Assembly (NCBI GenBank): GCA_049513715.1 | Contig: JBEKVV010000001.1 | Span: forward strand, 736,001 to 800,000 | Direction of reading: 5' to 3' | DNA: 64,000 nt | Source of the DNA: Candidatus Bathyarchaeia archaeon | GTDB taxonomy: Archaea; Thermoproteota; Bathyarchaeia; 40CM-2-53-6 | In this document: in pieces, positions 1 to 64,000 of the stretch | How positions within the stretch are numbered: position 1 is the first letter of the stretch | Layout of the letters: each line of letters begins with the position of its first letter | Made by a program: the position numbers and the translations under genes | Notes under the pieces: model-generated | The model's input: only the letters and a program-made list of their open reading frames with translations | The model's database searches: none | What the model was told of the DNA's origin: nothing

Positions 1-173
1 AACAGAATAGAAAGGAGTTGAAAGTCTCTGAACGCTAGACCTTTCATGTACGAGATATGTTGAAACCACTATGCTCTCTATCGAATCAACGAAAGTCAGC
101 CAATTGCCATGTTCTACCAACAAAAACCGATGAAAACAGCAGAAAGACGGTCGTTTAGGCTCCGGAGTGATCA

Positions 174-305
174 TTACGCGTGCTTCTCCAGCTTGATCTC
201 GATTGTTGAGACATTTCTCGAGTCGCCTCCTTCACCTAACCCCTGAGTACCAATGCTGATTCCCGAAACTTTCAATTTGCCGCCGAAGAACCAGCTTCGT
301 GCACA
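174..305 (-). pseudogene. C-terminal fragment of the chromatin protein Alba
   Basis: Translates to ...FFGGKLKVSGISIGTQGLGEGGDSRNVSTIEIKLEKHA*, matching the Alba C-terminus (IxIGT...RNVSTIEIxL). The N-terminal half is absent and the upstream gene stops at 340. Confidence 0.6.
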
Positions 306-339
306 CCTGCGCTTTCGGAGGACTAGTGGCAGAGTTGTG

Positions 340-1638
340 CTATGTTGGAATGATTTTGAACGGGAACATGAAGTAGAAAGCCAACAGCACCACGCCCAAG
401 TAGAACGCCAAAACGAGCTTGGGCGGGTTCTGGTCTGCAATCATGTGGGCAATGACTGCGCATACTGCCGGCATTGGGAGCAGGAAATAGAATAGGTAAG
501 TGACCCGGTGCCCGATTATGACCAGCGGAAGGTAGGCCATGTATGCGACTGCGAACCATACGACAGAGAACAGTGTCAGGTTGCTCTTTTGTTGGTAGTA
601 ACTGTAGCCTGCATAGAGCATTGCAGGGATGGTGAGGTACAGGATCGCGGGGTTCAAGGCCCCCGTGAAAGAGACAGAGGTGAAGCTTCGAGTCACGTTA
701 CCTGCGGTCACAGCCACATTAACGGTCAGGTAGGGTATCTGCACTTGATTTAGGAGCCACTGCCAAGGACAACTGATAATCCCGTTCGGACACGAAGAGA
801 CGAGCCCAGCAGAGTAGTTCAAGATGAACTGAACATGACTGAGAGGGTTTGAGTACCCGCCCCAAAACCTGTCGAGCACAGTAAGTATCCCAAGAAATGC
901 GACAGCGAAGACTGCAACATACTTCTCAAACCAACCAAATAGTGACCCCCATGATTTCGCTTCTCGGTCTGTTGTGATGAATTTGGCCACTTGCATTATG
1001 ATGATTATTATGAAACCGAAAACACCGTTGATTTTTGTCAGTGTGCTCAGCGCCATGCCGAGGGCGCTCAGGTAGGTGTGGCCAGAGAAGTACCAGTAGA
1101 AACCTAGCAACATGAAGGTTAGAGTGAAAATGTCCAAGGTTGCGATTCGGCTTTGGACGAAAATCAGGTTGTCGAAAGAGAAGAGGAATGTTGCGACTAT
1201 TGGAACGATAGGGTAGGTCGCCAGTCGCTTCATGAGCAGGTAGAAAACGAGAATTGCCAGGGATCCGAAGATTACGCTTGGAATTCTCCACCCGAAACCA
1301 TTGTCGCCGAGGAAGTGCATTGACAGGGCGATCAGGAGTTTTGCCAGTGGGGGATGTTCATGGTTGGGGTCAATTCCGATGGGCGCGTTCTGGTACGGTG
1401 GTAAGCCGTTGCTGCCCTTGCTCTGTGGCAGGCCGAGAACAACGCGAGCCACGTTGACGTAGTACCATTCATCGAATATCAGTGACCCGTTTGGTTTGTC
1501 CAACCAAAGGAGGCGGAGGATCACATCGACGACGAGAAGGATCAGAAACATTCGGTCATAGATGTTCTTGAAGTTCAAGTCTAGCTTGATGGCTCGAAGT
1601 GAGAGCCCCGCCGGTTCTGCCGGTGCTCCAGTGCTCAA
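340..1638 (-). CDS. Dolichyl-phosphate-mannose-protein mannosyltransferase / GT39-ArnT family membrane glycosyltransferase
   Basis: FDExYY and EHPPLAK motifs, GWRIPS, SRIATLD; many transmembrane helices. Confidence 0.85.
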   Translation of the reverse strand: MSTGAPAEPAGLSLRAIKLDLNFKNIYDRMFLILLVVDVILRLLWLDKPNGSLIFDEWYYVNVARVVLGLPQSKGSNGLPPYQNAPIGIDPNHEHPPLAKLLIALSMHFLGDNGFGWRIPSVIFGSLAILVFYLLMKRLATYPIVPIVATFLFSFDNLIFVQSRIATLDIFTLTFMLLGFYWYFSGHTYLSALGMALSTLTKINGVFGFIIIIIMQVAKFITTDREAKSWGSLFGWFEKYVAVFAVAFLGILTVLDRFWGGYSNPLSHVQFILNYSAGLVSSCPNGIISCPWQWLLNQVQIPYLTVNVAVTAGNVTRSFTSVSFTGALNPAILYLTIPAMLYAGYSYYQQKSNLTLFSVVWFAVAYMAYLPLVIIGHRVTYLFYFLLPMPAVCAVIAHMIADQNPPKLVLAFYLGVVLLAFYFMFPFKIIPT

Positions 1639-1642
1639 TTGC

Positions 1643-3583
1643 CTACATCCTTTCGCTTACTTCTATCCCAAGCAACCGCAACGAATTGCGCAATGCAACT
1701 TGAACTGCTCTGACCAGTATAGCCCTTGCGTTCTTAACGTTCTCTTCTGCGTGAATTACGTCCACTTTCTCGTAATATTCATGGAACTTTTCGGCCAGGC
1801 TACTTGAGTAGTTGGCCAACTCCTCTGGTTTTAGTTGATCGGCAGCTTCCTGGAAGGCGTCTGGCATTTGGCCTACCTTGAATATGAGAAGGTGTTCAAG
1901 GGGATGAGTGAGAAGTGAGCAATCCGCCTTTTCCGGAACCTTGCCGAGTTTTCTAAGTATGCTGCCCGCCCTAGTGTAGGCGTAGTTGATGGATGGGCCA
2001 CTGTTGCGCTCCAGGCTCAGGACACGGTCCCATGTAAACGTCAAGTTCTTTGTACTACTCACGGTCAACATTGCGAACTTGATGGCTCCAAGTGCTATTG
2101 ATTGAATAACATTCTCTGCTTCATCTTTCTCCAGCTCTTCTTTCCTTCGAGCCATGGTCTGGCCCACTCTGGCCTTTGCTTGGTCAACGACTTCGTCTAA
2201 GGAAATGAAGTGTGCCCTTCGTTTTGACATCTTCATTCCGGGAAACTCAACTAATCCGTATGCGTAGTGAACTAAGTTGCGGGCTGCATCGTGTTCTCCT
2301 AGTGCATACAATGCGAGCCGGATTTGTAGCTGGGGCAGGGACTGCTCGCGTGCGATTACGTTGACCACTTTGTCAGAATCAGTGAACTTGACCAGTGTGT
2401 AAGCAATGTCTCGAGTGGCGTATAGGGTGGTTCCGTCGCTGCGGACCAATGTCAGGGGCGGTACTTCGTACGTGAGTGAGAGCCCGAATTGTTCGCGGAG
2501 TGAGTAGGCGTCAACGATGGCGTTTATGTCCAACGAGTATGAGGTGCCTTCGCTTCTCGCGAAGGGCAGTTTGAGAAGGCGCTTCACGGCATCTTCCACC
2601 CTGCCGTCCCAGAGAAGTTGGCTCTCCCAGTCCCAAGTGTCGAAGGTGATGCCTATCTTGGAGAGGCTGGTCTTGATCCCGTCCAGGCATGGATTAGCAA
2701 CGCCGTGAACGAGCGTGACTGTCTCTTTGTCTCCTTCTTCGTACTTCTTTCCAATTTGTTGAATAGTTTTCTCTGGGTCGGGGTCTTCCTGAACAGCTTT
2801 TAGGACTCTTTCGAGGATGTCTTTGTCGGTTGATTCCAGCTCGGCCGCTATTGCGACCCATTCGTCAAGGTTTCTTTGAAGTTCAAGCCGCTCTTCAGAA
2901 TCAACTGAATCGGCGCCTAGCTCTTTCAACTTCTTTCTTGTTGTCTGGATTTGTACTGCGCAATTGGTGCTTGCGTATAGTCGCCCAAACCAATGGTCAA
3001 CCTTGCCCACCGGTTTCGGTTGCTCCAGTAACCTGTACCCGTAGGCGAGGATTGAGACTTGCCTGCCAACATCGTCAACATAGAACCTTCTGTTGACTTT
3101 GTGGCCGCGGCCCACAAGCAGGCGAGCCAGGGTGTCCCCGAGTATTGAGTTTCTTGCGTGGCCCATCGTGATTGGACCGCTGGGGTTGACGCTGGTGTGC
3201 TCGACTGAGATTCTGGCCGGTTGATCCACCTTCTCAATGCCATAGCCAGCATCTTCCATGGCAGCTGCCTCAAGTATGCGATTTCCAGCGACAGCGTAAT
3301 TGAGCCTGAAGTTCGCGTACCCGCCAACAGCTTCCACCGATGCGATGTACGTGCTCTCCCCGACTTGGATCTCTTTTTCAATCTTCTTGGCGGTTTCTTG
3401 CGGCGAGAGTTTCGATTCTTTGGCTATGTCAAAGGCGATGGATGAGGAAAGTTCCCCGAATTCTAGGGTAGGGGGGACTGCCATGCGGGGTATTCTTTCG
3501 CTCCAACTTGGGTAAACTTTCTTCAGTGCGAAGTCGAGTGCCTGTGTGCATTCATTCCTGAATTCTTGAAGAAAGTTAGTCAA
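1643..3583 (-). CDS. argS: Arginine--tRNA ligase
   Basis: EHTSVNP..(T)MGHARN HIGH-like motif, RSDGTTLYATRDIAY, KMSKR, C-terminal DALR-like domain ending ERM. Confidence 0.97.
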   Translation of the reverse strand: MTNFLQEFRNECTQALDFALKKVYPSWSERIPRMAVPPTLEFGELSSSIAFDIAKESKLSPQETAKKIEKEIQVGESTYIASVEAVGGYANFRLNYAVAGNRILEAAAMEDAGYGIEKVDQPARISVEHTSVNPSGPITMGHARNSILGDTLARLLVGRGHKVNRRFYVDDVGRQVSILAYGYRLLEQPKPVGKVDHWFGRLYASTNCAVQIQTTRKKLKELGADSVDSEERLELQRNLDEWVAIAAELESTDKDILERVLKAVQEDPDPEKTIQQIGKKYEEGDKETVTLVHGVANPCLDGIKTSLSKIGITFDTWDWESQLLWDGRVEDAVKRLLKLPFARSEGTSYSLDINAIVDAYSLREQFGLSLTYEVPPLTLVRSDGTTLYATRDIAYTLVKFTDSDKVVNVIAREQSLPQLQIRLALYALGEHDAARNLVHYAYGLVEFPGMKMSKRRAHFISLDEVVDQAKARVGQTMARRKEELEKDEAENVIQSIALGAIKFAMLTVSSTKNLTFTWDRVLSLERNSGPSINYAYTRAGSILRKLGKVPEKADCSLLTHPLEHLLIFKVGQMPDAFQEAADQLKPEELANYSSSLAEKFHEYYEKVDVIHAEENVKNARAILVRAVQVALRNSLRLLGIEVSERM

Positions 3584-3937
3584 GATGATCTGTGGTCCAA
3601 GTTGGGTTCCCGGTATCGCTTATTTCGTTTCCTAGATGTGCTTCCATGCTATGAAATTAGCGACGTCTTCAATGGGGGCGTTCAGCCCTTGTGAGAACGC
3701 AGGATTGAAGTTCCACGGCCAGGAAAACCTTTGATTTGGTAGGAAAAAACCGGAAGTAACCGCTCAGTGCAGGTTTGTTTCCTTGCAGTTTCACGAACAG
3801 GGGCTATTTTGGGCAAGAAAAACATGTGTGCATGAGTTCTCGGTGATGCCCATTCGGTTTTTCTTGCTTATGAAGCTCCAGCGCTCATTTGGGCTATAAG
3901 CGCCTAAATCGTAGTGACTATTTGTGACGTGTCTCGT

Positions 3938-4015
3938 GGGCGGGTAGCCTAGCCTGGATAGGGCACAGGCCTCCGGAGCCTGAGGTCGGGGGTTCGAATC
4001 CCTCCCCGCCCGCCA
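3938..4015 (+). tRNA. tRNA-Arg(CCG), intronless, CCA encoded
   Basis: GGGCGGG/CCCGCCC acceptor stem, CAGGC-CTCCGGA-GCCTG anticodon arm, GGTTCGAATCC T-arm; TATA-like TATAAG near 3895; divergent from argS. Confidence 0.97.
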
Positions 4016-4119
4016 ACTCCCAAGCCGTATTAGGGCAGGGTTCTTGCGTAAGCTGTCCTAGATTGGAGGTGGCAGGGAAACTGAGTTTCAGGGTAGAGTG
4101 AATAGTGCGTGTTTTGGAA

Positions 4120-4614
4120 TCAAAGTCTCTGCCTAATCTGATGTCCCTTGTTCAGTCGTCGATTTTGTGCCTCCTCGAAAACCTTGAACCAAGACGGATG
4201 TTTGCCCACAAAGTCAACAAAGTGCTCCATACGATTTATGGTATCCTCGTGGACGTGGTGCTCGATGCCTTCCGCGTCCAATTTCGTGGTTTTCTCTCCG
4301 ACGCCCAGAATAAGAAGGAATCTGATTATTGTGATGTGCTTCTGTTTAATGAACCGCGCCATCTCCTCTCCTTTGGCGGTGAGTCTAAGACCGCGGTACC
4401 GTTCATAGACAATGAGTCCCATTCCATCCAATCTTTGAAGCATGTTCGTGACACTAGGAGTCTTGACGCCCAAACGTTCCGCAATGTCCGTTGATCCGGC
4501 GTAGCCTTTTGTCTGGACGAGGTCATATACGACTTCAAGGTAATCTTCAACTCGTGTGAGGTCGAAAACTGGGTTCAGTCGCGAACTGTGAGTCATCACA
4601 TTGGCACTTCCCAT
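4120..4614 (-). CDS. mntR: DtxR/MntR family metal-dependent transcriptional regulator
   Basis: EDYLE..Y, HTH (DIAERLGVKTPSVTNML), LTAKG, DAEGIEHH metal site. Confidence 0.9.
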   Translation of the reverse strand: MGSANVMTHSSRLNPVFDLTRVEDYLEVVYDLVQTKGYAGSTDIAERLGVKTPSVTNMLQRLDGMGLIVYERYRGLRLTAKGEEMARFIKQKHITIIRFLLILGVGEKTTKLDAEGIEHHVHEDTINRMEHFVDFVGKHPSWFKVFEEAQNRRLNKGHQIRQRL

Positions 4615-4793
4615 ACTGATGAGAAAAGCAGGTAGGCATTAAGCTCAATGATTATGGCGGCTGAAATCAAAGCTGGGACCAGTGTGATTGTTCTGCTGAC
4701 GAATCCTTTCATCATTTTCTCATCCCTTATATCTCAACAGCCTTCTGGTTTCGCCATCATTGTCACTGGTCAGTTTCTTCTCAGCAAGCCAAT

Positions 4794-6125
4794 TTATTGC
4801 AGCGTAGCGTAGACAAGGTACAGATGATAGGCGCCATAAGCGCCTAGAATAATAGCCTGCAGGTAGACGCTAGATTGAGCGACAAGATAGTATATCAGGT
4901 ACGTGTTTAGCGCCACAATTACCGTCCCGGTTAACAAAGCGAGGAATGTGGTTAAGCGTTTGTTAACAAGCGGGCCCATGAGGTCCTTCTTGGCGGTGAA
5001 TGTTATCAAAGGTATCATGGGTAACGCGATCATCAGGCTGAGCAGTACTTGGCTGTAGACCAACAGGAACAGCGGATCGAAACCTAGGAGCACCGCTATC
5101 GTCGTTGGGAAAACGTTGATAACTCTCGTAATAATCCGCCTGACGGTTTTGTTTACTTTTGTTCCCAGTAACCCGTCCATGATCGCTTGGCCGGCTAATG
5201 TTCCGGTCGTCGAGGAGGCAATGCCGCTGCATAGCAGCGTCACAGCGAACATAATGGCGGCAAGCGATCCGTAGATGGGTATCATTATGCGATACGCCTC
5301 GTCTACTGCTGATATGTTGCTGAACTTCGGGTAGAAGGCCTGGGCGCTCACGATCAGGATGGCCGCATTGACCATTCCGGCGATCGTGAAAGCAACGAGG
5401 CATTCGCCGGTATGGAGCTTCAACAAATGTTTCTTTTCTTCACCGGTTCGGTCCGCCACTTTATCCCTAGTCAGCGTGGAATGTACGTACAGTGCATGTG
5501 GCATAACGGTCGCGCCGATGATGCCAACTATCAAGACTATGTTGTTGGGGTTAAGATCTGGCGAGACGAAGGCGTGAACAAGTTGAGTTACGTCTAGGCC
5601 GGTCACTGCAACTTCGTATAGGAAACCGACGCCGATGATCGATATGAACACCATGAAGAAGTATTCGAGTGACCTGAAACGTCGCGATGTCAGAGCTAGG
5701 AGAATTAGGATGTCAGCGGCTCCGAATAGCGACGCGTAAAGTAGGGGCACGTGGAACAGTATGTTCAGTGCGATGACAGTGCCCAGGTACTCGGCGAGGT
5801 CGGTGGACGCGACTGCAGCTTCGGCCCCAATCCAGTTCAGAAAAATGTCAAACCTTCTTCTGCTCGACTTCTTAAGAGACTCTCTGACGAGTCCCGCCAA
5901 ATCATTGCCCGTTGCTATTCCTAGCTTTCCTGAGAGATACTGGAGGAACATCGCCATGAAATTCGCCATCCAGACAACCCAAAGCAAACCGTAGTTGAAA
6001 GCCGCACCCGCCTGTATGTCTGTCCCGTAGTTCCCTGGGTCCATGTATGCCATACTGGTAATCAATGCCGGACCGGCGAAGATGAAAAGTGCACGATACT
6101 TGCTAACGAATCGCCTGATCTGCAA
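4794..6125 (-). CDS. mntH: Nramp family divalent metal (Mn2+/Fe2+) transporter
   Basis: YMDPGNY and GATVMPHALYVH signature motifs; about 11-12 transmembrane helices. Confidence 0.93.
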   Translation of the reverse strand: MQIRRFVSKYRALFIFAGPALITSMAYMDPGNYGTDIQAGAAFNYGLLWVVWMANFMAMFLQYLSGKLGIATGNDLAGLVRESLKKSSRRRFDIFLNWIGAEAAVASTDLAEYLGTVIALNILFHVPLLYASLFGAADILILLALTSRRFRSLEYFFMVFISIIGVGFLYEVAVTGLDVTQLVHAFVSPDLNPNNIVLIVGIIGATVMPHALYVHSTLTRDKVADRTGEEKKHLLKLHTGECLVAFTIAGMVNAAILIVSAQAFYPKFSNISAVDEAYRIMIPIYGSLAAIMFAVTLLCSGIASSTTGTLAGQAIMDGLLGTKVNKTVRRIITRVINVFPTTIAVLLGFDPLFLLVYSQVLLSLMIALPMIPLITFTAKKDLMGPLVNKRLTTFLALLTGTVIVALNTYLIYYLVAQSSVYLQAIILGAYGAYHLYLVYATLQ

Positions 6126-6127
6126 AT

Positions 6128-6141
6128 TTAGATGAACCTAA
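6128..6141. promoter_or_regulatory. Putative DtxR/MntR operator (TTAG-ATGAAC-CTAA)
   Basis: Inverted repeat resembling the DtxR/SirR box TTAGGTTAACCTAA, abutting the mntH start; mntR lies downstream on the same strand. Confidence 0.65.
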
Positions 6142-6379
6142 CTAATCTAGAAGCTACTATTTTACATAGCCAAGTCAAGCTTTAAGTCTTTAGTTCTTTG
6201 CTTTGCCATTAGCAAGATCAGCACAGCATCCGATCCCGCCCGCCATTTGGCTTTGTGTGATGGGGTAGAGGTTTTGTGCCCAAAGGCTTTCCAATAGGGC
6301 ATTTAGATTGACCAGGTGGAAGAGACCGTAGTCGTTTTATGGCAAGAAAACGATGCTCAAATGCTGTGGAAGTGAGCCC

Positions 6380-6784
6380 ATGCTATCCGCTCAAGAAATA
6401 GCGTATTTGAAAACCCAACGTCTTGCAAGGGTTGCAACTGCATCTCCAAACGGAGACCCCGAGGTTTCGCCCGTGGCCTTTGAATTCGATGGCGAGTATT
6501 TCTACGTCGGAAGTCATGACCAGTCTATTTTCTTCAGAACCAGACGGTACCAGAACATCAGGAAAGGCAACGCCAGAGTTTCATTTGTTATAGACGATTT
6601 GGAATCGGTGGACCCCTGGAAGCCGCGTGGGATAAAAGTCCGGGGAACTGCCGAGGTCGTAGAACACAAAGGAATTTTCGGAAAAGGAAGTTATCTCCGT
6701 ATCACTCCGCAGGTTTCGGTAAGTTGGGGAATTGAACCGGCGAAAGAGGGGCAATGGGCATCAAGGAAGGTGCATAATCGATGA
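6380..6784 (+). CDS. PPOX class F420/FMN-dependent oxidoreductase (pyridoxamine 5'-phosphate oxidase family)
   Basis: YLKTQRLARVAT..G.P.VSPV, VSFVIDD..VDPW.PRGIKVRG. Confidence 0.85.
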   Translation: MLSAQEIAYLKTQRLARVATASPNGDPEVSPVAFEFDGEYFYVGSHDQSIFFRTRRYQNIRKGNARVSFVIDDLESVDPWKPRGIKVRGTAEVVEHKGIFGKGSYLRITPQVSVSWGIEPAKEGQWASRKVHNR

Positions 6785-6906
6785 GTGCTCAAGACAGGCC
6801 CAAAGGCGAATTCTAACCGGACAGGCAACACAGTCACCCGGCTTGGGTGATTAGATGAAGAAAGAAGACTTAACTATCCTAAGTTATCGTTGCGGTGCGA
6901 TGGATT

Positions 6907-7932
6907 TTGCCGCGCACGGTCGCACTGATAAGGGGAGACGGAACAGGGCCTGAATTAATTGAGGCCACACTAAGAATTCTGAAGGCTGTCGGTACATCGG
7001 TGAATTTTGTTGAGTGTGCTGCAGGTTTCGAATGGTGGCAAACCCATGGCGGTTCCACACTCATCCCTGACGATAGTTGGAAGATAATTGAATCCGCTGA
7101 TGCTTGCTTGAAAGGCCCCACCACAACCCCCGCAGGCCCAAACACCCCACGGAGTGTCGCTGTCTCAATCCGTCAAAAGAAAAACCTCTACGCAAACATT
7201 CGGCCAGTTAGAACCTTCCGAGGCACCAAGCGCCCCTTGGGCGACGTTGAGCTCGTCTGCGTCCGCGAAGCCACCGAAGGGCTCTATTGCGGAATCGAAC
7301 ACCGGCTATCGAAGGATGTGGCCATTGCGTTTCGGAAGATTACCCGCGAGCCGAGCGAGAAGCTATGCAAGACCGCATTCGAAGAGGCCAAACGGCGTGG
7401 TTGGAAACATGCTTTCGTCATAACCAAGCAAAACATTCTAAAGGAAACTGATGGCCTGTTCATGGACGCTGCAAACAACGTTCACAAGAAGTACCCAGAG
7501 ATTGACATGCAGGAATATTTTATCGACAATTTCGCACAACAGCTCGTCAAAAACCCCCAGAGGTTCAACCAAAGCGTAGTCTTCGGAACCAACCTCTTCA
7601 TGGACATCATTTCCGAAGAAGTCTCAGGGCTTGTGGCAAGTATCGGCTGTATTTATTCCGCTAACTTTGGCGACGACTATGCGATGTTCGAGCCCGCCCA
7701 TGGTAGTGCCCCACAATACAAAGGCCAGGACAAGGTGAACCCTACCGCCACCCTTCTAGCAGGAGCCTGGATGGTCGACTACCTTGGCGAGAAGAAGAAA
7801 GCCGAAGCCGTATTCAAAGCCACGGAAGAAGTCATCGCCGAGGGAAAGAAAGTCACCTACGACTTAGGCGGCACCGCCAAACTATCTGAAATGTCTGTGG
7901 AGATTGCCGAACGAGCTAAGAAATTGGTGTAG
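6907..7932 (+). CDS. Isocitrate/isopropylmalate dehydrogenase family protein
   Basis: GDGTGPE, LYANIRP, REATEGLY, FEPAHGSAP, NPTA, TYDLGG. Confidence 0.92.
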   Translation: MPRTVALIRGDGTGPELIEATLRILKAVGTSVNFVECAAGFEWWQTHGGSTLIPDDSWKIIESADACLKGPTTTPAGPNTPRSVAVSIRQKKNLYANIRPVRTFRGTKRPLGDVELVCVREATEGLYCGIEHRLSKDVAIAFRKITREPSEKLCKTAFEEAKRRGWKHAFVITKQNILKETDGLFMDAANNVHKKYPEIDMQEYFIDNFAQQLVKNPQRFNQSVVFGTNLFMDIISEEVSGLVASIGCIYSANFGDDYAMFEPAHGSAPQYKGQDKVNPTATLLAGAWMVDYLGEKKKAEAVFKATEEVIAEGKKVTYDLGGTAKLSEMSVEIAERAKKLV

Positions 7933-8106
7933 GAAAGCGCAGCGGTCGCCTCAGCCATAACTCTGAATTGTATGCTGATTCGTGACGAAGAACATACAAC
8001 TCATCCCTTGACCACAGTGTGGATTTCCTCCAAGAAGACTTTACTTGGCAACCACATCTTTCCCCCACGTTGCGTTGCCCTGCCTGATTTTTCAGGAGTT
8101 GGGCGA

Positions 8107-9375
8107 CTAGATGGTGCCACCGAAGCTCAAGTAAAGCAGAATGGCGTTTAACGCTATAATGAATATGACAAAAACGGCTGCAATAATCGTAGTCCGCTTT
8201 TTGTTGACGAATTCACCCATCAACTTCTTGTTCCTCGAAAGAACCAGGAGTGGTACGAGTGGGAGAGGGAGTAGCAGGCTGAGGGCAACTTGGCTATAGA
8301 CCAGAATTGCCAAAGGCTCGATGCCGGCAAGAATTGCTAGGACTACAGGAATCGTGTTGATTAATCTGGTCACTATTCTGCGCGCCCACAGGTTGACCCG
8401 CCGGCCTAACATGCCTTCCATAATGGCTTGACCGGCAATGGTTCCTGTAGTTGAAGAGGAGAGGCCTGAAGCCAGCAAAGTTATTCCGAAGACAATGGCG
8501 GCCACCGGGCCAAACAAAGGTTCGAGGGTCAAGTACGCGTCTTGAATGGTGGCCACCGCTATTCCGTGAGTGGAAAAGGCAGCGGCAGCCATGACCATGA
8601 TGGCTGCGTTGACCAATCCTGCAAAGGTGAACATGATTATGCTCTCTACAGTATGAAGACGCAAAACGCGCCGCTTCGTCTCGACACTTGGTGTTGTGAT
8701 CTTGTCATTGGCGAGAGCCGAGTGTACGAAAAGAGCGTGCGGCATGACAGTCGCGCCGACAACCCCGACCGCGAGAAGAATTCGGTCCGTGGACCATAGA
8801 TTCGGAACAAATGACCCAGCAAGCACGGGACCCAAGGCAGGAGCGGTGATGAAGATTTCGAAAACGTACCCAATACCTATTGTGGAGACGAGCGTCATGA
8901 AGAAGTACTCTAGACGTCGGACGTTTCCGCCGGTCACCCCCAACACGAGCACGACGTCCACGACTGAGAGGAAGGTTCCGTAAAGCAGGGGTATTCTGAA
9001 GAGCAGATTCAGCGCAATCACGGTCCCTAAGAACTCTGCTAGGTCCGTCATGGCGACGGCGACTTCAGCCGTAAGCCAATACGGTATGACGTAGATTGGT
9101 TTCTTCAGGTGTATCCGCATTAGTTCCGGGAGCGAGTGGCCTGTGGCTATGCCAAGTTTACCGGAGAGGTATTGGAGTAGCATGGCCATTATGCCTGCGA
9201 GCCAAACGACCCAGAGCATGCTGTATCCGTAGGTTGCTCCCCCGCTGATGTCTGTGCCATAGTTGCCTGGGTCCATGTACGCAACGCTGACAATGAGGGC
9301 GGGGCCGAAGTAGGCCCAGAGGTCACGCCAAAAGGGTCTCGTTGATTCGACTTGGGTGGACCCAGATTGTGTCAT
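8107..9375 (-). CDS. mntH: Second Nramp family divalent metal transporter
   Basis: YMDPGNY and GATVMPHALFVH motifs; clear paralog of 4794-6125. Confidence 0.93.
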   Translation of the reverse strand: MTQSGSTQVESTRPFWRDLWAYFGPALIVSVAYMDPGNYGTDISGGATYGYSMLWVVWLAGIMAMLLQYLSGKLGIATGHSLPELMRIHLKKPIYVIPYWLTAEVAVAMTDLAEFLGTVIALNLLFRIPLLYGTFLSVVDVVLVLGVTGGNVRRLEYFFMTLVSTIGIGYVFEIFITAPALGPVLAGSFVPNLWSTDRILLAVGVVGATVMPHALFVHSALANDKITTPSVETKRRVLRLHTVESIIMFTFAGLVNAAIMVMAAAAFSTHGIAVATIQDAYLTLEPLFGPVAAIVFGITLLASGLSSSTTGTIAGQAIMEGMLGRRVNLWARRIVTRLINTIPVVLAILAGIEPLAILVYSQVALSLLLPLPLVPLLVLSRNKKLMGEFVNKKRTTIIAAVFVIFIIALNAILLYLSFGGTI

Positions 9376-9599
9376 TCTTTGATTGGCCTCGAAGCATGAC
9401 CATTCTCCAACGTAAGGCAATCTTCCGACGTGGAGAAGCTAGACTAGGGGAACCGTGAGGTTCTAATAAAGCTGGACCGCCCCCCGAGCCTACTGAATAT
9501 CATTCCAAAGCAGAGGGTTTCCATCCAACTGCAACCAGATGTATCTTGAAAGATGATAATGCATATTTGCAGGTGGCTTCGATATCGCACTAGAGAACA

Positions 9600-9803
9600 T
9601 TGACGACACAGGAATCGAAGAGAAAAGAATTCTCTGACGATGAAGTCGAAGCAATTATGGATATGCACGAGCCTGGAAGCCAAATCACGATCAGAGAGAT
9701 TCGAGAGACGATACAGGAGAACCCGCTCTTGGTTACCGGTCTCGTTTTCGCTTTCGGTTTGCTTGTAGGCGTTTCGCTCTCTTCTGGCCGAAGACGCCGT
9801 TGA
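9600..9803 (+). CDS. ElaB/YqjD/DUF883-like tail-anchored membrane protein
   Basis: Hydrophilic N-terminus, then ENPL + Gly-rich transmembrane helix + RRRR tail. Confidence 0.6.
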   Translation: MTTQESKRKEFSDDEVEAIMDMHEPGSQITIREIRETIQENPLLVTGLVFAFGLLVGVSLSSGRRRR

Positions 9804-9931
9804 AGGCCCAGTCATCCTAGTCAATGGTCATCTTGATTTTAGGTGGCTCTTGAACCACCCGTGTTCACTGCCAGCCAGCATGAAGGTAATCTTTTATCCA
9901 CTGGATAAACACGTACCGTTCGGCGAAAGGT

Positions 9932-10153
9932 TTGTCGAAAGACAAAGAGATGCAAGAGATCAAGCACTTGGAAGAGTACGTGAAGGACCTCACGAAGGAC
10001 GTGGACAAGAATTTGGCCGACCTGAAGGTTCAGCTTAACGATGTTCGACGGGTGGCGACTCGGACCTTCGCACGCAGACCAATGTTGGCTCTCGCCGTTG
10101 TATTCGTTGCCGGTATGGCTTTCGGTGTGGCCTTATCAAAATCAAAGGACTAG
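9932..10153 (+). CDS. ElaB/YqjD/DUF883-like tail-anchored membrane protein
   Basis: Coiled-coil N-terminus, RRPMLALAVVFVAGMAFG transmembrane helix, basic tail. Confidence 0.6.
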   Translation: MSKDKEMQEIKHLEEYVKDLTKDVDKNLADLKVQLNDVRRVATRTFARRPMLALAVVFVAGMAFGVALSKSKD

Positions 10154-10162
10154 GCGCAAAAA

Positions 10163-10471
10163 TTGCCGGACAAAGAAGAAAAAAACAGGACAACCTTCGT
10201 AGACAGGCTCCTTGAAATTGTGCTCCGACAAGCCCTAGGCGCTGCCACCAAGACAGCCGAACGGATTGTGAAGCGGACACTCCGTCTGGTCGGACTCGTC
10301 CTTGCAGGGATAGTCATTGTGGTCCTTGGGGTTGCTTTTCTGGCGGTTGGCGCGGTAAGATGGCTGGCCGTTCTGATGCCAGGCTGGTTGGCTTGGGCAG
10401 TCGTGGGCATCGTCTTATTTCTGATCGGTATAACGCTAACGTTAGCAGCGTTGGTTAGTTCCAGGAACTAG
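10163..10471 (+). CDS. YqjE/phage-holin-like two-helix membrane protein
   Basis: Two transmembrane helices with a P.WLA..VVG motif, directly after the DUF883-like gene as in bacterial yqjDE. Confidence 0.6.
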   Translation: MPDKEEKNRTTFVDRLLEIVLRQALGAATKTAERIVKRTLRLVGLVLAGIVIVVLGVAFLAVGAVRWLAVLMPGWLAWAVVGIVLFLIGITLTLAALVSSRN

Positions 10472-10582
10472 ACGCGGAAAGAAACGTAACGAGCACTTGA
10501 AGATAAAGGGACCTGTCCATTCAGGGCTCATTCCGATATAGAAAACCCTCGAAAAACTGCTCGTCACAATAGCTGCTGGCAG

Positions 10583-10873
10583 TCACTCGTGGGGTTCACT
10601 GGATAGGAACTTCACAAGTTTGCCTGCTCCAAGCTTTTCCGCTACGATCTTACGCTCCTCTTCGTTGAGGGGTTTGTACTTGAGGTGCGTATCGGTAACG
10701 CCAACATATCGGCCTGCAACAACGTAGGCATTAGCGTTCTTCTCTTTGTAGATGGTGATTGGCTTGTGGACGGCCGCGGGGTCAGTTCCGGCGTAGAGGT
10801 AGGTCGTCGAGTCTTCAAACTTCAGCTTATCCTCAATCTTGAGGAGCACAAGCTGCGAGTCGTCAGCTTTCAT
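10583..10873 (-). CDS. Hypothetical protein
   Basis: 96-aa ORF with natural composition, downstream of tRNA-Cys. Confidence 0.65.
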   Translation of the reverse strand: MKADDSQLVLLKIEDKLKFEDSTTYLYAGTDPAAVHKPITIYKEKNANAYVVAGRYVGVTDTHLKYKPLNEEERKIVAEKLGAGKLVKFLSSEPHE

Positions 10874-10941
10874 GGAGCAGCCAGCCTCATACCCATACCT
10901 AAAACCCTTGCGGGCCAGTGTGGTGGCAGCGAAGTTTTAGT

Positions 10942-11087
10942 TGGAGCCGGGGATGGGAATTGAACCCACATCAGCGAACGCTGCTTCTATACTGCGGGTT
11001 GCGGCAAGCTTGTATCTACTGCAGCCCGCCGCCTGAACCGTTCGGCCTTCGGTGATCCTTAGGCAAGGCCAAAGGACCAACCCCGGC
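10942..11087 (-). tRNA. tRNA-Cys(GCA) with three introns (8/9: 11079-11048; 37/38: 11018-11000; 48/49: 10988-10970)
   Basis: Removing three BHB-bounded inserts gives a 76-nt cloverleaf: GCCGGGG TG GCCG AACGGTTC AGGC G GCGGG CTGCAGA CCCGC AGTAT GTGGG TTCAATT CCCAT CCCCGGC T CCA. It has the U73 discriminator and an A15-U48 pair. Confidence 0.9.
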
Positions 11088-11164
11088 ATTCGCCCCGGCA
11101 ATAGAACCGTTCACACACAAATCTCTAATCAACCTTTCCAATGTATAGAACTCGTGTACTAGCC

Positions 11165-11467
11165 ATGGCTTCTGACCAGCGTGAGCATAATCAACTGTTT
11201 TTCAGACTTTGTTCTGACCACCTTTCCATCGAAGCCATTCCGAAAGGACACGTTAGGATGAATTTCGACCAAATCAAAGAAGCCCCTCTCCCGAATTATG
11301 AGCTGCTAATGTGGACTCCGCAATTTGTGGTCCTCAGAAACATGAAGGGGCACGAGATTACTGTGAGAAAAGACGGCCGAATGGTCATCCGCAAGGCTGT
11401 TTCTGAATCCGCCGCCAGAACCTCGGCAACTGAAACTTGGGACATCCTGCTAAGCAGAGATAGGTAA
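11165..11467 (+). CDS. Stand-alone homolog of the C-terminal domain of the neighbouring ThiF/MoeB protein
   Basis: RLC...WTPQFVV...GHEITVRKDGRMVIR aligns by eye with WLC...TTPMLIV...GHEVSVFKKGRMLIK in 12174-13208. Confidence 0.65.
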   Translation: MASDQREHNQLFFRLCSDHLSIEAIPKGHVRMNFDQIKEAPLPNYELLMWTPQFVVLRNMKGHEITVRKDGRMVIRKAVSESAARTSATETWDILLSRDR

Positions 11468-11471
11468 CCTA

Positions 11472-12167
11472 TCAGACCGTAATTACCCGGGCATTTTCAA
11501 TGTCTCGTCGCACCATAGCCTCAAGATCCAAAGCTCCCTCAACCTCGGCAAGCCTGTCACGTCTGGCAGCGGTGCTCGGGTTGCTTGTGGGAACGCCGCA
11601 AGTTGCGACTCCTGGGCGAATTGACGTCTCATATGTTCCAATTGCTTCCGCGTATCGAACAATCTGCTGCTTGTTCATGCCCACTAATGGCCTGAGTACG
11701 GATATTTTGTTCAAAACGCAGTCTGCTGAAGTGATGTTCTGGAGTGTTTGGCTGGCCTTTTGTCCTATAGCGTCACCTGTTACTATGGCGGTGCAGTTTT
11801 CCTTCGTCGCTATTTGTTCTGCAACTCGCAGCATAATGCGTCGAGAGAGAACACATGCATACTTCTCTGGGCACTTGGAAACAATTTCCTGTAAGTCAGG
11901 TGAGTGGGACACTAGATATACGGGAACATCATGAGCGTCTAGATTGCCGCAAACCTTTCTGATTGTTTCGAGGGCTATGCTCTCAGCGGCCTGGTCGCAG
12001 AGTGGGTAATTGTCAAAGTACGCAAAGACCGGGTCGATACCCTTCCTGATTAGGAGCCAAGCTGCTACTGGGGAATCGATTCCGCCTGAGACGAGGAAGA
12101 GCGCGCGGCCTCGGAGCCTGAGGTCCGACTGGGGTCTTCTGATCGGTTTAGGTGAATTAAGAGTCAA
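11472..12167 (-). CDS. thiI: ThiI-family PP-loop sulfurtransferase (catalytic domain only, no THUMP)
   Basis: SGGIDSPVAAW, TGDAIGQKASQTL.N, LRPL.G..K; only 231 aa. Confidence 0.85.
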   Translation of the reverse strand: MTLNSPKPIRRPQSDLRLRGRALFLVSGGIDSPVAAWLLIRKGIDPVFAYFDNYPLCDQAAESIALETIRKVCGNLDAHDVPVYLVSHSPDLQEIVSKCPEKYACVLSRRIMLRVAEQIATKENCTAIVTGDAIGQKASQTLQNITSADCVLNKISVLRPLVGMNKQQIVRYAEAIGTYETSIRPGVATCGVPTSNPSTAARRDRLAEVEGALDLEAMVRRDIENARVITV

Positions 12168-12173
12168 GCTGCA

Positions 12174-13208
12174 TCATTTCGTCTCAATGATTTTCGTAAT
12201 ATGGCGGTAGACTTCTAGGGCTTCGTCTTCGGTGCCCACGTTCTTGATGAGCATTCTCCCCTTCTTGAAAACGCTCACTTCATGCCCCTCGTAATCAAAT
12301 ACGATGAGCATTGGCGTAGTCAGGAGAACCTTATGGGTTTTCCCAATTGATTTCGTCAGCGCATCCAAGTTTAGCGACATAGGTAGCTCGGGATTTACAT
12401 TGGCTGTGTTGGATCCGCACAGCCAAGCTAGCCTTTTGGCGATTTGCATGGGCTTGCGGGCTTTTATTTGGCAAACCTCGCAGTCCGGCCTGATGCTTAA
12501 TTCAACGGTTCTGAATTCTGACTGGGCGAAATCGAAGACCATTAGTTTAGCCTTTGAGTGAGGTTCGATTCCCACGAGAACCTTTACCGTTTCCATGGCC
12601 TGAATTGCACCCACGATGCCTGTTGTGGCTCCAAGAACTCCGCGGATTTCGCATGTGGGCAAGTCCGCATCGTCCAATCCGGGTAGGATGCATTCGAGGC
12701 ATGGGGTCTCTGGGCTTCTGAAGACTGCTACGTTTCCTTCCATTCCAATCGCACCACCAAACACGAAAGGAATCTTGTGCTCCACACAATAGCGGTTCAC
12801 CACGTACCTTGTTCGCATGTTGTCCAAGCCGTCCACTACACAGTCAGAGTCAGCGATTATGGAGCGGATGTTGTCGGGTCCCAGGTTCTCTGGGAATGGC
12901 TCCGTTCTGATTTCAGGGTTGACTTCTTTGATCCGTCGGGCCGCCGCCTCGACTTTGGGGTAGCGTAGATCGTTTAGTGAGTATAGGGCCTGACGGTGCA
13001 GGTTGTTGAACTCAACAGTGTCTTGGTCAACAAGTTTCAACGTCCCCACTCCAGCCAAGGCGAGAAATAGCGCCGAAATGCTGCCTAAGCCGCCCAAGCC
13101 GACGATTGTGATCTTGGAACCCCGTAGCTTCTCCTGGCCAAGCTTCCCAAGCTCACTCAGGATTGTCTGGCGGCTGTAAAATTCTGAACTGTTGAACTGC
13201 ATGCTCAT
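12174..13208 (-). CDS. ThiF/MoeB/UbaA family E1-like adenylyltransferase
   Basis: GLGGLG, D.VEFNNLHRQ, DGLDN..TR, PCLEC, active-site TC..RGV, CEVC. Confidence 0.92.
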   Translation of the reverse strand: MSMQFNSSEFYSRQTILSELGKLGQEKLRGSKITIVGLGGLGSISALFLALAGVGTLKLVDQDTVEFNNLHRQALYSLNDLRYPKVEAAARRIKEVNPEIRTEPFPENLGPDNIRSIIADSDCVVDGLDNMRTRYVVNRYCVEHKIPFVFGGAIGMEGNVAVFRSPETPCLECILPGLDDADLPTCEIRGVLGATTGIVGAIQAMETVKVLVGIEPHSKAKLMVFDFAQSEFRTVELSIRPDCEVCQIKARKPMQIAKRLAWLCGSNTANVNPELPMSLNLDALTKSIGKTHKVLLTTPMLIVFDYEGHEVSVFKKGRMLIKNVGTEDEALEVYRHITKIIETK

Positions 13209-13266
13209 TGACGGTCGGTAAGATAGATGGCAGAAGGAGGCTTTCAGCATATGGGCGCAGCTTGGT

Positions 13267-14460
13267 TCACGAGTGGAAGGGTAGGCCGAGTTTTGCGAGC
13301 CGGTACTTGAAGTAGGGCCACGCTATTTTGGTTCTAACATCTCTGTATCGCAAGGTTCCATCCATCAGGCCAACCATGCTCTGTTGCACCCTCTCCTCGC
13401 CGAAGAAAAATCGGGCGACGCGCTCCATGTCATATTGCTCCAGGTAGGTGAAGCAGGCCACACCATACGCGATCTCAAAATCTAACCCGAACATTTCCCT
13501 GCATTGTCGTTGGTATTCGTTCAAGAAGGTCTTATCGTAACGCTCATTATGGCAGGCCCGCACTGCGACCTGTGCAGCTATCTGAGCACCCAAGATTGAA
13601 AAGTAAATTCCCTCACCAAGTAATGGTTCAGCGAAGCCCGCTGAATCACCCGCGAGCATAACTCTGTCAGTCACGGTTGGGACTTTTGCGTAGCCGCCAA
13701 GTGGGATTAGGTGGGCTTGGGGGTTTGGAATATCAACGCCGTCAAGTTGGGGAATTCGCTTAACAAAGTTATCAAACAGGTCGCGGGCATGCCTGAGCTT
13801 ACTGAGCCTGCAACCAACGCCGACCGTCAAATGGTCGTCTTTGGGAAAGACCCAACCATAACCTCCCGCGGAAACCCCAAAGTAGACGTCGAAAAAAGCC
13901 TCGCTGCCAATGAAGTCCTGTACAACCTTTTCCCCGACCGGAACCTCGCTCTCTATTGCGTACGCAACTTGGTCAGGCTTCCAGCGGTGATAAAGTCGGG
14001 TCGCGCGTGCTGTCGGGCCCCCCATTCCATCAGCTCCTATGAGCAACTGGGAATGATAGGAATTGCCCGGTGTTTTGACTTCGATATATGAGTCAGTTTG
14101 GCTGATGGTATGCACAGGGCTTCCATCCCTGAGTTCGGCACCTGCCTCCGTCGCCTTCTCGGTGAGGTACGCGTCGAACTTCGTTCGAGAAGTCATGTAG
14201 ACGAGCGTGCGGTTCGTCTCGAATGTGTGACACGAGTCTCCCACATGGGTTCTGGTTGATTTTGGGGCGCACTCGACGAGCTCGTTTGGAAGCGGAAAAT
14301 CAAGAAGTTTCAGAACTTTGGGTGTCACCCCGCCCCCGCATAACTTACTCCTTGGAATGTGGTCCTTTTCGATCAGTAGCGTCTTCAATCCTTCCTGCGC
14401 TGCGGCTCGTGCGGCTGACGCTCCGGCTGGGCCTGCGCCGACCACAATCAAATCGTACAT
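13267..14460 (-). CDS. Geranylgeranyl reductase family flavoprotein
   Basis: GAGPAG, KLCGGG, YGWVFPK, GDSAGF..P..GEGI. Confidence 0.9.
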   Translation of the reverse strand: MYDLIVVGAGPAGASAARAAAQEGLKTLLIEKDHIPRSKLCGGGVTPKVLKLLDFPLPNELVECAPKSTRTHVGDSCHTFETNRTLVYMTSRTKFDAYLTEKATEAGAELRDGSPVHTISQTDSYIEVKTPGNSYHSQLLIGADGMGGPTARATRLYHRWKPDQVAYAIESEVPVGEKVVQDFIGSEAFFDVYFGVSAGGYGWVFPKDDHLTVGVGCRLSKLRHARDLFDNFVKRIPQLDGVDIPNPQAHLIPLGGYAKVPTVTDRVMLAGDSAGFAEPLLGEGIYFSILGAQIAAQVAVRACHNERYDKTFLNEYQRQCREMFGLDFEIAYGVACFTYLEQYDMERVARFFFGEERVQQSMVGLMDGTLRYRDVRTKIAWPYFKYRLAKLGLPFHS

Positions 14461-14607
14461 TTTGGTCCCGTAGTTGCCAAGACAGACGAGTAGAACGTTT
14501 TTACCTTTCTGGAAACAATTTGCTCACAGTGGGAGGACGTATTTCTTCCGTTCATCGCAGTGCAAAGTTGAGTTCGGCAAGAACTCAGCTAAGTACGTAA
14601 AGTGGCT

Positions 14608-15567
14608 TTACGGGAACTTGGGGCTCAGCGAGCCGTGCGGGCAAGCGTCGACGCACTCCATGCACATTATGCATTCAGGGTCATTGAACTTCTCCCAAGG
14701 TAAGTCAAGGATATTGATTTGCATCGGGCATTTTACTTCGCAGTGGGGGCACTTCATGCATTTTACGGGGTCGCGTTTGATTCCCGCGTAACTATATCGC
14801 TGGAACACTGCCATCAGGGCTCCCGTCGGGCAAATGTACCTGCAAAAGAATCTTGGAACTTTCCACGCAGCCCCAAAGAATGCCACCAGGACCAGAATCC
14901 GTACTGCAAGTAAGGCTGGTATTTGGGTCAGTTGTGTCCAAACCTCCTGCATCGTTGGCGGTTGAGATAGGAATGACCCAAAGTTCTCGCGTGCCATGTT
15001 CAACAGTACTGGGAGGGTTCCGAACAATGTTCCGTCAGGGGAGATTGCTAAGAACGGGCCGGCAGCCAAAGCACCCAGCGCGTTCTTGTAGTCCGAACCT
15101 GATCCCAAGTAGAGGGCGAGGCCTAGGGTCCCGCTAATCAACAGCGTCATGAATAGAACTAGGTACTTGAAGTTCTTCGAGGCTGTGTGGGTCCGAGGCG
15201 AGACCACGTCCAATTTACCTTTCAGGGTGGTGATTATGTCCTGTATGAAACCAACCGGGCAAACCCAACCGCAAAAGGCACGCCCCACTACCGCCCCAAT
15301 CAGGAAGATGGTTCCGATCACAATCCATGGGAACTCTGGCTGGGCTAACTCAACTTGAATTAGGTCGAAAGAGCTGTAAATTGTGGTGAAATGCGAGTTC
15401 ACGCTAGCAAGAATCGGAAGGCCGAACGGGATGGTTTGCACCTTCAAGGGGTAGATCAGCGAGAAGGCAAGAGCGTTAACAGCCAGAAGAGAGACTAGCT
15501 GCACAATCATGCGGGGAAGTGTCCACTTGAACTTGAACCTGCGAAGGTCTTCCTCTTTTTCACTCAA
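14608..15567 (-). CDS. Membrane 4Fe-4S binding protein (NapH/MauN/YccM family)
   Basis: GRAFCGWVCP and RFFCRYICP motifs; two C-terminal CxxCxxCxxxCP ferredoxin motifs. Confidence 0.88.
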   Translation of the reverse strand: MSEKEEDLRRFKFKWTLPRMIVQLVSLLAVNALAFSLIYPLKVQTIPFGLPILASVNSHFTTIYSSFDLIQVELAQPEFPWIVIGTIFLIGAVVGRAFCGWVCPVGFIQDIITTLKGKLDVVSPRTHTASKNFKYLVLFMTLLISGTLGLALYLGSGSDYKNALGALAAGPFLAISPDGTLFGTLPVLLNMARENFGSFLSQPPTMQEVWTQLTQIPALLAVRILVLVAFFGAAWKVPRFFCRYICPTGALMAVFQRYSYAGIKRDPVKCMKCPHCEVKCPMQINILDLPWEKFNDPECIMCMECVDACPHGSLSPKFP

Positions 15568-15577
15568 CTTTCAAGCC

Positions 15578-15703
15578 TCATGGAAGTGGAAGAACATAGG
15601 CGCGTAACATGTCGGCAAGGATCTTGAAGTCATTGAAATACAGTCCTACCATGATTGCAGTCAACCCGACCAGTATTGTGAAAGCAGCAATTGTTTGCTT
15701 CAA
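15578..15703 (-). CDS. Small single-helix membrane protein (41 aa) upstream of the 4Fe-4S protein
   Basis: TTG-start ORF MKQTIAAFTILVGLTAIMVGLYFNDFKILADMLRAYVLPLP ends 10 nt before the next start. Confidence 0.55.
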   Translation of the reverse strand: MKQTIAAFTILVGLTAIMVGLYFNDFKILADMLRAYVLPLP

Positions 15704-15905
15704 AGAGCTTCTTCTCAGTGATTGTGAAGGATTTTGTTAGCGTTGAGGACCCTTGTAATTATACCTTTCCAACCCCGACTAAGTGCAGACCTTCATGGAA
15801 AAACTAGTTGTTTGTGGGCCTGATTGTTTTGTCATTGGCGAGTACTTAGTTTCGCTGCTTTTCGTATTGGACCGACGATATCGGATCGAGGGCGTAATAG
15901 CCACA

Positions 15906-17282
15906 TTAGTGGTGCCCTTGTATTCCTGTTGTGTTGTGGCTCTTCCACAATGAGTCTGTCAAGTCGCTTAGTCTTTGGCTTAGTCTAACGGGAGGTGTTT
16001 CTGAGCCAGTTAGCTTCTTGTATTTCGCGGGCAGTGAAGCAACTCCTTTCTTAGCTTTCTCCTGTATTTCGTCAATCTTGGGTAGCGAGTAAACCAGTCT
16101 TCCATTCTCCAAGACTTTCGTCAGTAGCGGAATCGTGCCATTAGGCGCCTTTTCGTCTTCCAAGGAGAGAGTGTCTTCAACGATTTCTCCGCTCGCTGAG
16201 AAACGCCGGTAGATTTGCTTCGGACCCGGAATCGTCCGCTTGCCTTCGCTTGTCTTGGCTCTGTAGACTTCCTTTCCATCCCGCTCAAGAGCCACTAATT
16301 TGTAGATTCCGGAAAGCGCCGGGTCGTCTCGTGATGTTACCAATTCGGTGCCAACGCCAAACTGGTCCATCGGCGCACTTCTGGACGTAAAGTCGTCCAA
16401 GATGAACTCGTTTAGGTCACCGCTCACGAAGATCTTCGTGTTGTTCAAGCCAGCACGGTCGAGCATCTTTCGCACCTGTTGGCTCAGGCTGAAGCGGTCA
16501 CCGCTATCAAGCCTAACAAGAGTGGGTTTCACCTTGCCCGAAATGGCCTTCTTAGCTCCCTCGACTGTATCATATGTGTCCAAGAGCAATGCCGGGTTGG
16601 ACGGGAACACTTTGCAGAATTTCTCGAATGCTTCCTCTTCCGTATCATAACTCATAATGTATGAATGAGCCATTGTTCCGTAGGTTGGAATGCCGAATAG
16701 GTAACCTGCGAGCACATTTGATGAGCCAATACACCCACCTATGTAGCTTGCCCGCGCAGCCAAAAGTGCCGCTTCTGGTCCGTGAGCTCTCCTCGAACCG
16801 AACTCCACAACACCTCTGCCCCGGGCGCTTTGTACAACACGGGAAGCTTTCGTGGCAATCAGCGTCTCAAAATTCATAATGCCCAACAGATAGGTTTCAA
16901 CGATTTGGGCTTCGATAATAGGCGCCCTAACACGCAGGATAGGTTCATCGGTGAAGAAGACAGTTCCTTCGGGCAGTGCAAATACCTCTCCCCCAAACCT
17001 GAAGCCCAAAAGGTAGTCAAAAAATCCTTTGCTGACATGTTTGAAGCTCGGATGCCGCTCAAGGTACTTGACATGCTCCTCAGTGAAACGTAGTCTTGTC
17101 AGGTAGTTGACAGCCTGTTCGAGCCCCGCGGCTAGAAGATAGGAACGGTTCTTCGGCAAGTTTCTTACGAAAAGCTCGAACGTGGCAGTACCGTTTTCGT
17201 GGTTATCAAAATATGCAGCCGCCATGGTCAACTCGTAAAGGTCGGTTGACAGTGCCGCATCAGGAATCAGAAAATGTGACAC
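15906..17282 (-). CDS. pncB: Nicotinate phosphoribosyltransferase
   Basis: TDLYELTM, EFGSRRAHG, GTMAHS, LLDTYD, VRLDSGD, GVGT, YKLV. Confidence 0.95.
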   Translation of the reverse strand: MSHFLIPDAALSTDLYELTMAAAYFDNHENGTATFELFVRNLPKNRSYLLAAGLEQAVNYLTRLRFTEEHVKYLERHPSFKHVSKGFFDYLLGFRFGGEVFALPEGTVFFTDEPILRVRAPIIEAQIVETYLLGIMNFETLIATKASRVVQSARGRGVVEFGSRRAHGPEAALLAARASYIGGCIGSSNVLAGYLFGIPTYGTMAHSYIMSYDTEEEAFEKFCKVFPSNPALLLDTYDTVEGAKKAISGKVKPTLVRLDSGDRFSLSQQVRKMLDRAGLNNTKIFVSGDLNEFILDDFTSRSAPMDQFGVGTELVTSRDDPALSGIYKLVALERDGKEVYRAKTSEGKRTIPGPKQIYRRFSASGEIVEDTLSLEDEKAPNGTIPLLTKVLENGRLVYSLPKIDEIQEKAKKGVASLPAKYKKLTGSETPPVRLSQRLSDLTDSLWKSHNTTGIQGHH

Positions 17283-17495
17283 GCTTCGAGTACCCCACTT
17301 GTTCGACCTCGATGGTTTCATGCGAGTTTAAAACTGTTAGTGCAACTCCACGAAGTCGCGCGCCGAATGAACAACCTCAGTTGGTGTCATATTTCGACGA
17401 GAGAGGATTTTGGTTGCTGAAAGACTTAAATTGGATGTCTTTTGTTACTCGCACGAACATTTCAGGCTCAATCCAAGAAACCAGTGGTGAACTTG

Positions 17496-18167
17496 ATGAT
17501 GCCCCGCCACAAATCCGCCGGGTTCGGAGGCAGAAGCATCAAGTACCGAGGCAAAACATACTCTAACTCTTGCCTTTCGTGCCAAGATTTCGTGAACTGT
17601 TGCGGGAGCTCTAATCAGACCGCTTTCGATGGTGCATCACCATCTAAGAAAGGATTGGGCTTGTCTCGCAGGGATTTTCTAAAGATCATGGGCGGGGTTT
17701 CAGCGGTTCTGGCTGGCGCACCGTTCATTGCGGCCGGGCAGTATTTGATCCCGCAAATTCCCAAGACGTTCAAAGAGGTATTGATCGCCAAGAAGAGTGA
17801 TGTGCCTGTGAATGGGTCAATAGTTTTCTGGTTCCCGTTCACAACCGACCCGACCTATACGAACATGTTGATTCATCTGCCCCCCAACTTGGCGCAAGAG
17901 GCTAAGAGTGAGTTCGTTGCGTTCAACAGGACTTGCATACACCTCCAATGCCTAGTCTCCTACCTCTCGAACTCACAGTTGATCGGATGCCCCTGCCACG
18001 GCAGCGAATACAGGCCTACTGACGGCTGGCCTGTGGCGGGGCCAGCGGCGCAGATCGGCCGTTACCTGCCTAATGTTCAATTGAGAATTGACGGTGAGGA
18101 CATCTACGCAGTAAACGTAAACTTGGATGATATCGGATATGGCAACACAACGCCCCCCTCCCAATGA
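17496..18167 (+). CDS. Rieske 2Fe-2S protein of a bc-type complex, Tat-exported
   Basis: SRRDFLK Tat signal, CIHLQC and CPCHGSEY boxes, GPA; GGTGA Shine-Dalgarno before ATG 17496. Confidence 0.92.
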   Translation: MMPRHKSAGFGGRSIKYRGKTYSNSCLSCQDFVNCCGSSNQTAFDGASPSKKGLGLSRRDFLKIMGGVSAVLAGAPFIAAGQYLIPQIPKTFKEVLIAKKSDVPVNGSIVFWFPFTTDPTYTNMLIHLPPNLAQEAKSEFVAFNRTCIHLQCLVSYLSNSQLIGCPCHGSEYRPTDGWPVAGPAAQIGRYLPNVQLRIDGEDIYAVNVNLDDIGYGNTTPPSQ

Positions 18168-19527
18168 AGAGAAAAACCCAATTCAGCTCTTAGTCGACTG
18201 GCTGAACCAGCGACTTGAGCGAACCATATTCATGGGACTCAAGTTTACGCTTCCACGAAAATTCGTGAGCCCACTTGGGTTCTTGGGATTCCTGACCTTT
18301 ACCACGTTTGCATTGTTAGGCATCTCAGGAGCGTTGCTGATGCTCTACTACAGCCCAACGGTCATTTTCAACACGGTCACAGGTGGTTCAACGACTCCCT
18401 TTGACAGCGTGAAGAACATTGATAGCGTCGTTCCTTTCGGGTCAGCTTTGCGCAATATCCACTACCACGCTTCCAACGCGATGGTCTTACTAGCCGTAGC
18501 TCACATGTTCTACCAGTACTTCTCAGGCCGCTACAAGTTGCGCTACGAGGTCTTGTGGGTGACTGGAATAATCATAGGCATACTCACAATTATCGAGGCG
18601 TACACAGGTTACGACCTACTGCTGAATGTTCGAGGCATGTTGGCAATCAACATTGGCCGTGCACTGGCGCGTAGTACCCCGTTCATGGGACCAGAGGCTT
18701 TTCGCCTTATGGCTGGCACAGGATTGGCTGACTTGATACTAAGGTTCTACGCAATTCACGTCTTCATTTTTCCAATGATAATGATTCTCGTGATGATGGT
18801 TCACTTTCCAAGGTACATGGTTCTCGACATACCAGTGGTATCCATGGTCGCGGGAACCATCATGGTGATTGGGGGACTCTTCCCAGTCGAGATCGGAGCG
18901 AAATTTATCCCCACGGCTGAGGCGGGCATAACGATGCCAGAATGGTACCTCACCGGAATGTACGCAATAATCAGGACCGGAATCGACCGGTTTCTCGCAG
19001 GCGTCGTAATACCCATGATCTTCGTAATGGTCTTCCTCGTCATCCCGTTCTTAGACACTAGCAAGAAACTCTCAATCCGCGACAGGCCATTCTACACGGC
19101 CATGGGAGTTGCAGCGTTGGGACAGCTTGCACTAACAACGGCTTGGGGTTTCAGAGCCAACAACATATTCTTCCCCCTCGACACTATTCCCCAACTGGAA
19201 ATCGACCCGTTCATCTTCTTCGGCACAGTCGTCTTCATAGGAGCCGTAGGCTACGCGAGCGTGTACCTCTGGTTCAAGGCAACCGCTCCCCCTCCAGGCG
19301 CCCGTTCAATGCACGGCCGAAAAGAGTTCCCCATTTACAAGATGTCGTCAAATGAATGGCGGGCGGTCGTGATCTCACTTCTTGGCTTCCAGGTGCTCTT
19401 CGACATTTACTCGTCACAAGCATTCTTCGCCGGCTTCAAGAATGTGCTACTTCTGCAAATCGGCGTAGGGCTGATCGCGTTCGGAATCTTGGTCCACCTG
19501 TACCGCATCGGAGCTGATTCCAAGTAG
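18139..19527 (+). CDS. Cytochrome b subunit of a Rieske/cytochrome b complex
   Basis: Heme-ligand His pairs (IHYHASN...AHMF; IHVF...VHF), TGY, PEWY Qo motif, extra C-terminal helices. Confidence 0.93.
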   Translation: MATQRPPPNEEKNPIQLLVDWLNQRLERTIFMGLKFTLPRKFVSPLGFLGFLTFTTFALLGISGALLMLYYSPTVIFNTVTGGSTTPFDSVKNIDSVVPFGSALRNIHYHASNAMVLLAVAHMFYQYFSGRYKLRYEVLWVTGIIIGILTIIEAYTGYDLLLNVRGMLAINIGRALARSTPFMGPEAFRLMAGTGLADLILRFYAIHVFIFPMIMILVMMVHFPRYMVLDIPVVSMVAGTIMVIGGLFPVEIGAKFIPTAEAGITMPEWYLTGMYAIIRTGIDRFLAGVVIPMIFVMVFLVIPFLDTSKKLSIRDRPFYTAMGVAALGQLALTTAWGFRANNIFFPLDTIPQLEIDPFIFFGTVVFIGAVGYASVYLWFKATAPPPGARSMHGRKEFPIYKMSSNEWRAVVISLLGFQVLFDIYSSQAFFAGFKNVLLLQIGVGLIAFGILVHLYRIGADSK

Positions 19528-19539
19528 AGAGGAACAGAA

Positions 19540-20004
19540 ATGACACAACAGCAACCTAAAACGGTTCAAGGGCCTTGGGTCGGCGCGACAGCGATACTGC
19601 TAGTTCTACTGATGGGCACTGGAATGTTCTACTACCAGTTTTACGTCCTGCCCGCGACCATTGGGCCAGCACACACACCGCAAAACGTTACAATCAATAT
19701 CGTCGCACAGCAATGGGCCTTCATGCTCAATGGAACCATAGACACGCGCACCACTCCCATCGTGGTTCATGTAGGAGACAACGTAACGTTTCACATACAC
19801 GCCATATTTCAGCAGGACCCAAGCTTCAATCAACACGGGTTCTTCATCCAGGGGATTATGGAGACGCCCCTGACCGTGCCTGCGGGTCATGACGTCACGT
19901 TCACGGTCGTTCCCACAGATCCGGGAGAGTACACGATCATTTGCACAATCTTCTGTGGTGCAGGACATGGCGATATGCACGGGCTCCTAGAAGTGCTGCC
20001 ATAA
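19540..20004 (+). CDS. Membrane-anchored CuA cupredoxin (cytochrome oxidase subunit II-like)
   Basis: One N-terminal helix, AQQWAF, HGF, CTIFCGAGHGDM CuA motif. Confidence 0.85.
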   Translation: MTQQQPKTVQGPWVGATAILLVLLMGTGMFYYQFYVLPATIGPAHTPQNVTINIVAQQWAFMLNGTIDTRTTPIVVHVGDNVTFHIHAIFQQDPSFNQHGFFIQGIMETPLTVPAGHDVTFTVVPTDPGEYTIICTIFCGAGHGDMHGLLEVLP

Positions 20005-20021
20005 TCTAGGGGCACCCACGA

Positions 20022-20909
20022 TTGCAGGCTACCGTAAATGAGACCGTAAGGAATTACGTCGAAGTCACTAAACCACCTATAGTGTTGCTTCTTGTCTTCA
20101 CCTCATTGGCCACGATGCTCATTGCTTGGAAACACACCGTTTTTCCTCTCACCCCCACCCTGCTAATCATTGCGACCGTAGCCATCACGGCAGCGAGCGC
20201 TGGATGCGACACTATCACCTCCTACGTGGACAGGGACATCGACGCGATCATGCACAGAACGCAACACCGACCCATTCCCAGTGGCCGCATAACCCCCAGC
20301 AGAGCACTAGCTTGGGGCATTTTCCTAGCCGCAGTAGGGTTGATCCTAGCTCTATGGATTAACCTCCTGGCATTCATCTGGATTGCATTGGGAATAATCG
20401 ACAACGTCATCATCTACAGCCTCTATCTGAAACGACGAAACCCACTCAACATAATACTAGGCGGAGTAAGCGGGGGACTTCCCGTTATGTTTGGCTGGAG
20501 CGCGGTAACGAACAACGTTCAGTTGCTTCCAATCCTGCTGGCGGCCTTGGTTGTGCTTTGGATTCCCGGCCACATCTGGAGCTTGGCGATCTTTACTAGG
20601 GCGGATTACAAACGGGCGAAAGTCCCAATGCTCCCCGTTGTCACGAAGCTAAGCACCGCTTTGAGGTGCATCGTCTCGACCATACTCCTGATGATTCCGT
20701 TCTCGTTGTGGATATACCTAGAAGGCGGATTCGGAATCGTCTACTTGGCAGTGGCGATTCTGTTCGGGGTAGCGGTCTTGTACGTAAACCTCAAACTCTT
20801 CCTACATCCAAACGACAAGATGGCTTACCTTGCCTTCAAAATCTCAAGCCCCTACCTTTTCGCGTTGTTCCTTGCGATGATTATTGACAGCCTGATACCG
20901 CTCGCTTGA
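20022..20909 (+). CDS. cyoE: Protoheme IX farnesyltransferase (heme o synthase)
   Basis: TKP, DRDIDAIM.RT.HRPIPSG, LKRR, W.P.H.WSLA, DY..A.VPMLP. Confidence 0.95.
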   Translation: MQATVNETVRNYVEVTKPPIVLLLVFTSLATMLIAWKHTVFPLTPTLLIIATVAITAASAGCDTITSYVDRDIDAIMHRTQHRPIPSGRITPSRALAWGIFLAAVGLILALWINLLAFIWIALGIIDNVIIYSLYLKRRNPLNIILGGVSGGLPVMFGWSAVTNNVQLLPILLAALVVLWIPGHIWSLAIFTRADYKRAKVPMLPVVTKLSTALRCIVSTILLMIPFSLWIYLEGGFGIVYLAVAILFGVAVLYVNLKLFLHPNDKMAYLAFKISSPYLFALFLAMIIDSLIPLA

Positions 20910-20913
20910 GTGA

Positions 20914-22089
20914 CTACGAGGTCAGTGGGCCCAGCCCCGTTGGGGGTCGGCAGGTAATCACGTCCTTAATGCCCTTCGTTCCTAAGACCTTCAGCAAGAA
21001 GTGGAATAGCAAATCATTTCCCATGAAGTGGTCCGCAAGCCTTCGCAGCTTTGTGGAGACGCGCATCTCCTTACCCAAAACTTCCTTCCACCGCCTCTCA
21101 TACTCTGAGAGTGGAACGCCTTTCTGAAGGTGGTTCGCTGCGACTTGTCCCGCAATTTCACCTGTAATCATCGCAGTGGAGATTCCGCCACCGTTGGTTG
21201 GCATAACCATTGCAGCAGCGTCACCAACCGCCATCACGTGGTCCGAATAGGTCCGTTTCAAGGGACCATCAACCGGCAAGACGTCTGCAATCATAGGGCC
21301 AGCCTTTCCCCCCTCGAGCTTCTCCTTGGTCAGTGGGCATTTGTCGATGAAGAATTCCAAGTACCCTTTGCCATCTTTTCTTTTTGAGAACGAAGTCCTT
21401 ATTCCGATGCCAACATTCGCCGTACGGTTGCCCTTCGGAATAATCCACCCGTAACCGCCCGGCGCGAACTCCGTCCCCATGTACATCTCTGTCACACTCT
21501 GGTCAATGGTGAGGTCGCTCATGAGGTACTCGTAGTTGATTGCGATGTTGTTAGCGGTCATGTACTCGTCTGTTAGGATGCCAGCTGATTTCGCAATCTT
21601 CGAGGGAAAACCATCTGCGGCTACAACAACACGGGCTTTCACCGCCTCCGAAGCATTCCTGCCGACCAAAAGGTCTCCGTTTTGCGTGAACAGGTCAACT
21701 GGCGAGCGCAGTTCAACTGTTCCCCCAAGCCTCTCAACTTCCTTTGCAGACGCCTGCTCCAGTGTCGTGCGGTCGAGGACATAGGCCTCGAAGTCAAATT
21801 CGTACTCTTGCCCTTTAGGCGAGATAACCCGTATGGTCTTGCAGAAGTTGTTCACAGCCTCCTTTGGGACGTCGAAAACATGCATGTAATCCCCCGCGCT
21901 CGGTAGTAGGTACTCCATTTCCTTTCGAACGGGGAAATATTCGCCGCATTTTACTGGAACGCCGATAACGTTCTTCTTATCGAAGACGTGGACAGAGAGA
22001 CCTCGTTTGAGCGCCTCGACAGCAGCGTACAGCCCGCCCGGCCCAGCCCCAACCACTACGAGGTCAACTGACTTCTCCATTGACACCAA
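20914..22089 (-). CDS. Geranylgeranyl reductase family protein (DGGGPL reductase-like)
   Basis: GAGPGG, PVKCGE, APGGYGWIIPKG, GDAA..V.PTNGGGI. Confidence 0.9.
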   Translation of the reverse strand: MVSMEKSVDLVVVGAGPGGLYAAVEALKRGLSVHVFDKKNVIGVPVKCGEYFPVRKEMEYLLPSAGDYMHVFDVPKEAVNNFCKTIRVISPKGQEYEFDFEAYVLDRTTLEQASAKEVERLGGTVELRSPVDLFTQNGDLLVGRNASEAVKARVVVAADGFPSKIAKSAGILTDEYMTANNIAINYEYLMSDLTIDQSVTEMYMGTEFAPGGYGWIIPKGNRTANVGIGIRTSFSKRKDGKGYLEFFIDKCPLTKEKLEGGKAGPMIADVLPVDGPLKRTYSDHVMAVGDAAAMVMPTNGGGISTAMITGEIAGQVAANHLQKGVPLSEYERRWKEVLGKEMRVSTKLRRLADHFMGNDLLFHFLLKVLGTKGIKDVITCRPPTGLGPLTS

Positions 22090-22186
22090 CGCTGACGAAG
22101 TATTCTACTGAACCCGTGAAATCAAACAGAAAAGGGTTCTGGGAAACAATGGGCAGTTGCTTGCTATCACCGGAGATGGGCTCTGA

Positions 22187-23629
22187 TTACGGGTGAGCCA
22201 GGAACTGGGCGACCTGCATTAGGTAGGTGAGAATGGGGCCAGGATAGATCCCAACTAGGATGGTGATTATTGTGCATGCGACTAGAACCGCGACGAGTGA
22301 GGTTGGTTCGCTCAATCTTTCCGAAATGGGAGCTTCATCAAAATACATTCGTTTCACAACCCACCCGTAGTAGGCCATGGAAAACGCGCTGTTCAAAACG
22401 CCAGCAAGCGCGAGCCACCACATCTGCCCATCGACGGCTGCTGTGAAAAGGACGAGCTTGCTCATGAAACCGCTGAGCGGCGGTACTCCCGCTAGTGCGA
22501 ATAGCGAAATAGTGAGAGTAAGGGCAGTGATGGGCATGCGTTTGCCTAAGCCTTGGTAAGAGTCCAGTGAGGTTGTGGAAAGCCTACTGTATACAGCCGC
22601 AGCCCCCATGAAAGCCGCCGTCTTCATGACGCCATGGTTTAGGATATGAAAGAGCGCACCAGCAATGCCAAGGGTGCTAGGCGCTGCTAGCCCAATGAGG
22701 ATGTAGCCTGCTTGGGCGATGCTGGAGTACGCGAGCATCCTTGTGAAGTTCTTCTGCATCAGAGCGCCGACGTTGCCAAGAGTCATCGTTAACAATGCGA
22801 CAATTGCGAACGTGCCGGTCCAATCCAGTCGAAGCGCGATGAGGGCAACTGCGAAGACCCTGAAGAGTGCCGCGAATCCTCCGTTCTTCGTTCCCGCCGC
22901 CAGAAAGGCACCGATCGTTATTGGGGCACCTTCGTAAGCATCGGGAATCCACATGTGAAACGGTACAGCCGCGACCTTCATGCCGAACCCTGCGATGAAT
23001 AGAACCATCGCCAAGAGTGCCAGCGGCTGCATTTTTGGTAAGGCAGCACTCAATCCCGATGCCACGACGTACATGTTTGTTGAGCCTGTTATCCCGAAAG
23101 TAAGCGATATCGCGTACACTATGAGCGCTGAGGATAAGGCGCTGAGAATGAAAAACTTCAACGCAGCCTCATTTGAAATTGCATCATCTTTCTGAATTCC
23201 CGTGAGAACGTATGACGGGATGTTCATCAACTCCCACGCCAGAAACAGGGCGATTAGGTCGACGGAAAACGAGATCAGAATCATTCCGAAGGTTGCAAAC
23301 AGAAGGAGGCCGAAATAGGTGTCAAGGTTCTTGTTTTCGCGCATGTAGTAGATTGAGCCAACGCAGATGAGTAGAGTAACGATTACGAAAACTGCAGTGA
23401 GATAGATGGAGAAGGGGTCTATCGACAGTACTCCAAGTATGAGCTGGGGCCGTGAAATCCCTTGAAGGAGCAACATGGCAACTCCTCCTAGCGTAATTAA
23501 GAGCCCCGCGATCGACCAGTAGGCCACAACGGTTCGTTTATGGATGCGTTTCGAGAGCGCCTGAATCAGCGGAACGACGATGGCAAAGATAGGCAGAGTG
23601 TACAGAAGAATCGCGTTGGGCAGTTGCAT
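22187..23629 (-). CDS. nuoN: Complex I subunit N
   Basis: EAALKFF, KVAAVPFHMWIPDAYEGAP, RMLAYSSIAQAGY, GVPP..GF..K. Confidence 0.93.
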   Translation of the reverse strand: MQLPNAILLYTLPIFAIVVPLIQALSKRIHKRTVVAYWSIAGLLITLGGVAMLLLQGISRPQLILGVLSIDPFSIYLTAVFVIVTLLICVGSIYYMRENKNLDTYFGLLLFATFGMILISFSVDLIALFLAWELMNIPSYVLTGIQKDDAISNEAALKFFILSALSSALIVYAISLTFGITGSTNMYVVASGLSAALPKMQPLALLAMVLFIAGFGMKVAAVPFHMWIPDAYEGAPITIGAFLAAGTKNGGFAALFRVFAVALIALRLDWTGTFAIVALLTMTLGNVGALMQKNFTRMLAYSSIAQAGYILIGLAAPSTLGIAGALFHILNHGVMKTAAFMGAAAVYSRLSTTSLDSYQGLGKRMPITALTLTISLFALAGVPPLSGFMSKLVLFTAAVDGQMWWLALAGVLNSAFSMAYYGWVVKRMYFDEAPISERLSEPTSLVAVLVACTIITILVGIYPGPILTYLMQVAQFLAHP

Positions 23630-23756
23630 TGAATCCGCCTTGCCAAGAGCGTGCTAGTTGGAATTCCTTCGCGTAAATAACTCTTCTCAACTCAACCAAA
23701 CGTTTTTCTTGTCCACCCCAATGTCAATGCGACTTCCAGAAACCTGTGAGCAACTT

Positions 23757-24080
23757 ATGTCGGGCATTGAGACCATCAAAATCATAGTCGAAGCTGAAAA
23801 AGAGGCTGCGAAAATCCTCGAGGACGCCAAGTCTAAGGCCACAGCAGTTCGAAAACAGTTGGACATTCAGATCCAACAACAACGTAATGAAATATTACAG
23901 GCTGCTAAGAAACGCGCCGAGGACATTCTTCAGCGCGCAGAGCAGGAAGGCAAAACTGAGGCAGAGAACTACGAGAAGGCCTCAGAGGCAACCGTTCGTG
24001 ACTTGGTGGCGAAGACCTCATCGAAGAAGAACGCCGCCGTGGAAAAGCTAGTTGGAATAGTCCTAGAAGGGAAAGCATGA
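23757..24080 (+). CDS. A-type ATP synthase subunit H (G), peripheral stalk
   Basis: IKIIVEAEKEA coiled coil, AVEKLV terminus; first gene of the H-E-C-K block. Confidence 0.75.
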   Translation: MSGIETIKIIVEAEKEAAKILEDAKSKATAVRKQLDIQIQQQRNEILQAAKKRAEDILQRAEQEGKTEAENYEKASEATVRDLVAKTSSKKNAAVEKLVGIVLEGKA

Positions 24081-24697
24081 TGTCGGCAACAAGCAAATTC
24101 ACAGCGGACATACTCACAGTGGCCAAAGAGAAGGCCCACAGCATAATCGCGGATGCTGAAACTGAGAGCCAGAAGACCCTCCAGGACGCCAAGGCTCACC
24201 TGTCCAAGGAAGCGGAGGATGTTGTTCGAAATGCGCAGACGGAGGCAGAGGGAGTCAAACGACGCCACATGAGTGAAGCCCGGCATAGAGTCAAACTGAA
24301 GATGGAGCAGGAGAAGAGCAAGATCCTCCAAGAGGTTCTCGAGCGGACAAGAGAACGTGTAATGGATATGAGAAAAGACGAGAGCAAGTATTTACCCTAC
24401 CTGGTGGGCTTGGTCGAGATCGGCATACGAGAACTAGGCATTGAGAACGTTATAATTCACCTGAACCAAGAGGACCTCACACGAATCGCTAGGGCGAAGC
24501 TTGAAGGTGAAGTCAGCAAGAAACTGGGCAAACCTGCCAAAATCGAATGGGCAAAGGAACCGCTAGACACTTCGGGCGGCGTCATAGTGTCAAGCAGCGA
24601 CGGCAAGACCCGAATCGTGGGAACCATAGACCAAACGTTCGAAGCATTAGAGTCAAAAATGCTCATTGAGGGAGGAAAAGTTCTCTTCGGTGATTAG
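24077..24697 (+). CDS. A-type ATP synthase subunit E
   Basis: N-terminal coiled coil, GGVIVSS.DG..RI..T motif, ends LFG. Confidence 0.88.
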   Translation: MMSATSKFTADILTVAKEKAHSIIADAETESQKTLQDAKAHLSKEAEDVVRNAQTEAEGVKRRHMSEARHRVKLKMEQEKSKILQEVLERTRERVMDMRKDESKYLPYLVGLVEIGIRELGIENVIIHLNQEDLTRIARAKLEGEVSKKLGKPAKIEWAKEPLDTSGGVIVSSSDGKTRIVGTIDQTFEALESKMLIEGGKVLFGD

Positions 24698-24721
24698 CGA
24701 ACCAGGAAGAGGTAACTGCCA

Positions 24722-25747
24722 ATGACGGGCGCAGGAAAATACGCCGAACTCGCAGCAGCAGTCCGCTGCTTCAAAGCGGACTTGATTCGGACTAGTGAAA
24801 TTGAGAGAGTCATAGAATCCGGCAGCCTATCAGAAACAGTCAGCATGCTCACCGACGGAAAGGTGACCGCTGTAGACAGCTCAGACCTGACCTCCGTCGA
24901 ATCCTATTTGATTCAAGCATCTAGTGAATTAGCTAAGCGACTGGTTTCTTATGCGCCCCAAGTCTCACGGCCGCTGATTCGCCTATTCTCAAGAGGGTTC
25001 GAGTTGTCATGCGTGAAGGAGATTCTCCGGTCAATCATCGATCAAGAAGGCCTTGAAGAAGCGATGCGGCACATAGTTCCAGCAGGCAAATTCACGGTGG
25101 AAAGGTGCGAGGAACTCATAGAGGGACACAACCCGAACAGGGTAGTCGACTTGCTAGACGATGAAGGGCTGAAGCGCCATCTCAGCCCGAAGCTCACTGG
25201 CGAGAAGGGCGGTTTGGGCGTCGTATCTGCTATAGACCAGTACTACTACTCGAAGCTGTGGTCAGCTTCAAACTTACCCGACCTGTTCGATGCCCAATCA
25301 GCCAGAGGTTTGATTGGCGAGTTAATCGATCACCTGAACATACTCTTCGCATTCCGCACGCGGTTAGTCGGCTTGGACGCAAAAACCACTTCAGACATGA
25401 TGATTCGGGTCAACTATGCATTGGGCCACGCGCTCACCGAGCTCGCAGAGGCAACGAACGCACAAAACCTTATGCGTGTTCTCGACAAGACGCGATACGC
25501 CCGCGCCCTTCAAGGAGCAGCCACCTCGGAGGCGAATGTTGCAGATGTTGAGCGGTCCTTGAACCGCAGCCACGCAACCAGCTGCTTCAATATGTTTGCA
25601 GGATCGCCCTTCAAGGTTGGCCTCGCGGTAGCATTTCTATTCTTGAAGAACTACGAACTACATGACCTCTTCAGCATAATCAACGCAAAAGCAAACCATG
25701 TTCCAATGGAACGCGTTGTCGACTCTTTGATTTTGCGTCGCGCTTGA
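24722..25747 (+). CDS. A-type ATP synthase subunit C (d)
   Basis: DQYYY, IDHLNI....R, C-terminal K..E..DL..I motif; 341 aa; operon context. Confidence 0.82.
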   Translation: MTGAGKYAELAAAVRCFKADLIRTSEIERVIESGSLSETVSMLTDGKVTAVDSSDLTSVESYLIQASSELAKRLVSYAPQVSRPLIRLFSRGFELSCVKEILRSIIDQEGLEEAMRHIVPAGKFTVERCEELIEGHNPNRVVDLLDDEGLKRHLSPKLTGEKGGLGVVSAIDQYYYSKLWSASNLPDLFDAQSARGLIGELIDHLNILFAFRTRLVGLDAKTTSDMMIRVNYALGHALTELAEATNAQNLMRVLDKTRYARALQGAATSEANVADVERSLNRSHATSCFNMFAGSPFKVGLAVAFLFLKNYELHDLFSIINAKANHVPMERVVDSLILRRA

Positions 25748-25812
25748 GTCCCAGAAAGCATTATAATGTCAATGCTCGTTCTTAGCGCACGCAATACAGG
25801 TGCTGATGAACC

Positions 25813-26151
25813 GTGAAACCGAAACGTGAGATGATTTTGAGCTTCCTTCTGATGGCAATTGGCGTGGTTGCAATCTCGTCCATGGTTGCGGTTGCGTACT
25901 CGCAATCCCCAGCACAGACATCCGGCCAACCTGCGAGTGAGAAAGGCCTATTCTTGATCGGGGCAGGAATAGCTGCAGGATTGGCGACTTTCGGCGCTGG
26001 CATCGGCTTGGGAACTGCTAGTGCTGCCGCCATTGGCGCCATAGCCGAGAAACCAGAAATGCTCGGCAGGACACTCCTGTTCGTGGTGTTGATCGAGGCT
26101 ATCGCAATTTACGGTCTAGCGATGTTCTTCATCATATACTCCAGAATCTAG
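25813..26151 (+). CDS. A-type ATP synthase proteolipid subunit K (c)
   Basis: GAGIGLG...AAIGAIAEKPE...LIEAIAIYGL single hairpin with an N-terminal hydrophobic extension. Confidence 0.93.
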   Translation: MKPKREMILSFLLMAIGVVAISSMVAVAYSQSPAQTSGQPASEKGLFLIGAGIAAGLATFGAGIGLGTASAAAIGAIAEKPEMLGRTLLFVVLIEAIAIYGLAMFFIIYSRI

Positions 26152-26209
26152 TGCAGCCCACGAGTCTTCCAACAAACCCTTTTTTCATTCCACCGTCTGA
26201 CTGCACACC

Positions 26210-26649
26210 ATGAAGAGTACATCGGACATCAAGGCAGCAGTTCAGAGCAAGTCACTCACGAACTTAACCAAGGTCCTAAGTGCGCTCGCAGAAGAACTAA
26301 CCTACCAACTCAAACCACCTTACACCGAAGTAAAGCAGAAGAAGCCGAACGTTTCGCAATCGAATTCTCCGCAATCCCACACTTGCACTACTTCAGCCTC
26401 GCTACGACATCTGAAGGATTGGCATTCACAATTGACTTCGCCGGAAACGCCCTCGCAGACTCACCAAACCCTCCAATCCACGAGCTCTTCTACGCTGCGC
26501 GCGTGGAGGGCCTGAAGATCTACGGATATGGTACTCGCTGGAAGGGCAGAGCCGTTCCGACTGCCGAAAAGTTCGCACAGAACCTAGAGGTAACGTCTCA
26601 GACGTTGAATGAAATGGAGCTTGATGGCTTTTCTGCGGCTCTGGGCTAG
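26210..26649 (+). pseudogene. Hypothetical protein, apparently frameshifted near 26332
   Basis: Two overlapping frames join into one ~146-aa protein if one A is added in GTAAAGCA (…EVK-AEEAERFAIEF…). Could be a sequencing error. Confidence 0.5.
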
Positions 26650-26679
26650 ATAGCGTAGAACCTTTGCGTTGACTAGTCT

Positions 26680-28122
26680 CTAATGAGGAATCCCTTGGAC
26701 CGCGTTGATGATTATTTGAAGAAGTGGCGCAGGGTACAAGCCCAAGATGAGCAGGGGCACGAGAAATGCCGCTAGAGTAGCGAGCGTGTACCAGGGTGCT
26801 TCCCTTCGCCCGAGTTGTATTGCCGTTGGTTTGAGCAAAACTCTGCGGAGCATCCAAACAAAGTACCCAGCTGTGATTCCTGGCACAAGGACGGCAATCG
26901 CGTAGTATCGGTTCACCGAAATACCGGCCAAAATCACAGTGTATTCGCTGATGAAGTTACTGAACCCAGGAAAACCCATAGCGGCTAATGACGCCAGCAC
27001 TAAGAGGAAACTCGTAATTGGCATGGCAGCGCCAAGCCCGGCTAGTTCGCGTATGTTGCGTGTTCCCATATGCTCGAGGATCACGCCTGACATCAGGAAG
27101 AGGCATCCGATTGCGATGGCGTGGTTGAACATCTGAAACACCGCTCCACTCAGACCGTAGGTAGTTAGCGTGAATGCTCCGAGCAAAACGTAACCCATGT
27201 GATTTATGCTCGTGAAAGCGACCATGCGCTTGAAGTCAGTTTGGAACATAGCAACAATTGCGCCGTAGAACATAGTCACCAAGGCGACCCCAATGAAGAC
27301 CGGAGCCAGGAGTTTAGAGGCCTCAGGCATCAGAAACAAGTTCATCCGGATAAACCCGTAGCCCCCCATCTTCAGAAGCAACCCGGCCAATAGAACACTG
27401 ATAGGTGCAGGGGCCTCAACATGGGCGTCCGGGAGCCAAGTGTGGAAGGGAACAATGGGCAGTTTGACGCCGAACCCGATGAAGAAACCGATTGAAATCA
27501 GAACCTGAATGGTCAGGGGCAAGTGTAGGTTCATGAGGTTCGTGAAGTTGAATGTGTGAGGAGTTGAAAGTACGTATAGTGCGATGAAGCTCAATAGGAT
27601 GAGGATGCTGCCAACGTGGGTCATGATCAGGAATTTCATCGCCGCGTATTTCTTCCTCGGCCCACCCCACACCCCGATGAAGAAGAACATCGGAATTAGG
27701 ACAAGTTCCCAGAAGACATAGAACGCAATCAAGTTCAGCGACGTGAAAACGCCTACAATCGCACCTTCGAAGAGAAGCAATAGGGCATTGTACTCTTTCA
27801 CTTTGGTGTTGATTTGTTCCCATGAGCCCGCTGCTGAAAGCGTCGTTAGAAACGATGTGATAATCAACAATGGCAGGCTGATTCCATCAATGCCAACCGT
27901 GTAGGTTAGGCCGAAGGAGCTGGCCCAATCGTAACTCTCAACGAACTGAAAACCAGAACCAGTCCAGTTGAATCCTATGAAGATGTAGAGTGTTAGTGCA
28001 ATTGTGGCTGCCGAGATGGCAATTGTAATTGCTTTCGATAGTTTGGCGCTTATGAATCCGGCGAAGTATGCGATGAGGCCGCCAATTATTGGGGCGAAGA
28101 TCAAGAGAGTGAGGAGCACCAA
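26680..28122 (-). CDS. nuoM: Complex I subunit M (second copy)
   Basis: GIDGISL, FWELVLIPM, VKLPIVPFHTWLPDAHVEAP, LLKMGGYG. Confidence 0.93.
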   Translation of the reverse strand: MVLLTLLIFAPIIGGLIAYFAGFISAKLSKAITIAISAATIALTLYIFIGFNWTGSGFQFVESYDWASSFGLTYTVGIDGISLPLLIITSFLTTLSAAGSWEQINTKVKEYNALLLLFEGAIVGVFTSLNLIAFYVFWELVLIPMFFFIGVWGGPRKKYAAMKFLIMTHVGSILILLSFIALYVLSTPHTFNFTNLMNLHLPLTIQVLISIGFFIGFGVKLPIVPFHTWLPDAHVEAPAPISVLLAGLLLKMGGYGFIRMNLFLMPEASKLLAPVFIGVALVTMFYGAIVAMFQTDFKRMVAFTSINHMGYVLLGAFTLTTYGLSGAVFQMFNHAIAIGCLFLMSGVILEHMGTRNIRELAGLGAAMPITSFLLVLASLAAMGFPGFSNFISEYTVILAGISVNRYYAIAVLVPGITAGYFVWMLRRVLLKPTAIQLGRREAPWYTLATLAAFLVPLLILGLYPAPLLQIIINAVQGIPH

Positions 28123-28132
28123 GTTCCATGCC

Positions 28133-30229
28133 TCATGTCAGAAAGAATAGTATCACAACTACCAAAGCAAACAGGCCAAGGGCGAAGACGGTGACGTATT
28201 CCTGTGGGATGCCTGTTTGGAGCCGCTTAAGCGTTGACGAGAACTTGCGCCCAACAGAGGCTATGCCGTTGATGATTCCGTCGATTACCCCAACGTCAAT
28301 ACGCTGACCGCGGCTGGAAAGCCCGACCGAGAAGGTGGCGACTGAACCGCTGATTCTATCGAAGAAACCCGTTTCAAGCGAGTCCTTCAACGCGCCTGCA
28401 GCTGATATGGTTCCGTAAACGAAGGCTCTGTAGTAGGCAGGGTTGATGTACCATCGCTCCCATAGGAAGTTGTAGAGGCCTCTAACGAATCCTTTCTCGC
28501 CAACGATCGAGGTCGGTTTGAGTCTACCGGAAATGTAGAGTAGGTAACCGAAAGTTCCCCCCACAGCGAGCATGATTAACGAGCCTGAAGTGGCCACTAA
28601 AGACGCGTGTTGCTCGACAGCCGGGTCGAGCGGAACCCCGGTTGCGGCTAGGGGAGTTGCGGTATTCGCCAGAGATTGTGCGAAGAAGGCTTCAACGTAA
28701 GGGCCGGCTAGGCCGATGGCTACTGTCGCGAGCGCCAGCAGCAGATATGGAACCCACATTAGTGCCGGTGCTTCGTGCACGTGGTGTCCCTCGTCTTCCA
28801 GTTTCTTCAAGTGCTCGCTTTTTGGAGCCATGAAGACCATGCCTATCACCTTCAGGCTGTATAGGAACGTCAGCGCCACTGTGCCCCAGGCGAGAAGGAG
28901 CAGGGGCATCTGTCCAGTCAGAACTGTAGTCGCAATTACCGCATCTTTACTCCAGAATCCGCTCAGGGGTGGCACACCTGAAAGTGCGAGCAGTGCGATC
29001 ACCATTGATGCGAAGGTGATCTTCATCGAGTGGCGTAGCCCACCCATGTCGCCCATATACCGTGACTCGACGGCGTGCAAGATTGCTCCTGCGGCCAGGA
29101 ACGCAGCTGCCTTGAAGAGTGCATGGGTCATCAGATGGAAGATCCCTGCTGTTAGGCCGGTTACAAATTCCGACGCAAGCCCACCTGCTCCAATGCCCAA
29201 CATCATGTAACCAATTTGAGAGATTGTTGAGTAGGCAAGTAGTTTCTTCAGTTCTTTCGAAACAACAGCCTGTGTTGCTGCCATGAATGTTGTGAAGGCG
29301 CCAATCCAGGCGACTGCCTCGAAGAATAGTGTTGGTTGGCCGTATTGGAGGACTATGTTGTAGAACATTGGTCCCGCTCTGCCGGCGAGATAGACTCCTG
29401 CGGTAACCATCGTTGCTGCGTGTATGAGTGCGGATACTGAGGTCGGGCCGGCCATGGCGTCGGGCAACCATTCATGCAACGGGAATTGCGCCGATTTCCC
29501 AATCGGTCCCCAGAAGAACAACAATGCAACTGGTATCAGCAATCCTAGGCGGCTGAGGGGTAAGGCCCATGAAACCTCTTTTGAAAGCTGCACGAAATTC
29601 AGTGTGCCCGAGTAGGCGTAGATCATGAAGATTGCGATGAGCAGTCCTATGTCTCCGATTCTGGTTACGATGAGAGCCTTCATTCCGGAATGGCTGGGTG
29701 AATAAGCCATCGGCACACCCAAGGCTTTGTCGCCAATAGTTCCAACCCATTTGTCCAACGGATCCCTGTACCAATGCCCAATCAAAGCGTACGAGCATAA
29801 GCCAACGCCTTCCCAGCCGAAGAAGAGTTGGAGCAAGTTGTCGGACATGACGAGGAGAAGCATGCTTCCGATGAAGAAGTTCATGAAGAACCAGTATCGT
29901 GTGAGCCCTTCGTCGTCCTTCATGTAGGCGAGGCTGTAGATCATGATCAGAAAGCTGACCCATGCGACTGTGTTGGCCATGATTATGCTGAGGGGGTCGA
30001 GGAGAACACCGGCTTTGATGTTGAGGCTCGTGATCCAGTTGACCTGAACGTCCTTTGTTGCTCCAGAGAGAATTATCGGAAACAGGAGTGCGGCTGAGAC
30101 TGCACCCAAGAACGCGAAGGCAACGGCCCCGTAGTCTCTCATCTTGAGATGAATGCGAGCGAATAGTGGAGTGAGAATTGCGCCGATGAACGGCAACCCC
30201 CACGTAAGCCATCCGAAGATCTCGTTCAT
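28133..30229 (-). CDS. nuoL: Complex I subunit L, with lengthened lateral helix
   Basis: GWEGVGLCSY, GKSAQFPLHEWLPDAMAGPT, HAATMV, LAYSTISQ, HEAP, LQTG. Confidence 0.95.
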   Translation of the reverse strand: MNEIFGWLTWGLPFIGAILTPLFARIHLKMRDYGAVAFAFLGAVSAALLFPIILSGATKDVQVNWITSLNIKAGVLLDPLSIIMANTVAWVSFLIMIYSLAYMKDDEGLTRYWFFMNFFIGSMLLLVMSDNLLQLFFGWEGVGLCSYALIGHWYRDPLDKWVGTIGDKALGVPMAYSPSHSGMKALIVTRIGDIGLLIAIFMIYAYSGTLNFVQLSKEVSWALPLSRLGLLIPVALLFFWGPIGKSAQFPLHEWLPDAMAGPTSVSALIHAATMVTAGVYLAGRAGPMFYNIVLQYGQPTLFFEAVAWIGAFTTFMAATQAVVSKELKKLLAYSTISQIGYMMLGIGAGGLASEFVTGLTAGIFHLMTHALFKAAAFLAAGAILHAVESRYMGDMGGLRHSMKITFASMVIALLALSGVPPLSGFWSKDAVIATTVLTGQMPLLLLAWGTVALTFLYSLKVIGMVFMAPKSEHLKKLEDEGHHVHEAPALMWVPYLLLALATVAIGLAGPYVEAFFAQSLANTATPLAATGVPLDPAVEQHASLVATSGSLIMLAVGGTFGYLLYISGRLKPTSIVGEKGFVRGLYNFLWERWYINPAYYRAFVYGTISAAGALKDSLETGFFDRISGSVATFSVGLSSRGQRIDVGVIDGIINGIASVGRKFSSTLKRLQTGIPQEYVTVFALGLFALVVVILFFLT

Positions 30230-30232
30230 GCC

Positions 30233-31702
30233 TTAACCTCCTAGAATCGCCTTCACTGTCGGAAGCAGTAGCCCCTCTATGATGTCGGGGAAGATGCCGA
30301 TGATAACGGAGATTGCTGAGAGCACGAGGAGAGGCAGAGTAATCGTCAACGGCGCTTCATTCACGCCGCTGAGTTCGTCAGGGAGCTTGCCGAAGAATAT
30401 GCGTTTCACAGCCCAAAGAGAATACCCGGCAGTAATCGCGGTTGAAGCTACTCCTAGGAAAGCCAGCGCGATTCGTAGCATTGAGTCGAGTTTGAAAGCC
30501 ATCTGAAAGCTTCCGGCGAAGATGAGAAACTCTGAGATGAAGCCAGACGTTGGTGGGATGCCCATGATCGTCAGGAACCCGATCACCGCGGCAGTGGCGG
30601 TTATTGGCATCTTCGCTGCCAACCCGCCCATTTTGCTGATGCTGCGCAGGCCATGAGTCTGAAGAATTATGGTCCCGGCAACCATGAAGAGAATTCCTTT
30701 CCCAATTCCGTGAGTTACGTATTGAAACATCGACCCTGAAACGCCCAGAACTTGGAAGGATGATATTCCGAGCAAAATGTAACCCATCTGGCTAACACTG
30801 GAGTAGGCCAATAGTTTCTTGATGTCGTCCTGAACCAGGGCCATGGCTCCGCCGTAGAACATAGTAACCACTGCCCAAACGGTGAGCGCCGTTGAGATTT
30901 CGAAGAATGAGCTTGGTAAGATTGCCATCACCAACCGAACGATTGCGTACCCTCCAATTCCAATCATCGCCGGCGACAAGAGCGCGCTGATTGGGGTAGG
31001 GGCTTCCGCGTGGGCGTGTGGGAGCCATATGTGCAGACCGAATGCAGCCATCTTCACCAGCAAACCAAGAACCATCAAGACCACGATCCACAACCTCAGG
31101 TCAGCAGACATTGTGGCTGTGACAATCTTGTCGAGGTCGAATGTTCCGCTCAAGTATCCTACGGAGAGGATACCTGCAAGGAAAGCGAGCGCCCCAATGT
31201 GCGTCCACATAAAGTACATGAACGAGATCCTATCCCGGTCGCCATAACCCCACTTCGCGATCAGGAAGTATGATGGAATCAACATGAGTTCGAAGAAAAG
31301 GTAGAACTCGATTAAGTTCGTGGCTAGCACGGCGCCCATCATTCCAACCGAGTATAGCATGAGGAGGGCGTAGTAGAGGGCGAACTGTTCCTTCTTGTCA
31401 CCGATTATGTGTTGCATGTAGGGGATTGAGTAGATCGACATCAGGGCACAGAGCAATGATATCGTGAAAAGAATCGGTATGCTCAGTCCGTCTGCGTTGA
31501 GGCCGAATAGTCCGATGGGGCTCCAGTTGTAGAATTCTCGAGCACCCCCCTGCCAGCCTGTGAGCAGTGTGAGAAATGTTGAGTATGCGAGAGCGATGAA
31601 TCCTACATAACCTGCTTTGGCACCCCATTTGAGTCCGGCGAGATATGATACGAAGACGAAAAGTAATGGCACTAGCAGTATCTGAAGGATTTGCATATAC
31701 AT
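30233..31702 (-). CDS. nuoM: Complex I subunit M
   Basis: ADGLS, FFELMLIP, VKMAAFGLHIWLPHAHAEAPTP, LAYSSVSQMGY. Confidence 0.92.
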   Translation of the reverse strand: MYMQILQILLVPLLFVFVSYLAGLKWGAKAGYVGFIALAYSTFLTLLTGWQGGAREFYNWSPIGLFGLNADGLSIPILFTISLLCALMSIYSIPYMQHIIGDKKEQFALYYALLMLYSVGMMGAVLATNLIEFYLFFELMLIPSYFLIAKWGYGDRDRISFMYFMWTHIGALAFLAGILSVGYLSGTFDLDKIVTATMSADLRLWIVVLMVLGLLVKMAAFGLHIWLPHAHAEAPTPISALLSPAMIGIGGYAIVRLVMAILPSSFFEISTALTVWAVVTMFYGGAMALVQDDIKKLLAYSSVSQMGYILLGISSFQVLGVSGSMFQYVTHGIGKGILFMVAGTIILQTHGLRSISKMGGLAAKMPITATAAVIGFLTIMGIPPTSGFISEFLIFAGSFQMAFKLDSMLRIALAFLGVASTAITAGYSLWAVKRIFFGKLPDELSGVNEAPLTITLPLLVLSAISVIIGIFPDIIEGLLLPTVKAILGG

Positions 31703-31709
31703 TGAGCGT

Positions 31710-32018
31710 TTATCCCTTCAGCTTGTCCAGTTTCCTCACGTCAATTGATGAGTTGAGCCGGAAGGCGACGAGAATGAGCGCCAAGCCAACGGCCGCCTCC
31801 ATCGCGGCTGCAGCGATCGAATAGAACACAATAACCTGACCTGTCACTTGTGCCGGGTTCATGTAACGAGAGAACGCGGCGAAGTTAAGGTTCGCTGCGT
31901 TGACGATCACTTCAATTGCGAAGAGGATGCGTATGGCGTTTCTCTTGACGGTGAGGCCGTAAATGCCAATCCCAAGCAGCGCTGCTGAAACGATAATGTA
32001 GTTAACGAGGGCGACCGT
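31710..32018 (-). CDS. nuoK: Complex I subunit K, apparent ACG start
   Basis: GIYGLTVKRNAIRILFAIEVIVNAANLN, AAAAMEAAVGLAL, ends LKG. The homologous frame extends to ACG at 32018, behind an AGGTGA Shine-Dalgarno. Confidence 0.9.
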   Translation of the reverse strand, partial: TVALVNYIIVSAALLGIGIYGLTVKRNAIRILFAIEVIVNAANLNFAAFSRYMNPAQVTGQVIVFYSIAAAAMEAAVGLALILVAFRLNSSIDVRKLDKLKG

Positions 32019-32024
32019 CTTGCT

Positions 32025-32534
32025 TCACCTATCCACCTTTGCTAGGATCAAGGCTCCGAGCAACGCCGATGAGAGTAGCAATGCAAGTATGATGAGTGGC
32101 ACAGGATATAGAGTGGCCAGGACCGGGCCTAAGCTCGAAACGGGCAGGTCCGCGGGTTGTGGTTCAGCAGGCAAGTTCGGCCCTACCAAAGCGGCTACGC
32201 CCGCGATTCCAATCGCAAGTAACCCAGCAAGCCAGAGCCCAACGGTGCCTTCACCGCCCTCACCTCGATCAGTCATCTCGTCAAGTGACCCTCTCCGGAC
32301 GAGCATTATTGTGAAAAGAATCAGAACAACAACTGCTCCCACATAGATTGCTATTTGGAGCATCGCAAGGTATGGTGCGTCGAGAAACACGAAGAACCCG
32401 GCGATTCCGATGAAACTTATCGCGAGTGCGACAGCGCCGTAGATCAGCTCCTTCGCCTGCAGTGCCAAGATCGAACCAATGATCGTCACAGCGGCCAAGA
32501 TGACGAAGATTAGATCAGGCGGAACCAGGTCCAT
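32025..32534 (-). CDS. nuoJ: Complex I subunit J
   Basis: LDAPYLAMLQIAIYVGAVVVLILFTIML motif. Confidence 0.92.
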   Translation of the reverse strand: MDLVPPDLIFVILAAVTIIGSILALQAKELIYGAVALAISFIGIAGFFVFLDAPYLAMLQIAIYVGAVVVLILFTIMLVRRGSLDEMTDRGEGGEGTVGLWLAGLLAIGIAGVAALVGPNLPAEPQPADLPVSSLGPVLATLYPVPLIILALLLSSALLGALILAKVDR

Positions 32535-32535
32535 T

Positions 32536-33567
32536 TCACAAACCCCAAGGAGCCAATATTCCACTGCTCAGAAGGATTACGGTGACGAAAAGGTTCGCTA
32601 GTGCGATGATCAGCAATCTACTCCAACCCACCTTGATCAGCATGTCAACTCTAATTCGTGGATAAACGCCTCGAGGAATTATGATCAGCGTAGTGACAAA
32701 GATGGTCTTGATGATGAACCAGACGGGTTGGGGTAGAAAGGCAGGCCCCCACCACCCTCCAAGGAACAGAACGGTGACGAGGGATGACATCAAATAGAGT
32801 TTCATGTACAGCCCTAAGAATAGCAACATGAAAATTGCGCCGCTTGATTCGGTTTGCCATCCAGCCACGAGTTCGGGCTCGGCCACGGGAAGGTCAAACG
32901 GAAGACGCTCAAGTTCAGCCATTATTGAAATGAAAAAGACGACACAGGAAAGGAAGGCAGGTATGATAAACCAGAGTTTTGCTTGAGCGTTCACAATGTC
33001 GACCAAGCTGAGCGACCCCGCGAGCATCACAACGCTCAGAGTGGCAATCCACATTGGAATCTCGTACGCCACTTGCTGGAACAGGGAGCGAAGGCCTCCG
33101 AGGAACGGGTATTTGCTGTTGCTGGCCCACGCGAAGAGCAGGATCATGGCAGGGAACACTGAGGTCACAGCAAACACGAAAACGATGCCAACATCTAGGT
33201 TCGCGATGACCCAGTTTTGGCCGAAAGGAACCACTGCGAAAGGTAACGCAGCTAGGAAGACAAGGGCCAATGGAATGCCGAGAAAGAGTGGCTTGTCGGC
33301 CTTGTAAGGAACCATCACTTCTTTGAAGATTAGTTTCACGCCATCTGCTATCGGCTGGAGAATTCCCCACGGGCCGCCAGCGTACAGTGGCCCAATTCTT
33401 AGTTGAATTCGAGCGAGAATCTTCCGCTCATACCAAGTCAGAAACATCGTAATCAGCATCAAGTGAATGAAACCCGGAAAGAAGACGATAGTGATGAATG
33501 CGTGTGAGGTTATGATTGCGATTATGAATGGGAGGACATCGGCGGGCGTTGTGGGGAGCGCGACCAA
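32536..33567 (-). CDS. nuoH: Complex I subunit H
   Basis: ERKILARIQLRIGP, QPIADGVKLIFKE, ERLPFDLP.AE.ELVAG, PRIRVD. Confidence 0.95.
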   Translation of the reverse strand: MVALPTTPADVLPFIIAIITSHAFITIVFFPGFIHLMLITMFLTWYERKILARIQLRIGPLYAGGPWGILQPIADGVKLIFKEVMVPYKADKPLFLGIPLALVFLAALPFAVVPFGQNWVIANLDVGIVFVFAVTSVFPAMILLFAWASNSKYPFLGGLRSLFQQVAYEIPMWIATLSVVMLAGSLSLVDIVNAQAKLWFIIPAFLSCVVFFISIMAELERLPFDLPVAEPELVAGWQTESSGAIFMLLFLGLYMKLYLMSSLVTVLFLGGWWGPAFLPQPVWFIIKTIFVTTLIIIPRGVYPRIRVDMLIKVGWSRLLIIALANLFVTVILLSSGILAPWGL

Positions 33568-33568
33568 G

Positions 33569-33931
33569 TCACCAATTCTCCCTTTGCAGCGCCAGGTGCA
33601 ACGCGTACCCTAATGGTGCCCCAAGCAGAACGACGAATAGGAGAACATAGATGGACTCGCTTAGCGGTATCGCAGTGAAGCTGATGCCCCAAGCAAAGAG
33701 GAACATTCCGACAACGTCAAAAACAACAAACATGAGAAGGAATGGGTAATATTGCATCACCAGCCTCGTTCTCGCCTCACCTTGCGGAACCTGCCCAGAT
33801 TCAAAGGGCATGTCGCGGAATGGGTCAGGTTTCTTGCGGGACCAAAATATGGGCAAGGTCAGCAGAGGGCCAGTAAGGAGAAGGATAAGAACGCCCCAGA
33901 TTGTGATTGCCAACCAAGGGTTAAGTGCCAT
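33569..33931 (-). CDS. nuoA: Complex I subunit A
   Basis: PFESG, QYY...LMFVVFDV...FLFAW, terminal W. Confidence 0.92.
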   Translation of the reverse strand: MALNPWLAITIWGVLILLLTGPLLTLPIFWSRKKPDPFRDMPFESGQVPQGEARTRLVMQYYPFLLMFVVFDVVGMFLFAWGISFTAIPLSESIYVLLFVVLLGAPLGYALHLALQRENW

Positions 33932-34139
33932 AATGAGTCACAACGTGAGACCGTGACGACTTCCCTGAGACTAAAACTACCGAATATAAATCATCCGTAA
34001 ACCTGAAGCCAACAAACCAGACTTCTTTCGACGACAAACACGTGACGAGCTGAGGTATTTTCTTAAGCAACCGAAGTATTACGCACCTTCGAAAACCGAA
34101 GCGCAATTCTGTCTGCAACCATTTGAGGCATGGATCAAA

Positions 34140-34292
34140 ATGGCATGGCACTCCGCTGGAACAACTCACTTCTGGTGCGCAAAGTGCAAAAAGCAGGTCG
34201 CGGCTGAGGCTGAGTTCGTATTCAAGGAAGGCAAAGTGCTTTGGAAATGGAAGTGCGGCACGTGCGGTACCGATTACCTGACCGATGCTTGA
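34140..34292 (+). CDS. Small zinc-ribbon protein (50 aa)
   Basis: MAWHSAGTTHFWCAKCKKQV...WKCGTCGTDYLTDA; two CxxC knuckles. Confidence 0.75.
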   Translation: MAWHSAGTTHFWCAKCKKQVAAEAEFVFKEGKVLWKWKCGTCGTDYLTDA

Positions 34293-34299
34293 TTGGGGT

Positions 34300-35217
34300 C
34301 TAGAAGGTTCTCTCCAAAGAGTAGTCAGCGAATTCTTCGAGAAGTTTGCTCTTGCTTGGGTCGCGTAGGCCCTTCAACTCTCGCTTCGCCCTCTCTACAT
34401 GTTCTTTGGACTTCTTCAATGCGAACTCTACGGCCTTCTCTCTAAGAGCCGCCAGCTCCACCGACTTCTCCTTGTTGTTTTCAAGAATGGCGCTAACGCT
34501 TCCCCTCTTTGTTGCTTCATCTAGGTAATGCATCAAAACCAAGTTGATTCTGTCTTGCCTCTCTGGGTCGCCTGAAGTGTCTAAAACGTCGTCTTTGATT
34601 TGGAACGCGATCCCTACCGCCCTGCCATAGTTATAGAGGGAATCAACCTCTGGTGCTGTTGCCCCTCCAAGAACACCCCCAATGCCAGCGGCAGCGCTGA
34701 ACAGGGACCCTGTCTTCAAGTCCGCTATGGTCAGGTAGTTGTCGACGTCGATTGCGAGCTCAGTGATCACGTCCAATATCTCGCCCTTGCTAAGGTCGAC
34801 CAGGCCCCAGCCCGCCATTTTCGTTATCCGCGAATCTTTGTATTCGGAGAGTATTTGGACACCTTTTGAGGCAAGGAAGAGCCCAGCACTAATGGCCTTG
34901 TCGTCAGCGAACGCGTGTTGAGTGGTCGGGAAGTTGCGTCGCAACCTATGCTTGTCAATTAGGTCATCAAAAACCAACGAGGCCGCGTGGAGAAACTCCA
35001 TTGCCACCGCGGCGTCAAGCGCATGCTCTGTCTTTCCCCCCACACTGTCGGAGGCGAACAGAACGAGAATTGGCCGCAGCCTTTTCCCCCCGGTCTTGAA
35101 CGTGTACTTCACGAGTTCGTTGGCTTCGGTTTGTTCAAACCCCGTGGAAAGTAGCTCATCAATTCGCTTGTTAATCACTATGCGTTTCTGGTCGAGTAAC
35201 TCTCGAAAGTTGTTCAT
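34300..35217 (-). CDS. Polyprenyl diphosphate synthase (trans-IPPS)
   Basis: GGKRLRP, DDLID..RR, KTGSLF, GIAFQIKDDVLD. Confidence 0.92.
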   Translation of the reverse strand: MNNFRELLDQKRIVINKRIDELLSTGFEQTEANELVKYTFKTGGKRLRPILVLFASDSVGGKTEHALDAAVAMEFLHAASLVFDDLIDKHRLRRNFPTTQHAFADDKAISAGLFLASKGVQILSEYKDSRITKMAGWGLVDLSKGEILDVITELAIDVDNYLTIADLKTGSLFSAAAGIGGVLGGATAPEVDSLYNYGRAVGIAFQIKDDVLDTSGDPERQDRINLVLMHYLDEATKRGSVSAILENNKEKSVELAALREKAVEFALKKSKEHVERAKRELKGLRDPSKSKLLEEFADYSLERTF

Positions 35218-35322
35218 TGCATTCCACAGGTTGGTATGTTGTTATGTTATGTTGGTATCGAATGATTGTATGACCCGTTATAAATGGTAGCTAGATTGTG
35301 CCAAGGCTGAGAGTATGTAATC

Positions 35323-36003
35323 TCACGTATATTTCAGAACGGCTTGGCAGAAATCCATCATCACATTTTCAGGCTTCGGCGCTTTTACTACACCACTTGC
35401 CACCAAGATTCCCTGCGCCCCCAGTTTGAGCGCAGCATAAACATCCTCCCCCGTGCTGATTCCTGCACCGCACAAGATCGTTGCATTTGGGTTGACTGAG
35501 CGGATCCTCTTCACGGAATCAGATATGACCTCAGGCCGCTCCTTTGAGACTGCGCGCCCGGACCCAATCAATTCGGGTGGCTCAATCGCCACCATGTCCG
35601 GCTCAGTCAATGCTACTGCTGCAGCAAGTTTGGCAGTTCCAGCACATATGACCGCCTGCAAGCCAACTTCATGAGCTCGCCTCACGCCAGACTCGATTTC
35701 GGACAGGCGCACGTTTCTTTCAGAATGATTAATCAGAGTTCCAGAGGCGCCTGCCGCTCTCACCGACTCCGCTAGCACGAATCCTGTGTAAGCGCCTGGG
35801 CTCACCGAATCGATATGCTGCGCAAAAACTGGAATATTCACACTGGTGGCTACTTGCTCTATGTCGCAAAACTGGGGCGCCACTCCCACTTTCACGCCAG
35901 TGTTGCGTCCAACTTCTTGTATTTTCTTGGAAAGGTCCACGGCGCGTTTACCAGTTGATTCCAGATAGGCTTTGAAGTTAACGAGGAGAAAAGGTTCGGA
36001 CAT
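35323..36003 (-). CDS. tpiA: Triosephosphate isomerase, archaeal type
   Basis: NFKAY, AQH, NHSE, AIEPPELIG, CGAGI, LVASG. Confidence 0.96.
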   Translation of the reverse strand: MSEPFLLVNFKAYLESTGKRAVDLSKKIQEVGRNTGVKVGVAPQFCDIEQVATSVNIPVFAQHIDSVSPGAYTGFVLAESVRAAGASGTLINHSERNVRLSEIESGVRRAHEVGLQAVICAGTAKLAAAVALTEPDMVAIEPPELIGSGRAVSKERPEVISDSVKRIRSVNPNATILCGAGISTGEDVYAALKLGAQGILVASGVVKAPKPENVMMDFCQAVLKYT

Positions 36004-36162
36004 TGGATTTCTTGACAAGATTCGTCAACCGCCTAGATACAGAACACGTGTATGAAACTTTGGTGGCGAGACATGGCAGCGAAAACGGACAGGGGGGCTC
36101 GCTGGTAATACGACGGCATGATTAAATACCGACCGTCAAATACTCGCGGCCGGTATATCGAA

Positions 36163-37269
36163 TTGAGTTCACAAAAAGTAACAGTCTCCGTTATCAAAGC
36201 CGACGTAGGCTCCTACCCAGGCCACGGCACAGTTCATCCCAAGCAATTGGAACTTGCAAATACATGCTTGGACAAGGCGAGGAAAGAAGGCCTAATCGTC
36301 GACTTTTTTGTGACGCATGCTGGCGACGACATTGAACTCATCATGTCCCACCGCAAAGGTGAGAACAACACGAAAGTTCACGAGTTGGCGTGGAACACTT
36401 TCAAAGAGATAACCGACAAAGTCTCCAAACCCATGAAACTCTACGGCGCTGGACAGGACCTTCTTGCCGATTCCTTCTCAGGAAATGTGAAGGGAATGGG
36501 CCCTGGAGTCGCGGAACTTGAATTCGAAGAGAGACAAAGCGACCCCCTCCTTGTGTTCATGGCAGACAAAACTGAACCCGGAGCTTGGAACCTTCCACTG
36601 TTCCGGATTTTCGGAGACCCGTTCAACACGGCCGGGCTGATCATTGATCCTGCTCTCCACTCTGGTTTCACATTCCAAATCCTTGACGTGATGAAGGACC
36701 AGACCGTCAGCCTGAAATGCCCTGCAGAAACCTACGACCTGCTCGCCTTGATTGGGACCTCCTCACGCTACGTGATATCCAAGATCTACCGAAACGACGG
36801 CATGCCAGCAGCAGCCGCAAGCACCACCCGCCTATCACTCATCGCCGGCAGGTACGTTGGCAAGGATGACCCCGTCTGCATGGTCCGAGCCCAGCACGGC
36901 TTACCCGCAGTTGGTGAAGTGCTGGAACCCTTTGCTTTCCCACACCTTGTGGCCGGATGGATGCGTGGATCCCACGTAGGGCCATTGATGCCCGTCAGCT
37001 TGGCAGACACACAAAACCGCGTAACTCGATTCGATGGGCCACCACGCGTGGTCTGTGCTGGATTTCAAGTTTCAGATGCGAAGCTGATTGGGCCAGCGGA
37101 TATTTTCGGTGACCCTGCGTATGATCGTACACGACAAATGGCCAGTGAGATCGCTGACTACATGCGCCGACATGGACCTTTCATGCCACACCGCCTGGGG
37201 CCTGAGGAGATGGAGTACACAACCCTCCCCGAGGTTCTGGAGAAACTGAAGGGCAGGTTCAAGAAATAA
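36163..37269 (+). CDS. fbp: Bifunctional fructose-1,6-bisphosphate aldolase/phosphatase (class V)
   Basis: IKADVG, GDD, LYGAGQDLL, GRYVGKDDP, GWMRGSH, RFDGPP, EYTTLP. Confidence 0.96.
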   Translation: MSSQKVTVSVIKADVGSYPGHGTVHPKQLELANTCLDKARKEGLIVDFFVTHAGDDIELIMSHRKGENNTKVHELAWNTFKEITDKVSKPMKLYGAGQDLLADSFSGNVKGMGPGVAELEFEERQSDPLLVFMADKTEPGAWNLPLFRIFGDPFNTAGLIIDPALHSGFTFQILDVMKDQTVSLKCPAETYDLLALIGTSSRYVISKIYRNDGMPAAAASTTRLSLIAGRYVGKDDPVCMVRAQHGLPAVGEVLEPFAFPHLVAGWMRGSHVGPLMPVSLADTQNRVTRFDGPPRVVCAGFQVSDAKLIGPADIFGDPAYDRTRQMASEIADYMRRHGPFMPHRLGPEEMEYTTLPEVLEKLKGRFKK

Positions 37270-37294
37270 TCCATTGAGCAATTGACTGCAACGC

Positions 37295-37738
37295 CTAAGG
37301 AGAACCTTTGCTGCGTGCAGCATGCTCGACCATGATACATCGGTCCATAACCACATCCATTCCCTCGGCTCTTGCTTTTTGGGCAGCGGCATCGTTCACG
37401 ATTCCCAGCTGCATCCAAACGGCCGTAGGCCGCCCCAGTTTCCTGTGAATCTCCAGCGCCTCGTCAACAATTGGTGGAATATCCTCAGACCGCCTGAAAA
37501 TGTCCACCACATCCAACTCTCTCTTCAGTTCATCTGGAATATCTGTAAGGGACTTGTAGGATTTCGCGCCCAAGACTTCGTCGACCGTTGGGTTCACTGG
37601 CACGATGCGGTACCCCTGTGCTTTCAGGTACTTGGCCACGCCGTGACTGGCCTTCGCAGGATCCTTAGAGAGCCCGACAACTGCAATTGTCCGCCCTTTC
37701 AGAACACGCGTTATGATGGCCTCTTCGTCAGGTTGCAT
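37295..37738 (-). CDS. CoA-binding protein (YccU family)
   Basis: IAVVGLS, PVNP, VDIFR, VWMQLGI, DRCIMVEH. Confidence 0.92.
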   Translation of the reverse strand: MQPDEEAIITRVLKGRTIAVVGLSKDPAKASHGVAKYLKAQGYRIVPVNPTVDEVLGAKSYKSLTDIPDELKRELDVVDIFRRSEDIPPIVDEALEIHRKLGRPTAVWMQLGIVNDAAAQKARAEGMDVVMDRCIMVEHAARSKGSP

Positions 37739-37840
37739 GATGATCTAGCTCAAGCACTCGTTGGGTTGCAGATTAATTCATCTTTGAAATTCACCAAAAT
37801 TCATTAAATTCGCTGCCCGAACCAAGTCAGGCGATGTCAT

Positions 37841-38773
37841 TTGCCGATTAAAGTACTCGTTTGCGACCCAATCCACCCTGACGGGGTGGCGATGTTGAAG
37901 AAGGCCGGTTTCGAAGTTGAAGAGAACAAGACTCTGACCCCTGAGCAACTCGAAAAGCGTATCGCTGAGTTCGATGGCGTCGTTGTTCGAGGCCGAACCA
38001 AGATCACTGCATCAATCATCAACGCCGGCAGCAAGCTTCGGGCAGTTGCAAGATCAGGCGTGGGCCTTGACAATATCGATTTGGAAGCTGCCCGGAAGAA
38101 GTCGGTTAAAGTCATCTCGACCCCAGCAGCACCCACAACCAGCGTCGCCGAGCTAGCGATAGGCCTCATGCTATCCGTTCTGAGAAGAGTGTCGTACGCG
38201 GACAGCGCAATGAAAGGCGGAAAATGGGTAAAAACCGAACTGATGGGTACAGAGTTGAAATCCAAAACAATCGGCGTCATAGGCGCAGCCGGACGAATTG
38301 GCTTAGAAGTAGCCCGGATAGCCGTCCAAGGGTTCGGTGCCAAAGTCATCGGTTACGATGTTGTCGAGTACGCCGACAAAGCGAAGCAAGTAGGTTTCCG
38401 CACGGTCGACAAACTTACAGACCTTCTCAAAGAATCAGACATAGTCTCAATCCACGTACCATACATGCCCGCCACGAAACACCTCATCGACGAGAAGACG
38501 ATGGCCGGCATGAAGAACGGAGCAATCCTGGTGAACACGTCACGGGGTGATATTGTCGACGGTGAAGCGCTCCTACGAGCCCTCAAGTCAGGGAAGCTAG
38601 CAGCCGCAGGCCTAGACGTATTCCACAAGGAACCCCCAGTCGATGAGTGGGAAAAAGAGCTCAGCAAACTGGCAAACACTGTATGCACCCCACACATAGG
38701 CGCTCAAACAAGCGAGTGCCAACGCCTTGAGAGCACTCAGGTGGCGGAACAACTAATCGCCGCCTTGAAGTGA
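37841..38773 (+). CDS. D-2-hydroxyacid / 3-phosphoglycerate dehydrogenase
   Basis: RSGVGLDNID, NTSRG, LDVF..EP, TPHIGA; no ACT domain. Confidence 0.9.
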   Translation: MPIKVLVCDPIHPDGVAMLKKAGFEVEENKTLTPEQLEKRIAEFDGVVVRGRTKITASIINAGSKLRAVARSGVGLDNIDLEAARKKSVKVISTPAAPTTSVAELAIGLMLSVLRRVSYADSAMKGGKWVKTELMGTELKSKTIGVIGAAGRIGLEVARIAVQGFGAKVIGYDVVEYADKAKQVGFRTVDKLTDLLKESDIVSIHVPYMPATKHLIDEKTMAGMKNGAILVNTSRGDIVDGEALLRALKSGKLAAAGLDVFHKEPPVDEWEKELSKLANTVCTPHIGAQTSECQRLESTQVAEQLIAALK

Positions 38774-38786
38774 CGAGTGAGTGGAA

Positions 38787-39110
38787 ATGAGTATCACCTT
38801 CCAAGATTTCGAGAAACTATCCTTCAAAGTGGGGAAGATCAGCGCGGCAGAGAGAATCCCTGGCATGAAGAAGATCCTGAAGGTTCAGGTGGATTTAGGC
38901 GATAATGTAGCCCAAGCAATAGCTGGAGGCGCTGAGTACTACCCGCCTGAAAGTTTCGTTGGAAAGCGCGTTGTCGTCCTCACGAACATGGAAGCCAAGA
39001 CGATTGCAGGCATCAGATCAGAGGTCATGCTGCTCGCCGCGGATGTGCAGGGCAAACCGGTTTGGATTACGGTGGAGGGAGATGTTCCGCCAGGTACGAA
39101 GGTTCGCTAG
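38787..39110 (+). CDS. tRNA-binding OB-fold protein (Trbp111/CsaA family)
   Basis: ITFQDF....KVG, N.....IAG..SE.M.L, PGTKV. Confidence 0.88.
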   Translation: MSITFQDFEKLSFKVGKISAAERIPGMKKILKVQVDLGDNVAQAIAGGAEYYPPESFVGKRVVVLTNMEAKTIAGIRSEVMLLAADVQGKPVWITVEGDVPPGTKVR

Positions 39111-39215
39111 CCCATGCAAAGATTCCATGCACGCCACTGGTTTGTAATCTCCGTACTCTATGAACTAAGGAATCATATTCTACTTGCTGGTTCAAGACCA
39201 TAGGATGATTAGATT

Positions 39216-40427
39216 TTGGATTTCAGACTTACCCCCGAACAAGAGCTCTTTAAGAAAACCGTAAGAGCGTTCGCCGAGGAGAAATTATTCCCTCGGTCTA
39301 GAGACATAGATGAGAAAGCCGCAGGCATCCCTGAGGACATTGTCAAAGAAATGGTTGAGCTAGGAATTTTCGGTATCACAATACCTGAAGAATACGGAGG
39401 CTCAGCCAGCCCAGGCGAAGAGATGGTCTATGCCACACTCGCGGTTCACGAGATTGCCCGAGGTGAACTATCGATGTCTCTGCCAGTCTATACGTTACTC
39501 AACCTCGGCTGGAGCCGCCTCATCGCTAAACACGGCTCCGAAGAACTGAAGAAAGAACTGCTTCCGAACGTCGCCTCCGGAAAATGGTTCATTGGAATCT
39601 GCACAACAGAAGCAGGAGGTGGCTCGGACTTGGCGAACGTCAAGACGACCGCCAAGAAAGCGGGCAACGAATACGTGATCAATGGAGAGAAGACGTACAT
39701 TAGTGGCGTCGTCGAGGCAACCAAAATGGGAGGGGGACACCTCACCCTGTTTCGAACAGCCCCTGAACTTGGCAACAAGGGCATGACATTCGCCTACGTC
39801 CCCGCCAAGCTTCCAGGCATGTCGTACACTGTATTCCATGACATGGGCCGTATGGGGCTCTCCACAGGTGGCTTCACATACAAGGACGTGAAGATTCCAA
39901 CAAAGTACGTTTTGGGCCAAGAGAACAAGGGATTCTACGTGAACATGGAAGGCTTCAACGTAGCCCGAACCCTCGTTGCAAGCGCATGCCTCGGTGGAGC
40001 CGAGAAGTGCCTCGAACTTGGAGCGGACTATGTGAAACGCCGCGTGCTTTTCGGACGACCACTTGCGAAGTTCGAAGGGATCTCATTCGAGATAGCCGAA
40101 GATCTTGCGGAACTCGAGATGCTCAAGAGCTTCCTTGTGAGAGGAGCTTGGATGCTTGACCAACACTACAAGGATGGAAGCTTCAGCAACAAGGAGATCA
40201 ACCAAGCAATCGCCATATGCAAGTTGAGAGCGCCTTTGATGAGCCTTGACATTGTGAAACATGCGATGATGTACCACGGAGCTCTTGGCTACAGCAAAGA
40301 AAGCCCATTAGAGATGTGCATGCGGGGGCTCATGTCCTACGTCGTCGGAGCGGAAGGAGGAGCCAACATAATGAAAATAATAATCGCCAGAGAACTCATG
40401 GGAGACGTAGCAATCCCGTACAAGTAG
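39216..40427 (+). CDS. Acyl-CoA dehydrogenase
   Basis: MDF.LT.EQ, PEEYGG, TE..GGSD, INGEK.YIS, R..FG.PL, GY..E, EGG. Confidence 0.95.
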   Translation: MDFRLTPEQELFKKTVRAFAEEKLFPRSRDIDEKAAGIPEDIVKEMVELGIFGITIPEEYGGSASPGEEMVYATLAVHEIARGELSMSLPVYTLLNLGWSRLIAKHGSEELKKELLPNVASGKWFIGICTTEAGGGSDLANVKTTAKKAGNEYVINGEKTYISGVVEATKMGGGHLTLFRTAPELGNKGMTFAYVPAKLPGMSYTVFHDMGRMGLSTGGFTYKDVKIPTKYVLGQENKGFYVNMEGFNVARTLVASACLGGAEKCLELGADYVKRRVLFGRPLAKFEGISFEIAEDLAELEMLKSFLVRGAWMLDQHYKDGSFSNKEINQAIAICKLRAPLMSLDIVKHAMMYHGALGYSKESPLEMCMRGLMSYVVGAEGGANIMKIIIARELMGDVAIPYK

Positions 40428-40501
40428 CTCAAAACGAGACTCTCTTTCGCGGAATCGGAGATGAATAGCGAATAGGCGCATAGCCGACCTGGGGATCGCA
40501 C

Positions 40502-41791
40502 GTGGAAAGAGTTGACGTCGCTGTTGTAGGGGCAGGACTAGCCGGCTTATCCTGCGCTTACACTTTGGCGAAAGCAGGCCTAGATGTTCTGGTTGTTGAG
40601 CGAGGCGACTATCCGGGCAGCAAGAATGTCACGGGGGGCAGGTTATACATGAACCCTGTCCGACAGTATCTTCCTGGGATTTGGCAGGACGCACCCTTTG
40701 AGCGGCACGTCACCAAAGAACGGTTGTCTATGTTGTCTGATGACACTGCAATTACGATGGAGCTGAGGCCAGAGGCGTACAACAAGGAGCCGTATCACAG
40801 CTATACACTCCTCCGACCTACCTTCGACAAGTGGCTCGCAGACAAGGCGACAGCGTCAGGTGCAGCCATAGTTTCAAAGTACAAAGTCGAGGGTCTAATG
40901 CGCGAGGGCGGCAAGGTCGCAGGGATCAAGGCTGAGGGCGAAGATATTGCTGCCAACGTAGTGGTCGCCGCAGATGGAGCCATGTCATTCACTGCTCAAG
41001 AAGCCGGACTTCGATCCAGACACAACCCGGAGCACTTCGCCGTAGGAGTCAAGGAAACCATCGAATTGCCAAGGAAGGTGCTGGAAGACAGGTTCAACCT
41101 GCGCGGCGAAGAGGGAGCAGCCCAGCTTTACTTCGGGAGTGTTACGAAGGGCATGACGGGTGGAGGGTTTCTCTACACGAACCGAGAGAGTATCTCGCTC
41201 GGAATCGTAGTCAGTATCGGGGCCCTGATGGCGAACCCAGCACAGCCTGAGACATTTCAGTTGATGGAGGAGTTTAAGCATCGGCCGGAAGTTTCAGCGC
41301 TCATCGAGGGCGGAGAGACAGTCGAATACTCGGCTCACACAATTCCCGAAGGGGGCATCGAATCTGTACCCACCCTGTACTCGGATGGGATCCTCGTTGT
41401 CGGTGATGCGGCCGGGTTCGCGTTGAACATGGGAATGATTGTGAGAGGCATGGACCTGGCTATTGCGTCAGGAGCGATGGCGGCTGAAACAATTAAGACA
41501 GCCAAGGCCGGAAACGATTTTTCCGCAGCGTCTTTGGCTTCTTACGAGGCGAGGCTGAACAACTCTTTCGTATTGAAAGACCTACGAACCTTCAAGAATG
41601 TTTGGAAAGTGCTGAACAACCCAAGGCTCTTCGATAAATACCCTCGCCTGGTTGCTTCACTCTTCACGGAGCTTATGCACATTGGGCCTGAACCCAAACC
41701 GAAATTTTCAACAACCGTTCTGCAGCAGGTCAGAAAGAACTTTCTTAATCTGACAACTTTGAAGGACATGCTGGGTCTACTCAAAATATAG
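40502..41791 (+). CDS. fixC: FixC-like ETF:quinone oxidoreductase flavoprotein
   Basis: ERG.YPGSKN.TGG, EYSAH.IPEGG, VGDAAG, RGMDLAI.SG. Confidence 0.92.
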   Translation: MERVDVAVVGAGLAGLSCAYTLAKAGLDVLVVERGDYPGSKNVTGGRLYMNPVRQYLPGIWQDAPFERHVTKERLSMLSDDTAITMELRPEAYNKEPYHSYTLLRPTFDKWLADKATASGAAIVSKYKVEGLMREGGKVAGIKAEGEDIAANVVVAADGAMSFTAQEAGLRSRHNPEHFAVGVKETIELPRKVLEDRFNLRGEEGAAQLYFGSVTKGMTGGGFLYTNRESISLGIVVSIGALMANPAQPETFQLMEEFKHRPEVSALIEGGETVEYSAHTIPEGGIESVPTLYSDGILVVGDAAGFALNMGMIVRGMDLAIASGAMAAETIKTAKAGNDFSAASLASYEARLNNSFVLKDLRTFKNVWKVLNNPRLFDKYPRLVASLFTELMHIGPEPKPKFSTTVLQQVRKNFLNLTTLKDMLGLLKI

Positions 41792-42079
41792 ATGGCTTGG
41801 GCGTTGAAAGTAGAAGAAAAGCTTGGGAAGAACGTTTTCAAAGTCGACAAAGAAGGCCATATCAAAATAAACAGAGAAGTGTGTCGCTCCAAATGCCAGC
41901 CCAAGTACTGCCTCCATGTCTGCCCAGCAAAAGTTTACTCGCTCGATAAACAAGGTGACATACTGCCAAACCCAGACGGTTGCCTGGAATGTGGGGCGTG
42001 CGTGATCGCATGCCTCGAAGAGGCTCTAAGTTGGCACTACCCGAAGGCAGGGTATGGGGTTCAGTATCGGTTCAGCTGA
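41792..42079 (+). CDS. fixX: FixX-like ferredoxin
   Basis: HI, C..VCPA.VY, CLECG.C, W.YP..G.GV.Y. Confidence 0.92.
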   Translation: MAWALKVEEKLGKNVFKVDKEGHIKINREVCRSKCQPKYCLHVCPAKVYSLDKQGDILPNPDGCLECGACVIACLEEALSWHYPKAGYGVQYRFS

Positions 42080-42102
42080 AAAGAAAAATGAGGTGAAATG
42101 AA

Positions 42103-42888
42103 TTGCACGTCATAGCTTGCATGAAACAGACCGTTGACCTCCAACAGATCAGAATCAAACGGGACACTCGCGAGGCTGTTCTCGAAGGTTTGCCGCTTGT
42201 CTTCGGTGACATGGACAAGAACGCACTGGAGGAAGCTGTTCGCATGAAGGAAAAGCATGGAGCTAAGGTAACCGTCCTCTCTGTCGGAACCTCGAAACTC
42301 AAAGAGGGCATTCTTGAAGCCCTGGCGATGGGTGCTGACGAAGCATGCATAGTCGTGGATCCCGCATGTGAAGGCTCTGAGCCCAATTCCTCTGCGTTGA
42401 CACTCGGCGAAGCGGTCAAGAAGATTGGGGCATACGATGTCATACTCGTTGGGGAAGGTTCCGCCGACAACTACTCAGGCCAAATAGGATCTAGACTCGC
42501 TGAGATTTTGAATGTTCCATTAATCACCTACGTTAGGGAACTCTCGATAGATTCGAGCACAGTCACTGCCACCAGAGACCTGGAAGGTGCACTCGAGCTG
42601 GTCAAAGCAAAGACGCCACTGGTCATCTCAGTTACGAGTGAAATCAACAAGCCAAGAAGAGCACCACTGACACAAATACTCAGAGCCTCACGGAAACCGG
42701 TGAACCTGTGGACGCTGAAAGACATCGGGCTCGATTCCAGTGCAGTAAAGTCAGCGTCCTCCGCAATCCAAGTCATCAGCAACCTCGCACCAGAACAAGA
42801 GCGCAAAGGCATAATCTTCGAGGGAGAACTGGAGGACTCGGTAGAGAAACTTGTGAACGCCCTAAAGAAGGAGGGAGCCCTGCCATGA
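42103..42888 (+). CDS. etfB: Electron transfer flavoprotein beta subunit
   Basis: CMKQ, D.NALEEA, ALAMGAD, G..S.D..SGQ, N.PR. Confidence 0.93.
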   Translation: MHVIACMKQTVDLQQIRIKRDTREAVLEGLPLVFGDMDKNALEEAVRMKEKHGAKVTVLSVGTSKLKEGILEALAMGADEACIVVDPACEGSEPNSSALTLGEAVKKIGAYDVILVGEGSADNYSGQIGSRLAEILNVPLITYVRELSIDSSTVTATRDLEGALELVKAKTPLVISVTSEINKPRRAPLTQILRASRKPVNLWTLKDIGLDSSAVKSASSAIQVISNLAPEQERKGIIFEGELEDSVEKLVNALKKEGALP

Positions 42889-43835
42889 GCGGCGGAATCA
42901 TCATCTTTTCCGAAACTGATCAAGGAGCGTTCGAGCTCCTCACAAAAGGCCGCGAACTCTCGAAGGTGCTCAACATGGAACTCTTAGCACTCACCATTGG
43001 AAGGAAAGCTGAGAACCTGAAGCCCTATCTTGAGTATGGAGCGCAGAGGGTGCTGCTAATCCCGCACGATGGAGTTTTGGACACGGACGCCTACACTCAA
43101 ATGCTATATGAAGTAGCCAAGGACGACGGCCCAGATATTGTGCTAATTAGGTCCACGCGCGCAGGTAAGGAATTAGCCGGCCGAGTGGCACAGAAACTCC
43201 AAGCCGGATGCGTAACGGACGCACTCAACCTAACCGCCAAGAACTCAGACCTAGTGGTCGACAGATACGCGCTTGGTGGGAATACTATTTCCTCAGAAGT
43301 CATCAGGACCAAAAAGAAAGTGATTTCAGTGATGCCCGGAGCCTTCGAGGCTCAAAAGGCACCAGCGCAAGGCAAGATTGAGACATTGAGTATTGCACCC
43401 CCACCGAGACGTGTGGAATTGGTCGAACGCAAAAAGAAAGAGAGTGAATCAGTCAACATAGAATCGGCCGAAGCTCTAGTCTGCGTCGGGAAGGGCCTCT
43501 CGGCCAAGGAGGACCTCGCAATAGTTAGGGACCTCTGTGCCGCCTTGAAAGCAGAACTGGGATGTACTCGGACCCTCTCCGCCGACTACCACTGGCTCTC
43601 TGAGGACAGAATGGTGGGAATCTCAGGCAAGAGGTGCAAACCGAAACTTCACGTCTCAATCGGCATCTCTGGCCAAATCCAGCACACCGTAGGAATAATG
43701 AGCTCCAAGCTAATCATCGCGATAAACAAGGACAAAGAGGCACCAATATTCAAGATGGCAGACTACGGAATAGTCGGAGACCTCTACCAAGTCGTTCCAA
43801 AGCTCGTTCAGAAAATTCAAACACGCGGAAGTTAG
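42885..43835 (+). CDS. etfA: Electron transfer flavoprotein alpha subunit
   Basis: VGISG, GISGQIQH.VG, AINKD.EAPIF..ADYGIVGDL; ATG overlaps the etfB stop. Confidence 0.93.
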   Translation: MSGGIIIFSETDQGAFELLTKGRELSKVLNMELLALTIGRKAENLKPYLEYGAQRVLLIPHDGVLDTDAYTQMLYEVAKDDGPDIVLIRSTRAGKELAGRVAQKLQAGCVTDALNLTAKNSDLVVDRYALGGNTISSEVIRTKKKVISVMPGAFEAQKAPAQGKIETLSIAPPPRRVELVERKKKESESVNIESAEALVCVGKGLSAKEDLAIVRDLCAALKAELGCTRTLSADYHWLSEDRMVGISGKRCKPKLHVSIGISGQIQHTVGIMSSKLIIAINKDKEAPIFKMADYGIVGDLYQVVPKLVQKIQTRGS

Positions 43836-43979
43836 ACTTCAGTCGAACATTATGCGAGCCCGCGAAATACTTGGAAAGAGTAGCGCAGCTCACCGCTGAA
43901 ATCAGGACTTTGAACTTTAAATAGCAAGCATCTGTTTGGTTCGACTAACCCATACGAATGAGACGAGCAGTGCTGAATA

Positions 43980-44906
43980 TTGCGCCCTACAGCAATCATA
44001 ATCTTACTAATGGTGATCGGTTCTGTTTTCGTGGCCCCCGCGCACGCTTCCGCCATAACATTCGACGTTGGAAAAGACCACGTGCAAGTGAAGATGGCTC
44101 TTTCACTTCATCAGAACATGACCACTCTCCCCCATCAGAGAAGCACAATAACGCTCAGCCAAGACTCGAACATGACCACCTCGTTCACACAGGCTCTTGC
44201 GAAACTCGAACCTACCGCAACACCGTCCGATGCAACTTTGAACATCGTCTCAACAAATAACTTGCTGAACCTCACGCTCACCGTCGACGTTGCGGGGATA
44301 ATTGACCAACATGGCGACGTGGCAGTTGTGAATATGACGTGGAAATCTTTCCAAGTTACCACGGATCTTCGAGACGGCAATTTGAGCTATAATGCGGTGG
44401 GCAACCGGTACTTCCGGCCGCTTGTCGAATTCTACGCAAACGCCACCAAGTTCGAGAACACCCCGAACGCCACAATCAGGGCAGTGAATTTCTTCGTCAA
44501 CGGAACCGAAGCCGTTTCAGGAAGCGTCGCCGAGAACGCCGTAGGAAACTTCACTCTTCTCGACTTCAGGCCACTAAATCTCCCCATCGACCAATGGACA
44601 CGGACTTACAATCTGTCAAACAACACGACAAATTGGACCTACATCCCCGTCACAACTTTCGGTGCCGCTGTAACCGCTCAGCAGAATAACCAGACAGTAA
44701 AGTTCTCTTCAGACTACTCTTACGATGCTGAGGTAACCGTTCCGGGATTAGCTCGTGCGTCGGGAAACAATCTTCTCATCGACATCGGATCTGGTGGGAA
44801 AGAGTGGGTTATGGCAGGGATAGTGGTTCTGGCTTTAGCTCTCGGAGTAATCGTTCAAATATTGTACAGGTCTAGGCGAAAGGCCATTAGATTAGGGCAC
44901 AAGTAA
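43980..44906 (+). CDS. Secreted/surface protein with C-terminal membrane anchor
   Basis: Signal peptide (AHA), Thr/Asn-rich with many N-x-T sequons, C-terminal helix plus RSRRK. Confidence 0.75.
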   Translation: MRPTAIIILLMVIGSVFVAPAHASAITFDVGKDHVQVKMALSLHQNMTTLPHQRSTITLSQDSNMTTSFTQALAKLEPTATPSDATLNIVSTNNLLNLTLTVDVAGIIDQHGDVAVVNMTWKSFQVTTDLRDGNLSYNAVGNRYFRPLVEFYANATKFENTPNATIRAVNFFVNGTEAVSGSVAENAVGNFTLLDFRPLNLPIDQWTRTYNLSNNTTNWTYIPVTTFGAAVTAQQNNQTVKFSSDYSYDAEVTVPGLARASGNNLLIDIGSGGKEWVMAGIVVLALALGVIVQILYRSRRKAIRLGHK

Positions 44907-44907
44907 C

Positions 44908-45432
44908 CTACCCGCGGACCCGTTCCTTCGCAACTCGCTCCAGATCAGGAATGTCAAAAACTCCTTTGAAGTGTTCCTTCAGGACGCCTATGTAGAGAGA
45001 GACTTCGTCATCAGTCATGTACTGGAACATGTAATCCCCTTTGTACGGGGACGGTTCACCTTCTCGCGAGATGTACTCAATATGCATCAACTGGTCGCCT
45101 CGCTTAATCGTAATGGAACGCCGGTCGTTGCTCAAATTGACCAATTCCAAAATCAGGCGCCCAACGAAACCACTATGAACTTTCGCGGCGTTCAAGAACG
45201 AGAGCCCCATTCGTCCATACTTACTCTTAGCGGTCAAATGGGACACGAAATTTGGTGGGGTGAAAACCACTTCGTAGGAGATGAGGTTCTTGTGTTCTAG
45301 GTAGTGTAATGTTGTTTCGTCTCGGACGGTGAGCACGTACCCATCGCCGTCGAGTAGCCCGTAATCGAACGGGTAGATGCACTTGTAAGCTTGAATCAGC
45401 TTCGTAAGTTGCTCTTTGCCGGCTACACCCAT
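44908..45432 (-). CDS. dCTP deaminase/dUTPase family protein
   Basis: KS.YGR.G, SGF.G.L.LEL.N, PY.G.Y..Q. Confidence 0.8.
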   Translation of the reverse strand: MGVAGKEQLTKLIQAYKCIYPFDYGLLDGDGYVLTVRDETTLHYLEHKNLISYEVVFTPPNFVSHLTAKSKYGRMGLSFLNAAKVHSGFVGRLILELVNLSNDRRSITIKRGDQLMHIEYISREGEPSPYKGDYMFQYMTDDEVSLYIGVLKEHFKGVFDIPDLERVAKERVRG

Positions 45433-45485
45433 CGCTGCTCCCCGCACTCCCTGCACTGCAATGACTATTTTTACGTTAGCATTCT

Positions 45486-45989
45486 CTACGAATTGGAAGT
45501 CGCGGTCAATGTCGCAGCGAGCGAGCTGGAACCCTCTAGCTGGTCCTTATGGCCGCTTATGACCAAAGTAATCGACGAGCCACCGCCGACCCTCACGACA
45601 AAATCAATGTTCGCCTGCAAGGGAGGGGACTCTACCAGAAGGTTTGTAGAAGTCTTGTTGTACACCCAAGTTACGTTTACAACGTTCAGCCTAATCCCAT
45701 CGTAGCTCGCCAGCGAGAGGTCCCCCTTACCCAAGGTTGCGGTTTGGTCCTGGAGGTTCACCAAATCAAGCGCTTGCGATTGATTCGCGATTAGCTTCCA
45801 TCCCTCCACATCCGATTGCCCAGATTGGTGCGCCCAGACCTCCTTTACCACAAAGTACACATGGTCTGCATTTTCGAATTTCATCGATTTCAAATAAACC
45901 GTGACTGTTCCCGTTGAGACAGCCGGGTAGACAATTATCAGGACAAGGGCAATGGCCCCCACTACTGAGACGATCTGCTTCGAGTTCAC
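45486..45989 (-). CDS. DUF4382-like exported protein
   Basis: N-terminal helix, HVY....V.AH, W, DL..L, Y..IRL.V pattern. Confidence 0.6.
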   Translation of the reverse strand: MNSKQIVSVVGAIALVLIIVYPAVSTGTVTVYLKSMKFENADHVYFVVKEVWAHQSGQSDVEGWKLIANQSQALDLVNLQDQTATLGKGDLSLASYDGIRLNVVNVTWVYNKTSTNLLVESPPLQANIDFVVRVGGGSSITLVISGHKDQLEGSSSLAATLTATSNS

Positions 45990-46070
45990 TTTAGATCAGC
46001 GCCGCACCTATACCGACCGTTTTCTTATAAGCGTCATGAAACCTTCTGAAAAACCCTTCAGGTCTGGGCT

Positions 46071-46826
46071 TTGAATCTCGATGAATTGACCGCAGGCCTC
46101 CCTAAGACAGAGCTGGTCTATCTAAGAGAAACGACGACCCAAAAAGGCGATAGCAACGTTCTGAGGGTTGTGCCAGAGAAGCGAACCCACGCTTACCTGA
46201 TTCTTGACCGCACGGTCTTTCATCCGAAAGGAGGCGGCCAACCCTCAGACAAAGGAACTATTCACTCAACCGATTGCACGCTCAACATCAAGAAGGCCAT
46301 TTACCATCGAGGCGTCGTCGTTCACTGGGCGAAAATAGCTTCAGGCACACCTAACACAGGGCCCGTTACCTGTGAACTAAACTGGCCATTCAGATATCTC
46401 ATCATGCGACGACACACGGCAGCCCACCTCCTAGACCACTGTCTCTCAAAGACAACCGAAAGCCAAGTGCAAACAACAGACTCGTGGCTTGACGAACCCT
46501 GCTACGTCGGATACGCTGGCGAACCACCGAGCACTTCCGCCCTTCCACGAATGGAGCAACTGGCAAACCAGATGATCTCCGCGGGCGGCAGGGTCAAAAT
46601 CGATTTCCTCACCGGCGAGGCGAGCAAGAAGCTGTTGCTGAATGCGCCGAACTTTGAACGCCTCCCCGACTTGGACGTGGTTCGCACCGTCACAATTGAA
46701 GGCTGCGACCCCATCCCCTGTGGTGGAACACACGTAGCAGACATCAAAGAGATAGTGGGACTCACGGTTGCCCAAGCCGAAGAAATGCCGGATCAGAAGT
46801 TCCGTTTGCACTTCCAAGTGAAATAG
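46071..46826 (+). CDS. AlaX-M type tRNA editing protein
   Basis: LDRTVFHP.GGGQPSD.G, RRHTAAHLL, PCGGTHV. Confidence 0.92.
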   Translation: MNLDELTAGLPKTELVYLRETTTQKGDSNVLRVVPEKRTHAYLILDRTVFHPKGGGQPSDKGTIHSTDCTLNIKKAIYHRGVVVHWAKIASGTPNTGPVTCELNWPFRYLIMRRHTAAHLLDHCLSKTTESQVQTTDSWLDEPCYVGYAGEPPSTSALPRMEQLANQMISAGGRVKIDFLTGEASKKLLLNAPNFERLPDLDVVRTVTIEGCDPIPCGGTHVADIKEIVGLTVAQAEEMPDQKFRLHFQVK

Positions 46827-46858
46827 GCTGATAGGGAAATTGCCGCACCCATTAACTC

Positions 46859-47101
46859 TCACCTGCGGCTTCTCTTGAGCCTGCCAAACCGCTTCAACAC
46901 CTCTCGGGGAGCCCGTTCCACTACCAAGCGTTTCCCTGAAACTCTCACGTAAAGCTTCACTGAGCCTTTCATGAACGGGAAGTTCGAATCCGTGGTTAGC
47001 TTCGTTGGCAGGTATATCCGCGGGGATTCGTAAACCCGCCCGTTTTCCATCCTTTTCTTCGTTACGACGAAACTTGCGACCGCTTCTTTCATTTCTTTCA
47101 C
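46859..47101 (-). CDS. AbrB/MazE-like small DNA-binding protein (putative)
   Basis: RIYLP..L..DS.FPF..G....V...GKRLVV pattern of archaeal swapped-hairpin proteins. Confidence 0.55.
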   Translation of the reverse strand: MKEMKEAVASFVVTKKRMENGRVYESPRIYLPTKLTTDSNFPFMKGSVKLYVRVSGKRLVVERAPREVLKRFGRLKRSRR

Positions 47102-47263
47102 TTCGGGTTCAAATTCAGGTCCTATTTCCGTCGCAAATCACGTTTAGTGGTTACAGCCATCAACACGGCAATTTTCGCGGGCAAAACTTGCATCCTGAGG
47201 CTGCCGTGTGACAATGTTTAAAGAGGAAATGACTCTCCCGGTGAAATTCAACGTGTTAGAAGC

Positions 47264-47695
47264 TTGATACAAGTCAATGTTCTTGTGACCAGCATGTCGG
47301 CTGAGAGATTCTGGGAAATGGACCGGCAACTGCCAGCCCAAGTTCAGATAGGAGTCAACATCAACATGCTGGATATCGATCAGAAGCCTGACGGCACCTT
47401 GGACGCGCCATTCGTTTTCACCGTTAACTATACACCATCCATAGCCCAAATCAGCATCAAAGGCAAGGCCAAAATCACCGGCAGCGCTGAAGATACGAAG
47501 AAGATCGTGGACGAACACAAAGCTCAAAAATCTCCGCCCGTGCAGCTCATTCAGGCCGTTTCGAACGTGGCAATAGCAGACGCGATTCTCATATCGCGAA
47601 GCTTGAACATCCCTCCACCCCTGCCCCCAATTCCTCAGCCGCAGACAGCACCAACCCAACCGGTCAAGCAGGCGGACTCCCGCTACACCGCCTAA
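47264..47695 (+). CDS. Conserved archaeal hypothetical protein
   Basis: AERF, F.FTVNY.P..A.I.IKG, SR.LN.PPP.P motifs. Confidence 0.75.
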   Translation: MIQVNVLVTSMSAERFWEMDRQLPAQVQIGVNINMLDIDQKPDGTLDAPFVFTVNYTPSIAQISIKGKAKITGSAEDTKKIVDEHKAQKSPPVQLIQAVSNVAIADAILISRSLNIPPPLPPIPQPQTAPTQPVKQADSRYTA

Positions 47696-47741
47696 GGTCC
47701 AAAATATTGGAGTGTTATGGGATGGTCCACAAAATTGGACC

Positions 47742-48200
47742 TCAGTTCATTTTCTTCGCAGCCAGATAGTTGTCCCAGTATGAGGCCAAGTCCCTCAATC
47801 GGTTAGCAAACTGGATGCTGAGCTTTGTTGGCTCATTGCGGTATTTCTTCTCGAGAAGGCCGCTCCTCAGCATCGCTTTGTATGTGTCGCTGAGTGTTTG
47901 GGCACTGATCTTGATGCGTTCCGCAACTTTATGGTGAAGATCCATAAGGTAGAGTGGGCGCCTTTCTTCGACCAGAATTTGTATTATCGCCCTGGCGACG
48001 CCCTGCTTCTTGATACTGTGCGGGAACAGGATCGCACAGAAAATATCCAAGTCGACGATCTGGTTTAGTGTTGAGTGCTTGTCAATTTTCGGGAAAACCC
48101 AGACCCAACGCTTCTGTCGCTCGGCATAGTAATCCTCCCTTGGGATTCTGCCAATCTTACTTCTGTCGAGCAGCATGATTTGCTTTGTACGATTCGCCAT
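47742..48200 (-). CDS. Hypothetical protein with probable winged HTH
   Basis: Helical basic ORF; ISAQTLSDTYKAML.SGLLEK resembles a wHTH recognition helix and wing. Confidence 0.6.
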   Translation of the reverse strand: MANRTKQIMLLDRSKIGRIPREDYYAERQKRWVWVFPKIDKHSTLNQIVDLDIFCAILFPHSIKKQGVARAIIQILVEERRPLYLMDLHHKVAERIKISAQTLSDTYKAMLRSGLLEKKYRNEPTKLSIQFANRLRDLASYWDNYLAAKKMN

Positions 48201-48580
48201 TGGAAACCAAGGGCTTCAAACCTACCCGGCAAAGAAAGCGGTTCAGAACACAAAGCGACCTAGAATAAGTCGAGGGAATTCGCGGAATTGGCTCAAACAG
48301 CTCAATTCTGATACTGTTATGGTTAAGGGCATTTTGGGCTCGGTCGCTCAATATCTGATGGATGTTAGAATGTAGGGGGCCGTGCGGCAAAGAATCCCCA
48401 TTTCCCATGCAAGCATTCCAGCGACTGATGAATTCTACAGGATGTAAGAATATGCCGAAAAACCCCAACCTCCAACGCATTCCAAAAACGACAAAGGCAA
48501 GCATTGGGATGAGGAAAAAGTGCTGAGAGATCCCAGGTTCCTGACTGAGACATGGGCCGAGAGATGCGTATAGAACCACA

Positions 48581-49033
48581 TCACGATTTGAGCGGGCTTG
48601 AGCGTTTGCGGGACGCAATCATGACTGATTCCTGCGCCTTCGCACAAATCAGCAAGCCCTGGCGCAGAGATTTGTTGTATGCCTCGTTGCGTGAAGCACC
48701 CCACATTTCAGCGAGAATGGCGATTTGATCGCAGACGGAGTTCGGGAGACCAAAGGTAATCAACGCGGATTTCCGACCTAGAATCCTCTGAGCATAAGGC
48801 CGTGCGCCAAACTTGAAGCTAAAGCTCCTTGATGGTCTGAGGAGCTCCAACCCACCCAGAATTGTGCTCGCGGCTGTTTCGGCCTCGGGGTTGTCTACGG
48901 TTAGGAAGAAGAATGCTGCACCGAGAAAGATGACCACTCGAAGGAAATCGGCCAGTTGCCAAGCTCTTGCAAGTTCTTTACATTGAGCTGCAATCTGCCT
49001 CGGAACCCTAACCGTAACAGCTAGGTACGGCAG
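48581..49033 (-). CDS. Putative tandem ribbon-helix-helix protein, CTG start
   Basis: The frame extends upstream to CTG behind GGAGG. Two RHH-like segments: VTVRVPRQIAAQCKELA...LADFLR and ITFGLPNSVCDQIAILA...SRNEAY. Confidence 0.5.
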   Translation of the reverse strand: MPYLAVTVRVPRQIAAQCKELARAWQLADFLRVVIFLGAAFFFLTVDNPEAETAASTILGGLELLRPSRSFSFKFGARPYAQRILGRKSALITFGLPNSVCDQIAILAEMWGASRNEAYNKSLRQGLLICAKAQESVMIASRKRSSPLKS

Positions 49034-49338
49034 GTTAGTTCCTCCGAAGTTGTACCACTTCGTGTACGAATGTATTGGGCAGCATACACATTACATCATA
49101 GGGTGTCAGACACCCCACCACGATAAACCCTGAAGGGCCAAACGCCATGTGAGAGAGATGGTTCACGGGCCTCGCTCGGAGCACAAAAACAAGGGCTGGA
49201 AAGCCAAGTTTTTCCATCCAAGAGAGATGGGCTTCTAAAGCATCGGTCTTCCTTGGTACTAACTTCCGAAAGGGGGCTAGACTAGGAGACGCCGAAGCAC
49301 GTAAACGAAGCTACACTGATATTCAATCAGTTGAGAGC

Positions 49339-49718
49339 ATGATCATTTTTCGGTTGCGATACACAGCCATTGAGGTCACTGACCTAGACCGGTCCGGTTC
49401 TATACGGAAATCCTTGGAATGAGGATCAGAAGCCGCCAGAAAGTGGTTCAAACAAACGGGGAAATGGCTGCCATCGAATCCGAGGATTCCGACCATCGGT
49501 TGGAAATTAACCATTATGGAGGCCACAAATACACCCCTGGAGACCAGCTCGACCACATAGCCTTTGAAGTCGAAAACTTGGATGAAGCCCTACCTGAACT
49601 GAAAGCCAAAGTAATTGAACCTGTGTCATTCGTCAGAAAATCAGAAAATGCCAAGTGGACGTACATTGCCGACCCCGACGGAATATGAATAGAATTCTTG
49701 CAAGTCAGGCATATCTGA
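49339..49718 (+). pseudogene. VOC/glyoxalase (lactoylglutathione lyase) family pseudogene
   Basis: YTAIEVTDLDRS / frameshift / FYTEILGM...HIAFEVENLD...DPDGI*IE; TGA at the conserved Trp position. Confidence 0.85.
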
Positions 49719-50419
49719 CGATTCTTGAATCCATGCACGAAGAACACTCACCAAAACCACTATGTCAAGTGTCGCACCGGTTTTCCCGCTGACGCCGGCT
49801 ACGATCTTTCCAGTTGAGTTTTCGGATTAGATTTCAAAATCCGACTATTGTCCACTTTCTCCAAAATATTGGAATGTTCTGGAACACTCTGAAAAATTGG
49901 ATGAGCTACGCAAATCGCCAAACTGAGCAGATTGTCGGCGGGTATCGTTCCGTGGGAAAATCCGGTTCATATTACTAAGTAAATTCCGACGGAATTTACC
50001 GTACGCGGCTTTTTGGCGCGAGAGATCGGAAAGGGGCAGGAAGGAAGAAAAAGGAAAATCCGGGGGCGACGGCCGAAAAAACGCCGAGCGAGGCAGATTG
50101 GCCGGCCGAAGCGAAAGGAGGGCAAGGAACGAGAACCGGTTGGTGAGAGAGGAAAGGGTATTTTCAGCCGCCTCCGATGGCAGCAGGACCACACCATTTC
50201 ATTAAACAGCCATAGCTACGTACCGAGAGGCCAAAGTGATAGGTGAAATGGAGTGCTGAACGAACTGAACTGGGGAAAGGAACCTGCTAAGAAGAAATAT
50301 TAGCCGCCGAGATTGTTAGATTTGAAGAGAAAAGGGGTCGCACCTTAGCATAGAAATCAGCTAACTGCTAAAGAAGAACATTCACGGACACCCTTGAAAG
50401 AACCTGGAGCATAAAGAAC

Positions 50420-50791
50420 TTGGAGAAAACAAGCCGATGCGTCATTTGTGGCCAGCAGCTCCAGTACATCTTCGGCAGGCCACGAAAGCTATGCGGAAAC
50501 AAGGCTTGTTACCTAGAGTGGAAGATGCGCCGATACCAGAACCTGCAATTCATCGCCCGTACGAGGCGACTGTCCAGCGCCGATTTCGAGTATGCGGAAC
50601 CCATCTGCATCTGTGGAAGCGACCACTTCGCCTGGACCATGGAAGGCGTATTCTGCCTCGAATGTGGCCTGCAAGAGCCTCTGTTCTCGATTGAGCCTTG
50701 GATTCCAGCCGAATTTGCGCCCAAACCGGCCTGCACTTGCACCCAGATCTGTAAGCAGTCGGCTCCGTACAAGCTTTGGGCCTACGTCTAG
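50420..50791 (+). CDS. Cys-rich putative multi-zinc-finger protein
   Basis: CVICG...RPRKLC...C, CICG...CLECG, CTC...C. Confidence 0.6.
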   Translation: MEKTSRCVICGQQLQYIFGRPRKLCGNKACYLEWKMRRYQNLQFIARTRRLSSADFEYAEPICICGSDHFAWTMEGVFCLECGLQEPLFSIEPWIPAEFAPKPACTCTQICKQSAPYKLWAYV

Positions 50792-50864
50792 CAGGGATTT
50801 CGCACAGCTCCTGGTTGGCGCGGACCTACATTAGCCAGCAGAAAAGATGTCTAGACTATGTTAT

Positions 50865-51104
50865 ACACCGCTGAACACCCCGAAGTGGTCCCACTTCAGA
50901 AATGAAGTAATGCCACTTGTCGAGCTGTAGGCGGGGCCCACCCTTCTTTTGGGTAGAGTGTACCCTCCTGTGTGAATGTGTGTGGTGGCGCATACATTCG
51001 GGCAAGATGAAGGACCACTTTCACCGCAGGGACCCCCCTCCTAGGGGGGGTACCAAGTAGCTCAGAGCGGTGTTGGGCGGAGTTTGTGATGGACTTTCTG
51101 CCCA
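50865..51104 (+). ncRNA. Unidentified highly structured RNA candidate
   Basis: Seven mutually compatible helices, including two nested long-range stems. G-U pairs and a GAAA tetraloop favour the + strand. Confidence 0.5.
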
Positions 51105-51197
51105 TCAAAGTGGGTATTATATGAAGTTCTAACGTGTGTTTGTGCGGCACTGAAAGCGCTGTCCCGCTGAGAACAGATTCAAACTGTTTTGAACGCA

Positions 51198-51719
51198 TTA
51201 ACGCATCATTCTGCCTTCACGGTCAATCCGGCCTCGTCGAATCCGGGTTGAGGAAATTGGCCGTCGGTCGTCCGCGAGGATCAGGTCAATCGGAATAATC
51301 GCAAGCGGTTTCAGCCCTCTCGACTTCCTTTTGGCGTTGATTTCGTAGGCGGTTTTGATTGTTCGACGGCTGACGACCAGAGCTTGGATGCGCGGATCGG
51401 TTACGGTAGGCCCGAAGCGGTCCTGCAGTGGAACAATCGTGGCTCTTGGTCTAAGTTTCAATCGTGCTAGGAGATGGGCCAAGTCTCGCTCGCGGCGTGC
51501 GTAGCTGTCGACCTTGTGAGGCTTGTGGAGTCTGCGGACGAATATTTCGCTAGAGACTCCTATCATGACTTTGCGGCCGACCTCGAATGCTTGTTTGAGG
51601 AGTTGACGGTGACCGCGGTGGAGGACATCAAATGTCCCGCCCATCGCGACGAGCTTGAATTGGGGTTGATGTGCAGGTTCGGCTTTTCTTTTGGCCGAGC
51701 GACCCGCTAGCCGCGCCAT
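51198..51719 (-). CDS. coaD: Phosphopantetheine adenylyltransferase, archaeal type
   Basis: GGTFDVLHRGH, L.D.FGP, LVVS, IN..R...GL.PL, ISSTRIR.G.ID. Confidence 0.92.
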   Translation of the reverse strand: MARLAGRSAKRKAEPAHQPQFKLVAMGGTFDVLHRGHRQLLKQAFEVGRKVMIGVSSEIFVRRLHKPHKVDSYARRERDLAHLLARLKLRPRATIVPLQDRFGPTVTDPRIQALVVSRRTIKTAYEINAKRKSRGLKPLAIIPIDLILADDRRPISSTRIRRGRIDREGRMMR

Positions 51720-51773
51720 CTTTGATGCAATGGCTGCTCTCCAGCAAAGACATTTAGTGCTTTGGATTGGCTT

Positions 51774-52706
51774 TCAGCTACCCGAAAGCCGCACGCCTCT
51801 ATCATCGAGTCGACTCGCGAAAACCCTTGCCGACGGAAATGCCGAGTGAACAGCCCGCATTACGCGAGGAACCCTGGAGTTTTCAGCAACTGCATGAACA
51901 GCCTTTCCGATCATGTTCTGCCCCACCCCCACGACTCCTGCAGACTCCATGATCCTCACAAGTTGCGCAATTTCCGGTGTTTGAAATCCTGCGTTCTCAG
52001 CGAATCTTCGCACTTCGCTGAGAAATGTCCTCAGGTCCGGTTTGCTGCGAATAGATTTCATAGCATGTCGGGCAGGAGGGTTTACTCTCGCAGCCAAGTC
52101 AGATTGCGAGAGAGCTTCGCGAGTAGGAATCGATCCCAGATACACGCATACGATTGAATGGTTCTTTGGAAAGATCAGTCGGTCAACCAGACCTATGCCA
52201 GGCGGGCCGGGCTCGGTAACTAGAACGAAGCCTCCAATGAGGACAGGGTATGCGGTTCCCAAACCCGTATGGTTTAGGACCTCAGCGACGTGCGTCAGTT
52301 CGCCGATCTCGTTTATTGAAATCGGAAGCTGAGCGGCATCGGCAAGAGCGAGGCATGAAGCAGCTGTTCCTCCAGCACTTGTGCCATATCCAGCCCCGAT
52401 TGGAACCTTCACTTTCAGGTTGACTCGAACATCTTGTGTCGAACCGACTCTTTCGAGCAAATGCTCGAGTGCCCATCTTGTTGTGTGGGCTTCTGGTGCA
52501 GGTCTTCCGTTTATTCGGATTGCGATGGTTGTCTTTGATGCTTTGTTGGCTGTGATGGTTGCGGAGATTCCAAGTTTGAGGGCGAAGCCGCCACCCCTGG
52601 CGCCAATTCGGATGGGATCTGTGATGGGTTTGCCTTCGGCATCGGTTGTGCAGATTTCGAAGAAACTGGATATGGCGGCAGGGGATACTGCTTCCGAAGA
52701 GGGCAA
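51774..52706 (-). CDS. Pantoate kinase (GHMP family)
   Basis: P..ISSFF, GARGGG, PIGAGYGTS, AEV...TGLG, PG.PG.G, QNMIG. Confidence 0.88.
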   Translation of the reverse strand: MPSSEAVSPAAISSFFEICTTDAEGKPITDPIRIGARGGGFALKLGISATITANKASKTTIAIRINGRPAPEAHTTRWALEHLLERVGSTQDVRVNLKVKVPIGAGYGTSAGGTAASCLALADAAQLPISINEIGELTHVAEVLNHTGLGTAYPVLIGGFVLVTEPGPPGIGLVDRLIFPKNHSIVCVYLGSIPTREALSQSDLAARVNPPARHAMKSIRSKPDLRTFLSEVRRFAENAGFQTPEIAQLVRIMESAGVVGVGQNMIGKAVHAVAENSRVPRVMRAVHSAFPSARVFASRLDDRGVRLSGS

Positions 52707-52716
52707 AGTTCTCTTC

Positions 52717-53493
52717 CTAGGACTTGGCGCGGCTGGAACTCTGATGATACTGCAGACTCGGAAACGCTGCTTTGCACGCCGCCACAACGGGCGGCGTTAG
52801 CAGAATCAAGAATGGGATCTCGGAAAGGTACGTGAAGGCTGTAGTTGCGTACATGAAGGCCGTTGGCAGCGCACCATTGCCGAGCCCTAGCACGCCTGGC
52901 AGTGTGAAGATTGTGCTGTAACCTACAATCCCAAGGCCAATGATGATGCTTCCAACGCCGAGCCCGATTGAGGAGGCAACCTCAAAGTCAGCCCACCGAT
53001 TTCGTTTCACCGTGAACCCGAGTATCACGATTACGGCCAGCAGACCTACAAAGGAGACGAGAAATTGCGGGCTTCCGAAGCCCCCGGTTCCAGACAGTAA
53101 GTATACGCCGTAGGCAGTTAGGACAATTGGAATGAGAAGACTCAATCCCAACAGGACACGTTTCACTGCTGCGGACGGGTTTCTGTGCGTCAACCAGCCG
53201 ATTAGAAAGAACCCGACGAAATTCGAAGGAACACCTACTAGGAGACTTAGGAGTGGATCATGATGGCCGTAGAAAACGTCGGCAATGAATATTCCAATTG
53301 CGGCTCCGACTCCTCCGGTCCATGGCCCGAAGAGGACGCTAAAGGCTGCGGGGACGAACACTTGAGGCCAGAACCGAACCCCAAAGACCGTCACGGGGAA
53401 AACGGTCCATAGAAGCCCAATGAGCGCATAGAGTGCGGCGTTTACGACTGTAGTTGCCAACCGCAACGACGCGGGGAGAGTTTTGGTTGCCAA
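52717..53493 (-). CDS. ECF transporter S component
   Basis: AALYA, VRFWP, LFGPW.GG.GAAIG.FI.D, G.P.NF pattern. Confidence 0.8.
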   Translation of the reverse strand: MATKTLPASLRLATTVVNAALYALIGLLWTVFPVTVFGVRFWPQVFVPAAFSVLFGPWTGGVGAAIGIFIADVFYGHHDPLLSLLVGVPSNFVGFFLIGWLTHRNPSAAVKRVLLGLSLLIPIVLTAYGVYLLSGTGGFGSPQFLVSFVGLLAVIVILGFTVKRNRWADFEVASSIGLGVGSIIIGLGIVGYSTIFTLPGVLGLGNGALPTAFMYATTAFTYLSEIPFLILLTPPVVAACKAAFPSLQYHQSSSRAKS

Positions 53494-53790
53494 GATGATT
53501 CCCCCCGGAGATATTTCGTTTGACTATTCTAAGCTTGCCCTGAGGATTTGTATGCGAGGGTCGCCTACTACGAGCCATCTTTGAGAGTGCTTTGCGTGCT
53601 CTCTAGAATTCAGGCAACGCTTCATTTGCAGGCAGCATCAAAGCCGACGAAAAGTAACAGCCCAACAGAACAGACGAAGAGGGACAATTATCATGTTATC
53701 CAGATTGGGGGTTGGAGTCGCGGCAATTCCAGCGCGTCGTGGCCTCAACGAAACGTTAAGATACGGTGGTTAGTGGGCATTAGCGCTTGT

Positions 53791-53953
53791 AGCCCGGTGG
53801 TGTAGTGGTCAAACCAGCAAATGGGACTATGCATAGCAATGGCGCCAGAATAGAACTGCCACTAAACGGCTCTGGATCCCCTCCACCAAAAGGAGAAACC
53901 TGCCGACGGGAGAACAACCAAAAACCCGAATTCGAATCTCCCCCGGGCTACCA
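53791..53953 (+). tRNA. tRNA-Gln(CTG) with four introns (21/22: 53813-53830; 29/30: 53839-53867; 37/38: 53876-53897; 53/54: 53913-53930)
   Basis: The spliced product is a 76-nt cloverleaf: AGCCCGG TG GTGT AGTGGTCAA GCAT A GCAGG CTCTGGA CCTGC CGAC GGGAG TTCGAAT CTCCC CCGGGCT A CCA. It has A1-U72 and G15-C48 pairs; TATA-like TTAAGA near 53756. Confidence 0.93.
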
Positions 53954-54152
53954 ACAACCATTGTAAATATCTTCGGTCGGGGTACCATTGAGTTCAGATT
54001 GAAAGTCTCCAATGTGAGATGAAGCTTACGAGTCACCATTCCTGAAGAAAAACACAGCCTAAGGCACCCACCGTCAATTAATCATGGGCCGAACCGGATC
54101 CTCTAAGGGTGCCATACACCTATGCTGGCCCTGCATCATCTAAAAACACGTT

Positions 54153-55691
54153 TCATTCCAGGGAACCAATAGCTTTCTCCACTTCCACAAGGATTTCGCA
54201 TGACTTCACGAGTTCCTTCATCTTGTTGTGATCGGGATGAAGCGGGCGGTCGATGTCGAGATACTTGACGTGTTTACGGATCACATTATGAGCAACTTGT
54301 GTTCCCTTTCCGAATTCGTATGGTGTTTCATATTTTTTACGTAAGTCAAGGGCTTGGGCAGCGGCCATGAATTCAATTCCCAAAATGCCATAAGCATTGT
54401 CGAGTATCTGGAAATTCTTCAGGGCGGTGTTCATGCCCATGGAAACGAAATCTTCCTGGTCGGCAGCAGCCGGGATCGACTGCATGGAGGCCGGCATGCA
54501 AAGGATTCGCTGTTCTACGATCTGCATATCAGCGGTATATTGGCTTAACATTAGCCCGGAGAACATGCCGGCGCCCTTAATCAGGAAGGGCGGAAGCCCC
54601 ACGCTGAGTGCCGGGTTATTCAGGCGGTTCATGCGGCGTTCAGAAAGTACGCTTACCATTGTTACTGCAACACCTATCATATCCATAGGCAAGGCAATGG
54701 GCGAGCCCTGGAAATTGGCGCCTGAGAGTACCAAGTTTTCATCCGGGAAGAAAAGAGGATTATCCCCCACACCATTGAGTTCGATCTCTACCTGTACTCT
54801 GGCAAAGCCAAGCGCATCATGTGCTGCACCAATCACCTGCGGTGTGGAACGCATTGAATATGCATCCTGCACTTTCACTTTTAGACGGCCTTCAGATAGG
54901 TCACCGCCAGCTGCTACCGTGCGGATTGATTTTGCACTGCGGACGCCACCGGGGAAACCGCGTACTTCAAGAATTAATCCATGATACGGTTTGAGGTTGG
55001 CTTTCAGCGCCTCCAGCGACATGGCACAGGCTATTTCAGCCTGCTTAAGCCAGTTGTTGGTGTCATATATCATCAGCGCCGACATGGCGGTAAGTACATT
55101 GGAACCATTGATAACGGCCAGACCATCGCGTACCTCCAGTCCGGGAATGGAGATACCTGCGCGTTCCATGGCCACATGGCCGTCCAGAAATTCACTCTTG
55201 TAATAGGCATGCCCTTCACCCATCATAAGCAAAGCAATCTGCGACATGGGTGCTAAATCACCGCAAGCACCCACCGACCCTTTGGTGCATACATAGGGCG
55301 TAACACCCTTGTTCAACATATCCACTAAAGTTTGGGTAATCGCCAGGCGGCAACCGGAATTCCCGTGTGCATGAACGTTGATACGCGCCAGCATCGCACC
55401 ACGTACCCAGTCAATGGGCATGGGATCGCCTATGCCTGCAGCATGATTGTAAATCAAATACCTCTGAAAATCCTTTACCTGATCATCGTTGAGCACTATC
55501 TCCGAAAATTCGCCTATACCAGTATTGACACCGTACATGATCTCATGGGCTTCAACTTTTTTCTCAAGCATCGCGCGGCACGAATTGATCCTTTTAATGG
55601 AATCGGGATGCAGTTCCACTTTTTCGTCATGACGTGCAACGCGTACAACGTCTTCAATGGTCAATCCTGAACCACTGATCACCAGTGTCAT
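54153..55691 (-). CDS. Aromatic amino acid ammonia-lyase (HAL/PAL family), ACG-type MIO motif
   Basis: YGVNTG.G, GSVGACGDLAP, NG, QDAYSMR..PQV.G, DNP, QED.VSMG. Confidence 0.93.
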   Translation of the reverse strand: MTLVISGSGLTIEDVVRVARHDEKVELHPDSIKRINSCRAMLEKKVEAHEIMYGVNTGIGEFSEIVLNDDQVKDFQRYLIYNHAAGIGDPMPIDWVRGAMLARINVHAHGNSGCRLAITQTLVDMLNKGVTPYVCTKGSVGACGDLAPMSQIALLMMGEGHAYYKSEFLDGHVAMERAGISIPGLEVRDGLAVINGSNVLTAMSALMIYDTNNWLKQAEIACAMSLEALKANLKPYHGLILEVRGFPGGVRSAKSIRTVAAGGDLSEGRLKVKVQDAYSMRSTPQVIGAAHDALGFARVQVEIELNGVGDNPLFFPDENLVLSGANFQGSPIALPMDMIGVAVTMVSVLSERRMNRLNNPALSVGLPPFLIKGAGMFSGLMLSQYTADMQIVEQRILCMPASMQSIPAAADQEDFVSMGMNTALKNFQILDNAYGILGIEFMAAAQALDLRKKYETPYEFGKGTQVAHNVIRKHVKYLDIDRPLHPDHNKMKELVKSCEILVEVEKAIGSLE

Positions 55692-55829
55692 ACTATCTCT
55701 CCTTATTTTCAATACATCTTAATTTGTTATGAATGTTCCCAAATTTCAAAGGGATACCATCATCCCGGTCTAGCGGTGCACGCACACACACAAGAAAATA
55801 ATCGGAGCGTTGTAGAGTCTGTCTTGTCA

Positions 55830-56294
55830 TCATTTCCTGTGGCCATAGTCTCTTTCGAGCGCTGCCACATATTTGTCCCAGACTTCGTGGGTATGCTTTA
55901 CATCTTGTGCTTTGGTCGGCGCCTTGCGTATCTTGTAATGTTCTATGAATTTCATGTCGAGCTTAGTCCTTCGAGGCCCAAGTTTTGTCAACACGTAGTC
56001 GCCTGCTTCGTCATCCTCATCGCTTATGAAGTCGAGGTGCCAGGCCTTTGGCGGATAGAGTGTAACTACATTCACGGCGCTTCTGGGTTTACCACTGCTC
56101 ATATATGCTGAAGTGTAGATCACCCGATGCCACGTCTTTAGCAGGATTTTTCGCTTCCGTTTTGAACCTGTTATCTTAGGGTCGCTTTCTCGATAGTCGG
56201 TACACCAATCATAGACAAATCGAAGTGGAGCTCTAATAGTCTTTGAGACGTGGAAAGTGTGAGTTTTGGTATACCTAACGCCTTTCAAGTCCAA
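55830..56294 (-). CDS. Hypothetical protein, SRPBCC/START-like
   Basis: SKTIRAPL..VY.W.TD start and C-terminal W......LE helix. Confidence 0.6.
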   Translation of the reverse strand: MDLKGVRYTKTHTFHVSKTIRAPLRFVYDWCTDYRESDPKITGSKRKRKILLKTWHRVIYTSAYMSSGKPRSAVNVVTLYPPKAWHLDFISDEDDEAGDYVLTKLGPRRTKLDMKFIEHYKIRKAPTKAQDVKHTHEVWDKYVAALERDYGHRK

Positions 56295-56582
56295 TATCCC
56301 TGTATGCGAGTGACGCCTCGGGGGTATTTACTATTGCGCAAGATCAATGCAATCAAAGAGCTGGGCCATTCAACAAAGGGCGCTCAAGCGGAATTTTTGG
56401 CCATTCACTTTTTCATAGGTGTGGGTCTAGTGTAGGGGACCAAGAAACTGCCGACACGCCCCCCTCATAGAGCCTACGCATCAAGGTCGGGGAAGAATTA
56501 CGGCTTGGGATGCGTTCAATTTGCGTTTTGAAATGGAAAACGGGGGTGACTGGGAGCGTATCCTCCCAAAGTTACTTTCGGT

Positions 56583-57107
56583 TTATGCCTTAAGGTTAGG
56601 CTGGTACGCGAATAGTGTTTCGCTTCTTGCGATCCCATCAGTATGGGCTAGCTGTTCGACGGTTGATTTCATGAGTTGCTCGTAGTTCTGAGCCTTGTAA
56701 CTCATGATGATGTCGAACTGACCTGGAATACTCCACGCGTCGTATATGGCAGGTATGCTCTTCAGCTTCTGTAAAACTTCCGGTAGTGGCCTGTTGACTG
56801 ATAGTAAGCTGAATCCCCAAACGCCCTGCGCGTCAAGCTTCTGACCGTTAACGAATCCATCATTTGCCGTGAAAGTACTGGTAACATTTACACCGTGGAT
56901 ACTGCGTATTTTGTTGACCATATTGAAAACTTGCTCTGGGTTACTGTTCTTGATTCGCATAATGATATCGTATCGACCGGTCACTGGTGCGCTGAACTCT
57001 ATCTCGCTGTACTTGCGTAGCTCCTCAACCACTTGTGGCACACGGTCACGCTGGACCTTGGCGAACACGTAAGTCGGGAACATTTTGTTTGCTTGCATTG
57101 TATTCAC
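56583..57107 (-). CDS. Tandem Lrp/AsnC ligand-binding (RAM) domain protein
   Basis: Two repeats (VTGRYDII...IRSI.GV..TST; IPGQFDII...GI.RSET); no HTH. Confidence 0.85.
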   Translation of the reverse strand: MNTMQANKMFPTYVFAKVQRDRVPQVVEELRKYSEIEFSAPVTGRYDIIMRIKNSNPEQVFNMVNKIRSIHGVNVTSTFTANDGFVNGQKLDAQGVWGFSLLSVNRPLPEVLQKLKSIPAIYDAWSIPGQFDIIMSYKAQNYEQLMKSTVEQLAHTDGIARSETLFAYQPNLKA

Positions 57108-57152
57108 CTACTAACTCCAAGTATCGATAACGCCAGTCATACCTGTATCATG

Positions 57153-57189
57153 CTTATAAGACTTGTTACCAAAAGATATATCTGTAACA
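57153..57189. promoter_or_regulatory. Divergent promoter with palindromic TATA (CTTATAAG) and operator-like TGTTAC-N14-GTAACA
   Basis: Inverted repeat at 57164-57169/57184-57189 encloses the palindrome AGATATATCT, between two divergent regulatory genes. Confidence 0.55.
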
Positions 57190-57215
57190 TTACCTAATTC
57201 AGACATGAACGAGCC

Positions 57216-57893
57216 ATGAAAACGGCAAGACCAACGATATCCGGAGTCGTAGTGGACCTCTTAACGCGAAACCATCCCGTTTACGAACACATTCGGATGG
57301 GGCTCATCAACTATCACGCCTTGGCCGCGAGAATCAAGCCTACCGTGGACCGGACTACTGGCAGGGACGTGAACGTTAACACGATAGTCGTAGTCATCAA
57401 GAGGTTTTCAGACGCACAGTCCAAGCTAGGGCTACCGCTCACCATGTCCGTACTTAGAAATTCGAAAATGACATTGAGTAGTGGAGTGGTCGACGTAACA
57501 ATTACCCCTAAGCGAGAAGCTTTCATCACCGAATTGAAGAGACTCGTGGATCTATCTACTGAGCTGAACGAACGCCCTCACATCTTCCCACTCGTAAGCT
57601 CCATCAAGATCATAGCCGATGCAAACGATTACGGAAAACTGAAAACGACACTGAAGAGTCGATACCCCCTAAAACCTCGACTGAACGCGGCGAAGATCAC
57701 AATACATCTATCCGAGGAAGCTGGGAGGTCACCTGGAATCGCAGCGTACATAACTGACCTGCTCTACCGCAACGGAATAAACATCGTAGACGCATTCCTA
57801 GGATACGAAGAGATCATCCTGATCCTCGATGAGTCAGATGGACCACGAGCCTACACGATATTGGAAGAGGAGACCGGCAAGGGTCGCAAGTAA
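57216..57893 (+). CDS. ACT domain-containing putative regulator
   Basis: GLINY.ALA..I N-terminal domain and C-terminal PGI.AY...L...GINIV ACT repeat. Confidence 0.85.
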   Translation: MKTARPTISGVVVDLLTRNHPVYEHIRMGLINYHALAARIKPTVDRTTGRDVNVNTIVVVIKRFSDAQSKLGLPLTMSVLRNSKMTLSSGVVDVTITPKREAFITELKRLVDLSTELNERPHIFPLVSSIKIIADANDYGKLKTTLKSRYPLKPRLNAAKITIHLSEEAGRSPGIAAYITDLLYRNGINIVDAFLGYEEIILILDESDGPRAYTILEEETGKGRK

Positions 57894-59149
57894 GCTTGCT
57901 ATTCCGCTATTCGATGGATGGGGCAACAACTCCTCCATCTAATCGCCTCGCTTGAATCGCTGACCTAATCCACTTAAGGATCGCTGGGGGTAAACGATGC
58001 GCTCTACGATAAGGACCTCAGATTCGGCAGAGACTTTGATTGCAAAACACGCACTATTCACTCTACCCTGAAACTCATTTTTCCGGCCGCCTCTAATCTA
58101 GCGCAGCTTACGCAAAGACCATCCACCGAGGGCAATCCCATAGAGACGACAGGGCCGCCACATTCCCTACATTTTGTTGGAACCATCATAAGAAAATCAT
58201 TCATGATCGTTAGAGATGTCGCTAATTACTGGGCAAGAGGCCGAACGCCTCACCCTAACCAACACGCACCTCAAGACGGACTGCTTTTCGATGGAATGCA
58301 GAAAAAACTACCCTACGGCTGTTGAATTCGCTCGAAGTTTGTTGGTAGATTGTGAATTAACCTGGCTCGGTGTCCGAGCGTTTAGTGTTTGAGCTACAAT
58401 TGCAGCACTTGTTGCAGTTCCCGCAGGTTCCACAGAGATAGTAGGCTGATTGATGGCAACTGGGGCATAATCGATCTTCAAGGCCCTTCACAACTTGCTT
58501 CAAAGTCTACCGCGCCCTGCCGCTCGCTTGACCCGCTCTATTGGCCATTCTCTTCCGTTTCTTCTGCCATTCAGGTCTCGTCAAATCAAGACCCTTTCCA
58601 TCAGATTCAGTAACATGCTGCAAACTGAAGAACCTTTCCTGTTACCCTTTCCCTCGAATTGCAAAACAGGGTTCTGCATCCATCATGCCGTCAATCCTTC
58701 ATGCACCCGCGAGGTGCTCCGAACCCCTGACCACTTATGCTTCTGGAATTAAATAGGAAAAGTTCTATTCGCGCGCCTGCTTCAATTCCGTGAGACCTCG
58801 ATTTGACGAAAGGGGTTCTTAGCAGTATCTAGTGTGGGATCGGCTGTGAAAGGAAAGGAGCGGGGTAGAGTCAGAAGAATGAGAAGGACCAGCCGCAGAA
58901 AGGAAGAGAGGAAAGAACACAAGAAAAGGACAGAACGAGGGCTACTAATCCTATAACAAAAAGGAATTACGAAAGAGAGTCGCAAATTCCTAGCTGCGTG
59001 ACATAATTGCCTCAAACTCAAGAGAATAAGACGAGAAGAAGAAAGAGAAGGAAAACGACGAGAGCTCACAACTAAAACCAAGGGTTGCTTCGAGCCCTGC
59101 GACACGAGAAATAAGAAGGACTATTCCCGTTAGAAGGAGGGCTCCTACG

Positions 59150-59251
59150 GTGGTCGAGGGCTACTGTGACCGTTGTGGGTCATGGTCTTACAGTTTATTC
59201 AGACGTAACGCTCAATACTTGTGTGAGCGGTGCGTCGAGCATCGATTTTGA
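59150..59251 (+). CDS. Zinc-finger microprotein (33 aa)
   Basis: GTG start after AGGAGG; MVEGYCDRCGSWSYSLFRRNAQYLCERCVEHRF. Confidence 0.6.
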   Translation: MVEGYCDRCGSWSYSLFRRNAQYLCERCVEHRF

Positions 59252-59516
59252 TTTGCTTAGGCAGTGAAGTCGTCTTTGCAGATTTGAAATCGCATGAATT
59301 TTCAGAAACAGGAAAGCGTGTGGTTATCGGATTGGGGCTCGGAAGAAAGCGTATTGTGTAGTTAATATAGCGCGGATGACATATGCGTTACCAGAGGTAA
59401 CAGCCGGAAACCATGTGGCGTAGGCCACACAATCTTGAGGCTCTCTAAGACGAGGCCTCTGAGTCTAGGTCAAGGTCGTTACCTCACACATAGAAGTTAC
59501 AATTTGATGATCTAAT

Positions 59517-61175
59517 ATGTCCGGACAAGGAATGCAAGTCATGATTCTGAGAGAAGGTTCTCAACGAACAACTGGAAAGGATGCGCAGCGAAACAACATA
59601 CTCGCGGCGAAAGTTATCACTGAAACCATAAAGACCACGCTCGGCCCGCAAGGGATGGACAAAATGCTGGTCTCTGGTATGGGTGACGTAGTCATAACAA
59701 ACGACGGAGCTACCATAATGAAAGAGCTGGATGTTCAACATCCCGCCGCTAAGATGCTTGTTGAGGTAGCAAAGAGCCAAGATAGTGAAGTGGGCGATGG
59801 TACGACCACCGTCGTTGTTCTCGCCGGCGAACTCTTGACGAGGGCGGAGAAGCTTCTTGACCAAGATGTTCACCCGACCGTCATCGTTGAAGGTTACAAG
59901 AAGGCTTCCGACAAAGCTTTGGAGATCCTCCAAAACCTATCAATCGGCATACAACCTGACGACGAAAAGATGCTCAAACTCGTCGCAATGACCTCGATGG
60001 GCACAAAGGCAACTGCTGGAACGAGCGAACACCTCGGAACACTAGCCACGAAAGCCATCCGTCAAGTCATGGAAGAGAGAGATGGCAAGATTACCGCTGA
60101 CATAGACCGAATCAAGGTCTTGAAGAAAAAGGGCGAAAGCATGGAGCAAAGCGAGCTCATCAAGGGCATCGTTGTCGACAAGGAAATCGCACACTCCCAA
60201 ATGCCAAAACAAGTAAAAAACGCAAAAATCGCCCTACTCAACGCGAAACTCGAGATTGAGAAGACCGAATTCGATGCGAAAATTAACATCAATTCACCAG
60301 ACCAAATGAAAGGTTTCCTTGACGAAGAAGAATCAATGCTCCGCGAAATGACGGAAAAGGTAGCGAAGAGCGGGGCCAACGTGATCTTCTGCGAGAAGAG
60401 CATTGACGACCTCGCACTGCACTTCCTCTCCAAGAAGAACATAATGGCTGTCAAAAACGTCAGCAGCGGAGACATGGAAAAACTAGCCAAAGCCACAGGC
60501 GGAACCATACAAGCCAGCACAAAGGACATACCCACCGAAGGACTCGGTGAAGCAAAACTCGTCGAAGAAGTCAAGATCGGAGACGACAAACTCGTCTACG
60601 TTCGCGACTGCAAAGACCCTCACGCCGTCACCGTGATGATCCGGGGCGGTTCCGAACATGTTGTGGACGAAGCCGAACGCTCTTTCCACGACGGTCTCTG
60701 CGTAGTCAGAAACGCCGTCGAGGATGGCAAGATTGTTGCTGGTGGAGGAGCCCCCGAAGCTGAAACAGCAAAGCAACTTCGCGACTACGCTCTAAAAGTA
60801 GGAGGACGCGAACAACTCGCGATCGAAGCCTACGCCGAAGCACTGGAAGCCATCCCCCTCACAATAGCTGAAAACAGCGGACTCGACCCAATCGACATAA
60901 TGGTTGAACTTAGATCAAAACATGCAAACCCAGAAAACAAATGGTTTGGCGTCCAAGTCAAAACCGGCAAGATCGCTGACATGCTCGCGAATAACATAAT
61001 CGAACCACTAAGGGTAAAACAGCAAGCCGTCAAATCCGCCACAGAAGCCGCCTGCATGCTACTACGAATAGATGACATCCTATCCTCAAAAGGCACGAAG
61101 GAAGGAGGTCCTCCAGGAGGCCCCGGCGGGATGCCGGGAGGCATGCCTGGCGGAATGCCCCCAGGCATGATGTAA
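59517..61175 (+). CDS. Thermosome subunit (group II chaperonin)
   Basis: TLGP.GMDKML, TNDGATI, GDGTTT, GGGAPE, LRIDD, GGM-rich tail. Confidence 0.98.
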
Positions 61176-61181
61176 CCACCC

Positions 61182-61301
61182 TTAAGTCCTCATGATGTTT
61201 CGACCCGCTCGACGTTTCCTCACAGGACCGCGTCCACCAGCCGACTTAGCGGCACGCTTCTTAGCCGCAGTCATTCTGCCGCCTCTGCTTTTCTTTGCCA
61301 T
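61182..61301 (-). CDS. Highly basic 39-aa microprotein
   Basis: GGTGA Shine-Dalgarno plus ATG; MAKKSRGGRMTAAKKRAAKSAGGRGPVRKRRAGRNIMRT. Confidence 0.7.
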   Translation of the reverse strand: MAKKSRGGRMTAAKKRAAKSAGGRGPVRKRRAGRNIMRT

Positions 61302-61348
61302 TTTCAAATCACCCCTTGAATCTCTTTTTCAGGTTTTGTCTCTTCTCT

Positions 61349-61567
61349 CTATCCTGAAGGGTTCGCTTCGTACGTGCTCATTTTTGAGCCGCATGTGGGG
61401 CAATCAGCCATTGCGTAGTCGGTTCGGTGCTTATGCTCTGTGGCCACGACGGTTCTAGGGGCTTTGCACTGAAGGCAGTAAAACAGCATGGGGTGGTTCT
61501 CACGGAACTGGAACTGGGGCTTCAGGTTGGCCCCGCACTGATCGCAGTAATTACTCGAATAACTCAT
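61349..61567 (-). CDS. Small zinc-ribbon protein
   Basis: CDQCG, CLQC, CPTCG knuckles in 72 aa. Confidence 0.65.
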   Translation of the reverse strand: MSYSSNYCDQCGANLKPQFQFRENHPMLFYCLQCKAPRTVVATEHKHRTDYAMADCPTCGSKMSTYEANPSG

Positions 61568-61578
61568 AGGAGAGGCCT

Positions 61579-61734
61579 CTATGACAATATACGGCGCCCT
61601 TGAAGTAGTCTGATGATTATTACGATGAGTGCGATAACGAGCAATAGATGGATTAGACCTCCGCCGATACCGCCAATGAGTCCCAGTAGCCAGAGAATTA
61701 CAATAACCACGACTATGGCCACTAATAGGTCCAT
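61579..61734 (-). CDS. lmo0937/DUF5670 family small membrane protein
   Basis: MDLLVAIVVVIVILWLLG...GGLIHLLLVIALIVIIIRLLQGRR matches the family pattern LWLLG...GG.IH.LLV.A...GRR. Confidence 0.85.
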   Translation of the reverse strand: MDLLVAIVVVIVILWLLGLIGGIGGGLIHLLLVIALIVIIIRLLQGRRILS

Positions 61735-62053
61735 CAACGATTCGCCTCACGACGTATCATAGTTGAATTGCGCTAATAAACGCTACATATTTATATCGTT
61801 AGACTGGCAGACCCAAAAACCTAGTGCGCCGATGTTGTCACTGCAATCCCGACGAACAACGACCAAATTCCAAAAACACATGACCGATTTGTCACGTCCG
61901 CTCGGGTTGAGTTCATACGACCATAAGAGATCGTGTCACGTGACATACTTTTCTGAAAATAAATATAAGATCATAGCGGATCCGGACACATCATGTTCCG
62001 AACGTGACGCGTGCATCGTTTTCCCGACGCCAATAATCGAAGGGTCGCGGGTG

Positions 62054-62563
62054 CTAAGTATCTTTGCTGGCGCGTAATCTGGACATGATCAAATCAGCTA
62101 CCTTGTCCGGGTTCGGAACGTCGACCATTTCTGCGACAATGTTTTCACCAGGCTCCGTCCCGCGAACTAAGCCGTAGCCACTCTTTGTCACAGGAACAAC
62201 GTCCCCATACTTCGCCAATCGACCCACAATACTCTGCGAAACCTGCACATCGCTGATAGACGAGAACGGAATGCGCCGAACACTACGACGCAACAACTGC
62301 TTCTTCACAACAACATCAGAGTCAGTAATCAGATACGTGAACGCGTTCCTACGAACAACACCAATCAACACGCCCAGGAGGCCTATGCCAATCAATCCCA
62401 AGGCTGCATAGCGTAGGAGAGAACCAGCAGATGAAAGTGGAGACTGGAAAAGAAAGCTCACAACGTAAACCACGAGACCCAACAATACTACGACAAAACC
62501 CTTCCAAGCGAACGGCACAAAACTCGGTTTAATCTTAATGTCTTGTTTCGCTTGAGCTGACAA
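62054..62563 (-). CDS. Bacterial PH-domain (bPH_2) membrane protein
   Basis: Two helices then Y.IT...V......L.R....IP...I.DV.V.QS..GR...YG.V, VPNP. Confidence 0.8.
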   Translation of the reverse strand: MSAQAKQDIKIKPSFVPFAWKGFVVVLLGLVVYVVSFLFQSPLSSAGSLLRYAALGLIGIGLLGVLIGVVRRNAFTYLITDSDVVVKKQLLRRSVRRIPFSSISDVQVSQSIVGRLAKYGDVVPVTKSGYGLVRGTEPGENIVAEMVDVPNPDKVADLIMSRLRASKDT

Positions 62564-62971
62564 AACCTTTCGGCTGGTAAAACAGAGGCTTGCTCCGATA
62601 AGGGTTTCTATTAACGATTCGGTTCAACTCAACTGGTGGGCCCGCCCCGCTTCATTAAATGGCTGTACTGTTTGGGTCTCGCCGCAATTCTGTAGGCTAT
62701 CGCGTGGCCACGTGTAAATGCCTCTATTCACTTGCAGTTCCCACAGCGCCTAACGCATTCTCAGGCTTCCGATTCGAATCGCGTCGTTGACCTGCACCTA
62801 GGACAAAGCGAATAAAACGGCGACATGGATGAGTCAGACATCTACGCTCTAGTAATCGACTGCGTCAAGAGCTGGATTACATAGTAACATTCATGCCCCC
62901 GGTTATGCAGAACAATGCTTACATATGTGTACTGATATCTATATATCAGGCAAGGAAGGTGAAAAGAAATC

Positions 62972-63121
62972 ATGAGGGGTAAAAACCAGCAGATAAAGGG
63001 TAAACTTCGTGAACTAGAAGGCAAATTAACATTGAATATGGGCCAAGAGATTAAGGGTAAGGCTGAACAGCGGGTAGGAAAGGTTCGCGAAAAATTGGAA
63101 AAGGCTAAGGCATCGATTTGA
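62972..63121 (+). CDS. CsbD family general stress protein (49 aa)
   Basis: IKGKLRE..GKLT.....E.KGKAEQ.VGK.RE; GGTGA Shine-Dalgarno upstream. Confidence 0.8.
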   Translation: MRGKNQQIKGKLRELEGKLTLNMGQEIKGKAEQRVGKVREKLEKAKASI

Positions 63122-63255
63122 GTTGGATTTCTAGGTGACGATTAAGCGAATAGCTTAATCGTACGTTTTTTCTTTTGCATCATAGACCTGCCACAGTAGA
63201 CTAAGGGATGGTGGCGGACACCAACGGTTAACTCCTGTCGCAGTCATTCGAGGCT

Positions 63256-63573
63256 CTAGCTTTTTTCTCCGGGCTTGCTTCGCGAAAATATGTCCCGTAC
63301 CTTTGAAAGGATTCTTTGTGATACAGAACCGCTTTGAAAACGTGTCTTCTTGTAATCTCTAACTTCCCCTGTCCCGGAAACGGTTACATTGGCGTATTGG
63401 GTGCCCTTTGTTTTTTCCGTCTGCATCGCCCAGGAAATTTCCAATACCCATATGTCTTGCCGTTCTACTGATTTGATTTCCGCTTGTGCGCCTGATTCCT
63501 CTTTCTTGACATACTCCAGGGCGATTTTCTTTGCTTCAGCTTCATCGATCGTTCTTGGCATAGAGACATTCAC
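63256..63573 (-). CDS. Hypothetical protein, PepSY-like
   Basis: IDEAEAKKIALEYV...W.......V.V..TGEV pattern. Confidence 0.55.
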   Translation of the reverse strand: MNVSMPRTIDEAEAKKIALEYVKKEESGAQAEIKSVERQDIWVLEISWAMQTEKTKGTQYANVTVSGTGEVRDYKKTRFQSGSVSQRILSKVRDIFSRSKPGEKS

Positions 63574-63780
63574 GTTGCCTCTACAAGTTTAACCCTTTCG
63601 GGCCACTATCCTTCGTTCAGACCATCGTCAAATGTAAGCTTCGGTGGTGAGTCTCATGGTGCGCGGGATCTAGATCGATTGGCTCCTTGCTGGGTACGTA
63701 GGTACTCTGAAATTCGACGTATAACTGAGACTTAATACTCACCGAATGGCATGTGGTGGTTTTCTGTTGAGATTTGGTTT

Positions 63781-63999
63781 CTAGAGTCGGCTGCAGATTT
63801 TCTTTGATACTATTGCTGAGGATATGAAGAGCGTCGATAGCACTATTGTGGCTGTGGATATTATGAGGGCTGGTTGTGATGCGAGTAGCTCTCCGAACAT
63901 CAGAGCCCCTAATCCGCCGAAGAGCATGGCGGCGAGCGCTCTCTCAAGCATCCCCTGACCCTTCCAATTGCGGAGACGCCTGAACCTGGCTCTTAGGAC
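63781..63999 (-). CDS. Membrane protein, 3' part (truncated by window edge)
   Basis: Open frame with two hydrophobic segments ending ...SKKICSRL*. Confidence 0.5.
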   Translation of the reverse strand, partial: VLRARFRRLRNWKGQGMLERALAAMLFGGLGALMFGELLASQPALIISTATIVLSTLFISSAIVSKKICSRL

Positions 64000-64000
64000 T

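Follow-up and report, generated by a model that had tools for sequence, protein, structure and literature searches.

A copy of the acceptor 5' strand in the leader of an archaeal triple-intron tRNA-Cys gene, a candidate surrogate strand for splicing at position 8/9

Introduction

How can a tRNA gene tolerate an intron directly behind its acceptor stem, if the BHB motif at which the intron would be cut draws on the same nucleotides as the stem? This question is raised by a tRNA-Cys(GCA) gene on the minus strand (11087-10942) of the window, i.e. the whole 64,000-nucleotide stretch of DNA from a Candidatus Bathyarchaeia archaeon that we analyzed. An earlier note on this DNA had described a gene with three introns and had concluded that the acceptor stem is blocked until the first of them is removed. 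Positions in the tRNA follow the standard numbering, and in tRNA maturation RtcB joins the exons and RNase P removes the 5' leader. We compared the gene with its orthologues and with other tRNA genes of the same and related genomes, and we propose that a short copy of the acceptor strand in the leader holds the partner strand while the introns are cut.

Results

A tRNA-Cys gene with three introns

The gene has four exons (8, 29, 11 and 28 nt) and three introns (32, 19 and 19 nt). Together with its leader, it is laid out as follows.

11125..11138, minus strand: putative BRE and TATA-like box (box at 11132-11125), proposed from the sequence and the leaders of orthologues
11093..11099, minus strand: leader copy of tRNA nt 1-7 (GCCGGGG), the proposed surrogate acceptor 5' strand, from conservation and predicted pairing with nt 66-72
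11088..11092, minus strand: spacer of 5 nt between the leader copy and G1, free in sequence (4-13 nt in 42 Cys loci)
11080..11087, minus strand: exon 1, nt 1-8, giving the central helix (3-6) and the 5' bulge of the 8/9 BHB (sequence, orthologues)
11048..11079, minus strand: intron 1 at 8/9, 32 nt, 7-bp intron helix, central helix 3/4 (motif and orthologues)
11019..11047, minus strand: exon 2, nt 9-37, with the D-arm, anticodon 5' strand and anticodon GCA (splicing in silico; single genome copy)
11000..11018, minus strand: intron 2 at the canonical 37/38 position, 19 nt, central helix 3/4; its bases 11010-11001 can pair with exon nt 24-33
10989..10999, minus strand: exon 3, nt 38-48 (splicing in silico, orthologues)
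10970..10988, minus strand: intron 3 at 48/49, 19 nt, strict hBHBh' motif (40/40 orthologous loci)
10942..10969, minus strand: exon 4, nt 49-76, with the T-arm, acceptor 3' strand, U73 and encoded CCA (splicing in silico)

Spliced in silico, the exons give exactly the 76-base tRNA-Cys that the earlier note had described: ARAGORN calls the intron-free sequence tRNA-Cys(gca), with U8, U73 and an encoded CCA. On the raw window ARAGORN misses the gene, Rfam reports nothing above family cut-off between 10000 and 12000, and relaxed ARAGORN settings return mostly noise across the whole genome. A blind BHB-guided search ranked these three introns at the top, tied with a four-cut alternative that places a C at position 9; C9 occurs in no listed Cys locus. 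The four exons are collinear within 146 nt, which separates the gene from split and permuted tRNAs.

A search for another intact tRNA-Cys(GCA) in the assembly found none: exon 2 has a single match in the genome at up to 7 mismatches, and our census of the genome's tRNA genes holds one Cys gene among 36. Since exon 2 is single-copy and markers put the completeness of the genome (11 contigs, not closed) at 99.4%, the organism most likely has no other tRNA-Cys. Contigs from two of four public DNA runs, which may be the source of this DNA, span the stretch unbroken and without differences.

Orthologues were found in 54 of 61 genomes by a direct search, and a leader-blind pattern search of 301 class members added more, to a total of 81 distinct Cys loci, of which 77 were parsed and four dropped (cut short or unreadable). 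The parsed loci carry all three introns (33), none (16), 37/38 only (14), 37/38 and 48/49 (7), 8/9 only (6) or 8/9 and 37/38 (1). The 8/9 intron, 16-33 nt long in the relatives, is absent from 37 of the 77. Relatives thus exist in which each junction is intron-free, so that every spliced junction is found somewhere as plain DNA. Among 14 Cys loci the exons differ by 0-1 base while the introns diverge freely in length and sequence, which argues against an unspliced pseudogene whose function is covered by a cysteine tRNA gene missing from the assembly. The division into 11 contigs and a mismatch in two of the three motifs would suit such a pseudogene, but the motifs are kept with compensating changes and no second Cys gene turned up in a genome of this completeness, and we regard this reading as very improbable. 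We are nearly certain that the gene is real and spliced. It would be the organism's working tRNA-Cys(GCA) gene: the structure is observed, and the splicing is inferred from conservation and established archaeal biochemistry.

Interrupted tRNA genes are common in this genome. Nearly all of its tRNA genes are interrupted, many of them several times, and Arg(CCG), at 3938-4015 of the window, is the only one of the 36 census genes with plain tRNA length; this intron load seems comparable with that of Asgard and Thermoproteales genomes. Several further observations concern the surroundings of the Cys gene. A ThiI-like gene (below family cut-off) and an E1/MoeB-like gene adjoin it on the minus strand (window 11472-13250), and 19 of 29 related loci, one of them without the 8/9 intron, also have a ThiI-like gene close to the Cys gene. 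ThiI thiolates U8, and the meeting of a ThiI-like neighbour with a U8 at the 8/9 junction is probably a coincidence. Farther off, two open reading frames (4794-6125 and 8107-9420), presumably Nramp-like transporters, flank a third that we take, from its motifs, to be isocitrate/isopropylmalate dehydrogenase-like. Public run X17 contains contigs that part ways immediately after the tRNA 3' end (window 10926-10971), and in one relative's contig, which lacks the 37/38 and 48/49 introns, the last 18 bases of tRNA-Cys are repeated about 2 kb away. From these sequences, the Cys gene resembles a site of integration. Elsewhere in the genome there are also solitary or repeated 3' halves of tRNAs (a T-arm without a matching 5' part) that resemble att-site remnants (G000:C1:892263-892314, C5:206519-206570, C3:166055, C3:181344, C3:427307, C4:149704, C4:150377 and C4:150562).

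Intron motifs, junctions and processing enzymes

We gauged the strength of each motif against 200,000 shuffles of its intron. The 48/49 motif has a central helix of 4/4 and three intron pairs (shuffle fraction 0.0008), the 8/9 motif 3/4 and seven intron pairs (0.0003), and the 37/38 motif 3/4 and two intron pairs (0.012). The near-perfect 48/49 motif and the imperfect 37/38 helix of the earlier note therefore stand, the former strict in 40/40 loci, but the 8/9 motif is less regular than described there: its central helix is broken by G6, which faces an A in 42/42 Cys loci and keeps the motif short of the strict hBHBh' form. It does have the make-up of a relaxed BHB/BHL intron, with three of four central pairs, a 7-bp intron helix and a 2-bp exon helix. 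Because three central pairs are frequent by chance, according to section 2.4 of 10.64898/2026.10.13.758758, the claim for 8/9 is carried by the flanks and the orthologues. At the same 8/9 position in other isoacceptors, the central helix is 4/4 in 15/15 Leu and 19/47 Asn loci. Placing intron 1 at 9/10 or 10/11 was discarded on inspection, as the central helix then drops to at most two pairs.

For the 48/49 intron, four of four central and four of four exon-helix pairs are possible in 40/40 loci, the first two intron pairs in 35/40, and pair 43 occurs as C-G in 28, U-G in 8 and U-A in 4 of the 40. On the window sequence alone, intron 3 can slide between 46/47 and 48/49. Across relatives the last two bases of the intron vary and the two bases before it do not; when the cut is set at 48/49, positions 15 and 48 covary (A-U in 26, U-A in 12 and G-A in 2 of 40 loci). 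This covariation and the base variation among orthologues fix intron 3 at 48/49, and 46/47 is ruled out. The orthologues and the blind search together bear out the three BHB-type introns at 8/9, 37/38 and 48/49. By the features tested they belong among archaeal BHB introns, 48/49 as a strict and 8/9 and 37/38 as relaxed members, and would work in the same way.

The enzymes that such introns need are encoded in the genome. It has two EndA subunits, of the (alpha-beta)2 type, with (alpha-beta)2 catalytic chains as their best PDB matches. The catalytic subunit is closest to the A. pernix alpha chain and carries Lys at the K44 position, which lies in the loop that gives EndA its broad specificity (the CSL lysine; PMC3241643). 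The host thus has the broad-specificity endonuclease with CSL lysine that goes with relaxed BHB/BHL introns, and RtcB and RNase P RNA are present as well.

A copy of the acceptor 5' strand in the leader

Upstream of the coordinates covered by the earlier note, at 11099-11093, the leader holds an exact copy of nt 1-7 that starts 12 nt before G1. Counting as a copy any match of at least 6/7 within 40 nt upstream, we found it in 42/42 Cys loci with an 8/9 intron (41 exact) versus 0/39 without. The same association holds for other isoacceptors: copies are present in 18/18 Glu loci with the intron versus 3/11 without, in 24/24 versus 1/4 Trp loci, in 14/15 versus 1/12 Leu loci, and in 47/47 intron-bearing Asn loci, our sample having no intron-free Asn locus. 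The sole exception among 146 intron-bearing loci is a Leu-type locus with an 8/9 intron and a best match of 5/7 (L149, genome G017). Among intron-free loci, 5 of 66 retain a copy; six loci (L084, L085, L087, L126, L135 and L143) lack the 5' intron but still show a copy, exact or decayed, as would be expected if the intron was lost first and the copy decayed afterwards.

In the organism's own genome, four further genes have an intron motif that uses nt 1-8, namely Asn and Leu(CAG) at 8/9 and Glu(CUC) and Trp at 10/11. All 5/5 genes with an 8/9 or 10/11 intron copy their own, different acceptor strand (four exactly, one at 6/7), while among the other tRNA genes 1/31 has a copy at 6/7 and 0/31 an exact one (Fisher p 1.6e-5, descriptive only, these being genes of one genome). 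The BHB-guided search gave three introns for Asn (L033), four for Leu-CAG (L034) and four for Glu-CUC (L035), each gene (all in genome G000) having its own-strand leader copy. The search did not resolve the tRNA-Trp(CCA) gene (L036; G000:C1, minus strand, G1 at 372443), which has five introns, after mature nt 10, 29, 38, 46 and 59 (28, 18, 59, 19 and 26 nt); spliced by hand, it yields a 76-nt product that ARAGORN calls Trp. Its 59-nt anticodon intron includes a word resembling a C-box and a segment complementary to the anticodon region, features that we take to resemble those of guide-bearing Trp introns; a further intron may be nested in it.

Related genomes are not independent, and because several of the queries used on them included the leader, these counts lean toward the copy; the leader-blind patterns (Asn, class-wide Cys and phylum-wide) do not. 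In the leader-blind Asn scan, which returned at least 120 loci, 33 loci have an Asn 3' end and 33/33 of these have a copy (32 exact). Two more loci of the same intron family, with no 3' end found in the flank, also have one, and 11 loosely flagged loci without a 3' end are without a copy. As a chance baseline, 74 GC-rich chance loci gave a 6/7 match in 17 cases and an exact one in a single case. Of the tRNA-bearing records with listed names, 21/23 are Bathyarchaeia or Bathyarchaeota, which points to that class for this genome too. Two Asn loci and one other tRNA from different orders also combine an 8/9 intron with a copy; the phylum-wide pattern cannot match the organism's own Asn gene, so its 2/401 is no measure of distribution. 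In one long-variable-arm tRNA of another order (L308, genome G079), the 8/9 intron shares its last six bases with its counterpart in Cys (window 11053-11048), and so does the Glu 10/11 intron. Judging from these shared ends, one intron may possibly have been transposed between genes.

The copy is conserved where its surroundings are not. In Cys its positions are 98-100% conserved versus 38-71% for the flanks, and in the five isoacceptors conservation at positions 1-6 is 92-100%, against drift in the spacer length (4-19 nt) and at most of the neighbouring positions. Within positions 1-6, intron-bearing loci show four variants, all C5-to-U with pairing to G68 kept; position 7 is less constrained. 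N73 finds a pairing partner in the base just ahead of the copy in 18/18 Glu, 14/14 Leu, 18/21 Trp and 35/44 Asn loci; in Cys, where N73 is U73, it does so in only 1/37 loci. Measured from the start of the TATA-like box, G1 of this gene is 45 nt away and the copy 33 nt, and close relatives show a cleaner TATA. A crude TATA caller gave median distances of 45 nt to G1 and 31 nt to the copy in copy-bearing Cys loci (n=41), and of 33 nt to G1 in intron-free ones (n=23). This spacing (31 nt to the copy versus 33 nt to an intron-free G1) suggests that the transcript probably begins just ahead of the copy.

Promoter spacing of this kind would also fit an origin by duplication or insertion, and the copy might then be a functionless scar, a 5' end duplicated when the intron was inserted and neutral ever since. 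The copies that persist in some intron-free loci would agree with this. However, a neutral scar should not keep positions 1-6 in five isoacceptors amid drifting neighbours and spacers, nor should its internal variants preserve pairing; where the intron has been lost the copy has decayed (L135, L126 and L085), and the arrangement is present in two orders. We therefore give little credence to a scar.

The spacing likewise matches a gene that begins at the upstream copy, which would then be the true exon (nt 1-7), with the spacer and second copy forming a fourth, 12-nt intron at 7/8 and U8 a one-base exon. In Cys, the palindrome of nt 2-5 indeed gives a central helix of 4/4 at 7/8 in 42/42 loci, but this follows automatically from duplicating a palindrome. 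Cut positions 0-7 give 4/4 in at most 4/47 Asn, 1/18 Glu and 3/24 Trp loci, and the best for Leu is 7/14 at 5/6; thus, an acceptor-stem intron of the 3/4 type made of copy and spacer was rejected after eight cut positions, none of them conserved across the five families and only the Cys palindrome standing out at 7/8. Copy position 7 is unpaired with C66 in 14/14 Leu and 8/24 Trp loci, which a mature stem would hardly tolerate, and a 12-nt segment leaves no room for an intron helix, with spacers as short as 4 nt. A fourth intron is thus improbable, if slightly less so than a scar, and we return to the copy as part of the leader.

Folding models of the copy

With the leader in place, the modelled Cys precursor has nt 66-72 paired to the copy (p=0.95) and lacks the real acceptor stem, which forms with p=1.00 once the leader is left out. 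The leader brings the energy needed to impose the 8/9 motif down from 13.6 to 6.4 kcal/mol; among 60 shuffled leaders the mean was 10.7, and the lowest value, 6.1, lay below the native one. Even with the copy, the Cys 8/9 central helix is rare in the model (p 0.02-0.03; 0.03 in the window), so that the enzyme would have to capture it. When the copy was replaced by A7 in the first 14 usable loci per family, the cost of the central helix went up in 14/14 Cys (median 6.4), 14/14 Glu (median 2.4, the helix probability dropping from 0.93 to 0.09), 14/14 Trp (median 0.4) and 11/14 Asn loci (median 1.9); for Leu there was no folding gain from the copy (8/14, median 0.0). Part of any such gain is built in, as every copy competes for nt 66-72. 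The folding models support the surrogate idea for Cys and Glu, not for Leu.

In Leu and Trp the copy nevertheless pairs with nt 66-72 at p=0.96-0.99. Pairing with no BHB folding gain in Leu and little in Trp is what one would expect if the main task of the copy were to give the unspliced precursor a tRNA-like shape, as a help in trimming the 3' end, repairing CCA or avoiding decay, and not to accelerate cleavage at 8/9; in that case the BHB might arise co-transcriptionally, ahead of the synthesis of nt 66-72. The position of the copy, which relative to the TATA-like box sits where intron-free genes have G1, would suit this as well. Yet the predicted gain for Cys and Glu is large, and introns elsewhere break the fold too while 30/31 genes with such introns are without a copy, which tracks only motifs that use nt 1-8. 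We regard a role mainly in end processing or stability as unlikely, and consider it quite probable that the copy functions as a surrogate strand.

A surrogate must eventually yield to the real strand. In the spliced RNA with the D, anticodon and T stems fixed, the real strand beats the copy by 0.88 to 0.10; if no stem is fixed, the model folds the tRNA wrongly and favours the copy (p=0.94).

The order in which the introns are removed can be approached from their motifs. The 48/49 motif needs nt 39-46 and 50-53 and can thus form only while the anticodon and T stems are open. In loci of this genus, nt 24-33 can base-pair with the 3' half of the intron at 37/38 (model p 0.94-0.99); the pairing run is at least 9 in 8/13 parsed same-genus loci and at most two pairs in 20 other parsed loci, 48 of the 81 Cys loci being unparsed in this comparison. 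In the model this pairing makes the 48/49 motif cheaper (5.0 instead of 7.6), which suggests that 37/38 may be removed last, as in C. merolae. The 37/38 motif itself becomes no easier in the model once the other introns are gone (its cost changes from 6.8 to 9.8-10.0), and folding energies do not fix the splicing order.

Discussion

For the 8/9 motif to form, nt 1-6 must be available; left to themselves they would be tied up in an acceptor stem of 7 bp, all of them GC, and this would be the reason why the transcript starts with a spare nt 1-7. We propose that the copy pairs with nt 66-72 as a surrogate stem and leaves exon 1 free for the 8/9 motif; here the co-occurrence of copy and intron is observed and the pairing predicted. 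The three introns would then be cut at their BHB motifs by the (alpha-beta)2 EndA and the ends joined by RtcB, with the 37/38 intron perhaps the last to go. Once the 8/9 intron is gone, the real strand would retake nt 66-72 by strand exchange, and RNase P would cut before G1, discarding leader and copy. The earlier note was right that the 8/9 motif occupies nt 1-6, but its block of the acceptor stem is incomplete, as the leader copy can form a surrogate stem with nt 66-72. Taken together, a working gene whose leader copy frees exon 1 for the BHB, followed by strand exchange and RNase P cleavage, is the best explanation of the locus and in our view a likely one.

With somewhat more reserve, we lean towards a general archaeal rule: where an intron motif needs the acceptor 5' strand, the gene would encode in cis a disposable leader surrogate of 6-7 nt, with a programmed strand exchange that runs from surrogate stem, EndA cut and RtcB joining to displacement by the real strand and the RNase P cut. 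This would have arisen for five isoacceptors in one genome. The canonical Cys intron may be a second, internal decoy, the two non-canonical motifs being displayed together before 37/38 is removed.

A surrogate strand would explain why a tRNA can accommodate an intron immediately after its most stable helix, and the 5' leader, usually viewed as a by-product, would gain a sequence-specific folding job. The model predicts an intermediate with two competing acceptor strands. For intron gain, it would mean that insertions close to the 5' end may persist only where that end has been duplicated as well. For annotation, such genes are missed by standard tools (ARAGORN finds none at this locus), and the copy can mislead calls of the 5' end.

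Comparison with known systems

Three introns per tRNA gene have long been known (PMC4033280, PMC3239211, PMC8450103), Thermoproteales having up to three (PMC4033280), and up to five are reported from Asgard archaea (10.64898/2026.10.13.758758). The positions named by Yoshihisa 2014 run from 20/21 to 59/60 'etc.', with 3/4 as the extreme (PMC4090602). In the open-access literature, with key intron catalogues outside its coverage, we came across no report of an acceptor-strand copy in a tRNA leader and no mention of introns at 8/9 or 48/49 in the portions available, and we found no open-access paper on Bathyarchaeia tRNA introns. Triple introns are thus known, the unusual positions extend a known class only modestly, and the conserved surrogate strand is the surprising part.

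A close likeness is to the non-canonical and multiple BHB introns of Thermoproteales (PMC4090602; Fujishima and Kanai 2014, PMC4033280), which in the text at hand are similarly short, hBHBh' or relaxed, up to three per gene, and served by an (alpha-beta)2 EndA with a Crenarchaea-specific loop. Unlike our gene, the same portions of these accounts do not list 8/9, 10/11 or 48/49 among the positions given and mention no leader copy. The multi-intron tRNAs of Asgard archaea belong to a different lineage, and the main text on them, in which positions are not given, does not contain the word 'leader' (10.64898/2026.10.13.758758). Ordered removal of BHB introns is described for C. merolae, where the order follows from motifs that are incompatible with one another or with the cloverleaf, and 37/38 is the last substrate (PMC3728597), and nested BHB motifs are noted for tRNAscan-SE 2.0 (PMC8450103). 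These cases, as far as the cited portions describe them, involve no helper strand outside the tRNA. The wider comparison literature (PMC3218864, PMC3293823, PMC3400036, PMC3241643) includes split and permuted tRNAs, whose leader-trailer helices offer, in the parts available, a parallel to the copy: there too, discarded flanking sequence pairs to set up a BHB junction (PMC3218864, PMC3293823). In those tRNAs the flanks pair with each other and join two pieces, whereas here the leader mimics an exon strand and would pair in cis with that exon's own partner.

What the first reader, a model, noticed from the sequence alone, without database searches (positions are those of the whole stretch)
53791..53953. 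tRNA-Gln(CTG) gene interrupted by four introns
Seen: exons of 22, 8, 8, 15 and 23 nt join into an exact 76-nt tRNA-Gln with the archaeal A1-U72 identity pair. Each intron has BHB or relaxed-BHB geometry: 21/22 GGTC-AA^A-CCA..TGG-GACT-AT^G; 29/30 GC-ATAG-CA^A-TGGC..GCCA-CTAA-AC^G-GC; 37/38 CTCT-GG^A...GGAG-AA^A-CC; 53/54 CGA-CGGG-AG^A...CCCG-AA^T-TCG. Knowledge: the archaeal multi-intron tRNAs I know (e.g. Thermofilum pendens) have at most three. Neighbouring motifs share the 8-nt micro-exons, so splicing is probably ordered and needs a broad-specificity EndA. Standard annotation would probably miss this gene.
Basis: partly seen in the sequence, partly recalled or inferred. Interest (0 to 1): 0.92.

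Follow-up and report, generated by a model that had tools for sequence, protein, structure and literature searches.

The report
Four-intron glutamine tRNA gene, Bathyarchaeia
This is a real glutamine tRNA gene of an uncultured soil/peat archaeon that is cut into five pieces (two of them only 8 bases long) by four tiny protein-spliced introns, one more than reviews give as the archaeal maximum, and that ordinary tRNA finders miss.

Summary
Confirmed. Window 53791-53953 (+) holds five exons (22, 8, 8, 15, 23 nt). Joined, they give a 76-nt tRNA-Gln(CUG) with all 21 stem pairs, A1-U72 and an encoded CCA. ARAGORN and Rfam miss the unspliced gene.

It knows only cloverleaf rules and bulge-helix-bulge (BHB) geometry.

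Of 45 related loci, 22 hold distinct orthologues. Exons are almost invariant and introns vary; 20 have four introns and 2 have three. Every intron has two 3-nt bulges around a 4-position helix, and the inner helices covary.

The genome (Bathyarchaeia) encodes a two-subunit, crenarchaeal-type splicing endonuclease with the broad-specificity loop, plus RtcB ligase. It is the only CUG copy; the UUG paralogue has two introns.

Reviews state a maximum of three introns, and I found no report of four. No RNA data were available.

The kind is known; the number and the lineage are new. The same genome's initiator tRNA also has four. This scan earlier noted a four-intron initiator tRNA in a Woesearchaeota genome.

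The parts
53747..53763 (+). Putative BRE/TATA promoter element, ending 27 nt before the mature 5' end
   Evidence: The same element (ending in TTAAGATA) sits at the same distance in 17 of 17 distinct upstream sequences of the genus. The 7 rows from the sister genus have other A/T-rich boxes there. Its role as a promoter is inferred.
53791..53812 (+). Exon 1 (22 nt): acceptor 5' strand, U8, D-stem 5' strand, D-loop up to position 21
   Evidence: Invariant apart from one D-loop T/C in 22 orthologues.
53813..53830 (+). Intron 1 (18 nt) at 21/22. BHB with a 4-bp central helix, a 3-bp inner helix and no outer helix.
   Evidence: The inner helix covaries (CCA/TGG, CCAC/GTGG, CTC/GAG, CAG/TTG). This intron is absent from L031 and L035, and is replaced by a 10/11 intron in L019 and L020.
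53831..53838 (+). Exon 2 (8-nt micro-exon): D-stem 3' strand, position 26, anticodon-stem positions 27-29
   Evidence: Invariant in 22 orthologues. It runs on without a break from exon 1 in sister genera.
53839..53867 (+). Intron 2 (29 nt) at 29/30. Relaxed BHB: central helix 3 of 4 pairs, inner helix 5 bp, outer helix 2-3 bp.
   Evidence: The positions after the first intron base (TGGCGCCAGA) are invariant in 22 orthologues. They can pair with the anticodon loop of exon 3.
53868..53875 (+). Exon 3 (8-nt micro-exon): anticodon-stem positions 30-31 and loop positions 32-37, including the anticodon CTG
   Evidence: Invariant in 22 orthologues.
53876..53897 (+). Intron 3 (22 nt) at the canonical 37/38 position. 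4-bp central helix; the outer helix is the anticodon stem (2 bp before intron 2 is removed, 5 bp after).
   Evidence: Present in every CUG orthologue examined.
53898..53912 (+). Exon 4 (15 nt): position 38, anticodon-stem 3' strand, 4-nt variable loop, T-stem 5' strand
53913..53930 (+). Intron 4 (18 nt) at 53/54. 4-bp central helix, 3-bp outer helix, and no inner helix in this copy.
   Evidence: Inner helices are present and covary in relatives. Five orthologues have a 59/60 intron instead.
53931..53953 (+). Exon 5 (23 nt): T-loop, T-stem 3' strand, acceptor 3' strand, discriminator A73, encoded CCA
   Evidence: CCA is encoded at nearly all tRNA genes of this genome.

Best explanation
This is the single functional gene for tRNA-Gln(CUG) of a Bathyarchaeia archaeon. 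It is transcribed from its own promoter as a precursor of about 165-170 nt.

Four short introns (18, 29, 22 and 18 nt) lie at positions 21/22, 29/30, 37/38 and 53/54. Each folds with its flanking exon into a bulge-helix-bulge or relaxed BHB motif. The cell's heterotetramer-type (alpha-beta)2 splicing endonuclease cuts in the two 3-nt bulges, and RtcB ligase joins the exons.

The BHBs of introns 2 and 3 use the same bases of the 8-nt exon 3, so they cannot form together. Splicing is therefore probably stepwise: intron 4 at any time, and intron 3 (the canonical one) after intron 2.

Shown here: the gene anatomy, BHB geometry, conservation pattern, presence of the enzymes, and single-copy status. 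Inferred: transcription, actual splicing and the order of splicing.
For: - The joined exons form a perfect tRNA-Gln(ctg).
- The cloverleaf-plus-BHB search gives a unique solution.
- There are 22 distinct orthologous sequences among 45 loci. Exons are almost invariant and introns differ in length and sequence. 20 have four introns and 2 have three.
- All introns in all 22 show 3-nt bulges and a 4-position central helix. That helix pairs fully in all 20 intron-1 and all 22 intron-4 cases, and in 16 of 22 intron-3 cases. Inner helices change on both sides.
- Every exon junction exists uninterrupted in a natural homologue. Junctions 1 and 4 are continuous in sister genera. Junctions 2 and 3 are continuous in the UUG paralogue of the same genome.
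- A promoter-like box lies at a fixed distance in 17 of 17 genus members.
- EndA alpha (186 aa) matches the A. pernix catalytic subunit at E = 2.5e-41, including the broad-specificity loop. Its K39 and K41 align with K44 and R46. A second EndA-like gene (192 aa) lacks the catalytic His region. RtcB scores 578 bits.
- There is no second CUG gene. BLAST of the joined sequence finds only its own exons and the UUG paralogue, and ARAGORN's other 'Gln(ctg)' call is spurious.
- Folding favours intron 4 first in 18 of 20 orthologues, and intron 3 is eased after intron 2 in 19 of 20.
Against: - There is no RNA evidence of any kind.
- Intron 2's central helix is imperfect: 3 of 4 pairs in 17 orthologues and only 2 of 4 in 5. 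It relies on a strong inner helix.
- In this copy, introns 3 and 4 have almost no inner helix and intron 1 has no outer helix. All four are therefore relaxed forms, and their cleavage by this enzyme is assumed from A. pernix work.
- My search assumes BHB geometry, so 'unique solution' holds only under that model.
- One orthologue (L010) has three extra bases in the T-loop region and did not parse.
- The genome is a metagenome bin with 8.8% estimated contamination. However, the gene, the UUG paralogue and EndA alpha all lie on the same 896-kb contig.
- The predicted dependence of intron 2 on removal of intron 1 holds in only 8 of 20 orthologues.
- tRNAscan-SE was not run.
Confidence: 0.9

Rival explanations
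1. It is a decaying pseudogene. The gene has been riddled with insertions and is no longer used, and CAG codons are read by tRNA-Gln(UUG).
For: A UUG paralogue with only two introns exists in the same genome. No expression data exist.
Against: - Exons are almost invariant in 22 diverged orthologues while the introns drift.
- BHB pairing is kept through compensatory changes.
- The promoter box is conserved.
- The gene is kept in all families of the order that I sampled.
Confidence: 0.03
2. The gene is real, but the intron map is partly wrong: fewer introns, shifted boundaries, or a nested intron pair.
For: - With relaxed rules my search lists alternative maps in some orthologues, for example L013 and L018.
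- The 37/38 boundary could shift by one base without changing the product, as the sequence shows.
Against: - In the window copy only one map exists, under both strict and relaxed rules.
- The alternative maps in relatives give non-conserved or poorer mature sequences, while one shared mature sequence explains all 22.
- Homologues with continuous junctions fix every join.
Confidence: 0.05
3. It is a chance assembly: a tRNA-like product obtained by picking pieces from unrelated sequence.
For: Relaxed BHB rules are permissive. The reversed-genome control still gave a few formal solutions.
Against: None of the control solutions was accepted by ARAGORN or looked like a tRNA. The locus is conserved in more than 30 genomes.
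Confidence: 0.01

Closest known systems
Multiple-intron tRNA genes of Thermoproteales (Pyrobaculum, Thermofilum, Caldivirga). Work of Sugahara et al., as cited in PMC4033280 and PMC8450103 (passages read).
   Same: Short BHB or relaxed-BHB introns at canonical and non-canonical positions. A host with an (alpha-beta)2 EndA. Neighbouring introns so close that one must go before the next motif forms.
   Different: Those papers give three introns as the maximum; this gene has four. The host here is a mesophilic soil/peat Bathyarchaeia, not a hyperthermophilic crenarchaeon. Two exons are only 8 nt long.
Nuclear tRNA genes of the red alga Cyanidioschyzon merolae (PMC3728597, passages read)
   Same: Up to three ectopic BHB introns per gene. 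RT-PCR showed ordered removal: the outer introns go before the 37/38 intron. This matches the order predicted here.
   Different: A eukaryotic nucleus and at most three introns. Order was shown experimentally there and is only predicted here.
Aeropyrum pernix EndA with the Crenarchaea-specific loop (PMC3241643, abstract and passages read; PDB 3P1Z)
   Same: The alpha subunit here aligns over 179 residues at E = 2.5e-41. The loop is present, with positive residues at the K44 and R46 positions. A separate non-catalytic subunit gene exists.
   Different: The beta subunit here is most similar to M. jannaschii and M. kandleri type sequences, not to the A. pernix beta. Activity and specificity are untested.
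Four-intron initiator tRNA in a Woesearchaeota genome
   Same: Four BHB introns in one tRNA gene, missed by standard finders.
   Different: A different tRNA, phylum and, probably, endonuclease type. It is not a publication.

Membership tests
Archaeal tRNA gene with BHB (protein-spliced) introns | Exons are colinear and join into a canonical cloverleaf | tested here: met
   ARAGORN reads the full length as tRNA-Gln(ctg). 21 of 21 stem pairs form.
Archaeal tRNA gene with BHB (protein-spliced) introns | Each exon-intron pair forms two 3-nt bulges separated by a 4-bp helix, or a relaxed form with one flanking helix | tested here: met
   Introns 1, 3 and 4 have 4 of 4 central pairs. Intron 2 has 3 of 4, with a 5-bp inner and a 2-3-bp outer helix. 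All eight cuts fall after the second bulge base.
Archaeal tRNA gene with BHB (protein-spliced) introns | The host encodes a splicing endonuclease able to cut non-canonical or relaxed motifs ((alpha-beta)2 or epsilon2 type) | tested here: met
   Two EndA-family genes. The alpha has the Crenarchaea-specific loop. The second lacks the catalytic His region. Assembly into a heterotetramer is inferred.
Archaeal tRNA gene with BHB (protein-spliced) introns | An RtcB-type ligase is present | tested here: met
   PF01139 at 578 bits, at C2:140350-141660.
Archaeal tRNA gene with BHB (protein-spliced) introns | The spliced product is seen in RNA | not testable with these tools
   No RNA run was listed.
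Archaeal tRNA-Gln (GatDE pathway) | Anticodon CUG or UUG, and an A1-U72 first pair | tested here: met
   A1-U72 as a GatDE element: PMC2943598 passage. The tRNA-Glu of this genome starts G1-C72.
Split or permuted tRNA genes | Pieces lie at separate loci or in permuted order | tested here: not met
   All five exons are in order within 163 nt.
Self-splicing group I or II introns | A catalytic RNA core of hundreds of nt | tested here: not met
   The introns are 18-29 nt. There is no Rfam intron family hit in the window.

The most novel reading that the evidence does not exclude
The four introns form an obligate, self-timed splicing pathway in which the intron load turns over by exchange between isoacceptor genes.

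First, the invariant segment of intron 2 (TGGCGCCAGA) pairs with the anticodon loop. This would hold the canonical intron's BHB closed until intron 2 is excised, so the anticodon is exposed last.

Second, introns move between the CUG and UUG glutamine genes by gene conversion. In one genome both paralogues share the same derived T-stem pair. CUG genes with a 59/60 intron carry the type of intron that the UUG genes have. The D-arm intron sits at 10/11, at 21/22, or is absent within one family.

If this is right, the family would be a natural series for testing how tRNA introns are gained, shifted and lost.
Probability: 0.25. Interest if true: 0.7.

Novelty: new member of a known kind. Interest (0 to 1): 0.52.

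Why it matters
It raises the documented ceiling for introns in one tRNA gene from three to four. It also shows that heavy tRNA-intron proliferation, so far described for Thermoproteales, occurs in mesophilic soil and peat Bathyarchaeia.

In this genome only 18 tRNA genes reach Rfam's threshold, although the bin is 99% complete. tRNA counts used to judge the quality of such genomes will therefore be badly underestimated.

The 8-nt micro-exons and mutually exclusive BHBs give a compact substrate for testing ordered splicing by an (alpha-beta)2 endonuclease. The within-family variation in intron positions (10/11, 21/22 or none; 53/54 or 59/60) gives dated steps of intron gain, loss or shift.

Tried and rejected
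- **RNA evidence.** The look-up of sequencing runs listed no RNA holder for window 53000-54700.
- **First search script.** The first two genome-wide runs timed out. I rewrote the script with stricter anchors. A bug in a length check then hid many tRNAs and was fixed.
- **tRNA census.** It remains partial: about 27 tRNA genes were rebuilt. Genes with introns in the acceptor stem, or without an intact 5' or 3' end exon, are not found.
- **Possible five-intron genes.** Two leucine tRNA loci gave formal 4-6-intron solutions. By comparison with the Leu(GAG) gene they are better read as three-intron genes. I did not confirm this with relatives.
- **ARAGORN's second 'tRNA-Gln(ctg)'** at C1:468231-468435 is not tRNA-like.
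- **RNAalifold on 13 orthologues**. It recovered the acceptor and T stems and intron 1's motif. It preferred an alternative pairing of intron 2 with exons 3 and 4 over the BHBs of introns 2 and 3. All those columns are invariant, so it neither supports nor refutes that pairing.
- **Collection scan hits in bacterial records.** Four of the 25 hits carry bacterial titles. Two hold no such gene (L027, L029). Two hold the archaeal gene itself (L028, L034).
- **Literature.** Searches for 'four introns' with tRNA, archaea or splicing endonuclease, and for Bathyarchaeia tRNA introns, found nothing relevant. Subscription journals, SPLITSdb and GtRNAdb could not be searched.

Full report
**Observation.** A script that cut the five exons by coordinate and joined them gave 76 nt. 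ARAGORN calls this tRNA-Gln(ctg) over its full length, with a 7-bp acceptor stem starting A1-U72, a 9-nt D-loop, a 4-nt variable loop, a standard T-arm, discriminator A73 and an encoded CCA. ARAGORN and the Rfam tRNA model find only one tRNA in the unspliced window, an Arg(CCG) gene at 3938-4015. They miss this gene. Even at E <= 10, the genome-wide Rfam search has no hit here.

**Independent recovery.** I wrote a depth-first search. It starts from an acceptor-stem pair followed by CCA and walks through the cloverleaf. The cloverleaf rules are U8, A14, GG in the D-loop, U33, R37, G53, T54, C56, A58, C61, and at most one mismatch per stem. At any step the search may jump over an intron whose ends fit BHB geometry: a 4-position central helix, 3-nt bulges, and an inner or outer helix.

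Genome-wide runs gave the following:
- The strict run rebuilt 22 ARAGORN-confirmed tRNAs from 29 loci with a solution, out of 1094 anchors.
- The relaxed run on doubly anchored candidates gave 19 confirmed from 22 loci, out of 48 anchors.
- The relaxed-anchor control on the reversed genome gave 0 confirmed from 20 anchors.
- An earlier strict control gave formal solutions at 2 of 815 anchors, neither tRNA-like.

**Host.** The window is C1:736001-800000 of a 2.79-Mb, 11-contig genome, estimated 99.4% complete and 8.8% contaminated. A collection scan with a 19-base pattern spanning the exon 2-intron 2 junction found 25 stretches of DNA. Of these, 21 are titled Bathyarchaeota, Bathyarchaeia or archaeon, from soil and peat projects. 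Only 18 tRNA genes reach Rfam's threshold in the whole genome, which fits a heavily interrupted tRNA set.

**Orthologues within the family.** A DNA search of 61 genomes (G000 and 60 relatives) found the whole 163-nt locus at 79-89% identity in 15 same-genus genomes, partly in one more (G001), and in three genomes of a sister genus, over the whole locus in one of them. I parsed 45 loci by exon sequence alone:
- 22 loci held distinct gene sequences.
- 19 were exact duplicates of these.
- 4 did not parse: L010, L045, and two bacterial chance matches.

Exons are almost invariant; the changes are one D-loop T/C and, in L017, position 38 and one compensated T-stem pair. Introns differ in length and sequence. 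The intron maps, given as the number of mature bases before each intron, are:

| Map | Distinct sequences |
|---|---|
| 22, 30, 38, 53 | 13 |
| 22, 30, 38, 59 | 5 |
| 10, 30, 38, 53 | 2 |
| 30, 38, 53 (three introns) | 2 |

So 20 of 22 carry four introns.

**BHB geometry in the orthologues.** For every intron of every orthologue I tabulated the motif implied by those boundaries:
- All show 3-nt bulges at both sites.
- The central helix pairs at 4 of 4 positions in all 20 intron-1 cases and all 22 intron-4 cases.
- It pairs at 4 of 4 in 16 of 22 intron-3 cases and 3 of 4 in the other 6.
- For intron 2 it pairs at 3 of 4 in 17 cases and 2 of 4 in 5. Those 5 have purine-purine mismatches at both ends of the helix.
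- Inner helices change on both sides while staying paired. Intron 1 shows CCA/TGG, CCAC/GTGG, CTC/GAG and CAG/TTG. Intron 4 shows TCGC/GCGA, GGCG/TGCC, GGCT/AGCC and GGTTC/GAACC.

**Across the order.** I fetched 20 further loci and 18 gave a good solution. CUG genes there have:
- two introns (30, 38) in two other genera of the same family;
- three introns in four other families (30, 38, 53; 10, 30, 38; 22, 38, 59);
- four introns (10, 30, 38, 53) in two further families (L048, L056).

Two UUG genes also have four (L049, L059). Four-intron glutamine tRNA genes are therefore spread over several families. The 29/30 intron is found in most CUG genes and the 37/38 intron in all, so these look oldest. 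The D-arm and T-arm introns look later.

These homologues also supply natural continuous versions of each junction. Junctions 1 and 4 are continuous in sister genera. Junctions 2 and 3 are continuous in the UUG paralogue of the same genome.

**Single copy.** BLAST of the joined sequence against the genome finds only its own exons and a paralogue at C1:162587-162700. [quoted passage not shown] ARAGORN's other 'Gln(ctg)' call, with a 111-nt intron, has no tRNA-like arms.

**Transcription signal.** A box ending in TTAAGATA lies 27 nt upstream of the mature 5' end in 17 of 17 distinct upstream sequences of the genus. The 7 sister-genus rows have other A/T-rich boxes at that place. I read this as a BRE/TATA promoter; that is an inference.

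**Enzymes.**
- The Pfam EndA domain hits two genes.
- L021:1462-2022(-) encodes 186 aa. It matches the A. pernix catalytic subunit (3P1Z_B) at E = 2.5e-41 over residues 7-185. The match includes the segment that Hirata et al. call the Crenarchaea-specific loop. Lysines 39 and 41 align with K44 and R46. The role of the loop and of K44 comes from the abstract and passages of PMC3241643.
- L022:1474-2052(-) encodes 192 aa. It is EndA-like but lacks the His-containing catalytic segment in the alignments, as expected of a structural subunit.
- RtcB is present.

This is the (alpha-beta)2 arrangement that papers link to cleavage of non-canonical and relaxed motifs.

**Order of splicing (prediction only).** G31 and C32 of exon 3 are needed by intron 2's outer helix and by intron 3's outer and central helices. 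G22 is both the third bulge base of intron 1 and part of intron 2's outer helix. I used ViennaRNA to compute the cost of forcing each BHB core in the full precursor and in each intermediate:
- In the window copy the costs are 4.2, 6.0, 7.9 and 1.0 kcal/mol for introns 1-4.
- Intron 3 drops to 2.4 kcal/mol when intron 2 is removed.
- Over the 20 four-intron orthologues, intron 4 is the most accessible in 18.
- Intron 3 is eased by more than 1 kcal/mol after intron 2 in 19.
- Intron 2 is eased by removal of intron 1 in only 8.

In C. merolae, RT-PCR showed that the 37/38 intron goes last (PMC3728597). That is the same direction.

**Comparison with what is known.** A 2014 review says multiple-intron tRNAs have 'a maximum of three introns' (PMC4033280). 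[quoted passage not shown] A 2024 review gives no number. My searches found no report of four introns in a tRNA, nor any paper on tRNA introns in Bathyarchaeia. These searches cover open-access papers and bioRxiv only.

Earlier notes of this scan report three-intron Gly, Asn and Tyr tRNA genes and a BHB intron in the EF-2 gene of this same genome. They also report a four-intron initiator tRNA in a Woesearchaeota genome. My search independently rebuilt the Asn and Tyr genes with three introns each.

**Verdict.** The observation and the reading are right. The mechanism is the known archaeal one. What is new is the count (four), the lineage, and the very small shared micro-exons. I rate it a new member of a known kind, of moderate interest.

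Noticed in passing
window 10942-11087 (-): My search and its stem count (20 of 21 pairs) read this as a tRNA-Cys(GCA) gene with three introns, after mature bases 8, 37 and 48. Rfam sees only a sub-threshold piece (19.6 bits).
   Followed up: partly
G000 C1:172732-172880 (-), outside the window: The initiator tRNA-Met gene also has four introns (17, 12, 22 and 22 nt; about 29/30, 37/38, 47/48, 59/60). The spliced product has 21 of 21 stem pairs and a typical initiator anticodon stem. The glutamine gene is therefore not unique in this genome.
   Followed up: partly
window 53840-53849 (intron 2, positions 2-11): Ten intron bases (TGGCGCCAGA) are invariant in all 22 orthologues while the rest of the intron drifts. 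CCAGA is complementary to TCTGG of the anticodon loop. RNAalifold prefers that pairing in the unspliced precursor. A CAGA-containing loop recurs in 29/30 introns of some other families but not all. No explanation has been tested.
   Followed up: partly
L017 and L069 (genome G022): Both glutamine tRNA genes of this one genome (CUG and UUG) carry the same derived T-stem pair, A50-U64 instead of G-C. This suggests gene conversion between the isoacceptor genes. That route could carry the 59/60 intron from the UUG gene into the CUG gene.
   Followed up: partly
L028 and L034 (records titled Acidiferrales and Acidoferrum MAGs): These short contigs, filed in bacterial bins, hold the archaeal four-intron gene, identical to L017 and L004. 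They are probably mis-binned Bathyarchaeia contigs.
   Followed up: no
L010 (genome G012): This orthologue has three extra bases (GCC) at the intron 4 / T-loop border and did not parse as a normal gene. It could be a sequencing error, a shifted intron boundary or a damaged copy.
   Followed up: no
L019 and L020, about 30 nt upstream of the gene: In the two orthologues with a 10/11 intron, the leader holds a partial look-alike of the gene's own 5' end (AGCCCAGCCCGGG) and a TTCGAAC motif. This is reminiscent of the 5'-end replacement by mobile cassettes noted earlier in this genome.
   Followed up: no
G000 whole genome: Rebuilt tRNA genes carry 0 to 4 introns. Only Arg(CCG) of those rebuilt has none. 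Three-intron genes include Lys(CTT), Asn(GTT), Tyr(GTA) and probably Leu(TAA) and Leu(CAA). The census is incomplete, at about 27 genes.
   Followed up: partly
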